This document shows positions 1-60,940 of a stretch of 60,940 bases of DNA, one piece after another. A program made the position numbers and the translations under genes. Every line of letters starts with the position of its first letter. Within the stretch, counting starts at the first letter, position 1. Origin of the DNA: an uncultured Thermococci archaeon (lineage in GTDB: Archaea; Methanobacteriota_B; Thermococci; Methanofastidiosales; B48-G16); assembly GCA_964595645.1 (NCBI GenBank), contig CAZQQT010000012.1, positions 1 through 60,940 of the forward strand, given 5' to 3'. The notes below the pieces were generated by a model that was not told the origin of the DNA, made no database searches, and saw only the letters and a list, made by a program, of their open reading frames with translations.

Positions 1-520
1 ACACCCCACACAGGCGTTGCTCGATCTCTACACGATAAAAAAGGAGCTGGGACGGCTGGATGATATTGAAGTTATCATATCAGGTGATATGGGGTTTGAG
101 CGAACAAATCACTCCCTTCTTTATGGTCTAGCAAAATTTGACGATGTCACAGTGCATCTTGCCTGTCCCGAGAATCAGCGATTGCCTCGGGAGTACAAAA
201 GAAATCTGGATAAAATGGACCTGAAATACAACGAAGCTAATAATATCTCAGAATATATTAAAACCGCTGATGTGATATACTCAAATGGAATAGTCCAAGA
301 AAGAGGAATGACGACACCTGATCAATACGTTACCAATGCTAATAAACTAAAAAACGCGAAGGAAGATATGATAGTCATGCACCCACTGCCCAGATTAGAT
401 GAACTTGATGAGGATGTTGACAAGACCCGGCACGCCCGATACTTTGAAGAGGCGAGGTACGGTGTAATTACTCGGATGGCACTACTTACCCTTGTATTTG
501 GTCGAGAAAAAGAATTATAA
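1..520 (+). CDS. pyrB: Aspartate carbamoyltransferase-like transcarbamylase, 5'-truncated by the window edge (divergent substrate loop)
   Basis: Frame from nt 2 reads HPTQALLDLY; also GD..ERTNHSL and HPLPR..E motifs of ATCases. Confidence 0.75.
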   Translation, partial: HPTQALLDLYTIKKELGRLDDIEVIISGDMGFERTNHSLLYGLAKFDDVTVHLACPENQRLPREYKRNLDKMDLKYNEANNISEYIKTADVIYSNGIVQERGMTTPDQYVTNANKLKNAKEDMIVMHPLPRLDELDEDVDKTRHARYFEEARYGVITRMALLTLVFGREKEL

Positions 521-544
521 AAAAATAAATTTTTATTTTTTTAT
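517..544. terminator. A/T-rich 13-bp inverted repeat with poly-T tracts after the pyrB-like gene
   Basis: ataaaaaaataaa-tt-tttatttttttat overlapping and following the stop codon. Confidence 0.45.
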
Positions 545-868
545 TATCTTCTATTTCAACTGTCCTTCTTATTTCCTGTAATTGGCATAATGGATATCCC
601 ATACTCTTTTTTAAGGAATCTGCCAATATCAAACACTGCACTGCTTCTTGCAATAATCCCTCCATGATCTCTTTTAATTTCATGCTATCGAAAAAGTTTT
701 CCTTTGATTTAGTGTATATATCATCATGATCACATCTCTTCCTTTTATTTTGCTTTTCTTGATTAATCGCAGATGCAATAGAAGTAGTGGAGAAAAGGAA
801 TGAAGTGAAATAAAGAATTATTGTAGTGTCCCATAACCATTTTATACTTTCTTTCCCCTTTGTACACA

Positions 869-1441
869 ATGAAAATAAAACCGGAGATCAGGGTCCTGGG
901 AATAGACGACGGTTCGATTGTTGATGACAAAGTATTAGTTGTTGGTGTCGTCTTTCGTGGTGGGTTCTGGATCGACGGTGTGGTATCAACGCATATAGAA
1001 AAAGATGGACTCGATGCCACAGAAAAAATCATTACAATGGTGAATGAAACGAAACATCAAGATCTCCGGGTGATCATGTTCGATGGAGTGACACTGGGGG
1101 GGTTCAACACCATCGATATACAACGGATCACCGAGGAAACGGGACTCGCATGTATCATTGTCATCCGCCGGATGCCTGATATGGAGTCCATCAAACATGC
1201 ACTCACGTATCTCGATCATCCGAAGGAACGAGAAAGGATGATCAACAACGCTGGAAAAGTATATAGGATAGAGTTAAAGGAAGAGAAGGAAATATATTAT
1301 CAATTCTATGGACTTGCACAAAAAGATGCAGAAAAATTGCTACGGATGACCGCTACACACTCCTCACTGCCCGAGCCGGTACGGGTGGCTCATATGGTTG
1401 CCACCGGTGTTGTCCGTGGTGAGGCATCGAGAAAACCATAA
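869..1441 (+). CDS. DUF99/UPF0215 family protein (endonuclease V-like, endonuclease dU)
   Basis: RVLGIDDG, DGLDAT, DGVTLGGFN, LPEPVRVAH motifs. Confidence 0.85.
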   Translation: MKIKPEIRVLGIDDGSIVDDKVLVVGVVFRGGFWIDGVVSTHIEKDGLDATEKIITMVNETKHQDLRVIMFDGVTLGGFNTIDIQRITEETGLACIIVIRRMPDMESIKHALTYLDHPKERERMINNAGKVYRIELKEEKEIYYQFYGLAQKDAEKLLRMTATHSSLPEPVRVAHMVATGVVRGEASRKP

Positions 1442-1473
1442 AAGTATAAAAGAGAAAGAAGTGACTGATAGTT

Positions 1474-2127
1474 ATGTTAAAAAAACTCGTAGGAGAACGT
1501 GCCGCTGAGATTGTGAAAGACGGAGATGTGGTAGGTCTCGGTACGGGCTCGACAACGTTAGAGTTCATTAAAACCCTAGGAAAAAGGATAGAAGATGAAG
1601 AAATGGAAGTCTATGGGATCCCCACCTCGTTTCAGGCTGCAATGGCAGGTATCGAACACAATATACAGATTGTAACACTCGATCAATACACACCTGAGAA
1701 GGCGTTCGATGGAGCGGATGAAGTTGATCCACACAATTTTCTTGTGAAGGGTCGAGGCGCTGCACTCCTTCAGGAAAAAATCATCGATTATACTGCAGAA
1801 GAGTTTTACGTGCTCGTCGATGAGAGTAAGCGAGTGGATATACTGGGAGAACGAGCAAAAATTCCCATCGAGGTACTTCCCACCGCGTGGAATACCGTCC
1901 TCAACAAAATACAAGAGTACTCTCCGGGGCTTCGAATGGCGGAGAAGAAGGACGGCCCCGTGATCACGGATAACGGAAACTTCATTATCGACTGTAAATT
2001 CACCGTTGATGATCCGAAAGTAACGGAGAAAGATCTCAACAATATCCCCGGTGTAATGGAGAATGGCATATTCACGAGAGCATGCACAGTGCTCATGGGC
2101 ACAAAAAATGGGGTGGAGGAATTATGA
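1474..2127 (+). CDS. rpiA: Ribose-5-phosphate isomerase A
   Basis: GLGTGST, DGADEVD, KGRGAALLQEKI, TDNGN. Confidence 0.96.
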   Translation: MLKKLVGERAAEIVKDGDVVGLGTGSTTLEFIKTLGKRIEDEEMEVYGIPTSFQAAMAGIEHNIQIVTLDQYTPEKAFDGADEVDPHNFLVKGRGAALLQEKIIDYTAEEFYVLVDESKRVDILGERAKIPIEVLPTAWNTVLNKIQEYSPGLRMAEKKDGPVITDNGNFIIDCKFTVDDPKVTEKDLNNIPGVMENGIFTRACTVLMGTKNGVEEL

Positions 2128-3095
2128 GTAAATATCTCGTGTTTAATCCCTTTGGTGCCTTTGTGATACAGGACAATGAGATTATCGATAGAGTGTTTTT
2201 TGAGGATCCGATGAACCCTCTTGAGGACATCAAAACCCTCTACCGCCATCATCCCGAGGCTGTATTTGAACATAAGGAAACTGCAGAGGAACTCAACGCC
2301 GAGCACGAGTTCCCCAACCCAGGAGGAAGGTACCTGCGGAGGAATATCGACTCCATCATGAAACTGGACAACGAGTACTACATCGACCTTGCAAAAGAGA
2401 AAATCAAAGAAGCATCGGCACACAAAGACAAAGTAATAATCCAGAGTGTGCAGGCACTTGAACAGCTCGATGAGATGTTAAACCTTTTTTCCGAGAGACT
2501 TAGAGAATGGTATGGTCTCTACTTTCCAGAACTGTGTGATAGAGTTGAGGATCATGTACGGTTTGCAGAGCTGGTAAAGGAGGGCGAACGGAAGGAAAAG
2601 AGTATGGGCGCAGACTTGGATGAGAAAGATGTGGACATGATAAAGGTGTTCGCATCTGAACTCCTGGAGATGTACTCCTTTAGAGAAGAACTCGTAGCGT
2701 ACATCGAAGAAAACACGAGAAAACTCGCGCCAAATACTTCACACTTGATCAATCCCCTTCTCACCGCAAAGTTAATCTCTCTGGCAGGGGGATTCGAAGA
2801 CATTGCAAAACTTCCAGCATCGACAATTCAGCTGTTGGGTGCAGAGTCCGCACTGTTCAGACACCTGCGAAAGGGCTCAAAACCACCGAAACACGGCATT
2901 ATCTTTCAAGACCCACGAGTACACACCGCACCAAAGAAACAGCGAGGGAAAATCGCACGGAGTCTTGCCTCGAAGATCGCCATCGCAGTAAAACTCGATG
3001 TGTACTCCGGAAAGTACGAGGAGAGTATCAGCGCGGATTTCGAAAAGCGGCTCAAAAACATCCGGGAGAAATACATGAGGGAACACCATGGTTGA
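2124..3095 (+). CDS. nop5: C/D box sRNP protein Nop5/Nop56
   Basis: ERLREWYGLYFPEL, PASTIQLLGAE, PKHGIIF; adjacent to fibrillarin. Confidence 0.93.
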   Translation: MSKYLVFNPFGAFVIQDNEIIDRVFFEDPMNPLEDIKTLYRHHPEAVFEHKETAEELNAEHEFPNPGGRYLRRNIDSIMKLDNEYYIDLAKEKIKEASAHKDKVIIQSVQALEQLDEMLNLFSERLREWYGLYFPELCDRVEDHVRFAELVKEGERKEKSMGADLDEKDVDMIKVFASELLEMYSFREELVAYIEENTRKLAPNTSHLINPLLTAKLISLAGGFEDIAKLPASTIQLLGAESALFRHLRKGSKPPKHGIIFQDPRVHTAPKKQRGKIARSLASKIAIAVKLDVYSGKYEESISADFEKRLKNIREKYMREHHG

Positions 3096-3720
3096 GAATA
3101 TCAGGAGAGAAAACGAAAAGATATATACAAAAAATCGTGTCCCTGGAGAATCAGTGTACGGTGAGAAGCTCATTTCTGTAGAGGACGAGGAGTACCGGTA
3201 CTGGGATCCCTCGCGATCGAAGCTCTCTGCCGCGTTACTGAATGGGCTCTCCGACCTTCCACTCAAAAAAGACTCGAAGGTGCTGTATCTGGGGGCTGCC
3301 TCAGGTACAACGGCCTCGCACGTCTCTGATATCGTAGAGAATGGGCGAGTATACTGTGTCGAGTTCTCACCCAGAGCGATACGGAAGCTTATTGGACTGT
3401 GTGAAACAAGGAAAAACATGTTTCCTATTCTCGAGGATGCAAACCATCCGGAAAAGTACGCTCATTTAGTTGAAGAGGTCGATTTCCTCTATCAAGATAT
3501 CGCACAACCGAACCAGACGGAGATACTGATCAAAAACATGGAGTTTCTCAAAGGGCACGGCGCCATCTGTATCAAAGCACGGAGTATCGATGTCACCATC
3601 CCTCCAGAGAAAATATTTAAGAGGGAAAAGAAGAACCTTCGGGATCACGTTGAGATTCTTGAGACACTCACGCTGGATCCATACGTGAAAGACCACGCCT
3701 TCTTCCTTTTCAGGAAATAA
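3088..3720 (+). CDS. flpA: Fibrillarin-like rRNA/tRNA 2'-O-methyltransferase
   Basis: VYGE, RSKL, VLYLGAASGTTASHVSD, DIAQPNQ. Confidence 0.96.
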   Translation: MVENIRRENEKIYTKNRVPGESVYGEKLISVEDEEYRYWDPSRSKLSAALLNGLSDLPLKKDSKVLYLGAASGTTASHVSDIVENGRVYCVEFSPRAIRKLIGLCETRKNMFPILEDANHPEKYAHLVEEVDFLYQDIAQPNQTEILIKNMEFLKGHGAICIKARSIDVTIPPEKIFKREKKNLRDHVEILETLTLDPYVKDHAFFLFRK

Positions 3721-4402
3721 CAATTCTCTTCCTTTTCTTTCCCTTATTTATTACATCTATAATGGTAATTTCCCCTATCTCTTCTGTGTTTTTCACGTGC
3801 GTACCCCCGCAAGCGTCGACATCGAAATCCTCGATCTCCACGAGACGTATCTCTTTCACGAAATCGGGAATCATGTCCAATCGTGTCTTGTCATCGACCA
3901 TCGTTTCTGCCTTTTTTCTCGATACGATGTGAGTAGTCACGGGTCTACCCTCCCCAATAATTTCATTGGTCTTCTTCTCTATTTGTTCTGTGTCGTCGAT
4001 TTCCTCGAGATCGAAATCGATTCGTGCCTTGGTGGGATGGATCTGGTTTCCAGCAACCATACCGCCGTAGAGATCAAATACCACCCTGCTCAACACGTGC
4101 AATGCTGTATGGTACTTCATCATAGGGTATCTTCGCTCCCAATCGATGTTTCCCATGACTGTGTCTCCTTCGTAAAGTATGCCGTCAACTTTATGGAGCA
4201 CGTCTCCCTTTCTTTTCTTTACCTTCGACACAGTGAATACTTCGTCATCCCGTTTCAGTGTGCCTTTATCACAGTCCTGTCCCCCTGCCTGAGGATAAAA
4301 ACACGTCCTATTGAGAACTGCATAATTATTTTCAACGGCTGAAATCTCTGCATTGAACTCCTTCCTATACGAATCTTCGAGATATAAAAGTTTTGTGCTC
4401 AT
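3710..4402 (-). CDS. alaX: AlaX-type alanyl-tRNA editing protein
   Basis: LYLEDSY, FYPQAGGQ, HTALH, CGGTH zinc motifs. Confidence 0.92.
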   Translation of the reverse strand: MSTKLLYLEDSYRKEFNAEISAVENNYAVLNRTCFYPQAGGQDCDKGTLKRDDEVFTVSKVKKRKGDVLHKVDGILYEGDTVMGNIDWERRYPMMKYHTALHVLSRVVFDLYGGMVAGNQIHPTKARIDFDLEEIDDTEQIEKKTNEIIGEGRPVTTHIVSRKKAETMVDDKTRLDMIPDFVKEIRLVEIEDFDVDACGGTHVKNTEEIGEITIIDVINKGKKRKRIVIS

Positions 4403-4454
4403 ATAAATGATATTGTGCATAAATTATTTAAAGTTTGTCGTGAGAACCATACAT

Positions 4455-5186
4455 ATGATAGATCTTCACACATTCAAAGATGTCGATTTAAAAGGTGGTA
4501 TGGTGATAGTGGGACATCCCTCCGTGGGGATGATCTCAAGTATTGCAGCGAGCTACCTTGTAGACAAGCTCGATCTCGATCAAGTGGCTGCGTTCGATTC
4601 TGCAAGGTTCCCTCCAATCTCCCTTATATTCAACAACAAGCCGAAATGTCCGGCACGGATTTATGCCCGGGAAGATATAAACGTTGCAGTAATTGTCTCG
4701 GAGTTTGTCCCATCCCCTCTCGTCATACGGCCACTGGCTCGAAAGATCTTGGACTGGTCGAAAGAGAAGGGATGTGAAAAAATAATCAGTCTTGAAGGGC
4801 TGGTGAGCAGAGGTGATGGTGAAGAGATAGGCGTATACTATGTTACTTCGCTCGATGAAGAAGCAGAGAAAATGAAAAAAATGAATATACAAGCGGAGCC
4901 GCTGAATATAGGAATGATCACCGGTGTCTCTGCCATTCTTCTTAACGAGGGGAGAATGAATAACGTGAACGTCATCAATCTCCTTGGTGAGGCGCGAAAG
5001 GACCTTCCTGACTCCGAAGCTGCTGCGAAACTGGTACAGACCATCGATCAGATGCTTCCTGAGATAGAGATAGACATTGTTCCTCTTCTAGAAGATGCCA
5101 AGAGACTCGAGGAGAGAATGGAACGATTGAAAAAACAGGCGACTCCTGCAAAGATACCGGTGAAAGAAACGGCAATGTACAGATAG
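4455..5186 (+). CDS. PAC2-family proteasome assembly chaperone
   Basis: VGHPSVGMISSIAASYL, PARIY, PDSEAAA. Confidence 0.85.
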   Translation: MIDLHTFKDVDLKGGMVIVGHPSVGMISSIAASYLVDKLDLDQVAAFDSARFPPISLIFNNKPKCPARIYAREDINVAVIVSEFVPSPLVIRPLARKILDWSKEKGCEKIISLEGLVSRGDGEEIGVYYVTSLDEEAEKMKKMNIQAEPLNIGMITGVSAILLNEGRMNNVNVINLLGEARKDLPDSEAAAKLVQTIDQMLPEIEIDIVPLLEDAKRLEERMERLKKQATPAKIPVKETAMYR

Positions 5187-5237
5187 AGAGTGAGAAAAAT
5201 ATATAAATGAAAGAACAGTGGATCATATGGTGATATA

Positions 5238-5468
5238 ATGGAAGAAGTAGGTGAAGTGTTCAAGTATTTCTCGCATGTTGGTGTCGCAGGAATAAATGTC
5301 ACAGGTGAGATCGCAACAGGAGACGAAATAAGAATAGGAGATCTGGAATTTACTGTGAATTCCATGGAAATAGACAGAGAGAAGGTAGAAAATGCTGGGC
5401 CTGGAGACTCTATTGGAATAAAAACTCCGGAAAAAGTGAACGAAGGAGAAAAGGTATATAAACTCTAG
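5238..5468 (+). CDS. Small translation elongation factor domain-2-like beta-barrel protein
   Basis: VGEV..YFS.VGVA...GD.I.I...V.SME.....V..A..GD.IGIK....V.EG..VY pattern. Confidence 0.75.
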   Translation: MEEVGEVFKYFSHVGVAGINVTGEIATGDEIRIGDLEFTVNSMEIDREKVENAGPGDSIGIKTPEKVNEGEKVYKL

Positions 5469-6490
5469 AATTCCATTGCCTCGATCTCTTCCAGCATCAC
5501 ATCCACTGGATTTTCCATCTTTTTTAATACATTTCTCACATCTTGTTTGTAGGATGGTGTCATGAACTCTTCTGCTGTCTTCCAGAGCTTACGGGGCTCA
5601 AGAGTATGATCCTTTATTCCAAGATCGATCAGGAACTCTGTCACCGCCAAAAGATCGCCAGGGAACGCCGAGATAGCTGGGGTCTGTAGTGAAATTGCTT
5701 CTCGGTTCATTGACCCTCCTGCACTCACGACCAGGTCTGCGTGATGGATGAGGCTCAGAGAATCTATTGCTTTTTCTGGAATCCGCACATTCTCAAAATC
5801 AAACTGGCTCTTCTGCTCTTCAGAACGAGGAAATACCACAAAATTTGCATCCATTGGAGAATCAGCGATGATATCTCGTATCACAGAGTGATCTCTGTTT
5901 CCATAGTAATAATTGGCCTTGACAGGTTCAGGTCTCATAACAATCAGGGGATCCTCGCACCTGAACTCGTCGATCACATGATTATCCGGTACAAAGTCCC
6001 GCACATGCGCAAGCTCGGAGATACCATAGTACTGCCTCACATTCTCCCTTGCAACGCCGTATTTTGTGATTTTCTCTAACGGTATTGCTTCTGGGGTGAT
6101 GACTTTGGTAGAAAGAGGTAGCATTAATTTATTTTGAGCTTCAGCAACCTCATTGTCCACTGCGCAAATTGAGGGTATGTTCAATCCATAACTTACTCTA
6201 GACGCCTCAACAGAATGTTTGTACAGCGCTAAGTCTGGTGATTCCTTTGAAATTATCTCTGTCAGTTCCAAAATTCTTTTTGAGCTCTCAATCAGTTTAT
6301 CTCTTAAAGAAAATCCCCCATGGTTCCCTGCTAGAGTATATTCTATATTGAGAAGATTGAGGATTTCCTGGACAGAATCAAAATTACGAGCCGTTACGAT
6401 GGTTTCATGACCCTTAGACTCCAGTTCTTTTATTACATTTTTAAAAAAATGAATATGCGGTGCATTTGAAATATCTATCCAGATTTTCAT
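5465..6490 (-). CDS. DUF354 family GT-B glycosyltransferase-like protein
   Basis: MKIWIDISNAPHIHFFK, DNE, AGGSMNREA. Confidence 0.85.
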   Translation of the reverse strand: MKIWIDISNAPHIHFFKNVIKELESKGHETIVTARNFDSVQEILNLLNIEYTLAGNHGGFSLRDKLIESSKRILELTEIISKESPDLALYKHSVEASRVSYGLNIPSICAVDNEVAEAQNKLMLPLSTKVITPEAIPLEKITKYGVARENVRQYYGISELAHVRDFVPDNHVIDEFRCEDPLIVMRPEPVKANYYYGNRDHSVIRDIIADSPMDANFVVFPRSEEQKSQFDFENVRIPEKAIDSLSLIHHADLVVSAGGSMNREAISLQTPAISAFPGDLLAVTEFLIDLGIKDHTLEPRKLWKTAEEFMTPSYKQDVRNVLKKMENPVDVMLEEIEAMEF

Positions 6491-6765
6491 ACTGATTGTA
6501 CTACTGTGGTGTGCATTTTAAGCTTTTCGGGAATAATTGTTAAAAATGAAAATTGAAACTAATTTTTATTCTATCCTTTTACATAAAAAACACACACTAA
6601 CACTTTCAAACGATTTTAGAATCTTTGAAAAAACATTTTTTAGAAAAAAAAGGTTTTTTATACAATAAAAACTGAAAAGGTAGCAATAATGCTTTTTATC
6701 AATATGAATAGAAAAAAATAAAAAGAAGGTGTCGTACGGTATATCAAAAAATAGGAGGGAATAAA

Positions 6766-7170
6766 ATGAAGTATGAAATAGAAAAAATTGAGTATTTTCC
6801 AGTGTTTAAGTTAGTACTAACGATATGCCTCATACTGGGGATTGTCTTTGGAATTATCCTCGGTGCGATGATGGGAATGGGTATCGGCTCCTTTTCGGGG
6901 TATCCCGGGATGGGTAGACTTGGCATAGGCGCTGCTGGAGGTGCACTTGGAGTAATAATCGGTGTAGTTTCGGGTATCTTATGGGCGATTATGGCGGGTA
7001 TTGTCTCTTTAATCTACGTCTTTCTGTACAATCTAGCCGCCGGCCTCGTAGGAGGTATAGAAGTACGGCTTGAAGGAGAGGAACTCTCACGAATCTGCCC
7101 CAACTGCGGATCCATGCTTGAGAGAGATGCCACGTACTGTCCCGACTGTGGTGAAAAGGTGAAGCTATGA
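6766..7170 (+). CDS. DUF3566-like membrane protein with C-terminal zinc ribbon
   Basis: Two TM helices, LYNLAAGLVGGIEV, CPNCG..CPDCG; GGAGG RBS. Confidence 0.65.
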   Translation: MKYEIEKIEYFPVFKLVLTICLILGIVFGIILGAMMGMGIGSFSGYPGMGRLGIGAAGGALGVIIGVVSGILWAIMAGIVSLIYVFLYNLAAGLVGGIEVRLEGEELSRICPNCGSMLERDATYCPDCGEKVKL

Positions 7171-7925
7171 AATGTGCGGCGTGCGGAACTGAGAATACCA
7201 CTGATAGTTCATTCTGTGTGAACTGCGGATCGCGACTCACAGAAAAAAATCACCCTACCTTTGACATCGAACACAGACCGGCATATACACTCCTCAAAAT
7301 GTATCTTGAAAGTAGTGAGGAAATCGTGGGAGAGGCCGGCGCCATGGTCTACATGAGTCCAACAATTGAGGTTGAAACAGAGATGAGGGGGGGATTGCTC
7401 AGCGGACTCAAAAGAAAGGTGTTGGGCGGAGAGTCCCTCTTCATGAATACATTCAAAGCCTCTGGCGGAAAAGGAACGGTTGCCTTTGCCCCGGGATACC
7501 CCGGTGACATTGTACATCTCGATCTGAGTAATGATGGCTGGGTCGCCCAAGGAGGAGCGTTCATTGCCTCTTCACCCTCTGTAAACATTGATACGGAGTT
7601 TCAGGGATTGAAAGGCTTCGTCTCAAGAGAAGGACTTTTCTTTTTAAAATTTGAAGGGTATGGTGATCTCTTCCTTTCTTCCTTCGGTGCTCTTTCCGCT
7701 TTTGACCTCGACGGAAACGAGTGTGTGGTGGATACCGGACACTTGGTCGCCTTTGAAAAAGGAATTGACTACAAAATAAAACGGATTGGTGGCCTCAAAT
7801 CTACGTTCTTGAGTGGAGAAGGCCTTGTCGCAACATTATGGGGACACGGAAAAGTGTTGATCCAGACAAGAAGTCCTCAGACGTTTTCTTCGTGGATCTA
7901 CCCATTTCTTCCAAAAAAAGATTAA
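7167..7925 (+). CDS. TIGR00266/AIM24 family protein with N-terminal zinc ribbon
   Basis: CAACG..FCVNCG; EAGAMVYM, GGESLF, VDTGHLVAF, SGEGLV, QTRS. Confidence 0.85.
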   Translation: MKCAACGTENTTDSSFCVNCGSRLTEKNHPTFDIEHRPAYTLLKMYLESSEEIVGEAGAMVYMSPTIEVETEMRGGLLSGLKRKVLGGESLFMNTFKASGGKGTVAFAPGYPGDIVHLDLSNDGWVAQGGAFIASSPSVNIDTEFQGLKGFVSREGLFFLKFEGYGDLFLSSFGALSAFDLDGNECVVDTGHLVAFEKGIDYKIKRIGGLKSTFLSGEGLVATLWGHGKVLIQTRSPQTFSSWIYPFLPKKD

Positions 7926-7935
7926 TTTATTTTTT

Positions 7936-8874
7936 CTATTTTTTTACTATCTTTACTGTCACTGCAACTACAGCGACTATTGCAGCCACGAGCGCGCCCA
8001 ACACGACAGGATTGGTACTTGAAGGTTCAGAGGTTGTAGGGGGAGAAGTCGTGGTGGGTGCCGTAGTTGTTGGAGCCACAGTAGTAGGTACGGTAGTTGA
8101 TGGTGGTGCAGTGGTCGTTGGTGCGGCTGTCGTGGTAGGGGGAGGTGTCTCACACTTCGTAATCCATTCCTCGCATGTAGCCACCATGTCTCCATCATCG
8201 AGCTCCTTGAACAGTGATTTTGCCTCCTCAAACTCCTCCTTTGCACTATCACGATCGTCAGAATCAAAATATGAGATACCATTGTTCAGATGAATGTATG
8301 CGTCACACCGTGTAATTTCCGTGAGACAGCGTTGAGCACGTGTTTTATCTGTGTACTTCAAAAAATATGATTTCGCTTCCTGATATTTTTCCTTTGCCTC
8401 CTGATATTTTTCTTCGTTGTAGAGAGACTCCGCCTGGTTAAAACGTAATAATCCATGGTTTCTCACGTGTATCTCCACATAAAATGGACCTTGCGGAGCA
8501 AAGGGGACGCAGCCTCCTGCACATGTCCCTTTTTTTCCAGACACGATAATGGGAATCGTGAACAGGATATTTTCTGTATCCGCACTCATTTTTATCTTTA
8601 TTTTCCCGTTAACAGAAGCATCGGTAGCGATAATCTCCCATGTAGGTTCTGAAAGAATAGTGAAATGCTCTATCTCATCTCCCAGCAGTTCAACATCAAC
8701 TATCGCTCTACAGTCCTGCAATTTTGTTCCTGAAGTGTTTGTTATTTCCAGTGATATCTCCACTCTTTCATTGGGTTCTATCTGGATTCTCTCAGGACAT
8801 GATACCTCTACTATCGCTGCATGCGTCGTGCTAAAACACGCCAGTAATATTAACAGTAGTACCGCTTTTTTCAT
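7936..8874 (-). CDS. Secreted/surface protein: signal peptide, Ig-like domain, TPR helices, Thr/Pro linker, C-terminal TM anchor
   Basis: MKKAVLLLILL signal; YQEAKEKYQEAK; PTTTAAP repeats; hydrophobic tail ending KIVKK. Confidence 0.7.
   Translation of the reverse strand: MKKAVLLLILLACFSTTHAAIVEVSCPERIQIEPNERVEISLEITNTSGTKLQDCRAIVDVELLGDEIEHFTILSEPTWEIIATDASVNGKIKIKMSADTENILFTIPIIVSGKKGTCAGGCVPFAPQGPFYVEIHVRNHGLLRFNQAESLYNEEKYQEAKEKYQEAKSYFLKYTDKTRAQRCLTEITRCDAYIHLNNGISYFDSDDRDSAKEEFEEAKSLFKELDDGDMVATCEEWITKCETPPPTTTAAPTTTAPPSTTVPTTVAPTTTAPTTTSPPTTSEPSSTNPVVLGALVAAIVAVVAVTVKIVKK
8020..8150 (-). repeat. Thr/Pro-rich coding repeat (PTTTA-type linker)
   Basis: Translated PPPTTTAAPTTTAPPSTTVPTTVAPTTTAPTTT. 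Confidence 0.7.
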
Positions 8875-10440
8875 TTACATCACCAAAAAGAACGTAATAA
8901 TACCCGTCAATACCACAAGTGACAGACAGAGCATCAGCGTTTTTTTGATTACTTCTCCTTCGATTCCTATTTCATCTATCACAGCGGCTGCGTTGACTAT
9001 TTTTGCCGGTGTGATCCCGGATGCGATTCCTCCTGCAGTAGAATGAGCTGCCATTATCTGGAGGTAGTCCTTTCCTTTTAAAACTTTTTCTGTGGCGATG
9101 TACTGGATCCGCGCGAACATCACGTTGCTCGGTGTCTCAGAGCCTGCAACAACAGCGCCGAAAAGACCGAGGAGGGGCGCGAGCAACGAGTACAGAGGAC
9201 CCGTCTTTGAGACTGCCTCACCAATCACGTAGTTCATGTTGCTGGATTGTTCGAGAAGTGTGACCTTTCCTTCGATGACAGAGTGGCCGCTCCAGTCCAT
9301 TACAAAGGCAATGGCAAAAAAGATCGCGGCTGCGATCATCGGTTTGTACGCCCTCACCGCCCATGTCGTTGCGATATCCTTCAGCTGCTTTTTTGACGGC
9401 TTGAAGAGAGGTATTGAGATCAGTGTAGATACAAGAACCCAGAAGTATGCTTTCGAGAACATCTGGAGGTCTACGCTCCTATCCGCCAGCACATGGATGA
9501 TCGTGGGCATTGTAAGAAGTTCGTAGGGACCTATATGATTAAACACGGCAAGACTTACCATCAGTGAAAATCCGACCAATGTAATCCATGGAAAGAGTGC
9601 TTTCCAGAGAGGAAGTTCTGAGTGGTACTCCTCCTTCTCTATTGTACCGGAACGATACTTCTTGAAAATAATCAGTGCGAGAACAACAGCGAGACCACCA
9701 AATATCCCTGGGATCATGGGGCCGGTGAGTTTGGCAAAGACCATCGTCGTGAAGGCAAGAACAAGTCCTGAGATAAGCGCGTAAGGAGCGCCCTTTTTCA
9801 TCATTTTCCACCGTCCCACAAGATAAAGCATTCCGAAGGCAAATCCAGTGGAGATGGCGGGGAGATAGATGGAGATCTTCAGTCCGAGGTTGTATGCCAC
9901 CTCTTCAGCCATCGCCGGATTGTTGAAGATAGAGGTGGCGATATACTCAGCAGGCAGCGTAATAGGAATACCGAGAAGTGCAAAGGAGGTAAGGGGATTA
10001 TAACCGAGACATGGTAGCGCAACGGAAAGAAACGGGGAAAATCCAAGGCCCATCATGATCGGTGGGAGCATCGAGACCGGTGTCGCACCGATACTAACCA
10101 AAAAGGAACCGAATCCGATATTCAGGAGCATGATGAGTTCCGGTTTCTCAAAATCGTATCTCTTTATTTCAGCGGTAATTCTCTCCAAAGCGCCCACCTT
10201 GTGCATGAATATTATTTGCAAAATAGAAAATGATACGATCAACGTAATGCCCAAAGATTTAAGAATTCCGTACACAGATGCACTTGTCACTACTTCCAAT
10301 GGTGTGTGGAAATACACGAAGGCAAGAAGACAGCAGAGCAACCAACCAAGTATCCCCATTGTGGTACCTTCCCTTCTGAACACAACGAGTCCAACAAAGA
10401 TAAAGATTATCGGTATGACAGCTACTATTGCTGAAATCAT
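8875..10440 (-). CDS. L-lactate permease family transporter
   Basis: Polytopic; SFALLGIP, GAVVAGSETPSNVMF, GGIASGITPAKI. Confidence 0.85.
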   Translation of the reverse strand: MISAIVAVIPIIFIFVGLVVFRREGTTMGILGWLLCCLLAFVYFHTPLEVVTSASVYGILKSLGITLIVSFSILQIIFMHKVGALERITAEIKRYDFEKPELIMLLNIGFGSFLVSIGATPVSMLPPIMMGLGFSPFLSVALPCLGYNPLTSFALLGIPITLPAEYIATSIFNNPAMAEEVAYNLGLKISIYLPAISTGFAFGMLYLVGRWKMMKKGAPYALISGLVLAFTTMVFAKLTGPMIPGIFGGLAVVLALIIFKKYRSGTIEKEEYHSELPLWKALFPWITLVGFSLMVSLAVFNHIGPYELLTMPTIIHVLADRSVDLQMFSKAYFWVLVSTLISIPLFKPSKKQLKDIATTWAVRAYKPMIAAAIFFAIAFVMDWSGHSVIEGKVTLLEQSSNMNYVIGEAVSKTGPLYSLLAPLLGLFGAVVAGSETPSNVMFARIQYIATEKVLKGKDYLQIMAAHSTAGGIASGITPAKIVNAAAVIDEIGIEGEVIKKTLMLCLSLVVLTGIITFFLVM

Positions 10441-10543
10441 ATTCTCTACCGGTTAAATAGGTTTAAAAAAGTTTCGGTAGTACTGAATGAAGTTACAATA
10501 AAATACGTTAAGTTTATAAAGTTGTGCGATAATAAATAATAGG

Positions 10544-10726
10544 ATGGATAAAAAGTTTTTAGTTGCGATAGCCATCGGATTATTACTCGTTCTATTTAAA
10601 GATCGGATAAATGAGCATTTAGGTAAATTAAATACCATCCAAAAACTAATGATAGGACAGGTTATTATTCTCTTGGGGGCATTAATAGCCTTACTCTACT
10701 ACGTATTTGCTCCGTCTAAGGAATGA
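10544..10726 (+). CDS. Small two-TM hypothetical membrane protein
   Basis: 60-aa ORF with two hydrophobic segments, upstream TTTATA. Confidence 0.5.
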   Translation: MDKKFLVAIAIGLLLVLFKDRINEHLGKLNTIQKLMIGQVIILLGALIALLYYVFAPSKE

Positions 10727-11712
10727 AGCTCAAACTCCGGCACAATTCTACCTACTTTCTCTCCATGATGATTTGTATTGAGTGGTTTATGATGGTTTTT
10801 AAGCTCTCTTAACTCCTTTTTCGTGAGCACATCGAGTTGTTTAAGTATCTCTACCGTTGCTGGGCCTCGGGCTCTAGATCCTCCGTCATCAATTTTCAGT
10901 GCTATCCCAACTCCTTCTTCAGGTAGTCCGATACAGTGTACGGCCTCTGCTCCAGCTTTGCACACAAGATTTTTTGTCGTACTCATGAGGTCCGTGTCAA
11001 GCCTTTCTGTTCCCGCCACCTGTTTGGGATACTGCTGCATAGCATTTACGATCGTTTTAGTGGCCTCTCTCTTCAACTTTTCAAGAGACTCTGAAGACGA
11101 GAACCTCGCAAATCCCAGTGCCATATTGTACAGTGGCATGCCAAAAACAGGGACACCGCAGCCATCTGTTCCAACTTTCACCGCGTCATATTCTGTCATG
11201 TACATGATCGTTGCCAGTACCTCCTTTTGAAGAGGATGATTCTGTTCATAATAGGTTTCTAAAGGATATCCCTTCATTTTCGAGAGGAGGAGCATCCCCG
11301 AATGTTTTCCAGAGCAGTTATTGTATATGGGAGTTGGTCCCTTTCCTTTCTCGAGAAGTCGTTGCTTCGCTTCTTCGTGGTAGGGAAGATGGGTACCGCA
11401 CTTCAAATAACTCTCATCCAACCCTATTTTGTTGAGAATGGACTGTACTGCGTCTATATGTATAGGTTCTCCACTGTGAGAGGCAACGATTGTCGCCAGT
11501 TCTCGCTCAGTGATACTATATTGCTTCAGCGCTCCGCTCTCCACAATGGGAATTGCCTGAAGAGGTTTGGCTGCGGATCGCATGTACGTGAGAAAGTAGG
11601 GATCACCTACAGCATAGAGAAGCTTCCCCTCGTGGTTTACCACAGCAGCAGAGCCCCGATGGAAACTTTCCACCACTCCATTCCTGTACACATTCACAAG
11701 ACACTCACTCAT
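10699..11712 (-). CDS. Rhizobium-type (class 3, AnsA/asparaginase II family) L-asparaginase
   Basis: RSAAKPLQA, ASHSGE, NNCSGKH, DGCG, KAGAE, KIDDG. Confidence 0.9.
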   Translation of the reverse strand: MSECLVNVYRNGVVESFHRGSAAVVNHEGKLLYAVGDPYFLTYMRSAAKPLQAIPIVESGALKQYSITERELATIVASHSGEPIHIDAVQSILNKIGLDESYLKCGTHLPYHEEAKQRLLEKGKGPTPIYNNCSGKHSGMLLLSKMKGYPLETYYEQNHPLQKEVLATIMYMTEYDAVKVGTDGCGVPVFGMPLYNMALGFARFSSSESLEKLKREATKTIVNAMQQYPKQVAGTERLDTDLMSTTKNLVCKAGAEAVHCIGLPEEGVGIALKIDDGGSRARGPATVEILKQLDVLTKKELRELKNHHKPLNTNHHGEKVGRIVPEFELHSLDGANT

Positions 11713-12427
11713 GCTCTACCTCCTTCATGTGCTCAACAAGCCGTGTAAGCCTCTCGAGAGAAGCATTAAAGAGAACTTTTCCTTTTTTCTCCGATGCATT
11801 TGTTGACACACCCACCACACCACAGTCGGTGAATTCGTGTGTCTCGTATACGACAGTACCGCCGTATTTTTTTGGTGCCCATGTAGTATCAACATCTTTC
11901 GCTCTCTCCATTTTCACGAGCTCCGGGTGCAATGCGAGGTTCACAGAGGTCTCACCTGATCCTGCGTGTCCTGTACATTGTTCAGTGTTCTCAGGATATA
12001 CCTCCTGCAATGTTTCCGCGGGGATTGCCCGCCACCACTCATAAATGACCACAATGATATCCTCATCCCTCAGTTCCAATGCGAGATCCCTCAAACAGGC
12101 AGTGTTCCCACCGTGGCCATTGACGAAGAGTATCTTCCTCGCACCGTGATGTTTCAATGCTCTACATACATCCTTCAAGTACCCTTTAAAATGCTCATAT
12201 GAGACCCAGAGGGTCCCTGAAAAATGCCGGTGGTGCTTCGAGAGACCGATGGGGATTGTTGGAACAACAATCGCATCCAGTTTCTCTGCAAATCGTTCAG
12301 CGATCATGTGATCTGTTCCCAGAGGATTCTGTGGACCGTGTTGCTCCGTAGATCCGACAGGTATCACCACAACATTCTCTTTTAACGCATCTCCAGCTTC
12401 TTCCCACGTCATATTTCTCAGTAACAT
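11705..12427 (-). CDS. Creatininase family amidohydrolase
   Basis: PVGSTEQHG, GTD, NGHGGN, HAGSGETS. Confidence 0.9.
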   Translation of the reverse strand: MLLRNMTWEEAGDALKENVVVIPVGSTEQHGPQNPLGTDHMIAERFAEKLDAIVVPTIPIGLSKHHRHFSGTLWVSYEHFKGYLKDVCRALKHHGARKILFVNGHGGNTACLRDLALELRDEDIIVVIYEWWRAIPAETLQEVYPENTEQCTGHAGSGETSVNLALHPELVKMERAKDVDTTWAPKKYGGTVVYETHEFTDCGVVGVSTNASEKKGKVLFNASLERLTRLVEHMKEVEHE

Positions 12428-12559
12428 ACAATGATCTCATCTTTTCTGTAATATAAATTTTTTTGTTTGGTTAAAAAGGGTCTGAAAAATTTTTAGGATC
12501 CAACATGCAACGGATGTTATTTCCAAAAATTTTATGTATAGAAGTAATGAAGGGAGTAT

Positions 12560-13372
12560 ATGAAAAATGCTGTATTCACACGTATCTGTGATGATCTTGA
12601 AGGGATAATCGGTACCAAAAATCTTACATCCCTCCCTGAAACGTATGAGTTAATCGGCGAGATTCTTATTATTCATCTCCCTGATGAATTAACACCCTGG
12701 AAAAAAGAAATTGGAGAAGTATATCTCCATCATTTTCCTCGAGCGAAAACAGTTCTGAAAAAAGGACCGATCAGTGGGGAGTATAGAGAGCCACAGTTCG
12801 ACCATCTTGCCGGTAATGGAACGGAAACGATCCACAAGGAGAATGAGATACTGTTCAAACTCGATCTTGAGAAGGTCATGTTCTCATCGGGAAATATCAG
12901 AGAACGACTACGCATGGCGGAAATCGCAGAGAACAACGAACACGTAATCGATATGTTCGCCGGAATTGGGTACTTCTCCCTCCCTATCGCATGCCACTGT
13001 GAAGCCCGTGTCACCGCGATAGAAAAGAATCCAGAGGCTTTCTACTACCTCAAAGAGAATATCGAGCTGAACAACGTTGAGAATCGTGTTGAGGCATTAC
13101 AGATGGATTGCCGTGAGTATACAGGAAAGGGAGACAGAATTATTATGGGATATCTCCAAAAAACACACAAATTCCTAGGAAAAGCGTATGAACTAGTAAA
13201 AGAAGGAGGAATTGTCCATTACCACCAGACGGTTGTGGAGAAGCTGTATCCCGATGCCATCCACAACGAGATCGGTGCAGTGATAGGAGAATACAAGATT
13301 CTCTCAATGCGGAAGGTGAAGAAGTTCGCTCCCGGTGTCTGGCACGTGGTTGCAGATATAAAAATCTACTGA
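12560..13372 (+). CDS. taw2: Taw2/TYW2 (Trm5-family) tRNA wyosine aminocarboxypropyltransferase
   Basis: KVMFSSGN, DMFAGIGYF, DRIIMGY, VHYH, VKKFAPGVWH. Confidence 0.8.
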   Translation: MKNAVFTRICDDLEGIIGTKNLTSLPETYELIGEILIIHLPDELTPWKKEIGEVYLHHFPRAKTVLKKGPISGEYREPQFDHLAGNGTETIHKENEILFKLDLEKVMFSSGNIRERLRMAEIAENNEHVIDMFAGIGYFSLPIACHCEARVTAIEKNPEAFYYLKENIELNNVENRVEALQMDCREYTGKGDRIIMGYLQKTHKFLGKAYELVKEGGIVHYHQTVVEKLYPDAIHNEIGAVIGEYKILSMRKVKKFAPGVWHVVADIKIY

Positions 13373-13376
13373 TTTT

Positions 13377-13862
13377 TTACACTTTTTTCAGTATGAACCC
13401 AATATCCTCATCGCACTCCCTCATAGCCTCTATTTCAAAGATGGACAGTGCATCATGCACTTCCTCGGTGTAGCACTTCTTCAAGGTCGTCAGTACAAAG
13501 GTTCCTCCTCTTTTTAAGACTCTATGGGCCTCATCAATGATTGTATACGTGCGGAGATTTTGTAGGACAGTAAACGAGAATGCATAGTCAAAAATCTCAT
13601 TCTGAAATGGCAGTGCGTCACAGTCTGCGAGGATCTTATTGGAGAACTGTCCTTTCTTCAGCATTTTAAATGAAAAATCTATACCCACATAGTGTTCATG
13701 GTCCAAAAATTCGTACAATAGTCCTGTACCACAGCCGATGTCGAGTACTCGCCCCCCCACAGGGAAATCTATCATTGTTTCATACTTCGTTTCCTGAATT
13801 TCTCTGTACCGGGTATTGTATATGGGGGCAGTGCTGTTGTACTTCCGTTGCAGTTCCTCCAT
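13377..13862 (-). CDS. Class I SAM-dependent methyltransferase
   Basis: VLDIGCGTG, GIDFS, LPF, RVLKRGG. Confidence 0.85.
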   Translation of the reverse strand: MEELQRKYNSTAPIYNTRYREIQETKYETMIDFPVGGRVLDIGCGTGLLYEFLDHEHYVGIDFSFKMLKKGQFSNKILADCDALPFQNEIFDYAFSFTVLQNLRTYTIIDEAHRVLKRGGTFVLTTLKKCYTEEVHDALSIFEIEAMRECDEDIGFILKKV

Positions 13863-14587
13863 CAGTACCTCACCCCCACCTCTATCTTGTACTCCTCCCC
13901 CTTCTCCTCCATGAGATAGTATATCGTCATTACCCCCGTGAAAAATGGAATGAGAAATATGTACTGGAGTATCGTTCCCACTACTGGTACAGCGGACACA
14001 CCGATAGAAATGAGCGAGAACAATAATCCCAAAGAGATACCCCGTCTGAAATCCCTTCGCAGGAAAGATATACTATGAAGGAAAGCGTTGTGGAAATGAT
14101 GACCATCTGCTGTTGATGGAAGGAGGTAGAAAAGAAGAGGGATCATGAAGATCGAAATGATGGTAACTGCGGCAGCCAAAACAATAACTCCGACACCGCC
14201 GTACTGCACGAGCAACGAAAACGGAAGAACCAACCCTATGTACACAGCGAGGAAGAGAAAAAAGGTCAAGAAAAAGATGGGGAATATTTTGCATGTTTGT
14301 AAAAACGTCCGTATGAGATCTATCTCTCCCTCTTTCATGAATCGGTATATCAGCAGACCCTCCATCAAGAGGAAGAATATATGAAGTAAACAGAGGATAA
14401 GTACGACATAGACAAAAAAAAGAGTGTTGAGAGACTCAAAATATTGTATATTGAATCCAGAATGCCAGAATGCCCAAAGGATATCTAATACTACAGTTCC
14501 AGCGGCTATCGCAGGAACTACCATTGGGATGAAAAGAGCAGGTTTCTCAAAGAGGGTGTCAATACTTTGACTCAGTATTTTCTCCAT
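13862..14587 (-). CDS. Hypothetical polytopic membrane protein
   Basis: About 6 TM segments; VPVVGTIL motif near C-terminus. Confidence 0.65.
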   Translation of the reverse strand: MEKILSQSIDTLFEKPALFIPMVVPAIAAGTVVLDILWAFWHSGFNIQYFESLNTLFFVYVVLILCLLHIFFLLMEGLLIYRFMKEGEIDLIRTFLQTCKIFPIFFLTFFLFLAVYIGLVLPFSLLVQYGGVGVIVLAAAVTIISIFMIPLLFYLLPSTADGHHFHNAFLHSISFLRRDFRRGISLGLLFSLISIGVSAVPVVGTILQYIFLIPFFTGVMTIYYLMEEKGEEYKIEVGVRY

Positions 14588-14677
14588 GAGGTGATATCTA
14601 CAGATGAATTTAAAAATATTATTTGACAAAAGATTTAAATATTATTTGAACATACTATTACATTGGAGGAGAATGAG

Positions 14678-15526
14678 TTGGAACTGCCAAAGGGATCCAC
14701 AGTCAAGTATTATGAAAAAGAAAATGTAGAAATCACTGAAAAGATGTTAAAAGAGATAAATGATGATTTTGTAGGTTATTTACGTATTTTTGGGAAGAAT
14801 GGAACTGATACTGAGGATAATTACCTTATTATTAAGGAAGGAGAAATCACAGCTGCAGAGTCCGAGATCAATGGATCGGAAACAAGGTGGGGGGAAGAAA
14901 GTCTTTCCTTTGTAAAAGGGAGAGAATACGATCACGCAGCAATAGAATTTGTGGAATACGACGATTTCAGGTATGAAATGGCACTGGAAATAAATGAAGA
15001 ATGTAGAATCGATGGGAAAGCCAAAAGTACACCTAGTACAAGAAAGAAACGAAGAAAAAAAGTAAAAAAAAGAACTACTGGAAAAATGGACAGAGAAGAA
15101 CTCCTAAAGAAATACCGAATAAAAGATCCGACAGATGACACAGTAGTAGAATTGATCGGGGAAAGAAATGAGAAAATCGTAGAATTTGAAAATAGAATGA
15201 AATCAAAGCTGTTAAATGGAGCAAAAACTTTCCTTTATGCAGAAACACTATTTATGGAGGTAGCATTTACTGGATTTGAGATGTTTTTACGAAATGAAAT
15301 CCTGAACGGTAATATCAATCTTTTTGCGAAGTGTATTGTCCATGAAAAAAATATTGAAAAAGTTCGAGAAAAATTGGACAATGGAATAAAAAATATAGTG
15401 AAGGAAAACCTAAAAAAAGAGGTTGGAGAACGATACAAAATCAATATAACACTTCACAACAAACTACGAATAAGAGATGCTGAAAGAAGCAATGTAAAGG
15501 AGTTCTCGATAAAGAGCACTCTCTAA
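14678..15526 (+). CDS. DUF2226-like domain protein
   Basis: TTG start after GGAGG gives MELPKG; F.GYLRI, GEITAAE, REELLKKYRIKDP. Confidence 0.6.
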   Translation: MELPKGSTVKYYEKENVEITEKMLKEINDDFVGYLRIFGKNGTDTEDNYLIIKEGEITAAESEINGSETRWGEESLSFVKGREYDHAAIEFVEYDDFRYEMALEINEECRIDGKAKSTPSTRKKRRKKVKKRTTGKMDREELLKKYRIKDPTDDTVVELIGERNEKIVEFENRMKSKLLNGAKTFLYAETLFMEVAFTGFEMFLRNEILNGNINLFAKCIVHEKNIEKVREKLDNGIKNIVKENLKKEVGERYKINITLHNKLRIRDAERSNVKEFSIKSTL

Positions 15527-15532
15527 CTGCAT

Positions 15533-15775
15533 TTATGAGATACCTTGTAAAATTATAATAGCAGCCAGAAACAAAAAGATAAATACGAGAATAAGGGGAA
15601 GGAATATTTGCCACAATGCAATGACGAAGGCCAGTATGTCCTTTTTATCCGGTTCTATTTTTAATGTGCGTTCTCCGGTATCTTCATTATCAGATGGTTG
15701 TGATCCGGAATTGAAACTCTCTTCCGATTTAGTATTTTTTTCTTCTACTTGCCGTTTATCTTCCATTGTGTCCAT
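15533..15775 (-). CDS. Small membrane protein, last gene of the opp operon
   Basis: KKDILAFVIALWQIFLP + TM; AGGTG RBS; abuts the upstream gene. Confidence 0.6.
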   Translation of the reverse strand: MDTMEDKRQVEEKNTKSEESFNSGSQPSDNEDTGERTLKIEPDKKDILAFVIALWQIFLPLILVFIFLFLAAIIILQGIS

Positions 15776-15784
15776 TGAATGCAC

Positions 15785-17272
15785 CTACATTGCGTGAGAG
15801 TGGTCACTTTTCATCCAGTTTTTTACCATCATCGAAATAAATGAAAAATCTTTTTTCATTCTTGGAGACACCATACTGCAGAACTTCAGCACTAATACAA
15901 CAACTGTGAATCCTCCAATATAAAAGATAAGATCGTGTGCGAGAAGGTACGGTACGTTATAGTTGGTCAGTACAATAAGGGTAGATAATCGTAGAATATT
16001 CCACGCAAAGATAACACTGTATATTAGTGCTGAAAAAAGAATCTTCTTTTTGAAATTGATGTGTGAGATGAGAAGAAATCCTATTCCAATTGCTGAAAAA
16101 ATTGTTGATAGACACGATCGTGTAATGATAAATCCTCCCACAGAAATGAAATCGTCTATAATATGGAAAGGAGTAGACACACCCAGTAACCCAAGAAATG
16201 TAGTGGTAAATGAAGCTGAGATCTGCCTCAAAAAGAGGTAATCTGAAATGAAATCTAAACCATAATACACAAGAAGTGTAACTATTCCAAACTTAAGAAT
16301 AAAGGCTGCGTCAGTCGAAAATAGGAAAAAATGTAATTTTTCGAAAAATCCTTTTTTTTCTGTATAATTTCTTTTCATTAACTCGTCCAAAAATATTGGC
16401 AAGAGCAGGAGAGAGAAAATAATGATAATCCAAAAGGGCACAATGGCACCGTTTTCGTCCTTAATATCTTTATATTGTGCTTGTTTATCGAGATTCAACT
16501 CCCACAAATCTCGTGTTTGCATGCCTGCAAGAAGATACTTATTGTCTTCTGCAGTCGCGATCGTCCGAGGAAGGGTATCTGGGGCGTAGTACCATTGAGT
16601 AGTTTCTCCTGTACTGATGTCTACATGAAAAACTTTCCGTGAGGTACACCCTGTGACTATAAGTTCACCATCTTTGTAGGTGATATCTCCTGCAAAGGCA
16701 ACGGGGGATTCTATCCTCTCAAGAATTGTATTTGTGTCCGGATCGTATTTGTACAGGACCGCATCGGGATACACCCCCTCGCCAATTGTGGGATACTCTT
16801 CCATCCCAAACACATCCAAAACCCAAAGATGCTCGCCGTCCCATGTCAGTCCATAGGGTGTACTGTACGGTGTCCTGTACTTCCCTAATACCGTCCCCTT
16901 CGGTGACAACAGAGAATCGGTAGCTGAAATTTTATAGATGGTCCTCTTTCCGTAATCAGCAATCCAGAAGTTCTCGCCATCGAACGCCAGCCCAGCCGCC
17001 TGAAAACAGGGGATCTCGATACTCTCTACAACTGTTCCCTTCGCAAGATCGTACTTTATCAGTCGCTGATCATGAGAAGAAGATATCCATACGTAACCAT
17101 TCTCAAAAAATAATCCGTTGGGTGTATGTGTGGGGCTTTCATATCTTATGCTTTTAAATCGATTTGGAACATACTGCTCCCCTTTCCATTCTTTATACTC
17201 CTTGTATACGAAAATAGAAAGTATAAAAAAAATAAAAATGGCAACGATTAATATTTTGTTCGTTTTTTTCAT
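15785..17272 (-). CDS. Beta-propeller domain fused to an exosortase/archaeosortase-family membrane domain
   Basis: N-terminal anchor; repeats GLAFDGENFWIAD/GLTWDGEHLWVLD; C-terminal TM domain with FIITRSC, WNILR, AHD (Cys/Arg/His). Confidence 0.72.
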   Translation of the reverse strand: MKKTNKILIVAIFIFFILSIFVYKEYKEWKGEQYVPNRFKSIRYESPTHTPNGLFFENGYVWISSSHDQRLIKYDLAKGTVVESIEIPCFQAAGLAFDGENFWIADYGKRTIYKISATDSLLSPKGTVLGKYRTPYSTPYGLTWDGEHLWVLDVFGMEEYPTIGEGVYPDAVLYKYDPDTNTILERIESPVAFAGDITYKDGELIVTGCTSRKVFHVDISTGETTQWYYAPDTLPRTIATAEDNKYLLAGMQTRDLWELNLDKQAQYKDIKDENGAIVPFWIIIIFSLLLLPIFLDELMKRNYTEKKGFFEKLHFFLFSTDAAFILKFGIVTLLVYYGLDFISDYLFLRQISASFTTTFLGLLGVSTPFHIIDDFISVGGFIITRSCLSTIFSAIGIGFLLISHINFKKKILFSALIYSVIFAWNILRLSTLIVLTNYNVPYLLAHDLIFYIGGFTVVVLVLKFCSMVSPRMKKDFSFISMMVKNWMKSDHSHAM

Positions 17273-18243
17273 GTCTGGTCCAGTGGATAATGGCACGCAA
17301 CCAAGTGTCCATCACCCCGATCTTGTAACTCCGGAACCTCGGTCTCACACCGCGACTTCGCATACCTGCATCGGGGATGGAAACGGCATCCAGGAGGTGG
17401 GTTGGAGGGTGTTGGAACGTCCCCCTTGAGGAGAATCCTCTCCTTCTCTATCCGAGGGTCTGCCACCGGTGTGGCTGAAAGTAATGCTTCTGTGTAAGGG
17501 TGAAGCATCGATTCAAATACCTGGTCGTTTTCACCTATCTCTACTATCTTCCCTACGTACATCACCGCGACTCTGTCACTCACGTGTCGCACAATGCTCA
17601 GATCGTGGGTAATGAACATGAGCGTTAATCCCTCTTCCCGCTGAATTTTCGACATCAGGTTCAGGATTTTCGACTGGACAGACACATCTAATGCTGAGGT
17701 CGGCTCATCTGCCACAATAAGTCGCGGATTCAGTGCGAGCGCTCGCGCGATTCCAATTCGCTGCCGCTGTCCTCCCGAGAACTCATGAGGATAGCGGTAG
17801 ATATGGAACGGTGCCAGTCCTACCTCGTCCATAAGCTTCAGCACAGCCTTCTTTTTTTCTTTGGATTTCATCTTTGTCTGAATATCGTAGGGTTCAGCAA
17901 TAATGTCGTGTACTGTCATTCGTGGATCGAGAGAGGAGTAGGGATCCTGGTATATCATCTGTGCTTCCTGTCGGTATTTGTTCAACGATTTTCTGCTCAT
18001 TTTGGCTATATCGTCTCCACCAAAGTACACGCTTCCTGCAGTAGGTTTAATATGTCGCAAAATTGTCCTTCCAAGTGTTGTCTTTCCACAGCCGGACTCT
18101 CCGACAACACTAATAATCTCTTTGGGATATATATCAAAACTCACGTCGTCAACTGCCCTGATATCTCCAACTTTCGTGCCGAAGAATCCTGAGGTGATTG
18201 GAAAGTACTTCTTCAAGTTTCTTACTTTCATTAACGGTTTCAT
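17269..18243 (-). CDS. oppF: Oligopeptide ABC transporter ATPase
   Basis: GESGCGKT, YPHEFSGGQRQR, HPYT, GCRFHPRC. Confidence 0.92.
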   Translation of the reverse strand: MKPLMKVRNLKKYFPITSGFFGTKVGDIRAVDDVSFDIYPKEIISVVGESGCGKTTLGRTILRHIKPTAGSVYFGGDDIAKMSRKSLNKYRQEAQMIYQDPYSSLDPRMTVHDIIAEPYDIQTKMKSKEKKKAVLKLMDEVGLAPFHIYRYPHEFSGGQRQRIGIARALALNPRLIVADEPTSALDVSVQSKILNLMSKIQREEGLTLMFITHDLSIVRHVSDRVAVMYVGKIVEIGENDQVFESMLHPYTEALLSATPVADPRIEKERILLKGDVPTPSNPPPGCRFHPRCRYAKSRCETEVPELQDRGDGHLVACHYPLDQT

Positions 18244-19223
18244 ATCTCAGTCCCCTCCTGTTTATGCCAACATTCAACATAATGCCCACTGTCAATCCAC
18301 TCTCCTTCTGGCTCTTTGTTCTCACAAATATCTGTCGCATACTTGCACCGGGGATGGAATCTGCAGCCGCTTGGAGGATAGATCAGGTTCGGAACAACTC
18401 CAGGAATAGTACCCAGTTCTTCTCTCTTTTCTGTGACAAGGGGAATAGACTCATGCAGGGCGATAGTATACGGATGGACAGGATGGTGGAAGATAGTATC
18501 CACATCTCCAAATTCCGCTAATTTTCCGGCATACATCACGCCGACGTTATCGGACATCTCTGCAATCACACCTAGATTGTGGGTAATGATCATCAACGTG
18601 GTTCCAAACTCCTGTTGTAAATCATTCATCTTCTCCAGAACCTGTGCCTGGACCGTCACATCTAAGTTTGTTGTGGATTCATCTGCAATGAGCATTTTTG
18701 GGTTACACGATAACGCCATGGCTATCATCACCCGCTGTTTCATTCCCCCACTAAACTGGTGAGGATAATCATTTATTCGTCCCTCAGGATCGGGAATGCC
18801 TACAAGATCCAGCATCTCAATTGCTTTTTTTCTCGCTTCTTTCTTTTTTAAGTTCTGATGAAGTTGGATTACCTCTCTTAATTGGTTGTCTACCGTATAC
18901 ACCGGGTTGAGAGCACTTTGCGGATCCTGGAATATCATAGAGATCTCATTTCCACGAATCTGTCTCATCTCTTCATCGCTTGCTTTGAGGAGATCCTCTC
19001 CATCAAACCAGATCTCTCCTGCAACAATCTTCGCTGGAGGGACGGGAAGTAACTGCAGAACAGACAGTGCCGTCACAGTTTTTCCACATCCGGACTCTCC
19101 AACAATGCCGATTGTCTTTCCCTTCTCTACTCCCAGATCGAGTCCCTCTATCGCCTTTACAACGCCATCTTCTGTGTAAAAATACGTCTTCAATCCCTTT
19201 ATCTCTAGTAGATTCTCAGCCAT
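18240..19223 (-). CDS. oppD: Oligopeptide ABC transporter ATPase
   Basis: GESGCGKT, YPHQFSGGMKQR, GCRFHPRC. Confidence 0.92.
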   Translation of the reverse strand: MAENLLEIKGLKTYFYTEDGVVKAIEGLDLGVEKGKTIGIVGESGCGKTVTALSVLQLLPVPPAKIVAGEIWFDGEDLLKASDEEMRQIRGNEISMIFQDPQSALNPVYTVDNQLREVIQLHQNLKKKEARKKAIEMLDLVGIPDPEGRINDYPHQFSGGMKQRVMIAMALSCNPKMLIADESTTNLDVTVQAQVLEKMNDLQQEFGTTLMIITHNLGVIAEMSDNVGVMYAGKLAEFGDVDTIFHHPVHPYTIALHESIPLVTEKREELGTIPGVVPNLIYPPSGCRFHPRCKYATDICENKEPEGEWIDSGHYVECWHKQEGTEI

Positions 19224-19229
19224 GAATAA

Positions 19230-20171
19230 TCACCTTTTAAGTCTCGGATCTAACGAGTCCCTCAGACCGTCGCCCAGCAGATTGAATCCCAGCACGGTGA
19301 TAAATATTGCAATACCTGGCAAGGTAGTGATCCACCATGCAGTTCTCATGACCGTTCTTCCCTCGGCACATATTCGTCCCCATGAGGGGATCACGGGGTT
19401 CCCAAAGCCGAGGAAGGCAACACCGGCTTCAGTAAGAATGGCACCAGCCATACCGAAGGTTGCTGCTACAATGATAGGAGCAATTGCATTTGGTATCATG
19501 TGCCTTGTGATAATACGGAAGTCAGAGGCTCCCAATCCTCGCGCAGCCTCAGTGAACTCCCTCTCTTTTAAAGAGAGAATCTCGCTTCTGATCAATCGCG
19601 CATAACCCGTCCAATTGACAAAGGCAATGGCCAATCCGATCATCGTGAGACCGCCTTCAGGATACATCTGCACCAGAATGATCACAATACAGATGAAGGG
19701 GAGTGCTAAAAACATATCGACTATTCTCATCATGAAAGTGTCCAGTTTTCCGCCGTAGTACGCAGAGATCGAACCGAAAATTGTGCCGAAGACGCCCCCG
19801 ACACCGACAGCAACGATCGCTACATACAGCGATCGCCGTGCACCGTGTAAAAGCCGTGAGTAGAGCCCTCTTCCCAGTGCATCTGTCCCAAGAGGATACT
19901 GGGAATTCTCCCCGGGAGCAAGATATGTCTGGAACAGGTTGGACTCCATTGGGTCATTGGGTGCGACTCTGGGCCCGATAATAGCAAGTACCACAACACC
20001 TATAAAGACTACCATTCCAAGGATTGCCGCTTTGTTCCTCACAAATCTCCTCAGTGTCGTCATTAGTACGCCGGCACTTCTCTCCGCCTCCATCGCCTGT
20101 CGTTCTAACTCCTTATCCATTCCTCGTTTCTTTTCCATTTCAATTTCAGAAAAATCAGCGCCTTCTACCAT
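19230..20171 (-). CDS. oppC: Oligopeptide ABC permease
   Basis: LGTDALGR, EAARGLGA, NLLGDGLRDSLDPR. Confidence 0.92.
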   Translation of the reverse strand: MVEGADFSEIEMEKKRGMDKELERQAMEAERSAGVLMTTLRRFVRNKAAILGMVVFIGVVVLAIIGPRVAPNDPMESNLFQTYLAPGENSQYPLGTDALGRGLYSRLLHGARRSLYVAIVAVGVGGVFGTIFGSISAYYGGKLDTFMMRIVDMFLALPFICIVIILVQMYPEGGLTMIGLAIAFVNWTGYARLIRSEILSLKEREFTEAARGLGASDFRIITRHMIPNAIAPIIVAATFGMAGAILTEAGVAFLGFGNPVIPSWGRICAEGRTVMRTAWWITTLPGIAIFITVLGFNLLGDGLRDSLDPRLKR

Positions 20172-20180
20172 ATGATCACC

Positions 20181-21164
20181 TTATAGTTTCACCCGTGGAT
20201 CGAGCCATTTATAGGATATATCCACTAATAAATTCGCCACCAAAATCAGTATGGCCAAGACGACGGTGACACCGATCACAGGGAAATAGTCCCTCCTCTG
20301 TATCGCACCGACAAAGTACTTTCCTATCCCAGGCCATGAAAACACCGTTTCGGTAATTGGAGCTCCCGCAAAGGAGTACGCAACTCTCAGTCCGAGCACT
20401 GTGATCACCGGAAGCATCGCGTTTCTCAGGGCGTGTTTGTATATCACGACACGCTCCTTCAGACCTTTTGAACGCGCAGTAGTAATATAATCCTCGCGTA
20501 ACACATCGAGCATTGAAGATCTCACCAATCGCGCGGTGTATGCCATGGAAGCAACCGCCAATGTTACAGTGGGGAGAGCCAAGTGCTTCAAATAATCGAA
20601 GTAGTAGCCTAAGGTGTGGGGAATATCCTTTCCTAAATACTGCGTAGAATGGGCACCACCACTCGGGAACCATCCAACTATCAGTGCAAAAATAAATATC
20701 AGCATCAATCCCAAGAAAAATATGGGAAATGACACACCGAGAAGTGCTCCCGTCATGACAAGGTTGTCGATTTTTGAGTACTGTTTGACCGCAGATATCA
20801 CTCCCGCAGGGATTGCAACCGCTACGGCAAGGAATATTGCAGAAACCTGGTAAGCTAGAGTATTGGGCAATCTCGCTGCTATCTCAGTAGCCACCGGCCT
20901 TCCAGACAGAAATGAGTCTCCAAGGTTCCCCTGGAAAAACTCTTTCAGCCAGTAAAAATACTGGATATACCATGGTTTATCCAAGCCGTATATTTCCTTT
21001 ATATGAATAATATGGCCTGGATCCACGTCTGGATTTAACGCCAGCATAAAATCCACAACATCGCCCGGTAGCATGTACATCAGTATGAACACGATAAAAG
21101 AAACTCCTACCACTAAGGGTAGCATTATTAACGCCCTTTTTATTATATAATTTCTCATTGACAT
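20181..21164 (-). CDS. oppB: Oligopeptide ABC permease
   Basis: GLDKP, TARSKGL, HALRNA, DPRV. Confidence 0.92.
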   Translation of the reverse strand: MSMRNYIIKRALIMLPLVVGVSFIVFILMYMLPGDVVDFMLALNPDVDPGHIIHIKEIYGLDKPWYIQYFYWLKEFFQGNLGDSFLSGRPVATEIAARLPNTLAYQVSAIFLAVAVAIPAGVISAVKQYSKIDNLVMTGALLGVSFPIFFLGLMLIFIFALIVGWFPSGGAHSTQYLGKDIPHTLGYYFDYLKHLALPTVTLAVASMAYTARLVRSSMLDVLREDYITTARSKGLKERVVIYKHALRNAMLPVITVLGLRVAYSFAGAPITETVFSWPGIGKYFVGAIQRRDYFPVIGVTVVLAILILVANLLVDISYKWLDPRVKL

Positions 21165-21215
21165 CCGATACACCTCTTTTGGGAAAATTAAAAAAAAGAA
21201 AAAAATTAAATTTTT

Positions 21216-23141
21216 TTATTCTCTTTTGACCACGTAGCCAATTCCGAGTCCTACTATCAGAGCGACTATACCGACAATGGCAAGGGTTGTGGTAGATGTG
21301 CCGCCGCCAGTCTCTACAGTCTCTCCTTCTTCGGTCACTACCTTCGTCTTCTCAAGTACGTAGTATCGGTATCCTGCTTTGTCCATGAGCTCTCGAGCCT
21401 TCTCGAGGCTGAACTCATCTGCTTGGATATTCGTGTTGTACGCCCATGACGGAACCGCAACTGGGACAGCACCCTTGGTACCGTATCCTCCCAGCAGGTT
21501 CTCGATGATACCCGCTCTGTCAATACAGTGGGATATCGCCTGTCGGACGTACTTGTTCGCCAAGTACGGGTTTCTGCAGTTGAAGTGCAGGTGCTGGTAA
21601 CCGAACTGCTCGGCAGTGGAGACTGTCAATCCTTCCGTTGCCTCAATATCTCCACCGATTTTCTGCAAGTTGTAGAATGTATCCATGATGTGTATCTCAC
21701 CCTTTTCAAGGGCAACTCTCGCCGCCTCGATCTCGGGTATCAATTTCAGCATGAATATGTCGCTGCCTGCTTCGCCGTAAAGATCTGCGCCCCAGTAGTC
21801 CTCGTTCTTTGTCAGCTTCCAGAACTGGTCAGCCTCCCATGAGTCGAACTTGAAGGGTCCAGTACCGATCACATTCTCTCCCTGATTTATATCGGAGTTC
21901 ATCCATGCAGTAGCAGCCTTCTCTCCACTTATCGGGAGATCACCGTAGACATCTTTGGGCAGTATTGAGACATCACAGTACCGCAGCCATGCAGCGTGCG
22001 GCATACCCACGTATACTCGTATCGTATAGTCGTCGATAATCTCGGATCCGCCGTAAACATCTCTGAACGTTCCATATCCTTGGAACGCTGTGTCTGCACT
22101 CTTACAGGCGTTGAAGGACCATTGGACATCCTCAGTGGTCAGTTCCTCACCATCGTGGAAGGTCACGCCCTCATGGATTGTAATGTCGAAGTATTTCGGG
22201 AAGACAACGGGGTCCGAAACCTTGCCGCATACTACAACTTCCTCCTGTTCAGGTTCGAGTGCTGCAATTTCCTCTGCGGAGAGATCTGCTGGCGCGAAGA
22301 CGACAGTTGGTCCTGCTTCTGCCTCCTTTCCGATTAAGGGCACGCGCTCGAGGCTCTCGTTGTTCTGCCACAGTCCCTCAAATATGTTGGCGTTGCAGTA
22401 GTAGCCGTACACGGAGTTCCATCGCCAGACGAGCATTCCTTCTGGAGCCGCAGGGGTACCGTACACAATTGTATCCTCTCCTGGAATACTCCATGGCGCT
22501 GCACTATAGTTCTGCTCCCAGAGTAGCGGGTCAAATCCCTCAAGGGTGTCTACATGTGCGAAGACATCGAGGGGGATATAGGACACAGCGTAGGGCTTTT
22601 CTTCAAACACAATTTCCTGCCATCGGAAGAGGTACTCCTTTCTCTTCTCCTGGTCGAGGGCAACGCGGGCCTTTTCCAACAGCTCATCAGACTCTGGGCA
22701 CCACCAGTGGGTGATGTTGTTACCCTGTGGGACCATATTGCTGGAATGGAATATACTGTACGGGTCCGGATCGACGCCAAGACCCCAGCCGAACGCAGAT
22801 ATATCGAATCCTCCATCATCAAAGGTCGTACCATAGTAATTGTTGAACTCTCTGTTTATCAGGTCCCCGAACTCGAGGAGTTTAAAGTCAGCATCGATAC
22901 CGATCTTTGGGAAGTTGAGGTTCGTTGCCTGCGTATACTGCTCTCGTACCTTGTTCCCTATTGGGGCGATTTGCGTTACATGGAAGAACGGTGGGTATTT
23001 CTCATAACTCTCTGTAATGGGCACCTTCTTCCACTCTTCTTCTTGTGCTACAGTCGTCGAATTTCCAAAAACGGATAGTGCCATCGATGCAACTAACACA
23101 ACAGATAGCACAACCGAAAATTTTTTCATCCATCTTTTCAT
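21216..23141 (-). CDS. oppA: Family 5 ABC substrate-binding protein, circularly permuted, with C-terminal TM anchor
   Basis: FHDGEELTTEDV, IGTGPFKF, VRQAISHCIDR; signal peptide; C-terminal TM + KRE. Confidence 0.88.
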   Translation of the reverse strand: MKRWMKKFSVVLSVVLVASMALSVFGNSTTVAQEEEWKKVPITESYEKYPPFFHVTQIAPIGNKVREQYTQATNLNFPKIGIDADFKLLEFGDLINREFNNYYGTTFDDGGFDISAFGWGLGVDPDPYSIFHSSNMVPQGNNITHWWCPESDELLEKARVALDQEKRKEYLFRWQEIVFEEKPYAVSYIPLDVFAHVDTLEGFDPLLWEQNYSAAPWSIPGEDTIVYGTPAAPEGMLVWRWNSVYGYYCNANIFEGLWQNNESLERVPLIGKEAEAGPTVVFAPADLSAEEIAALEPEQEEVVVCGKVSDPVVFPKYFDITIHEGVTFHDGEELTTEDVQWSFNACKSADTAFQGYGTFRDVYGGSEIIDDYTIRVYVGMPHAAWLRYCDVSILPKDVYGDLPISGEKAATAWMNSDINQGENVIGTGPFKFDSWEADQFWKLTKNEDYWGADLYGEAGSDIFMLKLIPEIEAARVALEKGEIHIMDTFYNLQKIGGDIEATEGLTVSTAEQFGYQHLHFNCRNPYLANKYVRQAISHCIDRAGIIENLLGGYGTKGAVPVAVPSWAYNTNIQADEFSLEKARELMDKAGYRYYVLEKTKVVTEEGETVETGGGTSTTTLAIVGIVALIVGLGIGYVVKRE

Positions 23142-23321
23142 TTTTTTGCCTCCTTTAGTTGGCCTGCCACTATTCCAAGCAGTATACACCGGAGGCGTAC
23201 AATAGCATCGTACTATTAATAATAGTCCTACACTACTATACCCATCAAGTATATACTACTGTATATAGTAGCATTATAAATCATTCGAGAAAGTCATTTA
23301 AATAGTTTTCGGTATTTTCTC

Positions 23322-23419
23322 TTGATAGAATAATACTGTATTGTAATGCAAGAATACACATAACGTGCATTTGATTAATAATATTGTATGGTAGTGCAAG
23401 AATACACATAACGTGCATT
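23322..23419. repeat. Two-copy ~48-bp tandem duplication with an identical 25-bp core
   Basis: tgcaagaatacacataacgtgcatt at 23347-23371 and 23395-23419; flanks aataatactgtattgtaa vs aataatattgtatggtag. Confidence 0.9.
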
Positions 23420-23443
23420 AGCTCCATATTTAGTTATCTATCG

Positions 23444-23632
23444 CTAGATAACAATCACTACCCCCAATCTTTGTAGAAGAAAGTACACGCATGCAAAAAA
23501 AACAAAAATAAGTCCTAAAATTATAAAAAGCTCGTATTTATCTTTTGATTTTCTGTAATCGTAAGAAAAAATCCCTATAAGCAGCCAATCACATACTATC
23601 GCCAACAATAAAAGCAAAACACGTTTTTCCAT
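23444..23632 (-). CDS. Small two-TM hypothetical protein
   Basis: 62-aa ORF, GAGG RBS, two hydrophobic segments. Confidence 0.55.
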   Translation of the reverse strand: MEKRVLLLLLAIVCDWLLIGIFSYDYRKSKDKYELFIILGLIFVFFACVYFLLQRLGVVIVI

Positions 23633-23782
23633 AGCAATCCTCTCTTTAAATTTCTGTGTAACCCTTTCCTCTTTTCTCTATAAAAATCTTTTGGAACTGT
23701 TCGTCTGTATGACGCTCGCTTATTTGTCAGCTTGCCAGTAAGGTTTATAAAGATATACGATTACCCTTCCTATGGTGATCCG

Positions 23783-24217
23783 ATGAGAAAATTACTGTCC
23801 GTTTTTCTCTGTAGTGTGTTACTCGGCTGTATTGTCGGTGTGAATCTCACGACAGCTGAAGATACAATAGAGACGTGGATACGATCCTACAATGATAGAG
23901 ATACCGAAGGAATATACATTACCTTATCGAAGGAATATGTCGAAAATAATGGAGGAGAGACAGTAGTAAAAGACAACATAGAAACAATGCTGGCCAACGC
24001 AACAAAGAAGGACGCTACATATGAACTGAAAAGCATTGGACAACTCGCACAACCCCCTACGGGTGAAAATGCAACACATGAGTTTTTTGATATATATCTC
24101 GCAAGGATCAATAAAAAGTATACGGAAGATGGAGAGAAAAAAAGCGAAGAAATTATCTTGAACTTTGAGATAAAAAAGGAGGATGAAAAATACAAGATTG
24201 TAGACTACTGGGACTAA
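23783..24217 (+). CDS. Secreted NTF2-like hypothetical protein
   Basis: Signal peptide; C-terminal KKEDEKYKI strand typical of NTF2-like folds; GGTGA RBS. Confidence 0.55.
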   Translation: MRKLLSVFLCSVLLGCIVGVNLTTAEDTIETWIRSYNDRDTEGIYITLSKEYVENNGGETVVKDNIETMLANATKKDATYELKSIGQLAQPPTGENATHEFFDIYLARINKKYTEDGEKKSEEIILNFEIKKEDEKYKIVDYWD

Positions 24218-24342
24218 AATTTTCAAAATTCTGTAATATCTTATTCTTTTTTCTCCATTGAGTAGTTACAAGAACATAAGAGTTTATAAGGAAATATCAA
24301 AAAGAAGGATGGAGTATGGTAATCCCCTCTAGGTGAGAAGGA

Positions 24343-25017
24343 ATGAATGTAACGTTAGTGACTCATACAGAGAATCCCGATAAGGTATGTGCCATGGCGG
24401 CATACGTCTCTGCGTCGAGCGACCCTCTAAGCGAGTTTTCTCGTGCGTGGACGGAGGAAGATACAAAAAAATGGATAAAGATTGTGGTTGATCGGGGACA
24501 CACAAGTGTGTTAGAACACGCGAGTTTTACCTTCAGTCTCGAAGGTGTCACCCGCACCTGCACCCACCAGCTGGTAAGACATAGGATCGCTTCGTATACG
24601 CAGCAAAGCTTACGGCGGGTTGAACCGGCAAAGAAGAACTTCACGTTTCCGAAAACAGTAGAAAACAACGTTCATTGTGATACGGTTGATGATCTCCTTG
24701 ATAAAATCTACACTACCTACAACGATCTCATTGATGCCGGTGTCCCCGCAGAAGATGCACGATTTATCCTCCCTATGGGAACCACAACAAACTTACTTGT
24801 GACAATGAACTGTCGGGAGCTTCACGATGTGTTTTTCCCGCTTCGATGCTGTACAAAGGCCCAGTGGGAGATCAGAGACATCGCATGGGAAATGTTGGAA
24901 ATCTGTAAAGAGAAGGCACCAATTATTTTTGAGGATGTCGGCCCTCGATGTAAAAAGCGTGGCTACTGTCCTGAAGGCGATCCGTGTGAGGAGTTTAAAG
25001 AATATGTCAAAAGATAG
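24343..25017 (+). CDS. thyX: FAD-dependent thymidylate synthase
   Basis: GHTSVLEH, RHRIASYTQQSLR, AEDARFILP, AQWEIR. Confidence 0.95.
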   Translation: MNVTLVTHTENPDKVCAMAAYVSASSDPLSEFSRAWTEEDTKKWIKIVVDRGHTSVLEHASFTFSLEGVTRTCTHQLVRHRIASYTQQSLRRVEPAKKNFTFPKTVENNVHCDTVDDLLDKIYTTYNDLIDAGVPAEDARFILPMGTTTNLLVTMNCRELHDVFFPLRCCTKAQWEIRDIAWEMLEICKEKAPIIFEDVGPRCKKRGYCPEGDPCEEFKEYVKR

Positions 25018-25825
25018 TACCATCATAGACGGAAAAAAGATTGCACGGACGATTGAGGAGGGAGTGAGAAGTGAAGTAGCACTGTTAAAGGAAAAGAAGA
25101 TCGTGCCCACCCTCGCAACGATTCTCGTGGGGGAGAATCAATCCTCAGAGATATACTCCCAATTGATCCAGAAGGTATGCGATCGTGTAGGGATCCATGT
25201 GGAGTGTTCTACACTGCCCGCATCTACTCCTGAGGAGGATCTTCTCGATCGCATTCGCTCCCTTAATTATAGTAATACCACTCATGGGATACTCGTCCAT
25301 CGGCCTTTGCCCAATCATATCCGTGAAGAAACTATCATGGAGGCAGTTTCTCCTGAGAAAGATGTGGATGGACTCCACCCACTGCACCTCGGAAGGACGG
25401 CTTCGGGAGTAGAAGACATCGTCCCCTGTGCACCTCAGGCCGTGATCACCGTACTGCAACACTACCATGTGGAGATCCGCGGCAAAAACGCGGTAGTGGT
25501 GGGTCATAGTAGTGGTGTAGGAAAACCCATGGCACTGCTCCTCCTCAATAGAAATGCTACCGTGAACGTGTGCCATATCTATACGGAAAATCTGGAGAAT
25601 CACACAAAGGACGCAGATATTGTAATCACTGCTGCAGGGGTGAAGAATCTCATTAAGGAAAATATGATCAAAGAAGGGGCTGTTGTCCTTGATATTGGAG
25701 GAGATATTGCATTTGATTCTGTAAAAAAGAAAACATCGCTCATTACTCCCCCTACAGGAGGTATCGGTCCCATCACCGTGGCACTCCTGATGGACCACGT
25801 TGTCAGGCTCTCTCAGAGGACATAA
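25004..25825 (+). CDS. folD: FolD-family methylenetetrahydrofolate dehydrogenase (divergent)
   Basis: IIDGKKIA, KDVDG, VGKP, GGIGPIT. Confidence 0.85.
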   Translation: MSKDSTIIDGKKIARTIEEGVRSEVALLKEKKIVPTLATILVGENQSSEIYSQLIQKVCDRVGIHVECSTLPASTPEEDLLDRIRSLNYSNTTHGILVHRPLPNHIREETIMEAVSPEKDVDGLHPLHLGRTASGVEDIVPCAPQAVITVLQHYHVEIRGKNAVVVGHSSGVGKPMALLLLNRNATVNVCHIYTENLENHTKDADIVITAAGVKNLIKENMIKEGAVVLDIGGDIAFDSVKKKTSLITPPTGGIGPITVALLMDHVVRLSQRT

Positions 25826-25904
25826 CCCTTCATTGCTCCTACTACAGCGTGTATCTCCACCGGAAATGAAGGGGTGTAAAACAGGCACGGCGTGATTTGA
25901 CGCG

Positions 25905-26594
25905 TTACGCGCCCTTGCCCCATGCAAGCCATATGAACACAAGAGGAGAATCACTCTCTGTCCACACGGTGTGTTCCGTATCGGGAGGGATGTAGTACGA
26001 TTCGTTAGCCTTCACTGGTATCTCTTTTCCTCCTATATTCGCTGTACCTTCTCCTTCTATAAAAATAAAGGCTTGAGGAAAGGGATTCGTTTCTCCCGGT
26101 TCATTCAACATTTCTCCCTTCTTTACCTTGTACCATGCGCTCCTTAATCCTGGATGGTAGTAGAGAGCTACCACATGTCCACCATGCACAACACGTGAAT
26201 GTTCTTCTCCTAGATGTATTTTCTCTGGATCTGTTCTATTGAAAAAATGCTGAATAAAGAAGAGTACATCGCTCATATACTCCGGATTAAAATCTATTCC
26301 TTCGGGCAGTTTCCAGTCCAAAGGTGCGGTATCTGATACCATTGCTTTCCCCGCTGCGGTGAGAGCAGTGATCTCACCGTCATAGATCTGCTGTAATGTG
26401 GTAGAGGATGTCTTTAATCGAAATGCTGACTCCCCTCCTTGCCCTTCTTTCACCGTCACCTCTCCATTCTCTACCTTCACGTGCCACACCTTCTCCGTGT
26501 CTGTGATCTCACATTCTACGAGAATGCTAAATTCCTTCTCCATCTTGTTCTGAAAGGTATGCGCCATCTCTTGAAATATTTCATATGTATCCAT
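25905..26594 (-). CDS. SCP2 sterol-carrier-like domain fused to a cupin domain
   Basis: N-terminal W.V.V.NG.V.V.EG...IYDGEITALTA; C-terminal EGEG..IGG...YIPP..EHTV. Confidence 0.7.
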   Translation of the reverse strand: MDTYEIFQEMAHTFQNKMEKEFSILVECEITDTEKVWHVKVENGEVTVKEGQGGESAFRLKTSSTTLQQIYDGEITALTAAGKAMVSDTAPLDWKLPEGIDFNPEYMSDVLFFIQHFFNRTDPEKIHLGEEHSRVVHGGHVVALYYHPGLRSAWYKVKKGEMLNEPGETNPFPQAFIFIEGEGTANIGGKEIPVKANESYYIPPDTEHTVWTESDSPLVFIWLAWGKGA

Positions 26595-26619
26595 ATTCTT
26601 TCCCCTCAACAATACTTAT

Positions 26620-27381
26620 TTAACCTTCTACCTCCTTCTCTATCCTTTCTGAGATATCGTATCCCTGCACCTCTTTTCCATTCGAGTAAACTCTCTTATT
26701 CCGTATCCCTATTTCTTCATTCTCAAAGGCCTGCACCGTATAGTGAATAAGCGGGAACTCCCGTTTCAGCTCCTTTTCTCGTATTTTATCAAAAAGGGGG
26801 TGCCCCTCTTTCTTGATCTCTTCAAACGATCTTTTTTGAAGCTGGACCTCAAAATCCTTCTGCAACTCAGGGAACTGTATGGGAAACGTGCAATACGTCA
26901 CCACAGGCCCTCTATCTAATTGTTCGGTCACCAGATGCATCATGGCCCCTGTCTCTTCTGCTCCCTCCTTTATCAGCTGCCATATCACCTCCTGCCATGT
27001 CCCCTTGGGACCGTCGGGTAGAGCAGGGTGAAGGTTGATCATATTGAGGTTCTCGCAGGCGAGAGGACTTAAAATGAGCATGTATCCCGCAAGTACAACA
27101 AGATCAGCATCGGGAATACGGTTCAGCATTTCTTTGTCGTATTTTTGTCTCCATTTTTCTCTATTCTTTTTCCATAGCGTCGGAAGGAACTTCTTTGAAG
27201 AAAAACAGATGAGATCGATTTCCTGCGATTCGATAAACTCCATGAACTCATCGGATTTCGTGGACTCATTCCTCTCTCTGTTACAAAAGACAAAGGAGAT
27301 CTCCGTCCCTTTGTTCAGAACGTACTCTAGTAAATCGATAGCTGCTTGATCCCTCCCCGTAGAAAACCATCCGATTTTCAT
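26620..27381 (-). CDS. purN: Phosphoribosylglycinamide formyltransferase-like (PurN family) formyltransferase
   Basis: LAGYMLIL, NLHPALP, GAMMHLV..LDRGP. Confidence 0.75.
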   Translation of the reverse strand: MKIGWFSTGRDQAAIDLLEYVLNKGTEISFVFCNRERNESTKSDEFMEFIESQEIDLICFSSKKFLPTLWKKNREKWRQKYDKEMLNRIPDADLVVLAGYMLILSPLACENLNMINLHPALPDGPKGTWQEVIWQLIKEGAEETGAMMHLVTEQLDRGPVVTYCTFPIQFPELQKDFEVQLQKRSFEEIKKEGHPLFDKIREKELKREFPLIHYTVQAFENEEIGIRNKRVYSNGKEVQGYDISERIEKEVEG

Positions 27382-27411
27382 AGTGGTGATAAAAAGACTA
27401 CGTATAAATAG

Positions 27412-28251
27412 TTATTCGCCTGTGTGCTTCGTCTGGTATATGGCGAGAACGGTACCTAGATATACCGCCCACAACCATACGGAAAGGGGAACTGCACACA
27501 GGAGATTTTCCTTTATAAGGTAGAGATAGTCATCGTGTAGACTGGAAGGAAGGAGATTGTCCTCCTGGGTAAAGATTCTTCGCATAGATCTGAGAAGGAG
27601 GAGATCAAAGAGTGCTTTATCTGTTTCTCCAGTATCCATATGAGTAATATATCGTGCTACTGTCCTCTCGTAAAACCATTGGAGAGAATCAAGGTGGGTG
27701 TCCACAATGACAGTGGTTTGTAACGTCTCTCTATCCATATAATATTCCTCTTTTACCTCACTGCTCTCCGGGAGTTCCTCCCCCAAAGACCCCAAAAAGT
27801 CTCTCCACGACTTATTGTCCCAGTCATCGGATGTCATCCTGTGCTCGTTTTCGAAGGTAGTTCTGTACTGCATTATTGTGGATTTATACTCAATAAAAGC
27901 ATATCCCAGTGCTGACATGAACTGTGTGGTGTACGCTATTTTTGCTCGTACAGCTGGAACAGCCTGTAACACCGGTACCAAAAGCATGCTAACTGATTCT
28001 ACACACTCCATCTCGGCAATCATCAGATCTTCTATATACGCTGTCTCTTCGTTTGTTCTTTGAAGAATAAATAACTCATTTTCTCGTGATCTCTGTTGTG
28101 AAAGTTGCTCATATTGAGCGTTGATCGTAAAATCGCGCCATTTATTATATTCCTGTGCACTCCTATAATTCTGGTATACGGCTACACTATAAAGGCTGAG
28201 AAGAAATATTAGAAGAAACACAAGAATATGTCGTTTATCCAATGTCTTCAT
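27412..28251 (-). CDS. Hypothetical protein with N- and C-terminal TM segments
   Basis: 279-aa ORF; no family recognised. Confidence 0.6.
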   Translation of the reverse strand: MKTLDKRHILVFLLIFLLSLYSVAVYQNYRSAQEYNKWRDFTINAQYEQLSQQRSRENELFILQRTNEETAYIEDLMIAEMECVESVSMLLVPVLQAVPAVRAKIAYTTQFMSALGYAFIEYKSTIMQYRTTFENEHRMTSDDWDNKSWRDFLGSLGEELPESSEVKEEYYMDRETLQTTVIVDTHLDSLQWFYERTVARYITHMDTGETDKALFDLLLLRSMRRIFTQEDNLLPSSLHDDYLYLIKENLLCAVPLSVWLWAVYLGTVLAIYQTKHTGE

Positions 28252-28328
28252 TTTGATGACCTTATTCTTTTTATTGTTACTATTCTCTATCTAGAAATTG
28301 TTATAAAAACCTATTGTTCAAAAGGTAA

Positions 28329-31300
28329 TCACTGGAGAAAATCAGAGAGAGACATCTGCTTTTTCTTTCCCACGAAGATACTCTCAATGCTCGTTTCTAA
28401 CATATGGATGCGTTCTTCTACGTAGGGATCGATGTGGTACTCCTCAATAAGCTTCTTGGAAACGGCGAGATATTTCTCCACAGACCCTTGGGAAACAGTA
28501 AGGATCACCCTCCCCCCGCAACTACACTTCCCACTCAATGGGACTCTCCTGTATTTTTTGTTGCAGTCTACACACCGCATGGACTGAGTGGAGAAGGCCC
28601 GGAGGTTACCGATAAGATCGGGGAGGAAATGAGAGTTGATGATTCTCTCCGCGGTGTCATCCTCATCAACAGCCATGATCTTCTTGGCAAGACCCAGCTG
28701 TGCGTCCATTTTCTCCTCCATTGCTCCAAGCGTCTTGTATGCACTCATTTTAGGTCCTAATGAAATGTTTGAGGTCTGATGCGTAAATTTAAACCCAGAA
28801 AAAGCGTTTTTCTTTCCTAATCTATCTCCAACTTTCTCTATTCGTATTTTCTGAGGCGTTACAAGATTTTGGGTAGCCTCGTAAAATTTCAGTGGATAGA
28901 TACCGACAATATCCATGTTCCGTACTTCCTTATCCACCTCGGCAGGATCAATTTTTGTCGTGAGCACGAGGGGAGCATCCATCTTTCCTCCTCGTCTCTC
29001 GGGGAGGAATAGTTTTGAGAAATCCAGAAGTGCCTCCAGTGTCAGCATGAACGTATCCTCATCGCCATCGCAGTTTCTTCGTTTGGCAGCGTGGAAAAAA
29101 GGGTGTGCGTATCCCACGCTCGTTGAGGAGAACCCAATGATCCTTCCGAGTACCCCCGCCGATGTGTGTGGGGCGAGTCCAATAACGAGTTCTCCTATAA
29201 GATCGTCCTTTGTTGAAACACTGTAGTATGACTCCATTCCATATATCTTTTCCAGACAGTCATCTACGTACTGTGCCACGCCTAAAAAGTATCGCCCTGC
29301 ATCTTCCGGAAGCACCACATCTTGGGGTTTCAGCTCCACTATCTGATCCTCGCTTTCGAGTGGATTTCCCTGATAATCTTCAGTATATCCAAGCGCTCTT
29401 AACTGTTCAAGGGTAGTCTGTATCTCCTCGGGTTTGAAATGCGTGAGGGGAGCATCTGTACAGTCATAACGAACCGTTCCATCCTTAAAGACGTAGACCT
29501 CGTTTTTCATTCTCAAAATTCCTTTTTCGAGTATTTCTGGGAATTTTTGAGCGGATATCATTCCCTTGACACCTTTTACTTCTTCGAGGGATGAGATATT
29601 CAGGTTGTTGAGCGCCTTTTTGTACTCCTCATTCAACTGTATCTTTTTCACAGAATGTATCGCCAGTTGAGAGTTGCAGGCGGGACAGGTTTCCTCTTCC
29701 GTTTCGAGCGATGTCACACTGCATTTCCTATTCGTACAGTTTTTATAGAGTTTCGTGATGGCTCCACAGTCATCACATTTCCTTTTAAACATTATTTTTC
29801 CACATTTTGGGCACTTTAAATTTATTATATCTACCTTAATGTAGTTTGATGCTGCAGCCTTCACAATATTCCTCGTTCGTCCTCCATACTGTCTCACAGG
29901 AAAGAGACCATGGACGGGAGGTGACATTTTTCTCTCCTTCGCCTTCTCAGGTCTCCCCATTCTCCCCCCGACAGTGTATGGACATTTGTCCCGTATTTTT
30001 ATTCCTGTACAGTATTCAAGGACATTGGATATTTTTTCTTTTTCTGGAATATCCTTATCCTTGAGCTTATTATATATCTCGTGAAATTTGGAGAAATCAA
30101 CTTTTTTCAGAAAAAGAGAATCTATGACAATACTATTACCAGAAACGGTATGCTCTATACATATCTTTTCGAGGAGCTGCTTTTTTTCAGAGTATGGAAG
30201 CACAAAGGTGTCTCCCTTCTCTCCTGTAGCGAGATAGTCCATGAGTTCCTTCAGTTCGTCGAGGGATAGATAGTGCCAGAAAGGAGTATAGCGTGGATGC
30301 AAAGGAATATTGTATTTTTGAGAGAGTTCCAGTGCTCTCTTCTCTGAGACATTAAAGGGATCTATCTCAACATCCTCTTTTTCCTGAAGTTCTTGGATCC
30401 ACCACTCCTCAACATACCCCGATGGGAGAAGTACATGGTTATTTTCGATGAACTCACCGTATGCTATCAACGCATCGCCGAGAAAGAGGATCGTATCGAT
30501 ACTTCCCCGTATCTCTAATGCCTTTTCGGGATTGTCGAGTCGAACAACATCACCGTTCTTCAGTTTCACAACAGGTGGCTCAATACCATCTACAGGACAG
30601 GTAATATTCGCCTTTCCGGGCCGTTCAGTCTTCATCTGTGTACCCACAGCTAGAAAATCCTGGAGGGCAACCATTGTGGAGGGGTGCACACCCCACGCTG
30701 CGAGTCCCGTATTTCTGCTCCTTCCGTACCGTATCCTGAATCCTCCTCTTCGTGAAGGATACGAAAATATTGGCCTTCCGGCAATAATGTCCTTTAAGTA
30801 CTTCCAGTTTTCCTGTGTGAATGTCTCCTCATCCTCGGAACTGGAAGATTTACTTTCAAGCCAGTCCCATCCATCGAGATCCAGATCTTTCACATACCGC
30901 AGGAGCTTTGGTGCCTTCTGGAGTACCCCCTCACAGAGGGCAAGCATCGCCCCTCCGCGCACTCTATTCGTCTCGATTCTCTCCAGGTCTCTGTAGCCGG
31001 AAACCTCTTCCTGTTCTGTGGATTCCCCAGTGATCTCAATAGAAATATGTTGCAGTGCCGTCCTCACCTCCTCATCGGAGGGGTAGTACTGTAATCGGGC
31101 AATCCGATCGTAAAGCCCTACCTCTTCAATGAATCGTTCAATTTCTTCATCAGAGGGTTTGTACTTCATCAAAGAAAGCTTTTGCCTTACGTAGTCGCCC
31201 ACCAAGACTGATAACGCTGCAGCAGTCCCTCCAGCGGACCGTATCGGTCCTGCAAAGTATAATGAGAGGTACCTCGTATTATCGAGATTTTCTTTTATTT

Positions 31301-31658
31301 TTACCTGAGCGATGCCCTCGAGGGGAGCAGCAACAATCCCTTCTGTAAGAATTGCCAGTGCTGTTCGTATCGCCTGGTCTGCACACTCTTCTTGTGTGTA
31401 ACTTCCAAATTCCCCCTCAGCTATCTCCTCAGCAATTTTTAGCGCAATCTTTTCCCGGGAATAGTTCATTTTGTCGAGTTCTCGAATACGTGAGGCCACA
31501 TTCCTAGGCCCTACTAGTCCTTCAACTCGCGCAGCCATATCCCGGGCTGGAGGTATCTCCACCTCCAGGTAAGGATCCTGCCCCTTTTTCCTGGCTTTTT
31601 CAGCGACAACATAGAGCTCGTTGAGATCCTCCTGGAGAGCATTGAAGTACTCCTTCAT
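28329..31658 (-). CDS. polC: DNA polymerase D large subunit DP2 (no intein)
   Basis: AGPIRSAGGT, GRSRNTG, RMGRPEKA, KRRNCDGDED, C-terminal Zn finger, PIP-like QMSLSDFL. Confidence 0.97.
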   Translation of the reverse strand: MKEYFNALQEDLNELYVVAEKARKKGQDPYLEVEIPPARDMAARVEGLVGPRNVASRIRELDKMNYSREKIALKIAEEIAEGEFGSYTQEECADQAIRTALAILTEGIVAAPLEGIAQVKIKENLDNTRYLSLYFAGPIRSAGGTAAALSVLVGDYVRQKLSLMKYKPSDEEIERFIEEVGLYDRIARLQYYPSDEEVRTALQHISIEITGESTEQEEVSGYRDLERIETNRVRGGAMLALCEGVLQKAPKLLRYVKDLDLDGWDWLESKSSSSEDEETFTQENWKYLKDIIAGRPIFSYPSRRGGFRIRYGRSRNTGLAAWGVHPSTMVALQDFLAVGTQMKTERPGKANITCPVDGIEPPVVKLKNGDVVRLDNPEKALEIRGSIDTILFLGDALIAYGEFIENNHVLLPSGYVEEWWIQELQEKEDVEIDPFNVSEKRALELSQKYNIPLHPRYTPFWHYLSLDELKELMDYLATGEKGDTFVLPYSEKKQLLEKICIEHTVSGNSIVIDSLFLKKVDFSKFHEIYNKLKDKDIPEKEKISNVLEYCTGIKIRDKCPYTVGGRMGRPEKAKERKMSPPVHGLFPVRQYGGRTRNIVKAAASNYIKVDIINLKCPKCGKIMFKRKCDDCGAITKLYKNCTNRKCSVTSLETEEETCPACNSQLAIHSVKKIQLNEEYKKALNNLNISSLEEVKGVKGMISAQKFPEILEKGILRMKNEVYVFKDGTVRYDCTDAPLTHFKPEEIQTTLEQLRALGYTEDYQGNPLESEDQIVELKPQDVVLPEDAGRYFLGVAQYVDDCLEKIYGMESYYSVSTKDDLIGELVIGLAPHTSAGVLGRIIGFSSTSVGYAHPFFHAAKRRNCDGDEDTFMLTLEALLDFSKLFLPERRGGKMDAPLVLTTKIDPAEVDKEVRNMDIVGIYPLKFYEATQNLVTPQKIRIEKVGDRLGKKNAFSGFKFTHQTSNISLGPKMSAYKTLGAMEEKMDAQLGLAKKIMAVDEDDTAERIINSHFLPDLIGNLRAFSTQSMRCVDCNKKYRRVPLSGKCSCGGRVILTVSQGSVEKYLAVSKKLIEEYHIDPYVEERIHMLETSIESIFVGKKKQMSLSDFLQ

Positions 31659-31706
31659 AAAAAAGTGTATGTGGTGGATAATATAAAATTATTTTGTAGG
31701 ATATAG

Positions 31707-32321
31707 TTATATGAGTGTTTGCTGATCCAACTCGCTTCTGATCTTTTTTACGGTATCCCATGATTTTCTCACAAATTGGGGGAAATTTCGATGGTTCATA
31801 TACCAGTTCTTGAGAAAGTCTACTGTTTTTTTGTCTGAGGGATAACCGGAGCCAAGATCGTAATCGAGGTTCTGTATATACTCATCACGTTTTACCTTCG
31901 CAAGAATAGATGCTGCAGAGACGATGGGGTATGTACTATCCGCTTTGTGTTCTGAAATAAGATCGATTTCCCCTGTTGTCGCTCTAATACCATCGCTAAA
32001 ACGTTGCGGAATCACATCGCACGCATCCACATAGAATCGAGAAGTAGAATCAAACCGAGCGATAATCTCAGAAAATCCTCGGAGCTCCAATACGTTAAGC
32101 TTATGTCTTCTCGTATACTCATCAATTTCTTCTGGATAAAAAATCTTATAATGTATTTCGGTCCTTTTTTTGATCTTTTTTGCTATTTTCTCTCTTTCAT
32201 ATGGGGTGAGGAGTTTTGAATCCTTCAGACCGTCGATATCGATCTTTTCTGCGCTGACACCACAGATTACAAGGGGACCTACCACACAGCCTCTGCCCGC
32301 TTCATCGACTCCGACGATCAT
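31707..32321 (-). CDS. rnhB: Ribonuclease HII
   Basis: GVDEAGRG, DSK, SAASILAKV, GSGYPSD. Confidence 0.95.
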   Translation of the reverse strand: MIVGVDEAGRGCVVGPLVICGVSAEKIDIDGLKDSKLLTPYEREKIAKKIKKRTEIHYKIFYPEEIDEYTRRHKLNVLELRGFSEIIARFDSTSRFYVDACDVIPQRFSDGIRATTGEIDLISEHKADSTYPIVSAASILAKVKRDEYIQNLDYDLGSGYPSDKKTVDFLKNWYMNHRNFPQFVRKSWDTVKKIRSELDQQTLI

Positions 32322-32377
32322 GCGTGTACTAGTTTATGAGAGATTTTATATCTTTTGCTAATGAACCTCGAGAAGTA

Positions 32378-33472
32378 CTATCTCTCTTTCGAACGAACTG
32401 CCTCCTTGATCGAATATGCCCTCCGCATATCCTCCAGTGTAATAACTCCCACCAACTCTCCCTCTACTACAACACCATACGCATTGTGCTGACCTTTCTG
32501 CATCTTTATGTATACCTCATCAAGTCTCTCCTCCGGTGTGACGGTGGGTACCTCTCTCTCCACAACGTCTCCTACCGTGGTCTCCATGGGATGTTCATGA
32601 ATGGCCGAGATCAGCTCCTCCGATGTGATAATGCCCACATACTCACTCTCCTCTTCTACAGGGATGATACCCTTGCACGTCCCGTGGAATATCCTCTCTA
32701 CAAGTTCCGATATCTGTGTAGCACCAGACACAACGGTACACGTGGTATCCATGACATCTCTCACGGTAAGGTTTTTGAGTACTGAACGTATCATCACACT
32801 ATACTCCTCAGAGTTTGCACCAATATACACAAAAAATGCAATAATGATAAGAATAGGATTGAAAAGAATTCCAGCAATACCAAAAACAATGGCAAATCCT
32901 TTTCCAATAGATGCAGCGATATTGGTGGCCTGTGTATAGCTCATCCGCTGGGCAAGATACGCCCGTATTACTCTCCCTCCATCCATAGGAAAAGCAGGCA
33001 ATAGATTAAATCCTGCTAAAAGAAGGTTAATCCATGCGAAATAGACGGGAAAATAACTGAAAGAGGTGGCTATTTTTTCAAAACTAAAATCGAGCACATT
33101 GAATCCGAGAACTATATCAATAATCATCAGCCCTCCTCCAAGGGCGATACTCGCCAGTGGGCCGGCGAGTGCTATCTTCAATTCCTCCTTCGGTTCCTCG
33201 GGCATTTGCTCCATATTTGACACGCCCCCAATGGGGAGCAGCGTGACATCCCTCACCTCTACATTGAACTTCTGGGCCTGTCGGGAATGGGCAAGTTCGT
33301 GGATCACAACGCACACAAAAAGTAGTAAAATAAGTACTACACCTCGAAGGGCCCCCATCGACCCATATTGATAGCCAAAAAGTGCAGCATACCCAATGAT
33401 AAGCATTAAAAAAGTAACATGCATCCGCAATGGTATTCCATATATCATTCCAATTTTATATGACCATTTCAT
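32378..33472 (-). CDS. Site-2 protease (M50) with CBS domains
   Basis: HELAH, AGP, NLLPAFPMDGG; CBS pair. Confidence 0.92.
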   Translation of the reverse strand: MKWSYKIGMIYGIPLRMHVTFLMLIIGYAALFGYQYGSMGALRGVVLILLLFVCVVIHELAHSRQAQKFNVEVRDVTLLPIGGVSNMEQMPEEPKEELKIALAGPLASIALGGGLMIIDIVLGFNVLDFSFEKIATSFSYFPVYFAWINLLLAGFNLLPAFPMDGGRVIRAYLAQRMSYTQATNIAASIGKGFAIVFGIAGILFNPILIIIAFFVYIGANSEEYSVMIRSVLKNLTVRDVMDTTCTVVSGATQISELVERIFHGTCKGIIPVEEESEYVGIITSEELISAIHEHPMETTVGDVVEREVPTVTPEERLDEVYIKMQKGQHNAYGVVVEGELVGVITLEDMRRAYSIKEAVRSKER

Positions 33473-33590
33473 AGCGGCACAAACGTTTCTAGATTATTAA
33501 ATCTTTCTCCTCCTCTAAATCTCTGTACAAGAAAGATTTTTATGCATTCCTCCCGACTCATCACTATCATGTAATAATGAGAGGAATGAC

Positions 33591-34604
33591 ATGGACAGTG
33601 TATTAGCGTGTATATCTAACGATGGCAAAAAAGAGGCCACACAAGAAAGCTATCCTTCCTGGATAAATCCTATGTTAGCGAAACTCACTCACGATTATTT
33701 CTCAGATGAAAAATGGATATTTGAAAGGAAGTTGGATGGCGAACGGTGTCTTGCTTTCAAACATGGTGCAGAGATTCGGTTGATGACGCGCAACAAAAAG
33801 AAGATCAACGGAACGTACCCTGAACTTGTGAAAGCGATTGCTAACCAAAAAATAAGCAATGTTATTTTGGATGGAGAGATAGTAGCCTTTGAGGGTGAAT
33901 GTACCAGTTTCTCAAAACTACAGGAACGTATGCACGTAAAAAACGCAAAAGAAGCGCAGAAGACGATAGATGTCTTTTATTATCTGTTTGACATCCTCTA
34001 CGTAGAAAAGTACAACGTGACAAAGATTCCTCTTATTGAGAGAAAATCGTTGCTCAACGCCGCGGTGGAGTTCCATGGCCCCTTGCGGTTCACCGCCTAT
34101 CGGGAAAAGGAAGGAGAGGCATACTATGAAGAAGCATGTGAAAAAGGGTGGGAAGGTATTATTGCCAAACGGAAGGATAGTGCCTATCTTCACACGAGAT
34201 CGAAGAAATGGCTCAAATTCAAATGTGTGAACCAGCAGGAGTTTGTGATCGGTGGGTATACAGAGCCCCACGGTTCTCGAGTAGGGTTTGGGGCACTCCT
34301 CCTTGGATACTATAATGAGGATAGGTTCGTCTACGCTGGAAAAGTAGGGACGGGCTTTAATGATGAGACACTGCGTCACCTGAGTAAAAAACTCGCTTCT
34401 CTGGAAACCGATACACCTCCCTTCACTGATGAGGATTTGCCACACAAGGAGGTGCATTGGGTGGATCCTGTACTAGTATGTGAGATCGGATTTACCGAGT
34501 GGACCGATTACGGAAAGCTCCGACACCCCCGATATCTTGGGCTGCGCCGGGACAAAAATGCCCAGGAAGTAGTGAGAGAAGAGCCAGAGGGATTCCATGG
34601 TTAG
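33591..34604 (+). CDS. ligD: NHEJ-type ATP-dependent DNA ligase (LigD ligase domain)
   Basis: PMLA, ERKLDGER, LDGEIV, EGIIAK, WLKFK, GKVGTGF, LRHPRYLGLRRDK. Confidence 0.9.
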   Translation: MDSVLACISNDGKKEATQESYPSWINPMLAKLTHDYFSDEKWIFERKLDGERCLAFKHGAEIRLMTRNKKKINGTYPELVKAIANQKISNVILDGEIVAFEGECTSFSKLQERMHVKNAKEAQKTIDVFYYLFDILYVEKYNVTKIPLIERKSLLNAAVEFHGPLRFTAYREKEGEAYYEEACEKGWEGIIAKRKDSAYLHTRSKKWLKFKCVNQQEFVIGGYTEPHGSRVGFGALLLGYYNEDRFVYAGKVGTGFNDETLRHLSKKLASLETDTPPFTDEDLPHKEVHWVDPVLVCEIGFTEWTDYGKLRHPRYLGLRRDKNAQEVVREEPEGFHG

Positions 34605-35499
34605 CATAACGGTAGGATCCCATACCCTTGAAATCTCTCATCCAAAGAAGCTCTATTTCCCATCGAGTAGCATTACGAAGACGGATATAGTAAAGTACTA
34701 CAAAAAAATTGGGGAGGTAATGATCCCACATATGCGAGGAAGACCTGTAACTATGCACAGGTTCCCGGAGGGGATAGAAGAGGAAGGATTCTATCAGAAA
34801 GAAACACCTGACTACTTTCCCCCATGGATCGAGCGGATTTCAGTGAAGAAAAAGGAAGGGGGAAGTGTCACCCAGGTGATATGCAATGATGCTCCTACAC
34901 TAGTATATCTCGCCGAACAGGGATGTATCACGCCTCATATCTGGTTGAGCCGTATCGACAATGCGAAATACCCTGATAAAATGATCTTTGATCTCGATCC
35001 TCCCACCAATGATTTTGAGTCCGTGCGCACAGCAGCGTTCTATCTCAAAAACATCATAGAAAGAGTAGGGGGGACACCTTTCGTGATGACTACCGGATCC
35101 CGTGGTGTACATGTAACCGTTCCCCTCCATAGAAAAACCCCATTCGATACGGTCAGAACATTCGCCAAGAAAATAGCGGAAATATTAGTCCATAGATATC
35201 CAGAAGAGCTTACTACTGCACAGCGAAAGGAAAAACGTGGTAATAAATTATATGTCGACACCATGAGAAACGCATATGCCCAGACCTCCGTGGCACCCTA
35301 TGCTGTAAGGGCAAAGGAAGGAGCACCAGTGGCCACTCCTGTAACATGGAGAGAACTTAAGAAGATTCCCTCCTCTCAAGAATATACCCTTGACAATATT
35401 TTCAGAAGACTCGGACAAAAAGAGGATCCATGGAGAACAATGTATACAAAAAAAGTGAATCTTTCAGGAGCTGTGGATGAACTAAGAGATTCAACATAA
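34597..35499 (+). CDS. LigD-type primase-polymerase domain protein (stand-alone)
   Basis: SHPKK, RFPEGI, FYQK, FDLDP, TTGSRGVH, SVAPY. Confidence 0.9.
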   Translation: MVSITVGSHTLEISHPKKLYFPSSSITKTDIVKYYKKIGEVMIPHMRGRPVTMHRFPEGIEEEGFYQKETPDYFPPWIERISVKKKEGGSVTQVICNDAPTLVYLAEQGCITPHIWLSRIDNAKYPDKMIFDLDPPTNDFESVRTAAFYLKNIIERVGGTPFVMTTGSRGVHVTVPLHRKTPFDTVRTFAKKIAEILVHRYPEELTTAQRKEKRGNKLYVDTMRNAYAQTSVAPYAVRAKEGAPVATPVTWRELKKIPSSQEYTLDNIFRRLGQKEDPWRTMYTKKVNLSGAVDELRDST

Positions 35500-35743
35500 A
35501 GACAACTCGAAAGAGAGAAAGTGCCCGCTGACTTCTACAACAATTGAAGCCGCTGATAACAGTAGGAGATACGAGATTGTTGAAACAATGAGGTGTCGGA
35601 TTTGCATAGTAGAGTCGTAGAGTAGAGAATGATGACCATGTCATGTGGTATGATAATCTATGGGTGGTATGTACCCGATCCGAGGAGCACCCCCACCTTC
35701 AAAAAAATATATAAAGTATGTAACCTCAAAAGGAATGGTTAGA

Positions 35744-37381
35744 ATGGACGAAGTGTACGAGAAATTTGAAGGCATAATCACTGAAGAAGAGCTTGAAAGC
35801 CTTATAGAGGAAAAAATAAAAAATGTAGGAGGGCTTTTAACGAGAGAGGGAGCTATAGCAATTATTGCTGCTGAGTATGGCGTAGATCTTGGAATAGAGG
35901 AAGAAAAAAAAGAGAAAATAAAAATTGAAGAACTTCATGAAGGGATGAATGATGTTTCTGTGGCGGGCAGAGTAAAAAAAATCTACCCAATAAAAACGTT
36001 CGATAATGGAAAGGTCGGGAATATTATACTCGACGATGAAACGGGAGAGATCCGTGTTGCCCTGTGGAATGAGAAAACGAAAATACTTGACACCCTCGAT
36101 GTTGGGACAACCGTTGAGATAAAGCACGGGTATGTTAAGGAAGGGTTTAGAGACATGCTCGATCTCAACATTGGAAAAAGAGGAACAATAGAAATAAGTG
36201 ACATCTCATTAGATCTCCCGGAAATAGAGAAAAAAATGATGCGAATAGGAGAGATAGATGAGGAACTACGAGATGTTTCTGTTGTTGGACGAGTAAAGAA
36301 TGTATTTGATATACGGGAATTTGAGAAAATTGATGGGGGAAAGGGAAAAGTTGGAAATATCATCCTCATGGATGACACGGGTGAGAAACGAGCAACCTTC
36401 TGGAATGAGAATACGGAGATACTCAATAAGATCAAGAAAAATGATGTTTTGCTTCTAGAGAATGTCTATACAAAAGAAGGATTCAATGGATACGAAATAC
36501 ATGCGGGATGGCAGACTCATGTCAAGATAAATCCTGAAATTGCTGTTGATCTGCCGGAAGTCAAGGAAGAGTACGTAAAAATCGAGTACGTCCAGGAGGG
36601 AACGACAAACATAAAAGGGGAAGTGAAGAGAATACTTGGAGTGAAAAGCTTTGAGAAGATAGATGGTGGTACAGGAAAAGTTGGGAGTATGGTTCTTGAG
36701 GATACCACGGGAGAGATACGAGTGGTCATGTGGAATGAAAAGACCAAAATGCTTGAGAACCTCTCCCCGGGAATGAGCCTTCGAATAGAGAATGGACGGG
36801 TAAAAGAAGGAATGGAAGGATTGGAAGTCCATGTGAACAACACAACAGATGTAGCAGTTGATATCGCCTATGAGAAGAAAATACAGAATCTTGAACCGGG
36901 AAAAGTTGAAATGATTGGAAGAGTTTCCAGCGTAGAGGACGGTGGATTCTCCCTGATGGATGAAAGTGGAGAAATATTTGTTGAAACTGAGGAATCTCCG
37001 AACGAGGGAGAGCTTGTAAAAGTTACTGGTGAGTTGGACGATACCCTCACAGCGAAAGAAATCGAAACAATAGAGCAAGAGTTTCCCACTCTCAAGGAAC
37101 TGAAAACACCTGAAAGAGGAAAAATCGGTGATAAGGGAATGGTGACAATTAGAGGGGTGGTAAAAAGTAAGGTAGAGGGAGAGGAATGCTGTAGAGTAGT
37201 ACTGGATGACGGACAGGGGGAGGTGAGTGGTGTTATCTTCGGTGCTCCTGAAGTCGGTGAGGAGTATCTTTTTAAATGTATGATAAAAAATAATAATAAA
37301 TTTGCTTGTTATGATTTTCAAGAAGTAGATATATTAAAAGAAGCGTATAGACTTCTAGATAGAGTTGGTAGAAATGGCTGA
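35744..37381 (+). CDS. rpa: Replication protein A, multi-OB-fold
   Basis: Repeated [13 protein letters not shown]...WN OB folds; upstream of radA. Confidence 0.88.
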
Positions 37382-38348
37382 GGAAAAAAGTGAAGAGAAG
37401 AAGGAAGAAAAAGTAGAACTTAAAGATATTCCTGGAATAGGTCCTAAAACAGCTGAAAAATTAAAAGAAGCTGGTTATAATACATTAGAGTCGATAGCAG
37501 TAGCAACACCCAACGATCTTGCCGATATTGCAGGGATCGGTGAAGGAACATGTCAAAAAATCATTAACAAGGCAAGAAAAATGACCAATATCGATAGGTT
37601 CACACCTGGAAACAAGGTAATGGAAAGAAGAGAAACCGTCGGACACATTACTTCAGGAAGCGCAAATTTCGATAAACTCATCGGAGGGGGGTTCGAAACA
37701 CAGGCTGTGATGGAGGTATTTGGAGAGTTTGGTTCGGGAAAGTCACAGATCGCCCATCATCTGGCTGTGAGCGTTCAGCTTCCAAAGGAGAAGGGAGGAA
37801 TGGAAGCAGGCTGTATCTTCATAGATACTGAAAACACCTTCAGACCGGAAAGAATCAAACAGATTGCAGAGAAGTATGGACTCGATCCAACCGAAACACT
37901 CTCGAATATCCACTACGCCCGAGCATATAATTCCGATCATCAAATGTTGTTGGCCGAAAAGGCTGAAAATCTCCTGCAGGATGGAGACATCAAACTTGTG
38001 ATAGTTGACTCTCTCACCTCAACCTTCAGAAGCGAGTATGTGGGGAGAGGAACACTGGCAGAAAGGCAGCAGAAACTTGGAAGACATCTACGAAAACTTC
38101 ATCAGCTAGCAGATGTCTACGATATCTGTGTTTTTGTGACCAACCAAGTTTCTTCATCACCGGACGCCTTCTTTGGCGATCCTACACGACCCATCGGCGG
38201 ACATATTCTGGGACACTCTGCCACAATGCGAATCTACCTGCGGAAATCAAAGAAGGGAAGAAGAATCGCTCGACTCGTGGACTCACCGAGTCATCCAGAG
38301 GGAGAAGCAATATTTGTAATTACAGGAGAAGGTATTACAGATCCGTGA
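37374..38348 (+). CDS. radA: DNA repair and recombination protein RadA
   Basis: Hh[36 protein letters not shown]. Confidence 0.97.
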
Positions 38349-38352
38349 TAAA

Positions 38353-38916
38353 ATGAATAGGGTGCTTCTTACTGGCTTTGAACCCTTTAAAGAGGAGGAA
38401 ATAAATCCCTCGCAAATAGTGGCGAGGAAAATGCACGGGAGAAACATTGGAGGGAAAAAAGTAATCTCTTCGATATTGACCGTGGATGAGACATGTGCAG
38501 AGAAAATACAAAGGGAAATAACAAATGTAGATCCTTCGCACATCGTGAACCTTGGATTGGCCAGTGGAAGGTCTGGAATATGTCTGGAGAAGGTCGCAAT
38601 AAATGTAATGCCAGAGAAAAAGACAGAGAAAATAGTTGAGGATGGACCAGATGCGTATTTTTCACGACTCCCAGTGCAACGTATTCTAAAAGAACTCCAC
38701 GAAAATAATATTCCTTCAAGGATCTCTTACTCTGCAGGGACATATTTCTGCAACTACATCATGTACTACACGCTCCACTGCACCAGAGACATCCCGACAA
38801 AATCCGGCTTTATTCATATCCCATACACACCCAAACAGGTGGTGACTAAAGATAAACCCTCGATGGAACTGGAAATGATAGAGAAGGGAGTGGAAATAGC
38901 AGTACGGTGTCTGTGA
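38353..38916 (+). CDS. pcp: Pyroglutamyl-peptidase I
   Basis: LLTGFEPF, NPS, SAGTYFCN, GFIHIP. Confidence 0.93.
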   Translation: MNRVLLTGFEPFKEEEINPSQIVARKMHGRNIGGKKVISSILTVDETCAEKIQREITNVDPSHIVNLGLASGRSGICLEKVAINVMPEKKTEKIVEDGPDAYFSRLPVQRILKELHENNIPSRISYSAGTYFCNYIMYYTLHCTRDIPTKSGFIHIPYTPKQVVTKDKPSMELEMIEKGVEIAVRCL

Positions 38917-38953
38917 CACAAGCCTTTTTAAGAGGGGGTATGAAGGAAGGAAC

Positions 38954-39505
38954 ATGGATGTGAACATTGACTGGAAAAAAGAGGCACGGGAGTATGCCGA
39001 AGCAATCATTATCGCACTCATCATTTATTTCGGATTTAAATATATTCTCATATTCGCACTTGGGGCTAATCCCCCCTTTGCAGTCGTTGTCTCTGGGAGT
39101 ATGGAGCATACGGAAGAATTTGACCAGTGGTGGCCTCCTAAAGCAGAGCTATATGACCGATTCCATATCGCCCAAGAAGAATTCAGTACCTTCCCTTACA
39201 AAAATGGGTTCTCTCGGGGAGATATTGTAGTAATTAAAGGAGAGGAAATCATCGAAGTGGGCGATATTGTGGTGTTTAAGGTTCCTGAAATGGACGTGCC
39301 TGTCGTCCACCGGGTTGTCACGATCACAGAGGAGGAAGGGGTACGATACTATCTCACCATGGGAGACAACAACGGATTCCCTGATCGATACTACTGGGGC
39401 AAAGAGGGGGTGCCAGAGGAAGAAATCGTGGGGAAAGTAACATTAGTAATTCCAAAAATTGGATATCCCTCTATCTGGTTGAAAGAACTGTTGGGATTGG
39501 TATGA
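38954..39505 (+). CDS. Archaeal signal peptidase I (Sec11 type)
   Basis: VVSGSM, VVHRV, GDNN. Confidence 0.9.
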   Translation: MDVNIDWKKEAREYAEAIIIALIIYFGFKYILIFALGANPPFAVVVSGSMEHTEEFDQWWPPKAELYDRFHIAQEEFSTFPYKNGFSRGDIVVIKGEEIIEVGDIVVFKVPEMDVPVVHRVVTITEEEGVRYYLTMGDNNGFPDRYYWGKEGVPEEEIVGKVTLVIPKIGYPSIWLKELLGLV

Positions 39506-39879
39506 TACGGCTCGCTGTAGATATAGTTATTGTAGAAGAAAACTCAATATATCTAATCAAACGAAAAAACGAACCGTTCAAGGATCACTGGGCATTACCT
39601 GGTGGATTTGTCGAGTACGGTGAAACGGTAGAAAGGGCAGCGGTAAGGGAGGCAAAGGAAGAAACAGGTATGGATGTAGAGCTCCGTGAACTGGTGGGTG
39701 TGTTCTCAGACCCTGAGAGAGATCCACGGGGTCATACTGTGTCCGTTGTTTTCGTGGCAGAGGCCCAAGGCACTCCAAAGTCTGGGAGTGATGCAAAAGA
39801 TATAAAAAGGTTTAAGATATCCCATTTACCATCCTTGGCATTCGATCATGAAAAAATAATCAATGAGGCGATAAGGTGA
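39502..39879 (+). CDS. NUDIX hydrolase
   Basis: Nudix box GGFVEYGE...AAVREAKEETG; RDPRGH, LAFDH. Confidence 0.92.
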   Translation: MIRLAVDIVIVEENSIYLIKRKNEPFKDHWALPGGFVEYGETVERAAVREAKEETGMDVELRELVGVFSDPERDPRGHTVSVVFVAEAQGTPKSGSDAKDIKRFKISHLPSLAFDHEKIINEAIR

Positions 39880-40205
39880 TTTTTTGTAAAGAGTGTGGGA
39901 ATTTGATGTATCCCACTGAAAAGAAGGGCAAAAAAATTTTGAAATGTAGAAAATGTGGTGCAACGGAAAAGGTGGACAAGAACGCCGAAGAGAAATACAA
40001 CCTTGAAGAGAATGTTCATAAATCGGAAAAAACGATTCTCGTTGAGGAAGAGTACGATACAAAACCAAAAGTAAAGGAAACATGCCCCAAGTGTGAGAAT
40101 AACGAGGCTTACTACTGGTTTGTGCAGACGAGAGCAGAAGACGAGTCTGCCACTAAGTTCTACAGATGTACTAAGTGTGGCTATACCTGGAGGGAGTACG
40201 ATTGA
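39876..40205 (+). CDS. tfs: Transcription factor S
   Basis: FCKECG; CPKC..QTRAEDE..FYRCTKCGYTWREY. Confidence 0.93.
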   Translation: MIFCKECGNLMYPTEKKGKKILKCRKCGATEKVDKNAEEKYNLEENVHKSEKTILVEEEYDTKPKVKETCPKCENNEAYYWFVQTRAEDESATKFYRCTKCGYTWREYD

Positions 40206-40507
40206 ATCAGCCTCGAAGAGCACCATCCAAACATAGGAAGATAAAGGATATAGATGAAGATGAAATTAGAATAAGCTTGATAGGGGCTGTTGTATCCAAA
40301 AAAGACTTTGAATTCGTACTGGATGATGGCACAGGACAGATCGAGGTAATGTGTGAGGAAGACGCAGACTTTAAGGAAGGAGACCTTGTAAGAGTTGTAG
40401 GGAGACTGTTTACAGATATCGTACAAGCGGAAATCGTGAGAAAAATAGAAGATATGGATATGGAGCTGTACAATAAGAGTTATCCGTTAATCAAAAAGTA
40501 TTTTTAA
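40202..40507 (+). CDS. Small OB-fold protein (RPA14/RepA-like subunit)
   Basis: RRAP, LDDGTG, VRVVG; TTG start overlapping the tfs stop. Confidence 0.7.
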   Translation: MNQPRRAPSKHRKIKDIDEDEIRISLIGAVVSKKDFEFVLDDGTGQIEVMCEEDADFKEGDLVRVVGRLFTDIVQAEIVRKIEDMDMELYNKSYPLIKKYF

Positions 40508-40671
40508 ACAATTCCCTTTTCCTTTAAAAAATCGACAAAACACTGCCTGCCACAGAAGTAAAGCCGTGAAAGATGATTACTATCTCTCCAGAACTCGAGC
40601 ACGATTCTGTTCTTCCCCTTGATATTAAACTTCTTGCCACATTCTTCACATTCTTTGAACTTCTTCTCCAT
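40504..40671 (-). CDS. 55-aa TRASH/YHS-like zinc-finger protein (absent from ORF track)
   Basis: Hand translation MEKKFKECEECGKKF...LYFCGRQCFVDFLKEKGIV; CxxC...FCxxxC. Confidence 0.7.
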   Translation of the reverse strand: MEKKFKECEECGKKFNIKGKNRIVLEFWRDSNHLSRLYFCGRQCFVDFLKEKGIV

Positions 40672-40759
40672 GGGTCATACTGTGTAGGTTCATATTTATA
40701 GCTTTTGCACCGCATTCTGATGAAAAAACTTTTATACTCTACACCGCTGATTAAAAGAT

Positions 40760-42037
40760 ATGAAAACTGTCTATGTCAGAGATATCGGTGAAAAGATAGG
40801 CGAGGAGGTAGAACTCCGTGGATGGGTATACAGAGAGAGACAACACGGAGGAATTGTATTCGTTGTGTTGAGAGATTCAACAGGTATCGTTCAAGTGAGT
40901 ATCCATAAAAATAATATTGATTCTAACTCATTTAATAATGCTGAGAAGGTAACGGTAGAGTCATCCATCAAGGTAAAGGGGAAGGTGGTTGAGGATTCCC
41001 GGGCACCTACAGGAATTGAGATACGATGTTCTAATTTTGAAATTCTCCACCTTGCTGAGAATTTCCCAATAGAGGAGGATGCGGGTAAAGAGTTTTTACT
41101 TGACATCAGGCATTTGTCTCTGCGAGGTTTGAGACTCACGGAGATCATGAGATCAAAAGAGTTAATAATGCGCGGAGCAAGGAAATACCTGCAAGAAAAT
41201 GAGTGGTATGAGTTATACCCTCCTATAATCACGTGTGCTGCATGTGAGGGGGGAACAACGTTGTTTTCATTGGATTACTACGGAAAAGAAGCTTATTTAT
41301 CGCAGAGCGCACAAATGTACTTAGAAACAGCTATATTCTCCCTCGAAAAAGTATATTCATTGACGCCATCATTCCGTGCTGAGAAGTCGAGAACTCGACG
41401 ACACCTCTCAGAATACCAGCATCTAGAGCTGGAAGCAGCATGGATGGACGACAAAGACATTATGAAAGTTGAGGAAGAACTCGTTGCAGCCATGTGCAGA
41501 GAGATGGCAGAACACGGTAATCTTAAGGAGTTTGAGAGAGAACGGGAGGACCTCCTTCTGGATCTTCCACTTGAACGAATAAGTTACGATGAGGCACTTG
41601 GGATGATCCAAGAAAAAGGAATTGACATAGAGTGGGGAGATGACTTTGGCTATCAGGAGGAGAAGGTTCTTACTGAAGACTTTGATGAGCCGTTCTTTGT
41701 GTACAACTACCCAATGGAAGCAAAAGTTTTCTACATGAAGCAGAATCTCGATGGAAAAACCTATGCCTGTGCAGATCTTCTTGCTCCCAAGGGATTTGGT
41801 GAAATTATCGGGGGTAGCCAGCGAGAGGACGATCTAGAGGCACTTGAAAGGAGAATAGAGATAGAAGACATCGATAAAGAACCGTACGAATGGTACATCG
41901 ATCTGCGGCGATATGGCAGCGTCGTCCACTCTGGATTCGGTCTCGGTATCGAGCGGTTGCTCATGTGGATATGCAACCTGGAACATATTCGGGATGCCTG
42001 CATGTACCCCCGGACAATCACCAGAATGGCACCATAA
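40760..42037 (+). CDS. asnS: Asparagine--tRNA ligase
   Basis: GWV, LRDSTG, CEGG, YLSQS, FRAEKSRTRRHL, GEIIGGSQRE, HSGFGLGIER. Confidence 0.93.
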   Translation: MKTVYVRDIGEKIGEEVELRGWVYRERQHGGIVFVVLRDSTGIVQVSIHKNNIDSNSFNNAEKVTVESSIKVKGKVVEDSRAPTGIEIRCSNFEILHLAENFPIEEDAGKEFLLDIRHLSLRGLRLTEIMRSKELIMRGARKYLQENEWYELYPPIITCAACEGGTTLFSLDYYGKEAYLSQSAQMYLETAIFSLEKVYSLTPSFRAEKSRTRRHLSEYQHLELEAAWMDDKDIMKVEEELVAAMCREMAEHGNLKEFEREREDLLLDLPLERISYDEALGMIQEKGIDIEWGDDFGYQEEKVLTEDFDEPFFVYNYPMEAKVFYMKQNLDGKTYACADLLAPKGFGEIIGGSQREDDLEALERRIEIEDIDKEPYEWYIDLRRYGSVVHSGFGLGIERLLMWICNLEHIRDACMYPRTITRMAP

Positions 42038-42038
42038 C

Positions 42039-42109
42039 GCGGTCGTGGTCTAGTGGTAGGACAGTGGCCCCCCAAGCCTCTAACTCGGGTTCAAATCCCG
42101 GCGGCCGCA
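42039..42109 (+). tRNA. tRNA-Gly(CCC), intronless, CCA not encoded
   Basis: Acceptor GCGGTCG/CGGCCGC-A, D arm GTCT-AGTGGTA-GGAC, anticodon loop CCCCCAA, T loop TTCAAAT. Confidence 0.9.
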
Positions 42110-42238
42110 CTCATTCTTTTCTTCTTTGAAGAATCATATATGTTAGAAGAAAATAGTAAATTTTTATTTGGAAAGTATCTAATATAATAAATAACAAAGA
42201 AAACATGATAAAAAAGATGATGTGAAGGGATAAAAAAT

Positions 42239-42907
42239 ATGTCTATAAAGGAAATTTTTAGAGAAAAGTGGAACGAAACTCCTTTTCTTATCCTTATATC
42301 TTTTTTATTATCTTTCTCTATTGCTAGGCTGTACGTGTTTATTCTTGGTGAAATGGGCGCTGCCAGCAGAATTTTCCCCTTAGAAAGATATATACTCCAT
42401 CATCTTTACTATGGTGTTGCCTTGTTAATCGTGGCTGGTTGGATATCTATAAACTATAAAAACAAAAATCTCCATCGAACTGCTGCAGTACTATATGGTG
42501 CTGGATTGGGAATCTTTTTTGACGAACTAGGACTTATTTTAACAGAATTCGGCAGTTACTGGGACTCAATAACATATACAATTTCTGTCGTGGCTATCCT
42601 GATTCTACTCAATATCGTTTTTTTCTCGGACTTTTGGAAGGAAGTTAGCTCCGATCTTTATGCATTTGTTGAAAGTGGTAATTTGCAAAGAGGTCCGTGG
42701 AGTGCGTTGAATATACTAAAGGTCGCAGATAGAACGAGCGAGAAAATTGAGAAAACAAAAAGTATTACAACAGCATTCGCAGGAGTTATCCTCATAGTCT
42801 CTGGATTCCTTATTCTTCGATATCCCCAGCTTATCTACTATTGGGTGGCTGCAGCCTTCATTCTGAGTGGGATAGCGTACATTCTGCAAGCAATGAAAAA
42901 CGTATAA
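42239..42907 (+). CDS. Conserved hypothetical membrane protein
   Basis: HHLYYG and G.GLG.FFDE motifs, multiple TMs. Confidence 0.7.
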   Translation: MSIKEIFREKWNETPFLILISFLLSFSIARLYVFILGEMGAASRIFPLERYILHHLYYGVALLIVAGWISINYKNKNLHRTAAVLYGAGLGIFFDELGLILTEFGSYWDSITYTISVVAILILLNIVFFSDFWKEVSSDLYAFVESGNLQRGPWSALNILKVADRTSEKIEKTKSITTAFAGVILIVSGFLILRYPQLIYYWVAAAFILSGIAYILQAMKNV

Positions 42908-42911
42908 AAGT

Positions 42912-43166
42912 TCACCACGAGACCTCAATCGCATCTTCTGGACAGATGTCAATACACTTTCCACAGCGGCTACACACGGAGAGCCAGACCGGCGTGATCC
43001 GCCAATGTTGCGGATCGTGTGAATCCCTTTCCTCAGCACCGATAGTAGGATGCATTAAAAAGACGGCGGGATCACAGATCTTCAGGCATCTGCCGCATTT
43101 CCGTGGATCTACTTCTCCGTTTTCGCCACATTTTGTGTAATCAATTGTAATTGTTGTTTTTCCCAC
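42912..43166 (-). CDS. Small 4Fe-4S ferredoxin-like protein
   Basis: IDYTKC..CGRCLKIC; CSRCGKCIDICP; GTG start after AGGTGG. Confidence 0.8.
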   Translation of the reverse strand: MGKTTITIDYTKCGENGEVDPRKCGRCLKICDPAVFLMHPTIGAEERDSHDPQHWRITPVWLSVCSRCGKCIDICPEDAIEVSW

Positions 43167-43174
43167 AGTACCAC

Positions 43175-44044
43175 CTAGTACTCTCCGTCAAATCCCGGAA
43201 ATTCTTCCCGGGGAACAAGGTGGAGTGCATCATGTGCACATACGTGCCGGCAGATCCCACATCCGAAACATTTGTCGTAGTCAATGATAACACGATCCTG
43301 TGAAGGGATGTACCGAATTGCGTTAAACTGACACATTGCTACACATGCTTTGCAGCCCTGACATGCATCGTGATCCAGTTGGATGATATACTCAGCCTTG
43401 TACACGGATTTCAAATCAAAATTGTTCCGCAACCGAAGTCCGCCACACTCCGGACTTTCGCATGAACATATCGCGTTGATGTACGGCACGGGCTGGAACC
43501 ATACCGTGGCAACGTAACCCTTTTTATTATGTTCCTCCAAGCGTTCCATCGCCTCTTCCCGATCGATCCGCACCGTTTTCTCCTTTGGAATGAACCTTGG
43601 GAGTTTCTCAATGATACCGGAGAGCACGCCAAAGTTGATACAGCACGCTTCTTTCTCTCCCCGTTGCATCCAGCGGCACATACAGTAATTTTCAATGATC
43701 GGTTCTGCCGCTAGTTCGGAAAGGATGATCTTCCCATCTTCAAATGGAATCACCTGCCCAAAATGGCCATCTGCCCGTATAGGATTCCTATTTTTACTCT
43801 CGCTGTGTATCATTCGCTCCGCGTTCCATCGGATCAATCTCCCGATGATCGGCATTTGGAGTTTGTATCCGAGTCCAATAGAAGAGAAACCCATGATTTT
43901 TCGGATAAATACCTGTTCAAAGTTCATCCACTGCTCAGTGAGGTATTCTTCCAGATCTAGCTCCTTGGCAAGCGTATCAGAATAGTTTTTTGCGTTCATA
44001 TACCATTTTTTTCCATTGCCGTGTTTCAGACACCAGTCACACAT
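43175..44044 (-). CDS. Cys-rich Fe-S protein with C-terminal 2x[4Fe-4S] domain
   Basis: MCDWCLKHG, CMCR, ICSC...C, CQGCKACVAMC, CFGCGICRHVC. Confidence 0.85.
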   Translation of the reverse strand: MCDWCLKHGNGKKWYMNAKNYSDTLAKELDLEEYLTEQWMNFEQVFIRKIMGFSSIGLGYKLQMPIIGRLIRWNAERMIHSESKNRNPIRADGHFGQVIPFEDGKIILSELAAEPIIENYCMCRWMQRGEKEACCINFGVLSGIIEKLPRFIPKEKTVRIDREEAMERLEEHNKKGYVATVWFQPVPYINAICSCESPECGGLRLRNNFDLKSVYKAEYIIQLDHDACQGCKACVAMCQFNAIRYIPSQDRVIIDYDKCFGCGICRHVCAHDALHLVPREEFPGFDGEY

Positions 44045-44117
44045 AGAATGCGATGAAAAGAAAAATATAAAAAATTTTTGTTGTTCTGAGCTATATGTTA
44101 AAGATATATACGGTTAT

Positions 44118-44786
44118 TTATTCTTCTGTAGAGTATTCTTTGATCATCTCTTGAAAGGCATTGTAGGCACTCACAGCATCTTTTTCTGCTATTATGAAAA
44201 TTATCTCTGTCATGGTTGAAATATTCTCAAAAATATTGATATTTTCCCATGCGAGCTTTCTCGTTGCAAGAGAGAGGATTCCGGGTGTATAAAGGAATTC
44301 ATCAGTCACTTTCAACGTTAAAGATACTAAGTTTTTCTCAATATTAAAGATTTTTTCATCCTGTAAGGCGTCTCTTAATTTTTTTAGATATTTTTGAGAA
44401 ATGACAATGGCTATCTCATGGTTCCCATGGAGAACATTGAGTGTGTCTCCTTTTTCGTAATTAACCATATCATACATCTTTTCAATTTTTTCCAATGCCG
44501 AAGGAGTTCGTACAATACAAATATCGCACAGGTTGGTCTTCATGATGATCTCTCGATTGAACTCAAAGGGTTGTTGTACAACAGTCTTTTTTTGCAAATT
44601 TTCTGCATGTCTGCGAAGAGCCATACTGATTGCCGAACGTTTCGCCTCTTTCCCTAGTTCCGACTCAATTTTAGGCTTCATTTTTTTAGAAAGATTCCCA
44701 TAACTTACTATTCCTTCAATTAACGCTTCCTGCAACATTGGGCGTGAGTCCACTGTTTTCTTTACGATATGACTTATTGTTACCAT
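44118..44786 (-). CDS. ACT-domain protein with N-terminal helical domain (putative regulator)
   Basis: TPGIL...LAWENINI.E.IST.TE ACT signature; divergent from the lys operon. Confidence 0.75.
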   Translation of the reverse strand: MVTISHIVKKTVDSRPMLQEALIEGIVSYGNLSKKMKPKIESELGKEAKRSAISMALRRHAENLQKKTVVQQPFEFNREIIMKTNLCDICIVRTPSALEKIEKMYDMVNYEKGDTLNVLHGNHEIAIVISQKYLKKLRDALQDEKIFNIEKNLVSLTLKVTDEFLYTPGILSLATRKLAWENINIFENISTMTEIIFIIAEKDAVSAYNAFQEMIKEYSTEE

Positions 44787-44805
44787 AACATATTCACCTT
44801 AAGTT

Positions 44806-44843
44806 TGTTGTTATGCCAACATTAAGTTTTAATAGTATTAAAA
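44806..44843. promoter_or_regulatory. Palindromes in the divergent ACT/lysW promoter region
   Basis: tgttg-ttatgc-caaca (44806-44821) and ttttaata-g-tattaaaa (44827-44843). Confidence 0.4.
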
Positions 44844-44888
44844 ATTATTCCCTCTCTGAGTTTTTTACTCACACACAAAGAGGTGAAT

Positions 44889-45056
44889 ATGATGGCAGAA
44901 TGTATAGTTTGTGGTATAAAAATGACCATACCTGAGGATACAGAAGTAAACGAAATAATACTATGCGAGGAATGTGAAACAGAGTTAGAAGTAGTGGGGT
45001 TAAACCCGATAGAACTACAAATGGCTCCTGAGATAGAAGAAGATTGGGGAGAGTAA
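44889..45056 (+). CDS. lysW: Amino-group carrier protein LysW (absent from ORF track)
   Basis: Hand translation MMAECIVCG...CEECETELEV...EEDWGE; GAGGTGA RBS. Confidence 0.96.
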   Translation: MMAECIVCGIKMTIPEDTEVNEIILCEECETELEVVGLNPIELQMAPEIEEDWGE

Positions 45057-45075
45057 CACTGCTTTCAGTGAGAAA

Positions 45076-46230
45076 ATGGTGCAGGTACTCGATTCTACAC
45101 TCCGCGAGGGAGAACAAACACCCGGTGTATACTTTGATAGTCATATAAAACTTGCTATTGCCGATCTTCTGGATAGAGTAGGAGTAAATTTCATTGAAGC
45201 GGGACATCCTGCAGTAAACATCGAAATAGAACATGCCGTACAACAGATATCTCAGAAGAATCTCAGTGCGGAAGTGGGGGCCCATTCCCGCAGTCTTAAA
45301 AAGGACGTTGATCAGGGGCTTGAATGTGGTGTGACGTTTTTAGGAATATTCTACTGTGTTTCCAGGGAGAGACTCAATGGAGTATTCAACCACTCGTTTT
45401 CTGACGCTGTAGAGAAGATCACCGGTGTCATTGGATATGCAAAGGAGCGAGATCCCAACCTGACAATAAGGTACACTCCAGAGGATACGTTGCGATCTTC
45501 CTTTCAGAACGTGCTTAGAGTGGCAGAAGCTGCAGTACATGCCGGTGCAGACATCATCAGTGTTGCAGATACTACCGGATACGCCATCCCAGGAACGGAA
45601 AGGAGTATGTTCACCTATGTGAAAAAACTAGAACAAGGACTCGAAGATCGAGATCTCTTTCCGAAAATAGCTGTTCATTGCCACAATGACAGAGGTCTCG
45701 CTCTAGCGAACGCACTTGATGGGTATAGAGCGGGTGCTGACATAATTGATGTGTCCGTTCTCGGTCTTGGAGAACGAGCAGGTATCGTTGATCTCGCACA
45801 GCTCCTCACTGTCCTAAAAGTTGACTTTAAAGAAAATAAAAACTGGAAGTTAGAGTTACTCCCTGAATTATACTCCCTTGTGAGCAGATATTCAGGTGCT
45901 CCCATCCCCATCAATTTTCCTAAGACGGGAAAAAATGCATTTACTCATTGTGCGGGGATTCATACCCACGCCGCAATGAAGGACCCCCTTCACTATGAAA
46001 GCCTCGATCCCGGACTGGTAGGAAGGCACAGAAGGATATGTCTGGATCATATGGCAGGTCGGGCTTCTGTGCGATACGCATTGGAGAAGATCGGTGAAAC
46101 ACCGGAGAAAGAACTTATTTCGACGGTGTTGAGAGTGGTAAAATCAATCGGTAGAAAGGGAAGAACTGTAGGATTGGAGGAGTTAGAGCATATAGTGAAT
46201 TTCTGTAAGAATCAGATGATACAGAAGTGA
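45076..46230 (+). CDS. Homocitrate synthase (DRE-TIM, LeuA family)
   Basis: [29 protein letters not shown]; inside the lys operon. Confidence 0.8.
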
Positions 46231-46234
46231 TAAG

Positions 46235-47074
46235 ATGAAAATAGGATTTTTGCATTCAATAATACGGAAAGATGAGAAGTTTTTGCTCCACGAGTTCAGA
46301 AAAAGAGGCGTATCTCCTGTAAGGATAGACGATAGAACACATATTTTCGATCTTCATGAAAAAGAGTGCGAACTCGATGTTGTACTGGAACGGTGCATTA
46401 ATCGATCCAGGGCACTCCATTCATTAAAAGTCTTCAATGATCACGGCGTACCAACGGTAAACAGCTATGAGGTTACCAATGTCTGCGGAAGTAAGTTTCT
46501 CACAACAGAAGCACTGGTTAGCCACAGTGTTCCCACCCCACGATGTTTTATTGCTTTTACACTGAACTCGGCACTGGGGGCAATAGAGAGAATAGGATAT
46601 CCCTGCGTCATAAAGCCAAACATGGGATCTTGGGGAAGGCTGATCTCCAAGATCAACGACAGAGAAGCGGCAGAAGCAGTTCTTGAGCACAAGAAAATTC
46701 TCGGCAGTTACCACCACTCCATCTTTTACATACAGGAATACGTAGAGAAAGAGGGGAGAGATATACGAAGTTTTGTTGTGGGTGATGAGTGTATTGCAGC
46801 GATCTATCGGAGTTCGGAACACTGGATCACCAACACCGCACGAGGGGGAGAGACCTCACGTTGCGAAATCACGTCAGAAATAGCTGAACTTTCAGTTCAC
46901 GCCGCCGAAGCAGTTGGAGGTGGTGTAGTGGCAATCGATCTCTTTGAAACGAGGAGAGAGCTCATGGTGAACGAGGTAAATTCCACTATGGAATTTAAAA
47001 ACAGTATTGACGTTACCGGGGTAAATATCCCGGGTAAGGTGGTAGAGTACGTGATGGAGGTGGCAAAACAATGA
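46235..47074 (+). CDS. lysX: Alpha-aminoadipate--LysW ligase
   Basis: [21 protein letters not shown] (LysX-type rather than ArgX-type). Confidence 0.93.
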
Positions 47075-48093
47075 AGGGAAGCATCGTCGGAGCCAGTGGC
47101 TATGTTGGTGGGGAGCTCCTTCGGTTACTATTACATCACCCGGAAGTAGAGCTTCATCAGGTTACTTCAGAATGTTTTCAAGGTAAAATGATCTCAACAG
47201 TTCATCCCAACCTGAGGAATCAGACGACTCATCGCTTTTGCAGTGTTGAGGATCTGGAAGATGTCGATCTCCTATTCACCGCTCTTCCTCACACAACGTT
47301 GATGGAACAATTTGATACCCTTAATGGGGTATCTGAAAAACTAATCGATCTCTCAGCAGACTTTCGCTTAAAAAATCCAGAAGTGTACAGAAGATGGTAT
47401 GGTGTAGAACATTCAAGGCCGGAACTGCTTGAAAGGTTTGTTTACGGTATCGTGGAACTCCACAGAGAAGAGATAAAAAAAGCACGGTATGTCAGTGGTG
47501 CGGGATGCAACGCAACCGCTGTGATTCTTTCACTGTATCCTCTTATTGTAAACGGAATTATTGACACAGAACAACCCGTAACAGTAGAGGCCAAATGTGG
47601 TTCATCTCAAGGAGGAAACACTGGTTCTCCAGCTTCACACCATCCAGAGAGAAGTGGATGTGTGCGACCGTACAAACCAACCGGACACAGACACACTGCA
47701 GAAATAATCCAGGAGCTTGGTACAGAACTTTATTTTTCGGCAACTGCAATTGAGATGGTGAGGGGTATCTCCATCACAGCAAATCTCTTCCTCAATGGAA
47801 ACTATAGGGAAAGGGACATATGGGCTTTGTATAGGAAAGAGTACGGAGGTGAGCCTTTTATACGAATAGTCAAATCGAGAACTGGAATTTATAGGTATCC
47901 AGAACCAAAAATACTCACAGGGGCAAATTACTGTGATATAGGATTTGAACTGGATGAACACAGGCTCGTTGTAATTGGTGCCATCGATAACCTAATGAAA
48001 GGTGCAGCAGGACAAGCAGTCCATGCAATGAACGTGATGTGTGGATTCGATGAGAAAGCAGGACTTGAATTCACCGGGGTGCATCCGATATGA
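47071..48093 (+). CDS. lysY: LysW-gamma-aminoadipyl-phosphate reductase
   Basis: [30 protein letters not shown]. Confidence 0.92.
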
Positions 48094-48878
48094 TGGTCGT
48101 AAAGGTCGGTGGAGCTCAAGGGATAGATTACGATGCTGTACTACAGGATGTGGCCAACTATAAGGATCTAGTGTTAATTCACGGTGGATCATGTGAGTTG
48201 AATACCTTCGTAGAAAGGCTGGGGAAAAAACCGAAGATGGTCACCTCGGCTTCAGGGTATGTCTCCAGAAGAACGGATAGAGAAACCATGGAACTCTTTA
48301 CCATGGTCTATGCCGGAAAGATGAACAAGATGGTGGTGGAAAAACTTCAGCAGCTGAATGTCAATGCAGTTGGGCTGAGTGGAATAGATGGAAGGCTGCT
48401 TATGGGAAAAAGAAAGAACATTGTTATTGTAGAAAATGGTAAGAAAAAGGTGCTTCGAGACGATTATACCGGCAGACCTGAAAAAGTCAACACTGAGCTG
48501 CTCCTATCACTTCTGGAAAAGGGATATCTCCCCGTGGTCACGCCCCCTGCACTAAGTTACCAGAGGGAGAGGATCAACGCTGACGGTGATAGAGCGGCCG
48601 CTCTAATTGCAAGTTCCTTGGAAGCTGACACGCTCATCCTTCTGTCAAACGTTCCCGGATTGCTGCGAAATCCTGAAGATGAGGAGAGTCTGATAGAGAG
48701 GATAGACAAAAAGAGTATGGGCACTGCCATGGACTACGCTCATGGAAGAATGAAGAAGAAGATAATGGGGGCTGTTGAAGCGTTGGAAAAAGGTGTTGGT
48801 CAGGTAATCTTGGGAGACGCTCGTATAGAAAATCCGGTGACAGAAGCGCTGAGAGGGAAAGGAACGGTGATTCAATGA
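48090..48878 (+). CDS. lysZ: LysW-aminoadipate kinase
   Basis: VVKVGG, HGG, SRRTD, NADGDRAA, GRMKKK. Confidence 0.92.
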   Translation: MMVVKVGGAQGIDYDAVLQDVANYKDLVLIHGGSCELNTFVERLGKKPKMVTSASGYVSRRTDRETMELFTMVYAGKMNKMVVEKLQQLNVNAVGLSGIDGRLLMGKRKNIVIVENGKKKVLRDDYTGRPEKVNTELLLSLLEKGYLPVVTPPALSYQRERINADGDRAAALIASSLEADTLILLSNVPGLLRNPEDEESLIERIDKKSMGTAMDYAHGRMKKKIMGAVEALEKGVGQVILGDARIENPVTEALRGKGTVIQ

Positions 48879-50029
48879 ACGTAAAGGAAAAGGAAGAGAG
48901 ATACAAGATGAACCTCTATCCCAAAAGAGATATCGTGCTGATCCGAGGAGAGGGATGCCGACTGTATGATGAGAACGGGAGAGAGTATATTGACTGTACA
49001 GCCAATGTGGGAGTATCAAATATAGGGCACGGAAATACGCGTGTTGCCCACGCCATCTATCAACAGTACCTCAGGCTGTCCAATTGTTATGGAATTTTCT
49101 ACAATGATGTCCGTGCAAATCTGGCAAAAAAACTCATCGATATCACGCCGGAAGGATTAAATAAAGTCTTCCTCTGTAACTCGGGAACAGAAGCCGTGGA
49201 GGCTGCAATAAAATTTTCCCGGGCCTCAACAGGAAAATCTGAGATTATCTGTGCTATACGTGGTTTTCACGGAAAAACGATGGGATCGTTAAGTGCTACC
49301 TGGGCACCAAGGTATAAAAAAATGTTCATGCCGGTACTCCAAGGGTTCACCCATGTTCCTTTCAATCGGTTTGAGAAGATAGAGGCGCGTGTAAATCAAA
49401 ATACCGCAGCAGTACTACTTGAACCGATTCAAGGAGAAGGAGGTGTACGGATCGGAGACAAAGCGTTCTTTGAAAAGGTGAAGGAGTTGTGTGATGCAAA
49501 AGACATACTGCTTATCATGGATGAGATACAGACGGGATTTGGGAGAACAGGAACAATGTTTGCATGTGAACAGTATGTGACACCCGATATTCTCTGTATA
49601 GCAAAATCCATTGCTGGTGGTGTACCTATGGGGGCAGTGGTATGCAATGAGAAAGTAGATGTTCCAAAAAAGAGTCATACTTCCACCTTCGGAGGGAATC
49701 CTCTGGCATGTGCAGCAGCCCTTGCATCTCTCGAAGTGATTGAGACAAAAAAATTGGTAAAAAGATCTGCTGAAATGGGAGACTATTTTTTAGAAGCACT
49801 GAGAAAAATAGAAAGTTCAAAAATAAAAGAAGTGAGGGGGAGAGGACTGATGATTGGAATCAGGCTTAATGAGAAAGCAGGCCCCTACGTGAAAGAGTTA
49901 ATGGAGAAAGGAGGGGTGCTCGTGCTGTTAGCAGGGAAATACGTGATACGGCTTCTCCCTCCTTTGATAATCCGTAAGGAGGAGATCGACGAAGTGGTAG
50001 AGAAAATCACAGAGGTTTTGCAATGTTAG
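48875..50029 (+). CDS. lysJ: LysW-aminoadipate semialdehyde transaminase
   Basis: NSGTEA, EPIQGEGG, DEIQTGFGRTG, AKSIAGG, TFGGNP. Confidence 0.9.
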   Translation: MNVKEKEERYKMNLYPKRDIVLIRGEGCRLYDENGREYIDCTANVGVSNIGHGNTRVAHAIYQQYLRLSNCYGIFYNDVRANLAKKLIDITPEGLNKVFLCNSGTEAVEAAIKFSRASTGKSEIICAIRGFHGKTMGSLSATWAPRYKKMFMPVLQGFTHVPFNRFEKIEARVNQNTAAVLLEPIQGEGGVRIGDKAFFEKVKELCDAKDILLIMDEIQTGFGRTGTMFACEQYVTPDILCIAKSIAGGVPMGAVVCNEKVDVPKKSHTSTFGGNPLACAAALASLEVIETKKLVKRSAEMGDYFLEALRKIESSKIKEVRGRGLMIGIRLNEKAGPYVKELMEKGGVLVLLAGKYVIRLLPPLIIRKEEIDEVVEKITEVLQC

Positions 50030-51024
50030 TAAAGGATATGGTGAAAATCTATAGCCCCACAGGATCCGAAAAAAAATTGGTTGATTTTCTCATTTTCTGG
50101 GCAGAAAAAAATGGATTTAAAGCCTATAAAGATGAAGTAGGAAATTTTATCGCAGAGAAAGGGAAAGAAAGATCGATATTACTCGTAGGGCATGTTGATA
50201 CTGTCCCAGGGGAGATCCCCGTGAAAGTAGAGAATGGAAACCTCTATGGAAGAGGCAGCGTAGATGCCAAGGCTGCATTAGCCTGTTTTCTGGAGGCTGC
50301 AGCTGCTGTAAAGAAAGAGGGAACTGTAATCATCGGTGCCGTAGATGAAGAAGGAAACTCAAAGGGGACAAGAAATATTCTGGAGAAATTTAATCCTCAA
50401 AATATTATCGTAGGTGAGCCAAGTGGATGGAACAACCTCACTATCGGCTACAAGGGCAGGATCTGTTTGTATTATACAAATGAAAAAAGCAAAAAACATG
50501 CCTCAAATACTGAGCCAAACGCAAGTGAGGAAGCTATTACATTCTTTAATAAACTAAGCAATTTCCGTGATTCCTTTAACGAAAGAAAAAATCTTTTTGA
50601 ACAACTAGGGGTGAAACTCTTATCTATTAATTCAAAAAATAATGATTTTGTGGAGCGTGTAGAGATGAAAATTAGTTTTAGGATTCCTCCAGAAGTTAAT
50701 AGTAGAAAAATAAAGAATTTTGTGGAAAATATAAAGGGAAATGCCTCAGTAAGATACTCGACGTACGTACCCCCAGTAAAGGTGAGCAGAAGGAATAAGT
50801 TAATTCAAGTATGTATGAGGGCCATCCGGTCTGTTGGTGGTGACGTGACATTTAAATTGAAGACAGGTACATCGGACATGAATATACTTCAGGAGTGCAA
50901 CGTACCCATGGTAACCTATGGTCCCGGAGATTCCTCTCTGGATCACACAGCCCATGAACACCTCAATCTCGGGGAGTATAAAAAGGCGGTTGAAGTAGTA
51001 AAAAGAGTGTTAAAGAAACTTTAA
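50023..51024 (+). CDS. lysK: LysW-lysine hydrolase (M20)
   Basis: GHVDTV, GRGSVDAK, DEE, GEP, TGTSDMN, YGPGDSSLDH. Confidence 0.9.
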   Translation: MLVKDMVKIYSPTGSEKKLVDFLIFWAEKNGFKAYKDEVGNFIAEKGKERSILLVGHVDTVPGEIPVKVENGNLYGRGSVDAKAALACFLEAAAAVKKEGTVIIGAVDEEGNSKGTRNILEKFNPQNIIVGEPSGWNNLTIGYKGRICLYYTNEKSKKHASNTEPNASEEAITFFNKLSNFRDSFNERKNLFEQLGVKLLSINSKNNDFVERVEMKISFRIPPEVNSRKIKNFVENIKGNASVRYSTYVPPVKVSRRNKLIQVCMRAIRSVGGDVTFKLKTGTSDMNILQECNVPMVTYGPGDSSLDHTAHEHLNLGEYKKAVEVVKRVLKKL

Positions 51025-51030
51025 ACCATT

Positions 51031-52230
51031 TCAAGAACAGAACTTTCTGTACAGTGTCAGAACACCCTGGGCTATTCCATCGACCTCCATGGTCTCTTTT
51101 TTTGCAGAGTCGCCCACGAGATAGAGACCCTCCACTGGTGTTTTTTGATCCAGATCATGAGCGTTGATTGCCCTGTTTACCGGAAATCCATTTCTGAAGG
51201 TCTGGACCAAGAGCACTTCGTACTTTGTATCTCCAAAAATCTTTTCGATATCTTCAAGTCCTTTATCAATTTCCTTTTTTATATTGCTCGATCGCAACGT
51301 CTGATGAGTCATGATGAGATGCTGTCCCTTCGGTGCCAGGGAAGGATCCACGTTAGTAACCTGATTTAGTCCTTCCACTCTCTCCGTATCGCAAGTAAGA
51401 AGCACGCCGTTGTGGTGGAGTATTGGTTCTTCCGCAGCAATATTTATTTTTATTCCCTCTGCCTCTCGTATTTTCTTAACTCGTCGTACGTATTCCTGTG
51501 GAAAATGAGTTTTGCCCGCTAACTTCACTGTATCCTTCGCTCCCACATCACTTATTACAGTACCGTCCTCATAAAAGACACCCTCTCCATCTACTACACC
51601 CTGTACTTTTCCGTCCTCCACAACGATCTCTGTGATCTCCCTTTTGACTATCTCGTTTCTTCGTGTGAGCTCATCGGTAATTGCACTGCAGCCTCCCATG
51701 ATCGTTCCTGGACCGCCATAACTATACAAACTCTTCACAATGCTGAAGAAATCACGTGTAGGGATCTCGTGAGGATCGATACTCATGCCGAATCCGCAGA
51801 AGGCTCGTGCCACATTGTTCACCAACTCATTTCCGCACGCATCCTCCAAGTACTCGTCTATGGGCGTGTCATCTCCTCCCCTAAACCGCATATCGAGAAG
51901 GATCTTTGAAACCTTTAACCGTTGCATGAAACTCAAAAACGTGTGAAGATCCTTGAACGTGTGTTTTTCTCCATTAACCAAAAAGGTCCCCCACCTATCT
52001 CCATCAACAATTGTGTGAGGTACCCCTGCTTTCGTCAGTACTCCGGCTGTGGGACCAGTAGCACCATGGGGAAGTGCGTGAAACGCACCGGTACTCAGCT
52101 GGAAGCCCTTATACGGAAGATTTCTGAATCGTCCTCCAACAATCCCTTTCTCAAAAATGATGACATCATTGTTCTTCTGAAAGAGAGCTCCAGCGAGGAG
52201 CCCGCCTATTCCAGCACCGATGATTATCAT
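51031..52230 (-). CDS. FAD-dependent oxidoreductase (phytoene desaturase-like)
   Basis: IIGAGIGG, GGRF, STGAFH, LYLVGD. Confidence 0.85.
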   Translation of the reverse strand: MIIIGAGIGGLLAGALFQKNNDVIIFEKGIVGGRFRNLPYKGFQLSTGAFHALPHGATGPTAGVLTKAGVPHTIVDGDRWGTFLVNGEKHTFKDLHTFLSFMQRLKVSKILLDMRFRGGDDTPIDEYLEDACGNELVNNVARAFCGFGMSIDPHEIPTRDFFSIVKSLYSYGGPGTIMGGCSAITDELTRRNEIVKREITEIVVEDGKVQGVVDGEGVFYEDGTVISDVGAKDTVKLAGKTHFPQEYVRRVKKIREAEGIKINIAAEEPILHHNGVLLTCDTERVEGLNQVTNVDPSLAPKGQHLIMTHQTLRSSNIKKEIDKGLEDIEKIFGDTKYEVLLVQTFRNGFPVNRAINAHDLDQKTPVEGLYLVGDSAKKETMEVDGIAQGVLTLYRKFCS

Positions 52231-52308
52231 ACCATAGGGTAGGGTGAAGATTTTAAAAATCTTGCGAGGCACAAACGTTTTTAAACGAGATCATACAGGT
52301 AAAAGATA

Positions 52309-53547
52309 ATGTACACACGATACGAATGCCCGAACTGCGGGTTCTACGAGGTTGCACAGCATGATCTGGGAAGAGAGGAGTGCCCCTCCTGCGGACACAG
52401 ATACCACATATTTGAAGAAGAAGTCGACGAAGAGAGGTACTCATGGTTACTCAATGACGTAAGGGAGCACTTTTCCTTTGAAAATTTTGTAATACGAGAT
52501 GAATCTTTTCTTTTCATTGGGACAATGATATCTGACTTTCAAACGATAAAAGAGACGTTCGAAGAGATGGAATACTATCCTTTTATACGGGAGAAAGAAG
52601 GGAAAGTGTACCTTCACCTTTTCAGAGGAAAAAAGGAAGGAAGTTCACGATCGATAATTCCAATCGCACTTTTAATAGGAACAGTTCTCAGTGTCTTTTA
52701 CGCCGGATTTTCATGGGCGAATCCTTTGAAAGAGATGGGATTCATTGAGAACACATGGGTTACAAGTTTCATATTTATGATAGGTCTTATTCTCATTCTG
52801 GGAAGTCATGAACTGGCACACAAGTTCACTGCTGTAGAGAGAGATGTAGAAGCCGCTGGTCCATACTTCATTCCATTGCCACTTTCACCGATCGGAACGT
52901 TGGGTGCGCTGATACGAATAAAATCACCGATCCCTTCTAAAAAGGCGGCGATACGATTAGGAATTAGCGGTCCATTGATCGGGTTTACATTCTCCATCAT
53001 TGTTCTCTCGGTTGGACTGATGATCTCGCCGGTAGTTCCGGCCGCCGAGTACACGGAGGCAGTGACTGCCTTTAATAGTGCCCACCCCGATGCGTTCACG
53101 GCGGGATTTGGTACCACACTCATTTTTGAGATCCTTTCCACAGCGATAGTGGATGTTCCAAATGGATATAACCTGGTCATGCACCCGCTGACAGTGGCAG
53201 GATTTATTGGTGTGTTTGTCACCGCACTCAACCTCATGCCCATGGGGCAGCTAGATGGTGGGCATATCGCCCGATCCATTCTGGGAAAACGGCACCACGA
53301 AATACTATCGAAGGTGATCGCCTTCTCCCTTGTCGGCATCGGCTTAGTCGGTGCGCTACTCGACTACACAATATGGCCCGGTTGGATAATATGGGGATGT
53401 ATCGGTTACCTTATTGCATCCCGCGGACATCCGGGCGCCATGGACGAGGTCACGGCACTCACCACAGAAGATAAACTGCTGGCAGTACTCGGGATTATTA
53501 TATTTATACTGTGTTTCACTCCAACACCGATTTACGTGGTACTATGA
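52309..53547 (+). CDS. Site-2 protease (M50) with N-terminal zinc ribbon
   Basis: CPNC..CPSC; HELAH; PYFIP; NLMPMGQLDGGH. Confidence 0.9.
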   Translation: MYTRYECPNCGFYEVAQHDLGREECPSCGHRYHIFEEEVDEERYSWLLNDVREHFSFENFVIRDESFLFIGTMISDFQTIKETFEEMEYYPFIREKEGKVYLHLFRGKKEGSSRSIIPIALLIGTVLSVFYAGFSWANPLKEMGFIENTWVTSFIFMIGLILILGSHELAHKFTAVERDVEAAGPYFIPLPLSPIGTLGALIRIKSPIPSKKAAIRLGISGPLIGFTFSIIVLSVGLMISPVVPAAEYTEAVTAFNSAHPDAFTAGFGTTLIFEILSTAIVDVPNGYNLVMHPLTVAGFIGVFVTALNLMPMGQLDGGHIARSILGKRHHEILSKVIAFSLVGIGLVGALLDYTIWPGWIIWGCIGYLIASRGHPGAMDEVTALTTEDKLLAVLGIIIFILCFTPTPIYVVL

Positions 53548-54347
53548 AAACTCATTACTACTGCAGCCAGTGCACTGTGAAGCAGGCAGTGAGAACAGCT
53601 GAAAAGGCAACAGAAGATGAAAAACTGCGTAAAAAGGCTGTACTGCAATGCATGAAGTTTTTAACAAATTTCGATCTTGGGAAGACTCCTTCTTACTTTG
53701 GTTCAGAGCTTCAGAAGATCGTTTCTCGTGTTACAGACAATCCTGACCCGTACAAACTACAGAAAGAACGATCCACCGAGTTTGCTGAGGAGATGCTGGA
53801 AGAACTGGAAATCTCCGATATCGAGACGGCGTTGAAAGCGGCGTTGACTGCGAACTCCATCGATTACGGTGGTGACAACGTCATCGAGTATGAAAAAGAG
53901 TTCGAGGAAATGATGGCGTCACCGATAGTGCATGATGAGAGTGAAGCGCTCTTCAAGGAAATGGAGCATGCTAAAAAAATTGTGTATTTTTTTGATAATG
54001 CTGGAGAAGCTGTGTTTGATAAAAAGCTTATCGAGTTTTTTAATGCTGAAATAGTTGCTGTTGGAAAGAAAATACCAATGTACAACGATGTCACCGTGTC
54101 AGAACTGAGAGCGATGGGATTCGAGAACGTGATAGATTGTGGAGAGAATACTGGTGTGTTACAGATTCAGAGAAAACTTCGACAGGAGATGAAAGAGGCA
54201 GATCTCATCATTGCTAAGGGACAGGCGAACTTCGAAAGTTTACCGGAACTCTGGGAGGGTGTGTTCTATCTTTTCAAGGTAAAATGCAGACCCGTGTCCG
54301 AGTATCTAGATAGATCTATAGGTAATGATATTGTTATAAAAATATAA
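53544..54347 (+). CDS. ARMT1/DUF89 damage-control phosphatase
   Basis: CSQC, DPY, NSID, DNAGE, KGQANFESL, KVKC. Confidence 0.88.
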   Translation: MKTHYYCSQCTVKQAVRTAEKATEDEKLRKKAVLQCMKFLTNFDLGKTPSYFGSELQKIVSRVTDNPDPYKLQKERSTEFAEEMLEELEISDIETALKAALTANSIDYGGDNVIEYEKEFEEMMASPIVHDESEALFKEMEHAKKIVYFFDNAGEAVFDKKLIEFFNAEIVAVGKKIPMYNDVTVSELRAMGFENVIDCGENTGVLQIQRKLRQEMKEADLIIAKGQANFESLPELWEGVFYLFKVKCRPVSEYLDRSIGNDIVIKI

Positions 54348-54358
54348 AAAAAAGGAAA

Positions 54359-55942
54359 TTATTTTTTCATTGCAACAATAACCACCAGTACAAGCAGAAG
54401 CAGTACAAGGGCTCCGCCTATCAACACCAACGGATTTTCGAACATCGAAGAGATGGGAGATCCTCCTATAGAGGCTGTGGTCGGGGGCTGTGTAGTTCCT
54501 GGCACTGCAGTGGTAGGTGGTTGTGTCGTTCCTGTCGCTGTAATCGTGAAGGTCGCGCTGTACTCACCGGCGTTAAGTGTTCTGAGTACTATTTTGTATG
54601 TCCCTCCAGGTACAAGGGCATCATTGCTATCTTTTTGATTCCAACGCCAGGTCGTATGATCGTCAACGTCTGTAATCACCTGTGCAGCAGGAGGACTGAA
54701 TACTTCGTAAAGACTGCCATTTTTTACTCTGTACACAACCCATGGTGCTGCGTTGGGCAGTGTTATTGGTGTCTCGCTTGTACTTCGAAGATGTATCTCC
54801 ACAGCTTCACCTGATGTGTACTGAGATTTGTTCAATGCAAAGGTACCTGTCGGTGCTGGAGTGGTAGTAGGGGCGGCGGTCGTCGTGGGTGCTGCCGTCG
54901 TTGTTGGTGCTGCTGTGGTCGTAGGCGCCGCGGTCGTTGGTGCTGCTGTGGTCGTGGGAGTAGGTGTGCTTGATTCTGAGAGAGTCTCGGTAAGCTCATT
55001 GTTTGTTTCATCCGACTCTGTAACATCCCCATCGGCGTCTACTACCACTTTTACCGTATCGGTTCCTGTCACCTTAGCAGATGACCCGACGAGATTCAGT
55101 GCCGGAGAGATACTTCCTGCTGGAAGAGTCAATGTCAGATTCCCACTCACGATGGGTACACCATTTTTGTAGACTTTCACTTTCATAGTCGTTGATGAGA
55201 GATCTGCTCCACCTTTATTAGCTATCTTGAACGCGATGTTTCCATCATCATTGGTATAAATATCATATACTGCAAGATCCGGAAGTGTGATAGGCCCAAA
55301 CGTAGGCACCATTGTGGGGATGTACGTTGGTATATAAGTAAATGTAGGATACGGTGTTACACCGCCCGTTGACCACGCTACGACAAGTTTGATATTACTG
55401 AATATCATGTCATCGACATTCCCATCGTTATCCGTCTTTTTAGAGAACCGTAACCTGAACTGTGCTTTCCCATCCCCGTCCACAACGTTTTCTACATACG
55501 TCTTGAGGAGGGGCATTGAAAAATTAGAGCTGGGTGCTGAAGTATAATAGCCAAGAGCCAACGAAGAGGTGGAATAATCTCCACTCTCAAGTGAGTTGCC
55601 ATAATTGACTGCTTCCACATACATTCTTCCGAGATCACCAAAAGGATCACCTTTTTTGGTATAGTTGGTGAGATCCAGCTCCACTGAGTCAATACTTGCA
55701 CTTGATGGAACTTCACTGATATCAAAGGTAAGAAATGTCCTCATTCCCTCATTTGCAGCGCCACCTGTTGCATCTCCTACGTAGTATGTCCCTGTGAATT
55801 TGCTACCATCCGTTCGCAATGTGCCACTCAACGACGTATCAGGATTAAACTTCTTGATTGCAGCTGCAGATTTCACGTAAACAGTTGCACTCATTACCAG
55901 TATCGCCACAAATAATATGGCATAAATAGCTTTTCTGTTCAT
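54359..55942 (-). CDS. Surface protein: signal peptide, beta-sandwich domain, CARDB, Thr-rich linker, Ig-like domain, C-terminal TM anchor
   Basis: RTFLTFDIS; LPDL...VDADGDVTESDETNN (CARDB); tail ENPLVLIGG...MKK. Confidence 0.75.
   Translation of the reverse strand: MNRKAIYAILFVAILVMSATVYVKSAAAIKKFNPDTSLSGTLRTDGSKFTGTYYVGDATGGAANEGMRTFLTFDISEVPSSASIDSVELDLTNYTKKGDPFGDLGRMYVEAVNYGNSLESGDYSTSSLALGYYTSAPSSNFSMPLLKTYVENVVDGDGKAQFRLRFSKKTDNDGNVDDMIFSNIKLVVAWSTGGVTPYPTFTYIPTYIPTMVPTFGPITLPDLAVYDIYTNDDGNIAFKIANKGGADLSSTTMKVKVYKNGVPIVSGNLTLTLPAGSISPALNLVGSSAKVTGTDTVKVVVDADGDVTESDETNNELTETLSESSTPTPTTTAAPTTAAPTTTAAPTTTAAPTTTAAPTTTPAPTGTFALNKSQYTSGEAVEIHLRSTSETPITLPNAAPWVVYRVKNGSLYEVFSPPAAQVITDVDDHTTWRWNQKDSNDALVPGGTYKIVLRTLNAGEYSATFTITATGTTQPPTTAVPGTTQPPTTASIGGSPISSMFENPLVLIGGALVLLLLVLVVIVAMKK
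54848..54968 (-). repeat. PTTTAA-type coding tandem repeat
   Basis: TPTPTTTAAPTTAAPTTTAAPTTTAAPTTTAAPTTTPAP with degenerate codons. Confidence 0.8.
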
Positions 55943-56204
55943 ATGCTTCCTCTTTCGTATATGTATATATAGTTTTCCCAGTTCTGGGTACCATTAAGTT
56001 AGATGAGATAACTTTTATTACTAAAACAATGGATAATTATGGACAGTGTCATTCTTTTCAAACTCCATATACATCATTTTAAGTTCATATGTTGCCTGTC
56101 AGTATCCAACTTTCTCCAATTCCGTAATTCTTAATAATCCCAATAACAAGGAGAATAAGAATAGTACACAGCCGAAATTTTTAAATAGAAAATCCACAGA
56201 ATAT

Positions 56205-58928
56205 TTACGTTTTCAGCTGCTTATATAGTTCCCCTAACCATAGTACGAGAGATGAAAAAAGAACTATAATTAACAGTTCTAATAAATCCAAAGAAGCAAA
56301 TTGAAACACATCTTGGAAAAATGGAACATAAAGCACCATGAGTAACAGGCCCACAGAGACTATAAGAGATGCACATACAAACTTATTGCTAAAAAAACCT
56401 ATGTTGAAAATAGATTTTTTGAGTGAACGCATATTTAAAACATTGAAAAGCTGTGTGAATGCCATGACGGTAAAAGCTCCTGTTCTTGCCTTTCCTATTT
56501 CACTTGATAGATAAGAATTAAAAATAGTTATTGTAAGAATAGCCATAATACCTGCCATGATAAGAACGAAAGGGATAATTTCTTTTGATAAAATATTTTC
56601 TTTTGCCTTTCGTGGCGGCTCTAACAAAACGTCTTCATGACTCGGCTCAACAGCCAAGGCAGCATCAGAAACACCATCAGTAACTAAATTAAGGTACAAT
56701 ACCTGGGTAGGTAACAAAGGTAAAGGAAATCCAAGAAGCAACGCAGTTATAACACTTATGCCTTCTGCAAAATTAGTTGTAACAAGAAATGAGCTTGCTT
56801 GTCTCGTATTTGTAAAAACAGTTCTTCCTTCTTCTATCGCATTCACAATAGAAGCAAAATTATCATCGGCAAGTATAATTGCACTGCTTTCACGAGCAAC
56901 ATCAGTACCGCGTAAGCCCATTGCAATCCCTATATCTGCCTTTTTCAGGGCTGGAGCATCATTAACACCATCCCCCGTCATAGCCACAGTGTGACCTTGC
57001 TTCTGCAACGTCTCAACAAGTTTTAATTTCATGTTCGGTGTTAACCTAGCAAAAACAGGAACATTTTTTACAACATCGCCAAGCTCTTTTTCTGACAGCT
57101 TGAGCAATTCCTGCTCTGTGAGGGCTTCTGGATATCTACCTTTTTCTTTAATATCTGCTGCTTTTTCATCAATGAGCCCTATCTGTTTGGCAATTGCAAC
57201 AGCTGTATCTTTATGGTCTCCTGTTTTCATAATAACTCTAATGCCTGCCTCTTTAGCTTTGGCAATCGCTTCCTTTACTTTAGGTCTTGGAGGATCCATC
57301 ATGCCGACAACACCAACAAGAACAAGTTCGCTAACCAAATCCTCTGTGAGGTTGTTCACATTATGTGGTACTTTTCTATAAGCAAGAGCGAGCACTCTCA
57401 TTGCCTCTTTCGCTAATCCCTGTGTTTTAGTTAAAATCCTCTGTCTCTCTTTTGATGTCATCTTTCTTTCTCCTCCTTTTTGGAGTATGAAGGAAGAATT
57501 ACTGAGAACAGCTTCTGGAGCTCCTACAATATAAACCTCTTTCTTTTTAGCTTCTTCCACAAGTACTGAAAGCGATGCCCTATATTTTAATTCAGGATTA
57601 AAAGGTAGATCGTCTAATCTCTTTTCTTTTTCTAGCAATCCTTCTTTCTTTAATCCTGCTTTCTCTGCAAGAACAACCAAAGCAGCTTCTGTAGGATCGC
57701 CAATGATTCTATAATTATCTTCTTCTTTTGCTACCTTAGCATTATTACAAACAGCAGCAATATGTAGAAGCTTTTGTAAATGGGTATGTTCTAACGGGGA
57801 AATGGTTTCATCTTTTTGAGAAAAGCTTCCTGAAGGTTCCCACCCCTCTCCTGAAACAATGATCTCCTCCTCACCGGGCAAAATTACTTTTTTGACATTC
57901 ATTGTATTTTGTGTGAGGGTTCCCGTTTTGTCTGTCGCAATGACTGTTGCTACTCCAAGTGTTTCTATTGCCGGCAATGTTCTAATAATCGCATTTCTTT
58001 TTGCCATTCTACGCGCACCAATGGCTAACACAATTACAAGAACGGCTGGCAATCCCTCGGGGATCCCAGAGACTAAAGTAGTTATAGTGAAAAGAAAAAT
58101 TTCAGAGAATTTGAATCCTCTAATAAAAAATCCTACCGCAAAAGTTATAGACGCACCAATAACAGTGATAATGCCCATTTGCTTTGCAAGTGTATTCGTC
58201 TTTTTTTCAAAATGTCCCTTACCTTTTTTTATTTTTTCTATACTTTTAAATATCTTACCTATAGCCGTTTCGGTGCCTGTTGCAGTAACAACAGCCTTGG
58301 CGTGTCCGCCTACGACAAATGTTCCCATCCACACCATATTTTTACAGTCGGCTAATCCTGTTTCGGCAGGTAACACCTTAATGTCTTTATCAACGGGGAG
58401 CGACTCACCTGTCAGGCTCGCTTCAACAGTTCTAAAATTTTTTATTTCGAGAAGCCTTGCATCAGCGGGGACCCTGTCTCCTTCTTCTAATAGGATAATA
58501 TCTCCGGGTACTAATTTTTTTGATGGTATTTGTAGTAGTTCACCCTCTCGAAAAACTTTTGCATGAGGTACAACCATCTTTTTTAAAGCCTGGATTGACA
58601 TTTCTGCTTTGTGCTCCTGCACAAACCCTATTATGGCGTTAATTAGGATAACAGTAGTAATTACACAAACGTCAATTAAATGACCAATGAAAAATGAAAT
58701 GATCGCGGCAATAATAAGTATATGGATCAAAACTGAACGGAATTGTTTGAGAAAAAGTAGGAGAGGATGTTTAGCCTTTTTTTCGGGTATTTTATTGGCA
58801 CCAAATTGTTCTAAACGATTTTTTGCCTCTTCTTCCGAAAGTCCATTTGCCTCAGAAGATAACTCTTTTAACACTTCTTCAACTTTCTGTGAATGAAATG
58901 ATTTATTAATAATTTTATTATCTTTCAT
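56205..58928 (-). CDS. P-type cation (Ca2+, type II) ATPase
   Basis: TGES, IPEGL, DKTGTLT, GDPTE, MTGDGVNDAPAL, NLVTDG. Confidence 0.95.
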   Translation of the reverse strand: MKDNKIINKSFHSQKVEEVLKELSSEANGLSEEEAKNRLEQFGANKIPEKKAKHPLLLFLKQFRSVLIHILIIAAIISFFIGHLIDVCVITTVILINAIIGFVQEHKAEMSIQALKKMVVPHAKVFREGELLQIPSKKLVPGDIILLEEGDRVPADARLLEIKNFRTVEASLTGESLPVDKDIKVLPAETGLADCKNMVWMGTFVVGGHAKAVVTATGTETAIGKIFKSIEKIKKGKGHFEKKTNTLAKQMGIITVIGASITFAVGFFIRGFKFSEIFLFTITTLVSGIPEGLPAVLVIVLAIGARRMAKRNAIIRTLPAIETLGVATVIATDKTGTLTQNTMNVKKVILPGEEEIIVSGEGWEPSGSFSQKDETISPLEHTHLQKLLHIAAVCNNAKVAKEEDNYRIIGDPTEAALVVLAEKAGLKKEGLLEKEKRLDDLPFNPELKYRASLSVLVEEAKKKEVYIVGAPEAVLSNSSFILQKGGERKMTSKERQRILTKTQGLAKEAMRVLALAYRKVPHNVNNLTEDLVSELVLVGVVGMMDPPRPKVKEAIAKAKEAGIRVIMKTGDHKDTAVAIAKQIGLIDEKAADIKEKGRYPEALTEQELLKLSEKELGDVVKNVPVFARLTPNMKLKLVETLQKQGHTVAMTGDGVNDAPALKKADIGIAMGLRGTDVARESSAIILADDNFASIVNAIEEGRTVFTNTRQASSFLVTTNFAEGISVITALLLGFPLPLLPTQVLYLNLVTDGVSDAALAVEPSHEDVLLEPPRKAKENILSKEIIPFVLIMAGIMAILTITIFNSYLSSEIGKARTGAFTVMAFTQLFNVLNMRSLKKSIFNIGFFSNKFVCASLIVSVGLLLMVLYVPFFQDVFQFASLDLLELLIIVLFSSLVLWLGELYKQLKT

Positions 58929-59216
58929 GGCAAAAAAAGGATGTTAGTTACTCTTTATTAATCTATTCATTTTCATATAGTATACTCCTACAACGCAACG
59001 GAGTCCCCCATATATACTCACGTTCTCGGGACCTGTTGAAGTTCGCTTTCCTGTAAAGCTCTCGAAAGGATAACCAAGATCTAAAACAAGCTGTTGCTTA
59101 CATGTAATGTATCTTAACAACTCCTCAATTACTGACGTACATTTAGTTAAATGACGAAGACAGTAACAACAATAGAAAGATTTTTATAGTTGTCAAAAAT
59201 AACAGTATAGGTTAAT

Positions 59217-59939
59217 ATGTTGGATCCCCTTCCTATACTCATCGCATTCGCGATCTGTTCTATTATTGGGCTGCCCGCGTATAAACTCCATGTTGTTGAT
59301 CTTTCAGGATTATCGAGTGGGTACATTGTTGGAATAGGGGTGATCCTCTTTACCGATCTACGGTGGTTCGTGTTGATTTTTATGTTCTTTTTTCTTTCCG
59401 GTGCTGCGACAAAATACAAGTACGATCAAAAGAAAAGGAAGGGAATCGCTCAGGAAAAAAAGGGCGCCAGAGGATACCTCAACGTCTTTGGTAACGGGCT
59501 TGTCGCGCTGATGTTTGGTGTACTGGAAGGGATCTTTGGAGGGGGTGTATTTTTGGCAGGATTTTTAGCGGCAGTGGCATCCGCCAGCTCGGACACTGCA
59601 GGGGGTGAAATTGGACGATTATCTCCGCACAAGCCAAGGTTAATTACTACATTCAAAAAAGTACCTACAGGAGCTGAGGGTGCTATCTCTCTTCTTGGAG
59701 AAATCGCAGAGCTCCTTATTGCCCTTTTTATCGGTTTACTCGCCTTTGTGATGAGAATGGATCACGGTGCGAATCCTATTATTGTCGCTACTCTCGGTGG
59801 ATTTATCGGTGCAAATATCGACAGTGTATTCGGTGCCACCGTAGAGACAAAAACGGCATGGTGGGGAAACAACTGTACGAACTTCTTTTCAACGCTGGTG
59901 GGAGCGATTGCAGGTGTAGGAATCTATCTCCTTTTATGA
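59217..59939 (+). CDS. DUF92/TIGR00297 membrane protein
   Basis: NVFGNG, SDTAGGEIG, G.EGAIS..GE, DSVFGATVE. Confidence 0.9.
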   Translation: MLDPLPILIAFAICSIIGLPAYKLHVVDLSGLSSGYIVGIGVILFTDLRWFVLIFMFFFLSGAATKYKYDQKKRKGIAQEKKGARGYLNVFGNGLVALMFGVLEGIFGGGVFLAGFLAAVASASSDTAGGEIGRLSPHKPRLITTFKKVPTGAEGAISLLGEIAELLIALFIGLLAFVMRMDHGANPIIVATLGGFIGANIDSVFGATVETKTAWWGNNCTNFFSTLVGAIAGVGIYLLL

Positions 59940-60185
59940 TCGTTTCTTTACTGCTCTATCATACACAAGCCAGTTTTCTTTCCACTCAGGATTTTTCTCT
60001 TCCAGTAATGAGAGTACTTTCTCTCTGAGCTCACGTGAGTCTGTTTTTTCATTTAATGTCCTCTTTATTTCATTGGAAATGCCCCGAGCAGTTTCCAGAT
60101 CCGCACCTGCCTTCATACAACTCACAACAATTTTCTCGGGGACGAACTCTTCGACTGTTCCATCCCTCTTTTTAATTTCAAACAT
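59934..60185 (-). CDS. Stand-alone ATP-cone domain protein
   Basis: IKKRDGTVEEF..EKI. Confidence 0.85.
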   Translation of the reverse strand: MFEIKKRDGTVEEFVPEKIVVSCMKAGADLETARGISNEIKRTLNEKTDSRELREKVLSLLEEKNPEWKENWLVYDRAVKKRS

Positions 60186-60232
60186 GCATGCACCTATATA
60201 CTAATAAGAAAAAAAGATTTAAAAATTTTGTG

Positions 60233-60889
60233 TTAATCGAGTCCGTGCACTAAATCTTCCAGAACTTTTTCTGGATTTTTCGCTTTTGCCACGCCTGATG
60301 CGAGCAGTACCCCTTTTGTTCCAAGCTTTATCGCTTTTTTTACGTCTTCTCCTGTTTTTACGCCGGCACCGCACAGCACCTTTACTTTCGGATTTATCTG
60401 CTCTATTTTTTTCACTGTGTTTTCCACGATCTCGGGGGACGCTGAGGTCACCGAAATATCACCACCGATGAGTTCCGGAGGTTCAATTGCAATATAATCA
60501 GGATTGAGGGAAGCAGCTGCCATGGAGACCTCAATGTTATTTGTACACACAATCGAGATCAGTTCCTGTTCTCTGCACTTCCTCACGAGCAGATCGATAT
60601 CCGCGAGTCTCAATCGTTTCTCAGAGTGATTTATCAAGACCCCTGAAACGTATGAAGCTACAGCTTCTACTGTTACATGTCCTGTTCTGCTCCCAGGTCC
60701 CACAGGATCCGCGTGCTGTGAAAAAACGGGAATGGAGACTTCCTGGGAAATAAGAGAAAGATCGGGAGATTGCGGAGATATTACGATCTCCTTTCCGGTT
60801 TTTTTCGATACTTTTTCGCACATTTTTGCTAGTTTTAATCCCTTTTCACCGATAGTTTCACTGTATGCCTTAAAATTAACAAATATCAT
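60233..60889 (-). CDS. tpiA: Triosephosphate isomerase, archaeal type
   Basis: VNFKAY, NHSE, EPPELIG, CGAG, LLASG. Confidence 0.96.
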   Translation of the reverse strand: MIFVNFKAYSETIGEKGLKLAKMCEKVSKKTGKEIVISPQSPDLSLISQEVSIPVFSQHADPVGPGSRTGHVTVEAVASYVSGVLINHSEKRLRLADIDLLVRKCREQELISIVCTNNIEVSMAAASLNPDYIAIEPPELIGGDISVTSASPEIVENTVKKIEQINPKVKVLCGAGVKTGEDVKKAIKLGTKGVLLASGVAKAKNPEKVLEDLVHGLD

Positions 60890-60940
60890 TCTACCTCCTC
60901 AAATCTGTCCTCCAGTCTATCGAGGACTTTGGGGAGGGTG
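60886..60940 (-). CDS. fbp: C-terminal end of fructose-1,6-bisphosphate aldolase/phosphatase (truncated by window)
   Basis: Reads TLPKVLDRLEDRFEEVE*, resembling the conserved FBPA/P C-terminus; stop overlaps the tpiA ATG. Confidence 0.65.
   Translation of the reverse strand, partial: TLPKVLDRLEDRFEEVE

Follow-up and report, generated by a model that had tools for sequence, protein, structure and literature searches.

The window, by which we mean the whole 60,940-nucleotide stretch of DNA that was analyzed, carries on its minus strand an oligopeptide-type ABC importer operon whose sixth gene encodes a β-propeller fused to an archaeosortase core (Table 1). In the list of open reading frames of the window, this gene is an uninterrupted single frame at 15785-17296 (minus strand). 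We placed its start at the ATG at 17272, giving a protein of 495 residues, because orthologs begin with MKS(E/D)NKK; eight full-length orthologs measure 485-488 residues. The ATG overlaps the oppF stop codon as ATGA (17269-17272). An AF2 model of the fusion consists of a transmembrane (TM) helix at residues 3-29, propeller blades at 34-266, a helix at 280-300, and then further helices to residue 494, in agreement with the N-terminal anchor, propeller, and polytopic C-terminal domain that the original prediction had read from the DNA. No Ala-x-Ala-type cleavage site is present at the first TM helix. The linker between propeller and core is marked in the ortholog alignment by invariant residues I277, P279, F280, W281, P292, and E297, and a genome-wide motif search found no second copy of this IxPFW-TM-basic element in the genome. 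Region 15785-17272 is thus confirmed as one intact gene for a membrane protein made up of a TM helix, a propeller, a second TM helix, and a minimal archaeosortase core.

Table 1. Features of the importer operon and the fusion gene, with positions in the window.
Feature	Position	Strand	Basis
Propeller-archaeosortase fusion, whole gene	15785..17272	minus	495 aa and TAG stop; ORF and translation
TM helix 1 (residues ~7-25), N-terminal signal anchor after MKKTNK	17198..17254	minus	AF2 helix 3-29; F15 and F16 invariant
Five-bladed β-propeller (residues 34-266), predicted outward-facing	16475..17173	minus	AF2 pLDDT 80-92; fold and Pfam matches
Linker (residues 277-307): I-x-P-F-W, TM helix 2 with Pro292, DE, basic KRNYTEKK	16352..16444	minus	Invariant residues
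Minimal exosortase/archaeosortase core, complete (residues ~320-481)	15830..16315	minus	TIGR04178; AF2; aligns to stand-alone relatives
Cys387, predicted nucleophile, outer start of TM helix	16112..16114	minus	Invariant in 9 orthologs; at least 90% in 50 relatives
Arg428, WNILRL motif (Asn425 at 15998-16000)	15989..15991	minus	Arg invariant in 50/50 aligned relatives
His446, AHD motif	15935..15937	minus	Invariant in 9 orthologs; at least 90% in 50 relatives
oppF, oppD, oppC, oppB (ATPases and permeases), directly upstream of fusion	17269..21173	minus	Same orientation; ATGA overlap
Family-5 substrate-binding protein of operon; Sec signal peptide and C-terminal anchor	21216..23141	minus	
Candidate sorting tail of binding protein: ETGGGTSTTT, Gly-rich TM helix, KRE	21219..21314	minus	Unique in genome; conserved in orthologous operons
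Small hydrophobic protein, likely start ATG 15775, conserved motif KD(I/V)LAF.IA.WQIF.P	15533..15784	minus	After fusion gene

The operon position of the fusion is constant across its relatives. Its gene directly follows oppF in the window and at loci L004, L005, L010/L011, L024, L026, L034, and L035, and at L009, the locus of the most distant lineage, it lies in the same operon as the opp genes. The gene for the small hydrophobic protein, which has no Pfam or NCBIfam match, is the next one after the fusion gene at almost all loci examined. A 488-residue membrane protein encoded after another opp operon in genome G005 is not homologous to the fusion.

The C-terminal domain was confirmed to belong to the exosortase/archaeosortase superfamily. 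Exosortases and archaeosortases are widespread; to our knowledge, ArtA is the only one that has been studied by experiment, and we know of no solved structure for the family. The HMM search that the original prediction had proposed placed the protein above the curated TIGR04178 cut-off of 23 bits, with 24.7 bits for the whole protein, 27.1 bits for the domain alone, and 29.4 bits in a genome scan (E 1.4e-6), a match far outside what chance would give. The Pfam model Exosortase_EpsH (PF09721), which represents the longer eight-helix form, gave 16.8 bits across positions 101-233 of its 254, below its gathering score of 25.7 bits; relatives P0068 and P0032 do match it. The AF2 model of the C-terminal 196 residues is confident (pLDDT 91.6, pTM 0.83) and, as the proposed structural check had anticipated, fits ESM Atlas clusters of the family at TM-scores of 0.69-0.73, three of them labeled exosortase/archaeosortase or Exosortase_EpsH and one Archaeosortase A (PS decarboxylase fusion). 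Foldseek found nothing in the PDB for the core at E ≤ 0.001, a result that carries no weight, since no family member appears to have a solved structure. The core aligns end to end with stand-alone relatives of 165-210 residues.

Codon arithmetic showed that the Cys, Arg, and His codons previously picked out in family order are exactly those of Cys387, Arg428, and His446. These residues and Asn425 are invariant in nine close orthologs despite roughly 50% divergence, and Asn425 is at least 90% conserved among 50 aligned relatives. The original prediction also noted CLS in place of the usual CxG at the nucleophile. The sequence is as described, but it is no anomaly, as mini-sortases differ from one another at the second residue after the Cys: CTG is the consensus in the 50 relatives, and CIA, CLG, CTS, and CAA are seen too. 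From these sequence features, we tentatively predict that the core is a catalytically competent minimal archaeosortase.

The predicted propeller was likewise borne out and could be refined to twenty strands in five four-stranded blades (AF2), with a shape nearest to that of type I glutaminyl cyclases. Such cyclases are its top PDB matches (3mbr, 3nol, and 2iwa, TM-scores by target 0.68-0.73), and 3nok is also among the top matches. In Pfam, the window protein matched DUF6923 (28.7 bits against a cut-off of 27) and gave no match to Glu_cyclase_2 (PF05096, cut-off 22.3 bits) at E ≤ 10, a family matched by 7 of 20 relatives at E ≤ 0.001 and, at 27.8 bits, by ortholog P0030. The generic families DUF6923, SGL, and Vgb_lyase match the window propeller as well as or better than Glu_cyclase_2. 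A language-model search with the propeller returned sub-threshold lactonase and cyclotransferase leads only.

The fusion combines two modules, each of which is also found alone: a TM-propeller-TM cassette and a complete mini-sortase. Stand-alone propeller proteins of 302-316 residues end 12-40 residues past TM helix 2. The cassette is tied to OppB independently of the sortase, being fused to OppB in G032:C4 and adjoining an orphan oppB at locus L007 and in a broken copy in this genome. Elsewhere its neighbors are genes for transglutaminase-like proteins or C25 peptidases, and no sortase gene lies within 8 kb; in bacterial relatives the propeller is joined directly to a transglutaminase core in one secreted enzyme. 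Most genomes of the order lack the cassette.

To place the fusion within the superfamily, we compared it with named subfamilies. The best-scoring model on the domain was ArtE (TIGR04124), with 27.9 bits against a cut-off of 95; XrtX (NF046081) reached 19.3 bits against 170, and heimdallarchaeosortase (NF045528) 7.6 bits against 130. Neither the whole protein (searched at E ≤ 10) nor the C-terminal domain (E ≤ 0.01) matched the NCBIfam models for ArtA-D, ArtF, ArtH, pacearchaeosortase, EpsI, and XrtD/XrtW, or any other subfamily model. Orthologs in JGI are annotated just as "exosortase/archaeosortase family protein", and full-text literature searches returned no paper describing a propeller-archaeosortase fusion. 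The original prediction knew of no such fusion and allowed that it might already be a named subfamily; the subfamily models that scored are all under their cut-offs, and we found no HMM, source annotation, or paper that names this architecture. The principle of an exosortase joined to an outer domain is not new; the propeller version is unnamed and conserved.

Fusions at 49-58% identity occur in eight other assemblies, and one at 31% occurs in a further lineage (G030). The architecture is confined to one Theionarchaea-like order, in 6 of the 133 genomes of the class. A quick tree groups the cores of the fusions in a clade by themselves (SH-aLRT 99); the core of the 31% relative sits on a long branch, so the tree does not decide whether it shares its origin with the fusion. 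This relative, P0037, carries Ser at the Cys position, is followed by a separate Cys-bearing mini-sortase, and has lost the TSRK and PDTLPR patches of the propeller that are otherwise invariant. All 17 genomes of family f2 encode a stand-alone relative of 165 residues; at the three loci examined, its gene lies between minD and a glycosyltransferase gene with no transporter near. The nearest stand-alone mini-sortases, P0032 and P0033, lie on contigs too short to show substrate signals in their neighbors.

We examined the binding protein of the operon as a candidate substrate. Its signal peptide looks cleavable, and it is the only protein of this genome that combines a signal peptide with a GGGTSTTT-TM-KRE tail; the two remaining family-5 binding proteins of the genome have no tail of this kind and are lipobox lipoproteins. 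Within the order, the binding protein occurs only in fusion-bearing genomes (G000, G003, G030, G031, and G032), a co-occurrence counted from a handful of related genomes. Its close paralogs in G031 and G032 (65% identity) belong to other operons and end in a Cys-containing tail, GGGLCLGT, which makes the tail a swappable module whose STTT type stays with the sortase operon. At L009, the operon encodes a Cys-bearing mini-sortase of 200 residues together with a binding protein whose tail reads AEAPAFS-TM-RKKKDN, with a Pro-x-Phe motif like PGF or PEF.

The idea that the STTT tail is limited to fusion-bearing genomes was rejected, as the tail is class-wide. In G001 and G002, genomes of the same family (89% and 92% complete) with no match to the fusion and no TIGR04178 score above cut-off, family-5 binding proteins terminate in a GG[TM]STTT-TM-KKK tail. 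This tail is also found in Thermococcales-like genomes; one of them, G107, is complete in a single contig and gives no match to the exosortase family at E ≤ 1. The tail is therefore older and wider than the fusion and does not require an archaeosortase, which lowered our confidence in the binding protein as substrate. The exosortase and archaeosortase signals known to us contain Pro, and the STTT motif has none; archaeal binding proteins are commonly anchored, with no processing, by a C-terminal TM helix that follows a Ser/Thr-rich linker. No NCBIfam CTERM model matched the tail, and the LPXTG model did so only over its generic TM and basic part. The class-wide GGTSTTT tail on family-5 binding proteins, even without a sortase, raises a separate question.

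Because the operon's binding protein alone in the genome has both a signal peptide and the GGGTSTTT-TM-KRE tail, we lean, at somewhat less than an even chance, toward the fusion being an operon-dedicated sortase for this tail. By the same measure, the mini-archaeosortase behind its propeller cassette may be catalytically competent and serve as an accessory processing enzyme of the peptide importer. After Sec export and removal of its signal peptide, the binding protein would be held by its C-terminal TM helix. Cys387, Arg428, and His446 of the core would be placed at the outer membrane face, and the core would cut the motif abutting the tail helix, GG[TA]STTT here and, in the most distant lineage, APAF. 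Either a lipid amine, as with ArtA, or water would then resolve the thioacyl intermediate. We infer that the propeller, on the same side of the membrane, may hold the binding protein or dock the enzyme to the permease.

Two alternatives compete with this reading, and we regard each as unlikely, at about half its probability. In the first, a serious rival, the propeller would be the cargo, with (I/V)P(F/L)W, TM helix 2, and the basic cluster as its sorting signal; the core would cut this signal in cis, or in trans on stand-alone propellers, leaving the propeller anchored or released as a surface component of the Opp system. The invariant I277, P279, F280, and W281 do abut a TM helix followed by Lys/Arg, their motif combines Pro and an aromatic residue like PGF and PEF, and in stand-alone propellers the same element forms a C-terminal tripartite tail. 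Moreover, the L009 operon encodes such a tailed stand-alone propeller beside its stand-alone Cys-bearing mini-sortase, and for ArtA of Haloferax volcanii a review (PMC6098224) reports processing of a tripartite signal located away from the C-terminus. However, the N-terminus of the fusion resembles an uncleaved signal anchor, by which the propeller would be tethered already, and TM helix 2, with its invariant Pro and DE pair, appears more structural than a helix to be discarded. No NCBIfam CTERM model matches the linker, and a single-turnover sortase would be wasteful. The cassettes fused to OppB, or near transglutaminase-like or C25 genes without a nearby sortase, also speak against cargo, and the bacterial propeller-transglutaminase enzymes fit an accessory domain. 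We give only a minor share of probability to a cis cut at the VPFW-TM-basic linker that would yield a lipid- or N-terminally anchored propeller as the importer's surface receptor; the freed mini-sortase, with the cleaved TM helix still attached, could then process the binding-protein tail. Equally improbable in our estimate is that the propeller and the Cys enzyme form a module acting on other extracellular proteins or peptides, such as surface proteins to be trimmed or attached or peptides to be made ready for uptake, with the binding-protein tail a permanent anchor only. The occurrence of the propeller beside or fused with three Cys-dependent folds (archaeosortase, Transglut_core, and peptidase C25) is consistent with this, as are STTT tails in genomes without any sortase. 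Yet neither candidate signal was found on any other protein in a search of this genome, exosortases have their active sites at the face of the membrane and work on motifs next to TM helices rather than on free peptides, and the constant operon position would be left unaccounted for.

Two further possibilities appear very unlikely to us. If the core were a non-catalytic membrane scaffold tethering the propeller to the transporter, the Ser of P0037 and the Cys-bearing mini-sortase behind it would be readily understood; nevertheless, this Ser may still serve as nucleophile, and the invariance of Cys, Asn, Arg, and His in the close orthologs argues for catalysis. Slightly less probable still, the propeller could be an active type I glutaminyl cyclase that makes pyroglutamate from the N-terminal Gln or Glu of the mature binding protein or of peptides, coupled to C-terminal processing. 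Its best structural matches and the Glu_cyclase_2 scores of its relatives point that way, and the mature binding proteins are predicted to begin with Gln or Glu, from (V/I/F)A|(Q/E)E. But the window propeller itself falls below that model and matches generic families equally or better, and acidic positions that may be catalytic in the cyclases are not kept in an alignment: the two Glu residues of FTEGL and YESTG in the Xanthomonas enzyme align to Asn and Ile, and the position of papaya Glu69 would be Ala. The loss of the TSRK and PDTLPR patches in the 31% relative weighs against a cyclase as well, and the absence of the cassette from most genomes of the order argues against a housekeeping one.

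Comparison with known systems sets the fusion apart. It shares with ArtE, XrtX, and heimdallarchaeosortase a five-helix core of about 160 residues, a Cys at a helix start after a short β-hairpin, an N..R motif, and the AHD His, but it falls far under their cut-offs, forms its own clade, carries the N-terminal TM-propeller-TM cassette, and belongs to an ABC importer operon. With ArtA of the Haloferax volcanii ArtA/PGF-CTERM system, it has the superfamily and the Cys/Arg/His-type residues in common, and the expected shared chemistry is that a motif-TM-basic tail is cut on the outer face of the membrane and the product is then anchored to lipid. ArtA, however, is larger, stands alone, and has many PGF-CTERM targets including the S-layer glycoprotein, whereas the core of the fusion is minimal and has at most one or two candidate substrates, with no PGF motif. 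Bacterial exosortase-EpsI fusions (XrtD, TIGR04152; XrtW, NF038142) also combine a core and an extracytoplasmic accessory domain in one polypeptide; there a small non-propeller domain follows the core, whereas in the present protein the added part is a five-bladed propeller that brings two TM helices of its own and comes before the core. The glutaminyl cyclases 3mbr, 3nol, and 2iwa have the five blades in common with the propeller at 14-19% identity, but their aligned acidic positions are not kept, and the propeller of the fusion is membrane-tethered at both ends. XrtG-type pairs place a small sortase beside a single tailed target, and this genome has an XrtG-like pair of its own on contig C2. 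A GT2 glycosyltransferase and a VPSLG tail accompany that pair, whereas the fused enzyme accompanies a transporter. We considered the XrtG-like second sortase as a paralog of the fused core and rejected this, as the two have no detectable pairwise similarity.

The fusion family offers a core of about 160 residues that AF2 models confidently and at most two candidate substrates, both from the same operon. Were the core to cut its own linker in cis, it would be the first self-processing enzyme of the exosortase family, as well as the first sortase built into a system for nutrient transport. If instead the binding protein is the target, as we tentatively favor, this would be the first link of sortase-type processing to the assembly of an archaeal ABC importer and would bear on how uptake systems are built in uncultured, peptide-fermenting, Theionarchaea-like sediment archaea.

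The gene originally predicted to fuse a beta-propeller to an archaeosortase does so, and its product (P0001) shows a domain architecture of the exosortase/archaeosortase superfamily that is genuine, conserved and without a name; the gene lies within a peptide importer operon. The protein is encoded by a single open frame, and we placed its start at the ATG at 17272, giving 495 aa, because the orthologues begin MKS(E/D)NKK. This ATG and the TGA of the upstream oppF overlap as ATGA. An AF2 model of the whole protein, built on a nine-sequence alignment, shows an N-terminal anchor, a propeller and then a polytopic domain, in the predicted order, and codon arithmetic confirmed the positions proposed for Cys387, Arg428 and His446.

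The exosortase assignment of the C-terminal part was borne out by TIGR04178 (exo_archaeo; cut-off 23 bits), which scored 24.7 bits for the whole protein, 27.1 bits for residues 300-495 and 29.4 bits in a six-frame genome scan. Pfam Exosortase_EpsH stayed below its cut-off for the fusion protein (16.8 vs 25.7 bits), and its partial match is confined to the second half of the model, which describes a longer form. Searching 1.84 billion representatives exhaustively with a profile recovered 65 relatives of the core, nearly all of them stand-alone proteins of 150-210 aa; because these align end to end with residues ~324-481, the fused core is a whole enzyme rather than a fragment. TIGR04178 matched 46 of 50 aligned relatives; among these 50, Arg428 is kept by all and each of Cys387, Asn425 and His446 by at least 90%. 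The predicted CLS at the Cys is present, but its departure from the usual CxG falls inside the variation of the family. None of the named subfamily models was passed by the core, the best being ArtE (27.9 vs 95 bits). A model of the core (AF2, 50-sequence alignment; pLDDT 91.6, pTM 0.83) matched three ESM Atlas clusters named exosortase/archaeosortase or Exosortase_EpsH at TM 0.69-0.73, and in the same range an Archaeosortase A cluster fused to phosphatidylserine (PS) decarboxylase; a PDB search with this model returned nothing similar at E<=0.001. Sequence and predicted structure together describe the C-terminal half as a complete, minimal archaeosortase.

Some archaeal exosortase-family proteins carry a fused phosphatidylserine decarboxylase domain (P0068, 444 aa, and one of the Atlas matches). 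ArtA-dependent anchoring has been reported to need archaetidylethanolamine synthesis, and such fusions fit this need.

The best solved structural matches of the propeller, 3mbr, 3nol, 2iwa and 3nok (TM by target 0.68-0.73, 14-19% identity), are type I glutaminyl cyclases, five-bladed like the window's propeller, which by sequence belongs with generic NHL/Vgb-lyase/SGL/DUF6923 propellers. The orthologue P0030 passes Glu_cyclase_2 (27.8 against 22.3 bits) and 7 of 20 relatives match it; the window's own protein did not match it in the Pfam search. The acidic residues of FTEGL and YESTG in the Xanthomonas cyclase align to Asn and Ile here. Judged from this alignment, cyclase activity is unlikely.

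The N-terminal half is an autonomous cassette. Stand-alone TM-propeller-TM proteins of 302-316 aa (P0010-P0014) adjoin an orphan oppB and a transglutaminase-like protein at one locus (L007) and a C25 peptidase at another (L006). A 944-aa open frame in G032, either a true fusion or the result of a lost stop codon, combines the cassette with a complete OppB permease (BPD_transp_1_N + BPD_transp_1) and about 210 further residues at the N-terminus. The window's own genome holds a broken stand-alone cassette gene, with two in-frame stops and in three frame pieces, directly behind a 134-aa OppB C-terminal fragment. In bacterial relatives, the propeller is joined to a transglutaminase core. Across these placements and fusions, the cassette is repeatedly paired with Opp permeases and with Cys-dependent peptidase/transamidase folds.

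The fusion has eight full-length orthologues (485-488 aa; 49-58% identical), all from independent assemblies and one bearing the label Theionarchaea archaeon, and a 31% relative in G030 (P0037) has the same layout with Ser replacing Cys. The fusion is present in 6 of the 133 genomes of the class (G000, G005, G003, G030, G031 and G032), which belong to two families of one order, and no member of the large Thermococcales-like family (97 genomes) carries it. In a tree, the seven close fused cores group as a single clade (SH-aLRT 99); the P0037 core, on a long branch, received no placement there. Consistent with the original prediction, which knew of no described propeller fusion, HMM, orthologue-annotation and literature searches found no model, source annotation or paper naming this architecture.

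The fusion gene lies directly 3' of oppF in an oppA-B-C-D-F operon in the window, L004, L005, L010/L011, L026, L034 and L035, and at all of these except L035, where none was called, the next gene encodes a small hydrophobic protein marked by the motif KD(I/V)LAF.IA.WQIF.P. This protein family (49-83 aa) recurs at opp operon ends in the lineage and has no Pfam or NCBIfam match. In G005, the locus is rearranged and the fusion gene follows an oppF-like gene. In the distant operon of G030 (L009), oppABCDF are followed, in this order, by genes for a stand-alone propeller of 309 aa, a small protein of 56 aa, the 487-aa fused Ser variant and a stand-alone, Cys-bearing mini-sortase of 200 aa; its 309-aa and fused proteins have a long identical stretch in common, the origin of which is a recent duplication, gene conversion or an artefact of assembly. 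Genes downstream of the operon in the window (DUF2226 protein, polytopic 255-aa protein, methyltransferase) are syntenic with L034, so that neighbourhood conservation reaches beyond the operon.

Coordinates of the fusion protein's parts and of related features (L, compared gene loci; G, genomes of the class, G000 being the window's own; C, contig)
Feature	Location	Basis
TM helix	P0001 residues 3-29	AF2
Five four-stranded blades, twenty strands	P0001 residues 34-266	AF2, pLDDT 80-92
Helix, poorly placed	P0001 residues 280-300	AF2
Helical bundle	P0001, after helix 280-300, to residue 494	AF2
Open frame of fusion gene	window 15785-17296 (-)	
Family-5 binding protein P0029	window 21216-23141 (-)	
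Downstream genes syntenic with L034	window 14663-15526 (+); 13377-14629 (-)	
Small hydrophobic proteins	window 15533-15784 (-); L004 11471-11620; L024 1384-1605, 4064-4237; L027 2617-2787, 11358-11513	
Propeller-to-mini-sortase part of distant operon	L009 8905-12059 (= G030:C2)	
944-aa frame with OppB	G032:C4 (L028 1298-4132 (-))	
Broken TM-propeller-TM gene	G000:C1:205045-205934 (L030 5045-5934)	
GG(G)LCLGT-tailed binding proteins	L004 11984-13828; L005 12047-13879; L010 11999-13852; L031; L032; L033	
GG[TM]STTT + TM + (T)KKK endings	G001:C66:1687-1806; G002:C10:2964-3080; G107:C1:1472524-1472640; G073:C110:996905-997030; L037; L038	
XrtG-like sortase locus	G000:C2:149841-152422 (L001 683-3124)	

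One candidate substrate of the fused sortase is the operon's family-5 binding protein (P0029), which the signal peptide and the pattern of tails described here favour. It has a Sec-type signal peptide and the C-terminal end ETGGGTSTTT-LAIVGIVALIVGLGIGYVV-KRE. This type of tail occurs once in the genome, and the two further binding proteins of family 5 encoded there are lipobox lipoproteins; the tail is nearly unchanged across orthologous operons, and within the order this type of binding protein is restricted to fusion-bearing genomes. Paralogues that are 65% identical and encoded in other G031 and G032 operons end in another tail, GGGLCLGT..KKRN, in which a Cys is invariant. Such an ending (GG(G)LCLGT, TM, K(K/R)RN, Cys invariant) also closes other binding proteins of related genomes and resembles the Cys-containing CGP-CTERM class, proposed as the target of CPBP-type (archaeo)myxosortases (preprint 10.1101/2023.06.07.544157). 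Among close binding-protein paralogues, tail type is the only difference. The L009 binding protein ends AEAPAFS-TM-RKKKDN, where the Pro-x-Phe motif is like PGF or PEF. Apart from its tail, P0029 looks circularly permuted from its profile matches (residues 334-609 to SBP_bac_5 positions 19-280, residues 110-186 to OppA-model positions 418-491).

Against this candidate, a profile made from STTT tails found the GG[TM]STTT-TM-(T)KKK ending also on family-5 binding proteins whose genomes lack a sortase. G001 and G002, of the same family, carry the tail and lack both the fusion and any TIGR04178 match above cut-off; Thermococcales-like genomes carry it too, including the complete genome G107, which has no exosortase-family match at E<=1. 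Strict co-occurrence of motif and fusion was rejected on these grounds, and the tail type does not require an archaeosortase. Class-wide, the STTT ending closes family-5 (SBP_bac_5) binding proteins, also in complete genomes that lack any exosortase/archaeosortase homologue. A possible role is that of an as yet undescribed signal for anchoring or sorting these binding proteins specifically.

For comparison within G000, a second sortase, XrtG-like and unrelated to the fused core (TIGR03110 90 bits vs 102.75; TIGR04178 48-50 bits), overlaps the end of a secreted 181-aa protein with the tail VPSLGTGLFVV...RQW, and a GT2 glycosyltransferase gene comes next. Sortase and 181-aa protein look like a classic dedicated pair.

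We tentatively propose that the fusion protein is a sortase dedicated to its operon: it would remove the C-terminal anchor of the binding protein, and the propeller would serve as docking domain. The main rival, which we consider improbable, is self-processing at the protein's own VPFW linker. In this linker (residues 277-307) an invariant I-x-P-F-W abuts TM helix 2, behind which come DE and a basic cluster; the element is C-terminal in stand-alone cassettes and has no other copy in the genome. For ArtA, processing of a tripartite signal that is not terminal has been reported (PMC6098224). However, TM helix 2 carries an invariant Pro and the DE pair, the N-terminus resembles an uncleaved anchor, and the same cassette is fused to OppB or sits beside other enzymes with no sortase nearby. 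The fusion system is unusually small, and testing it would be easy.
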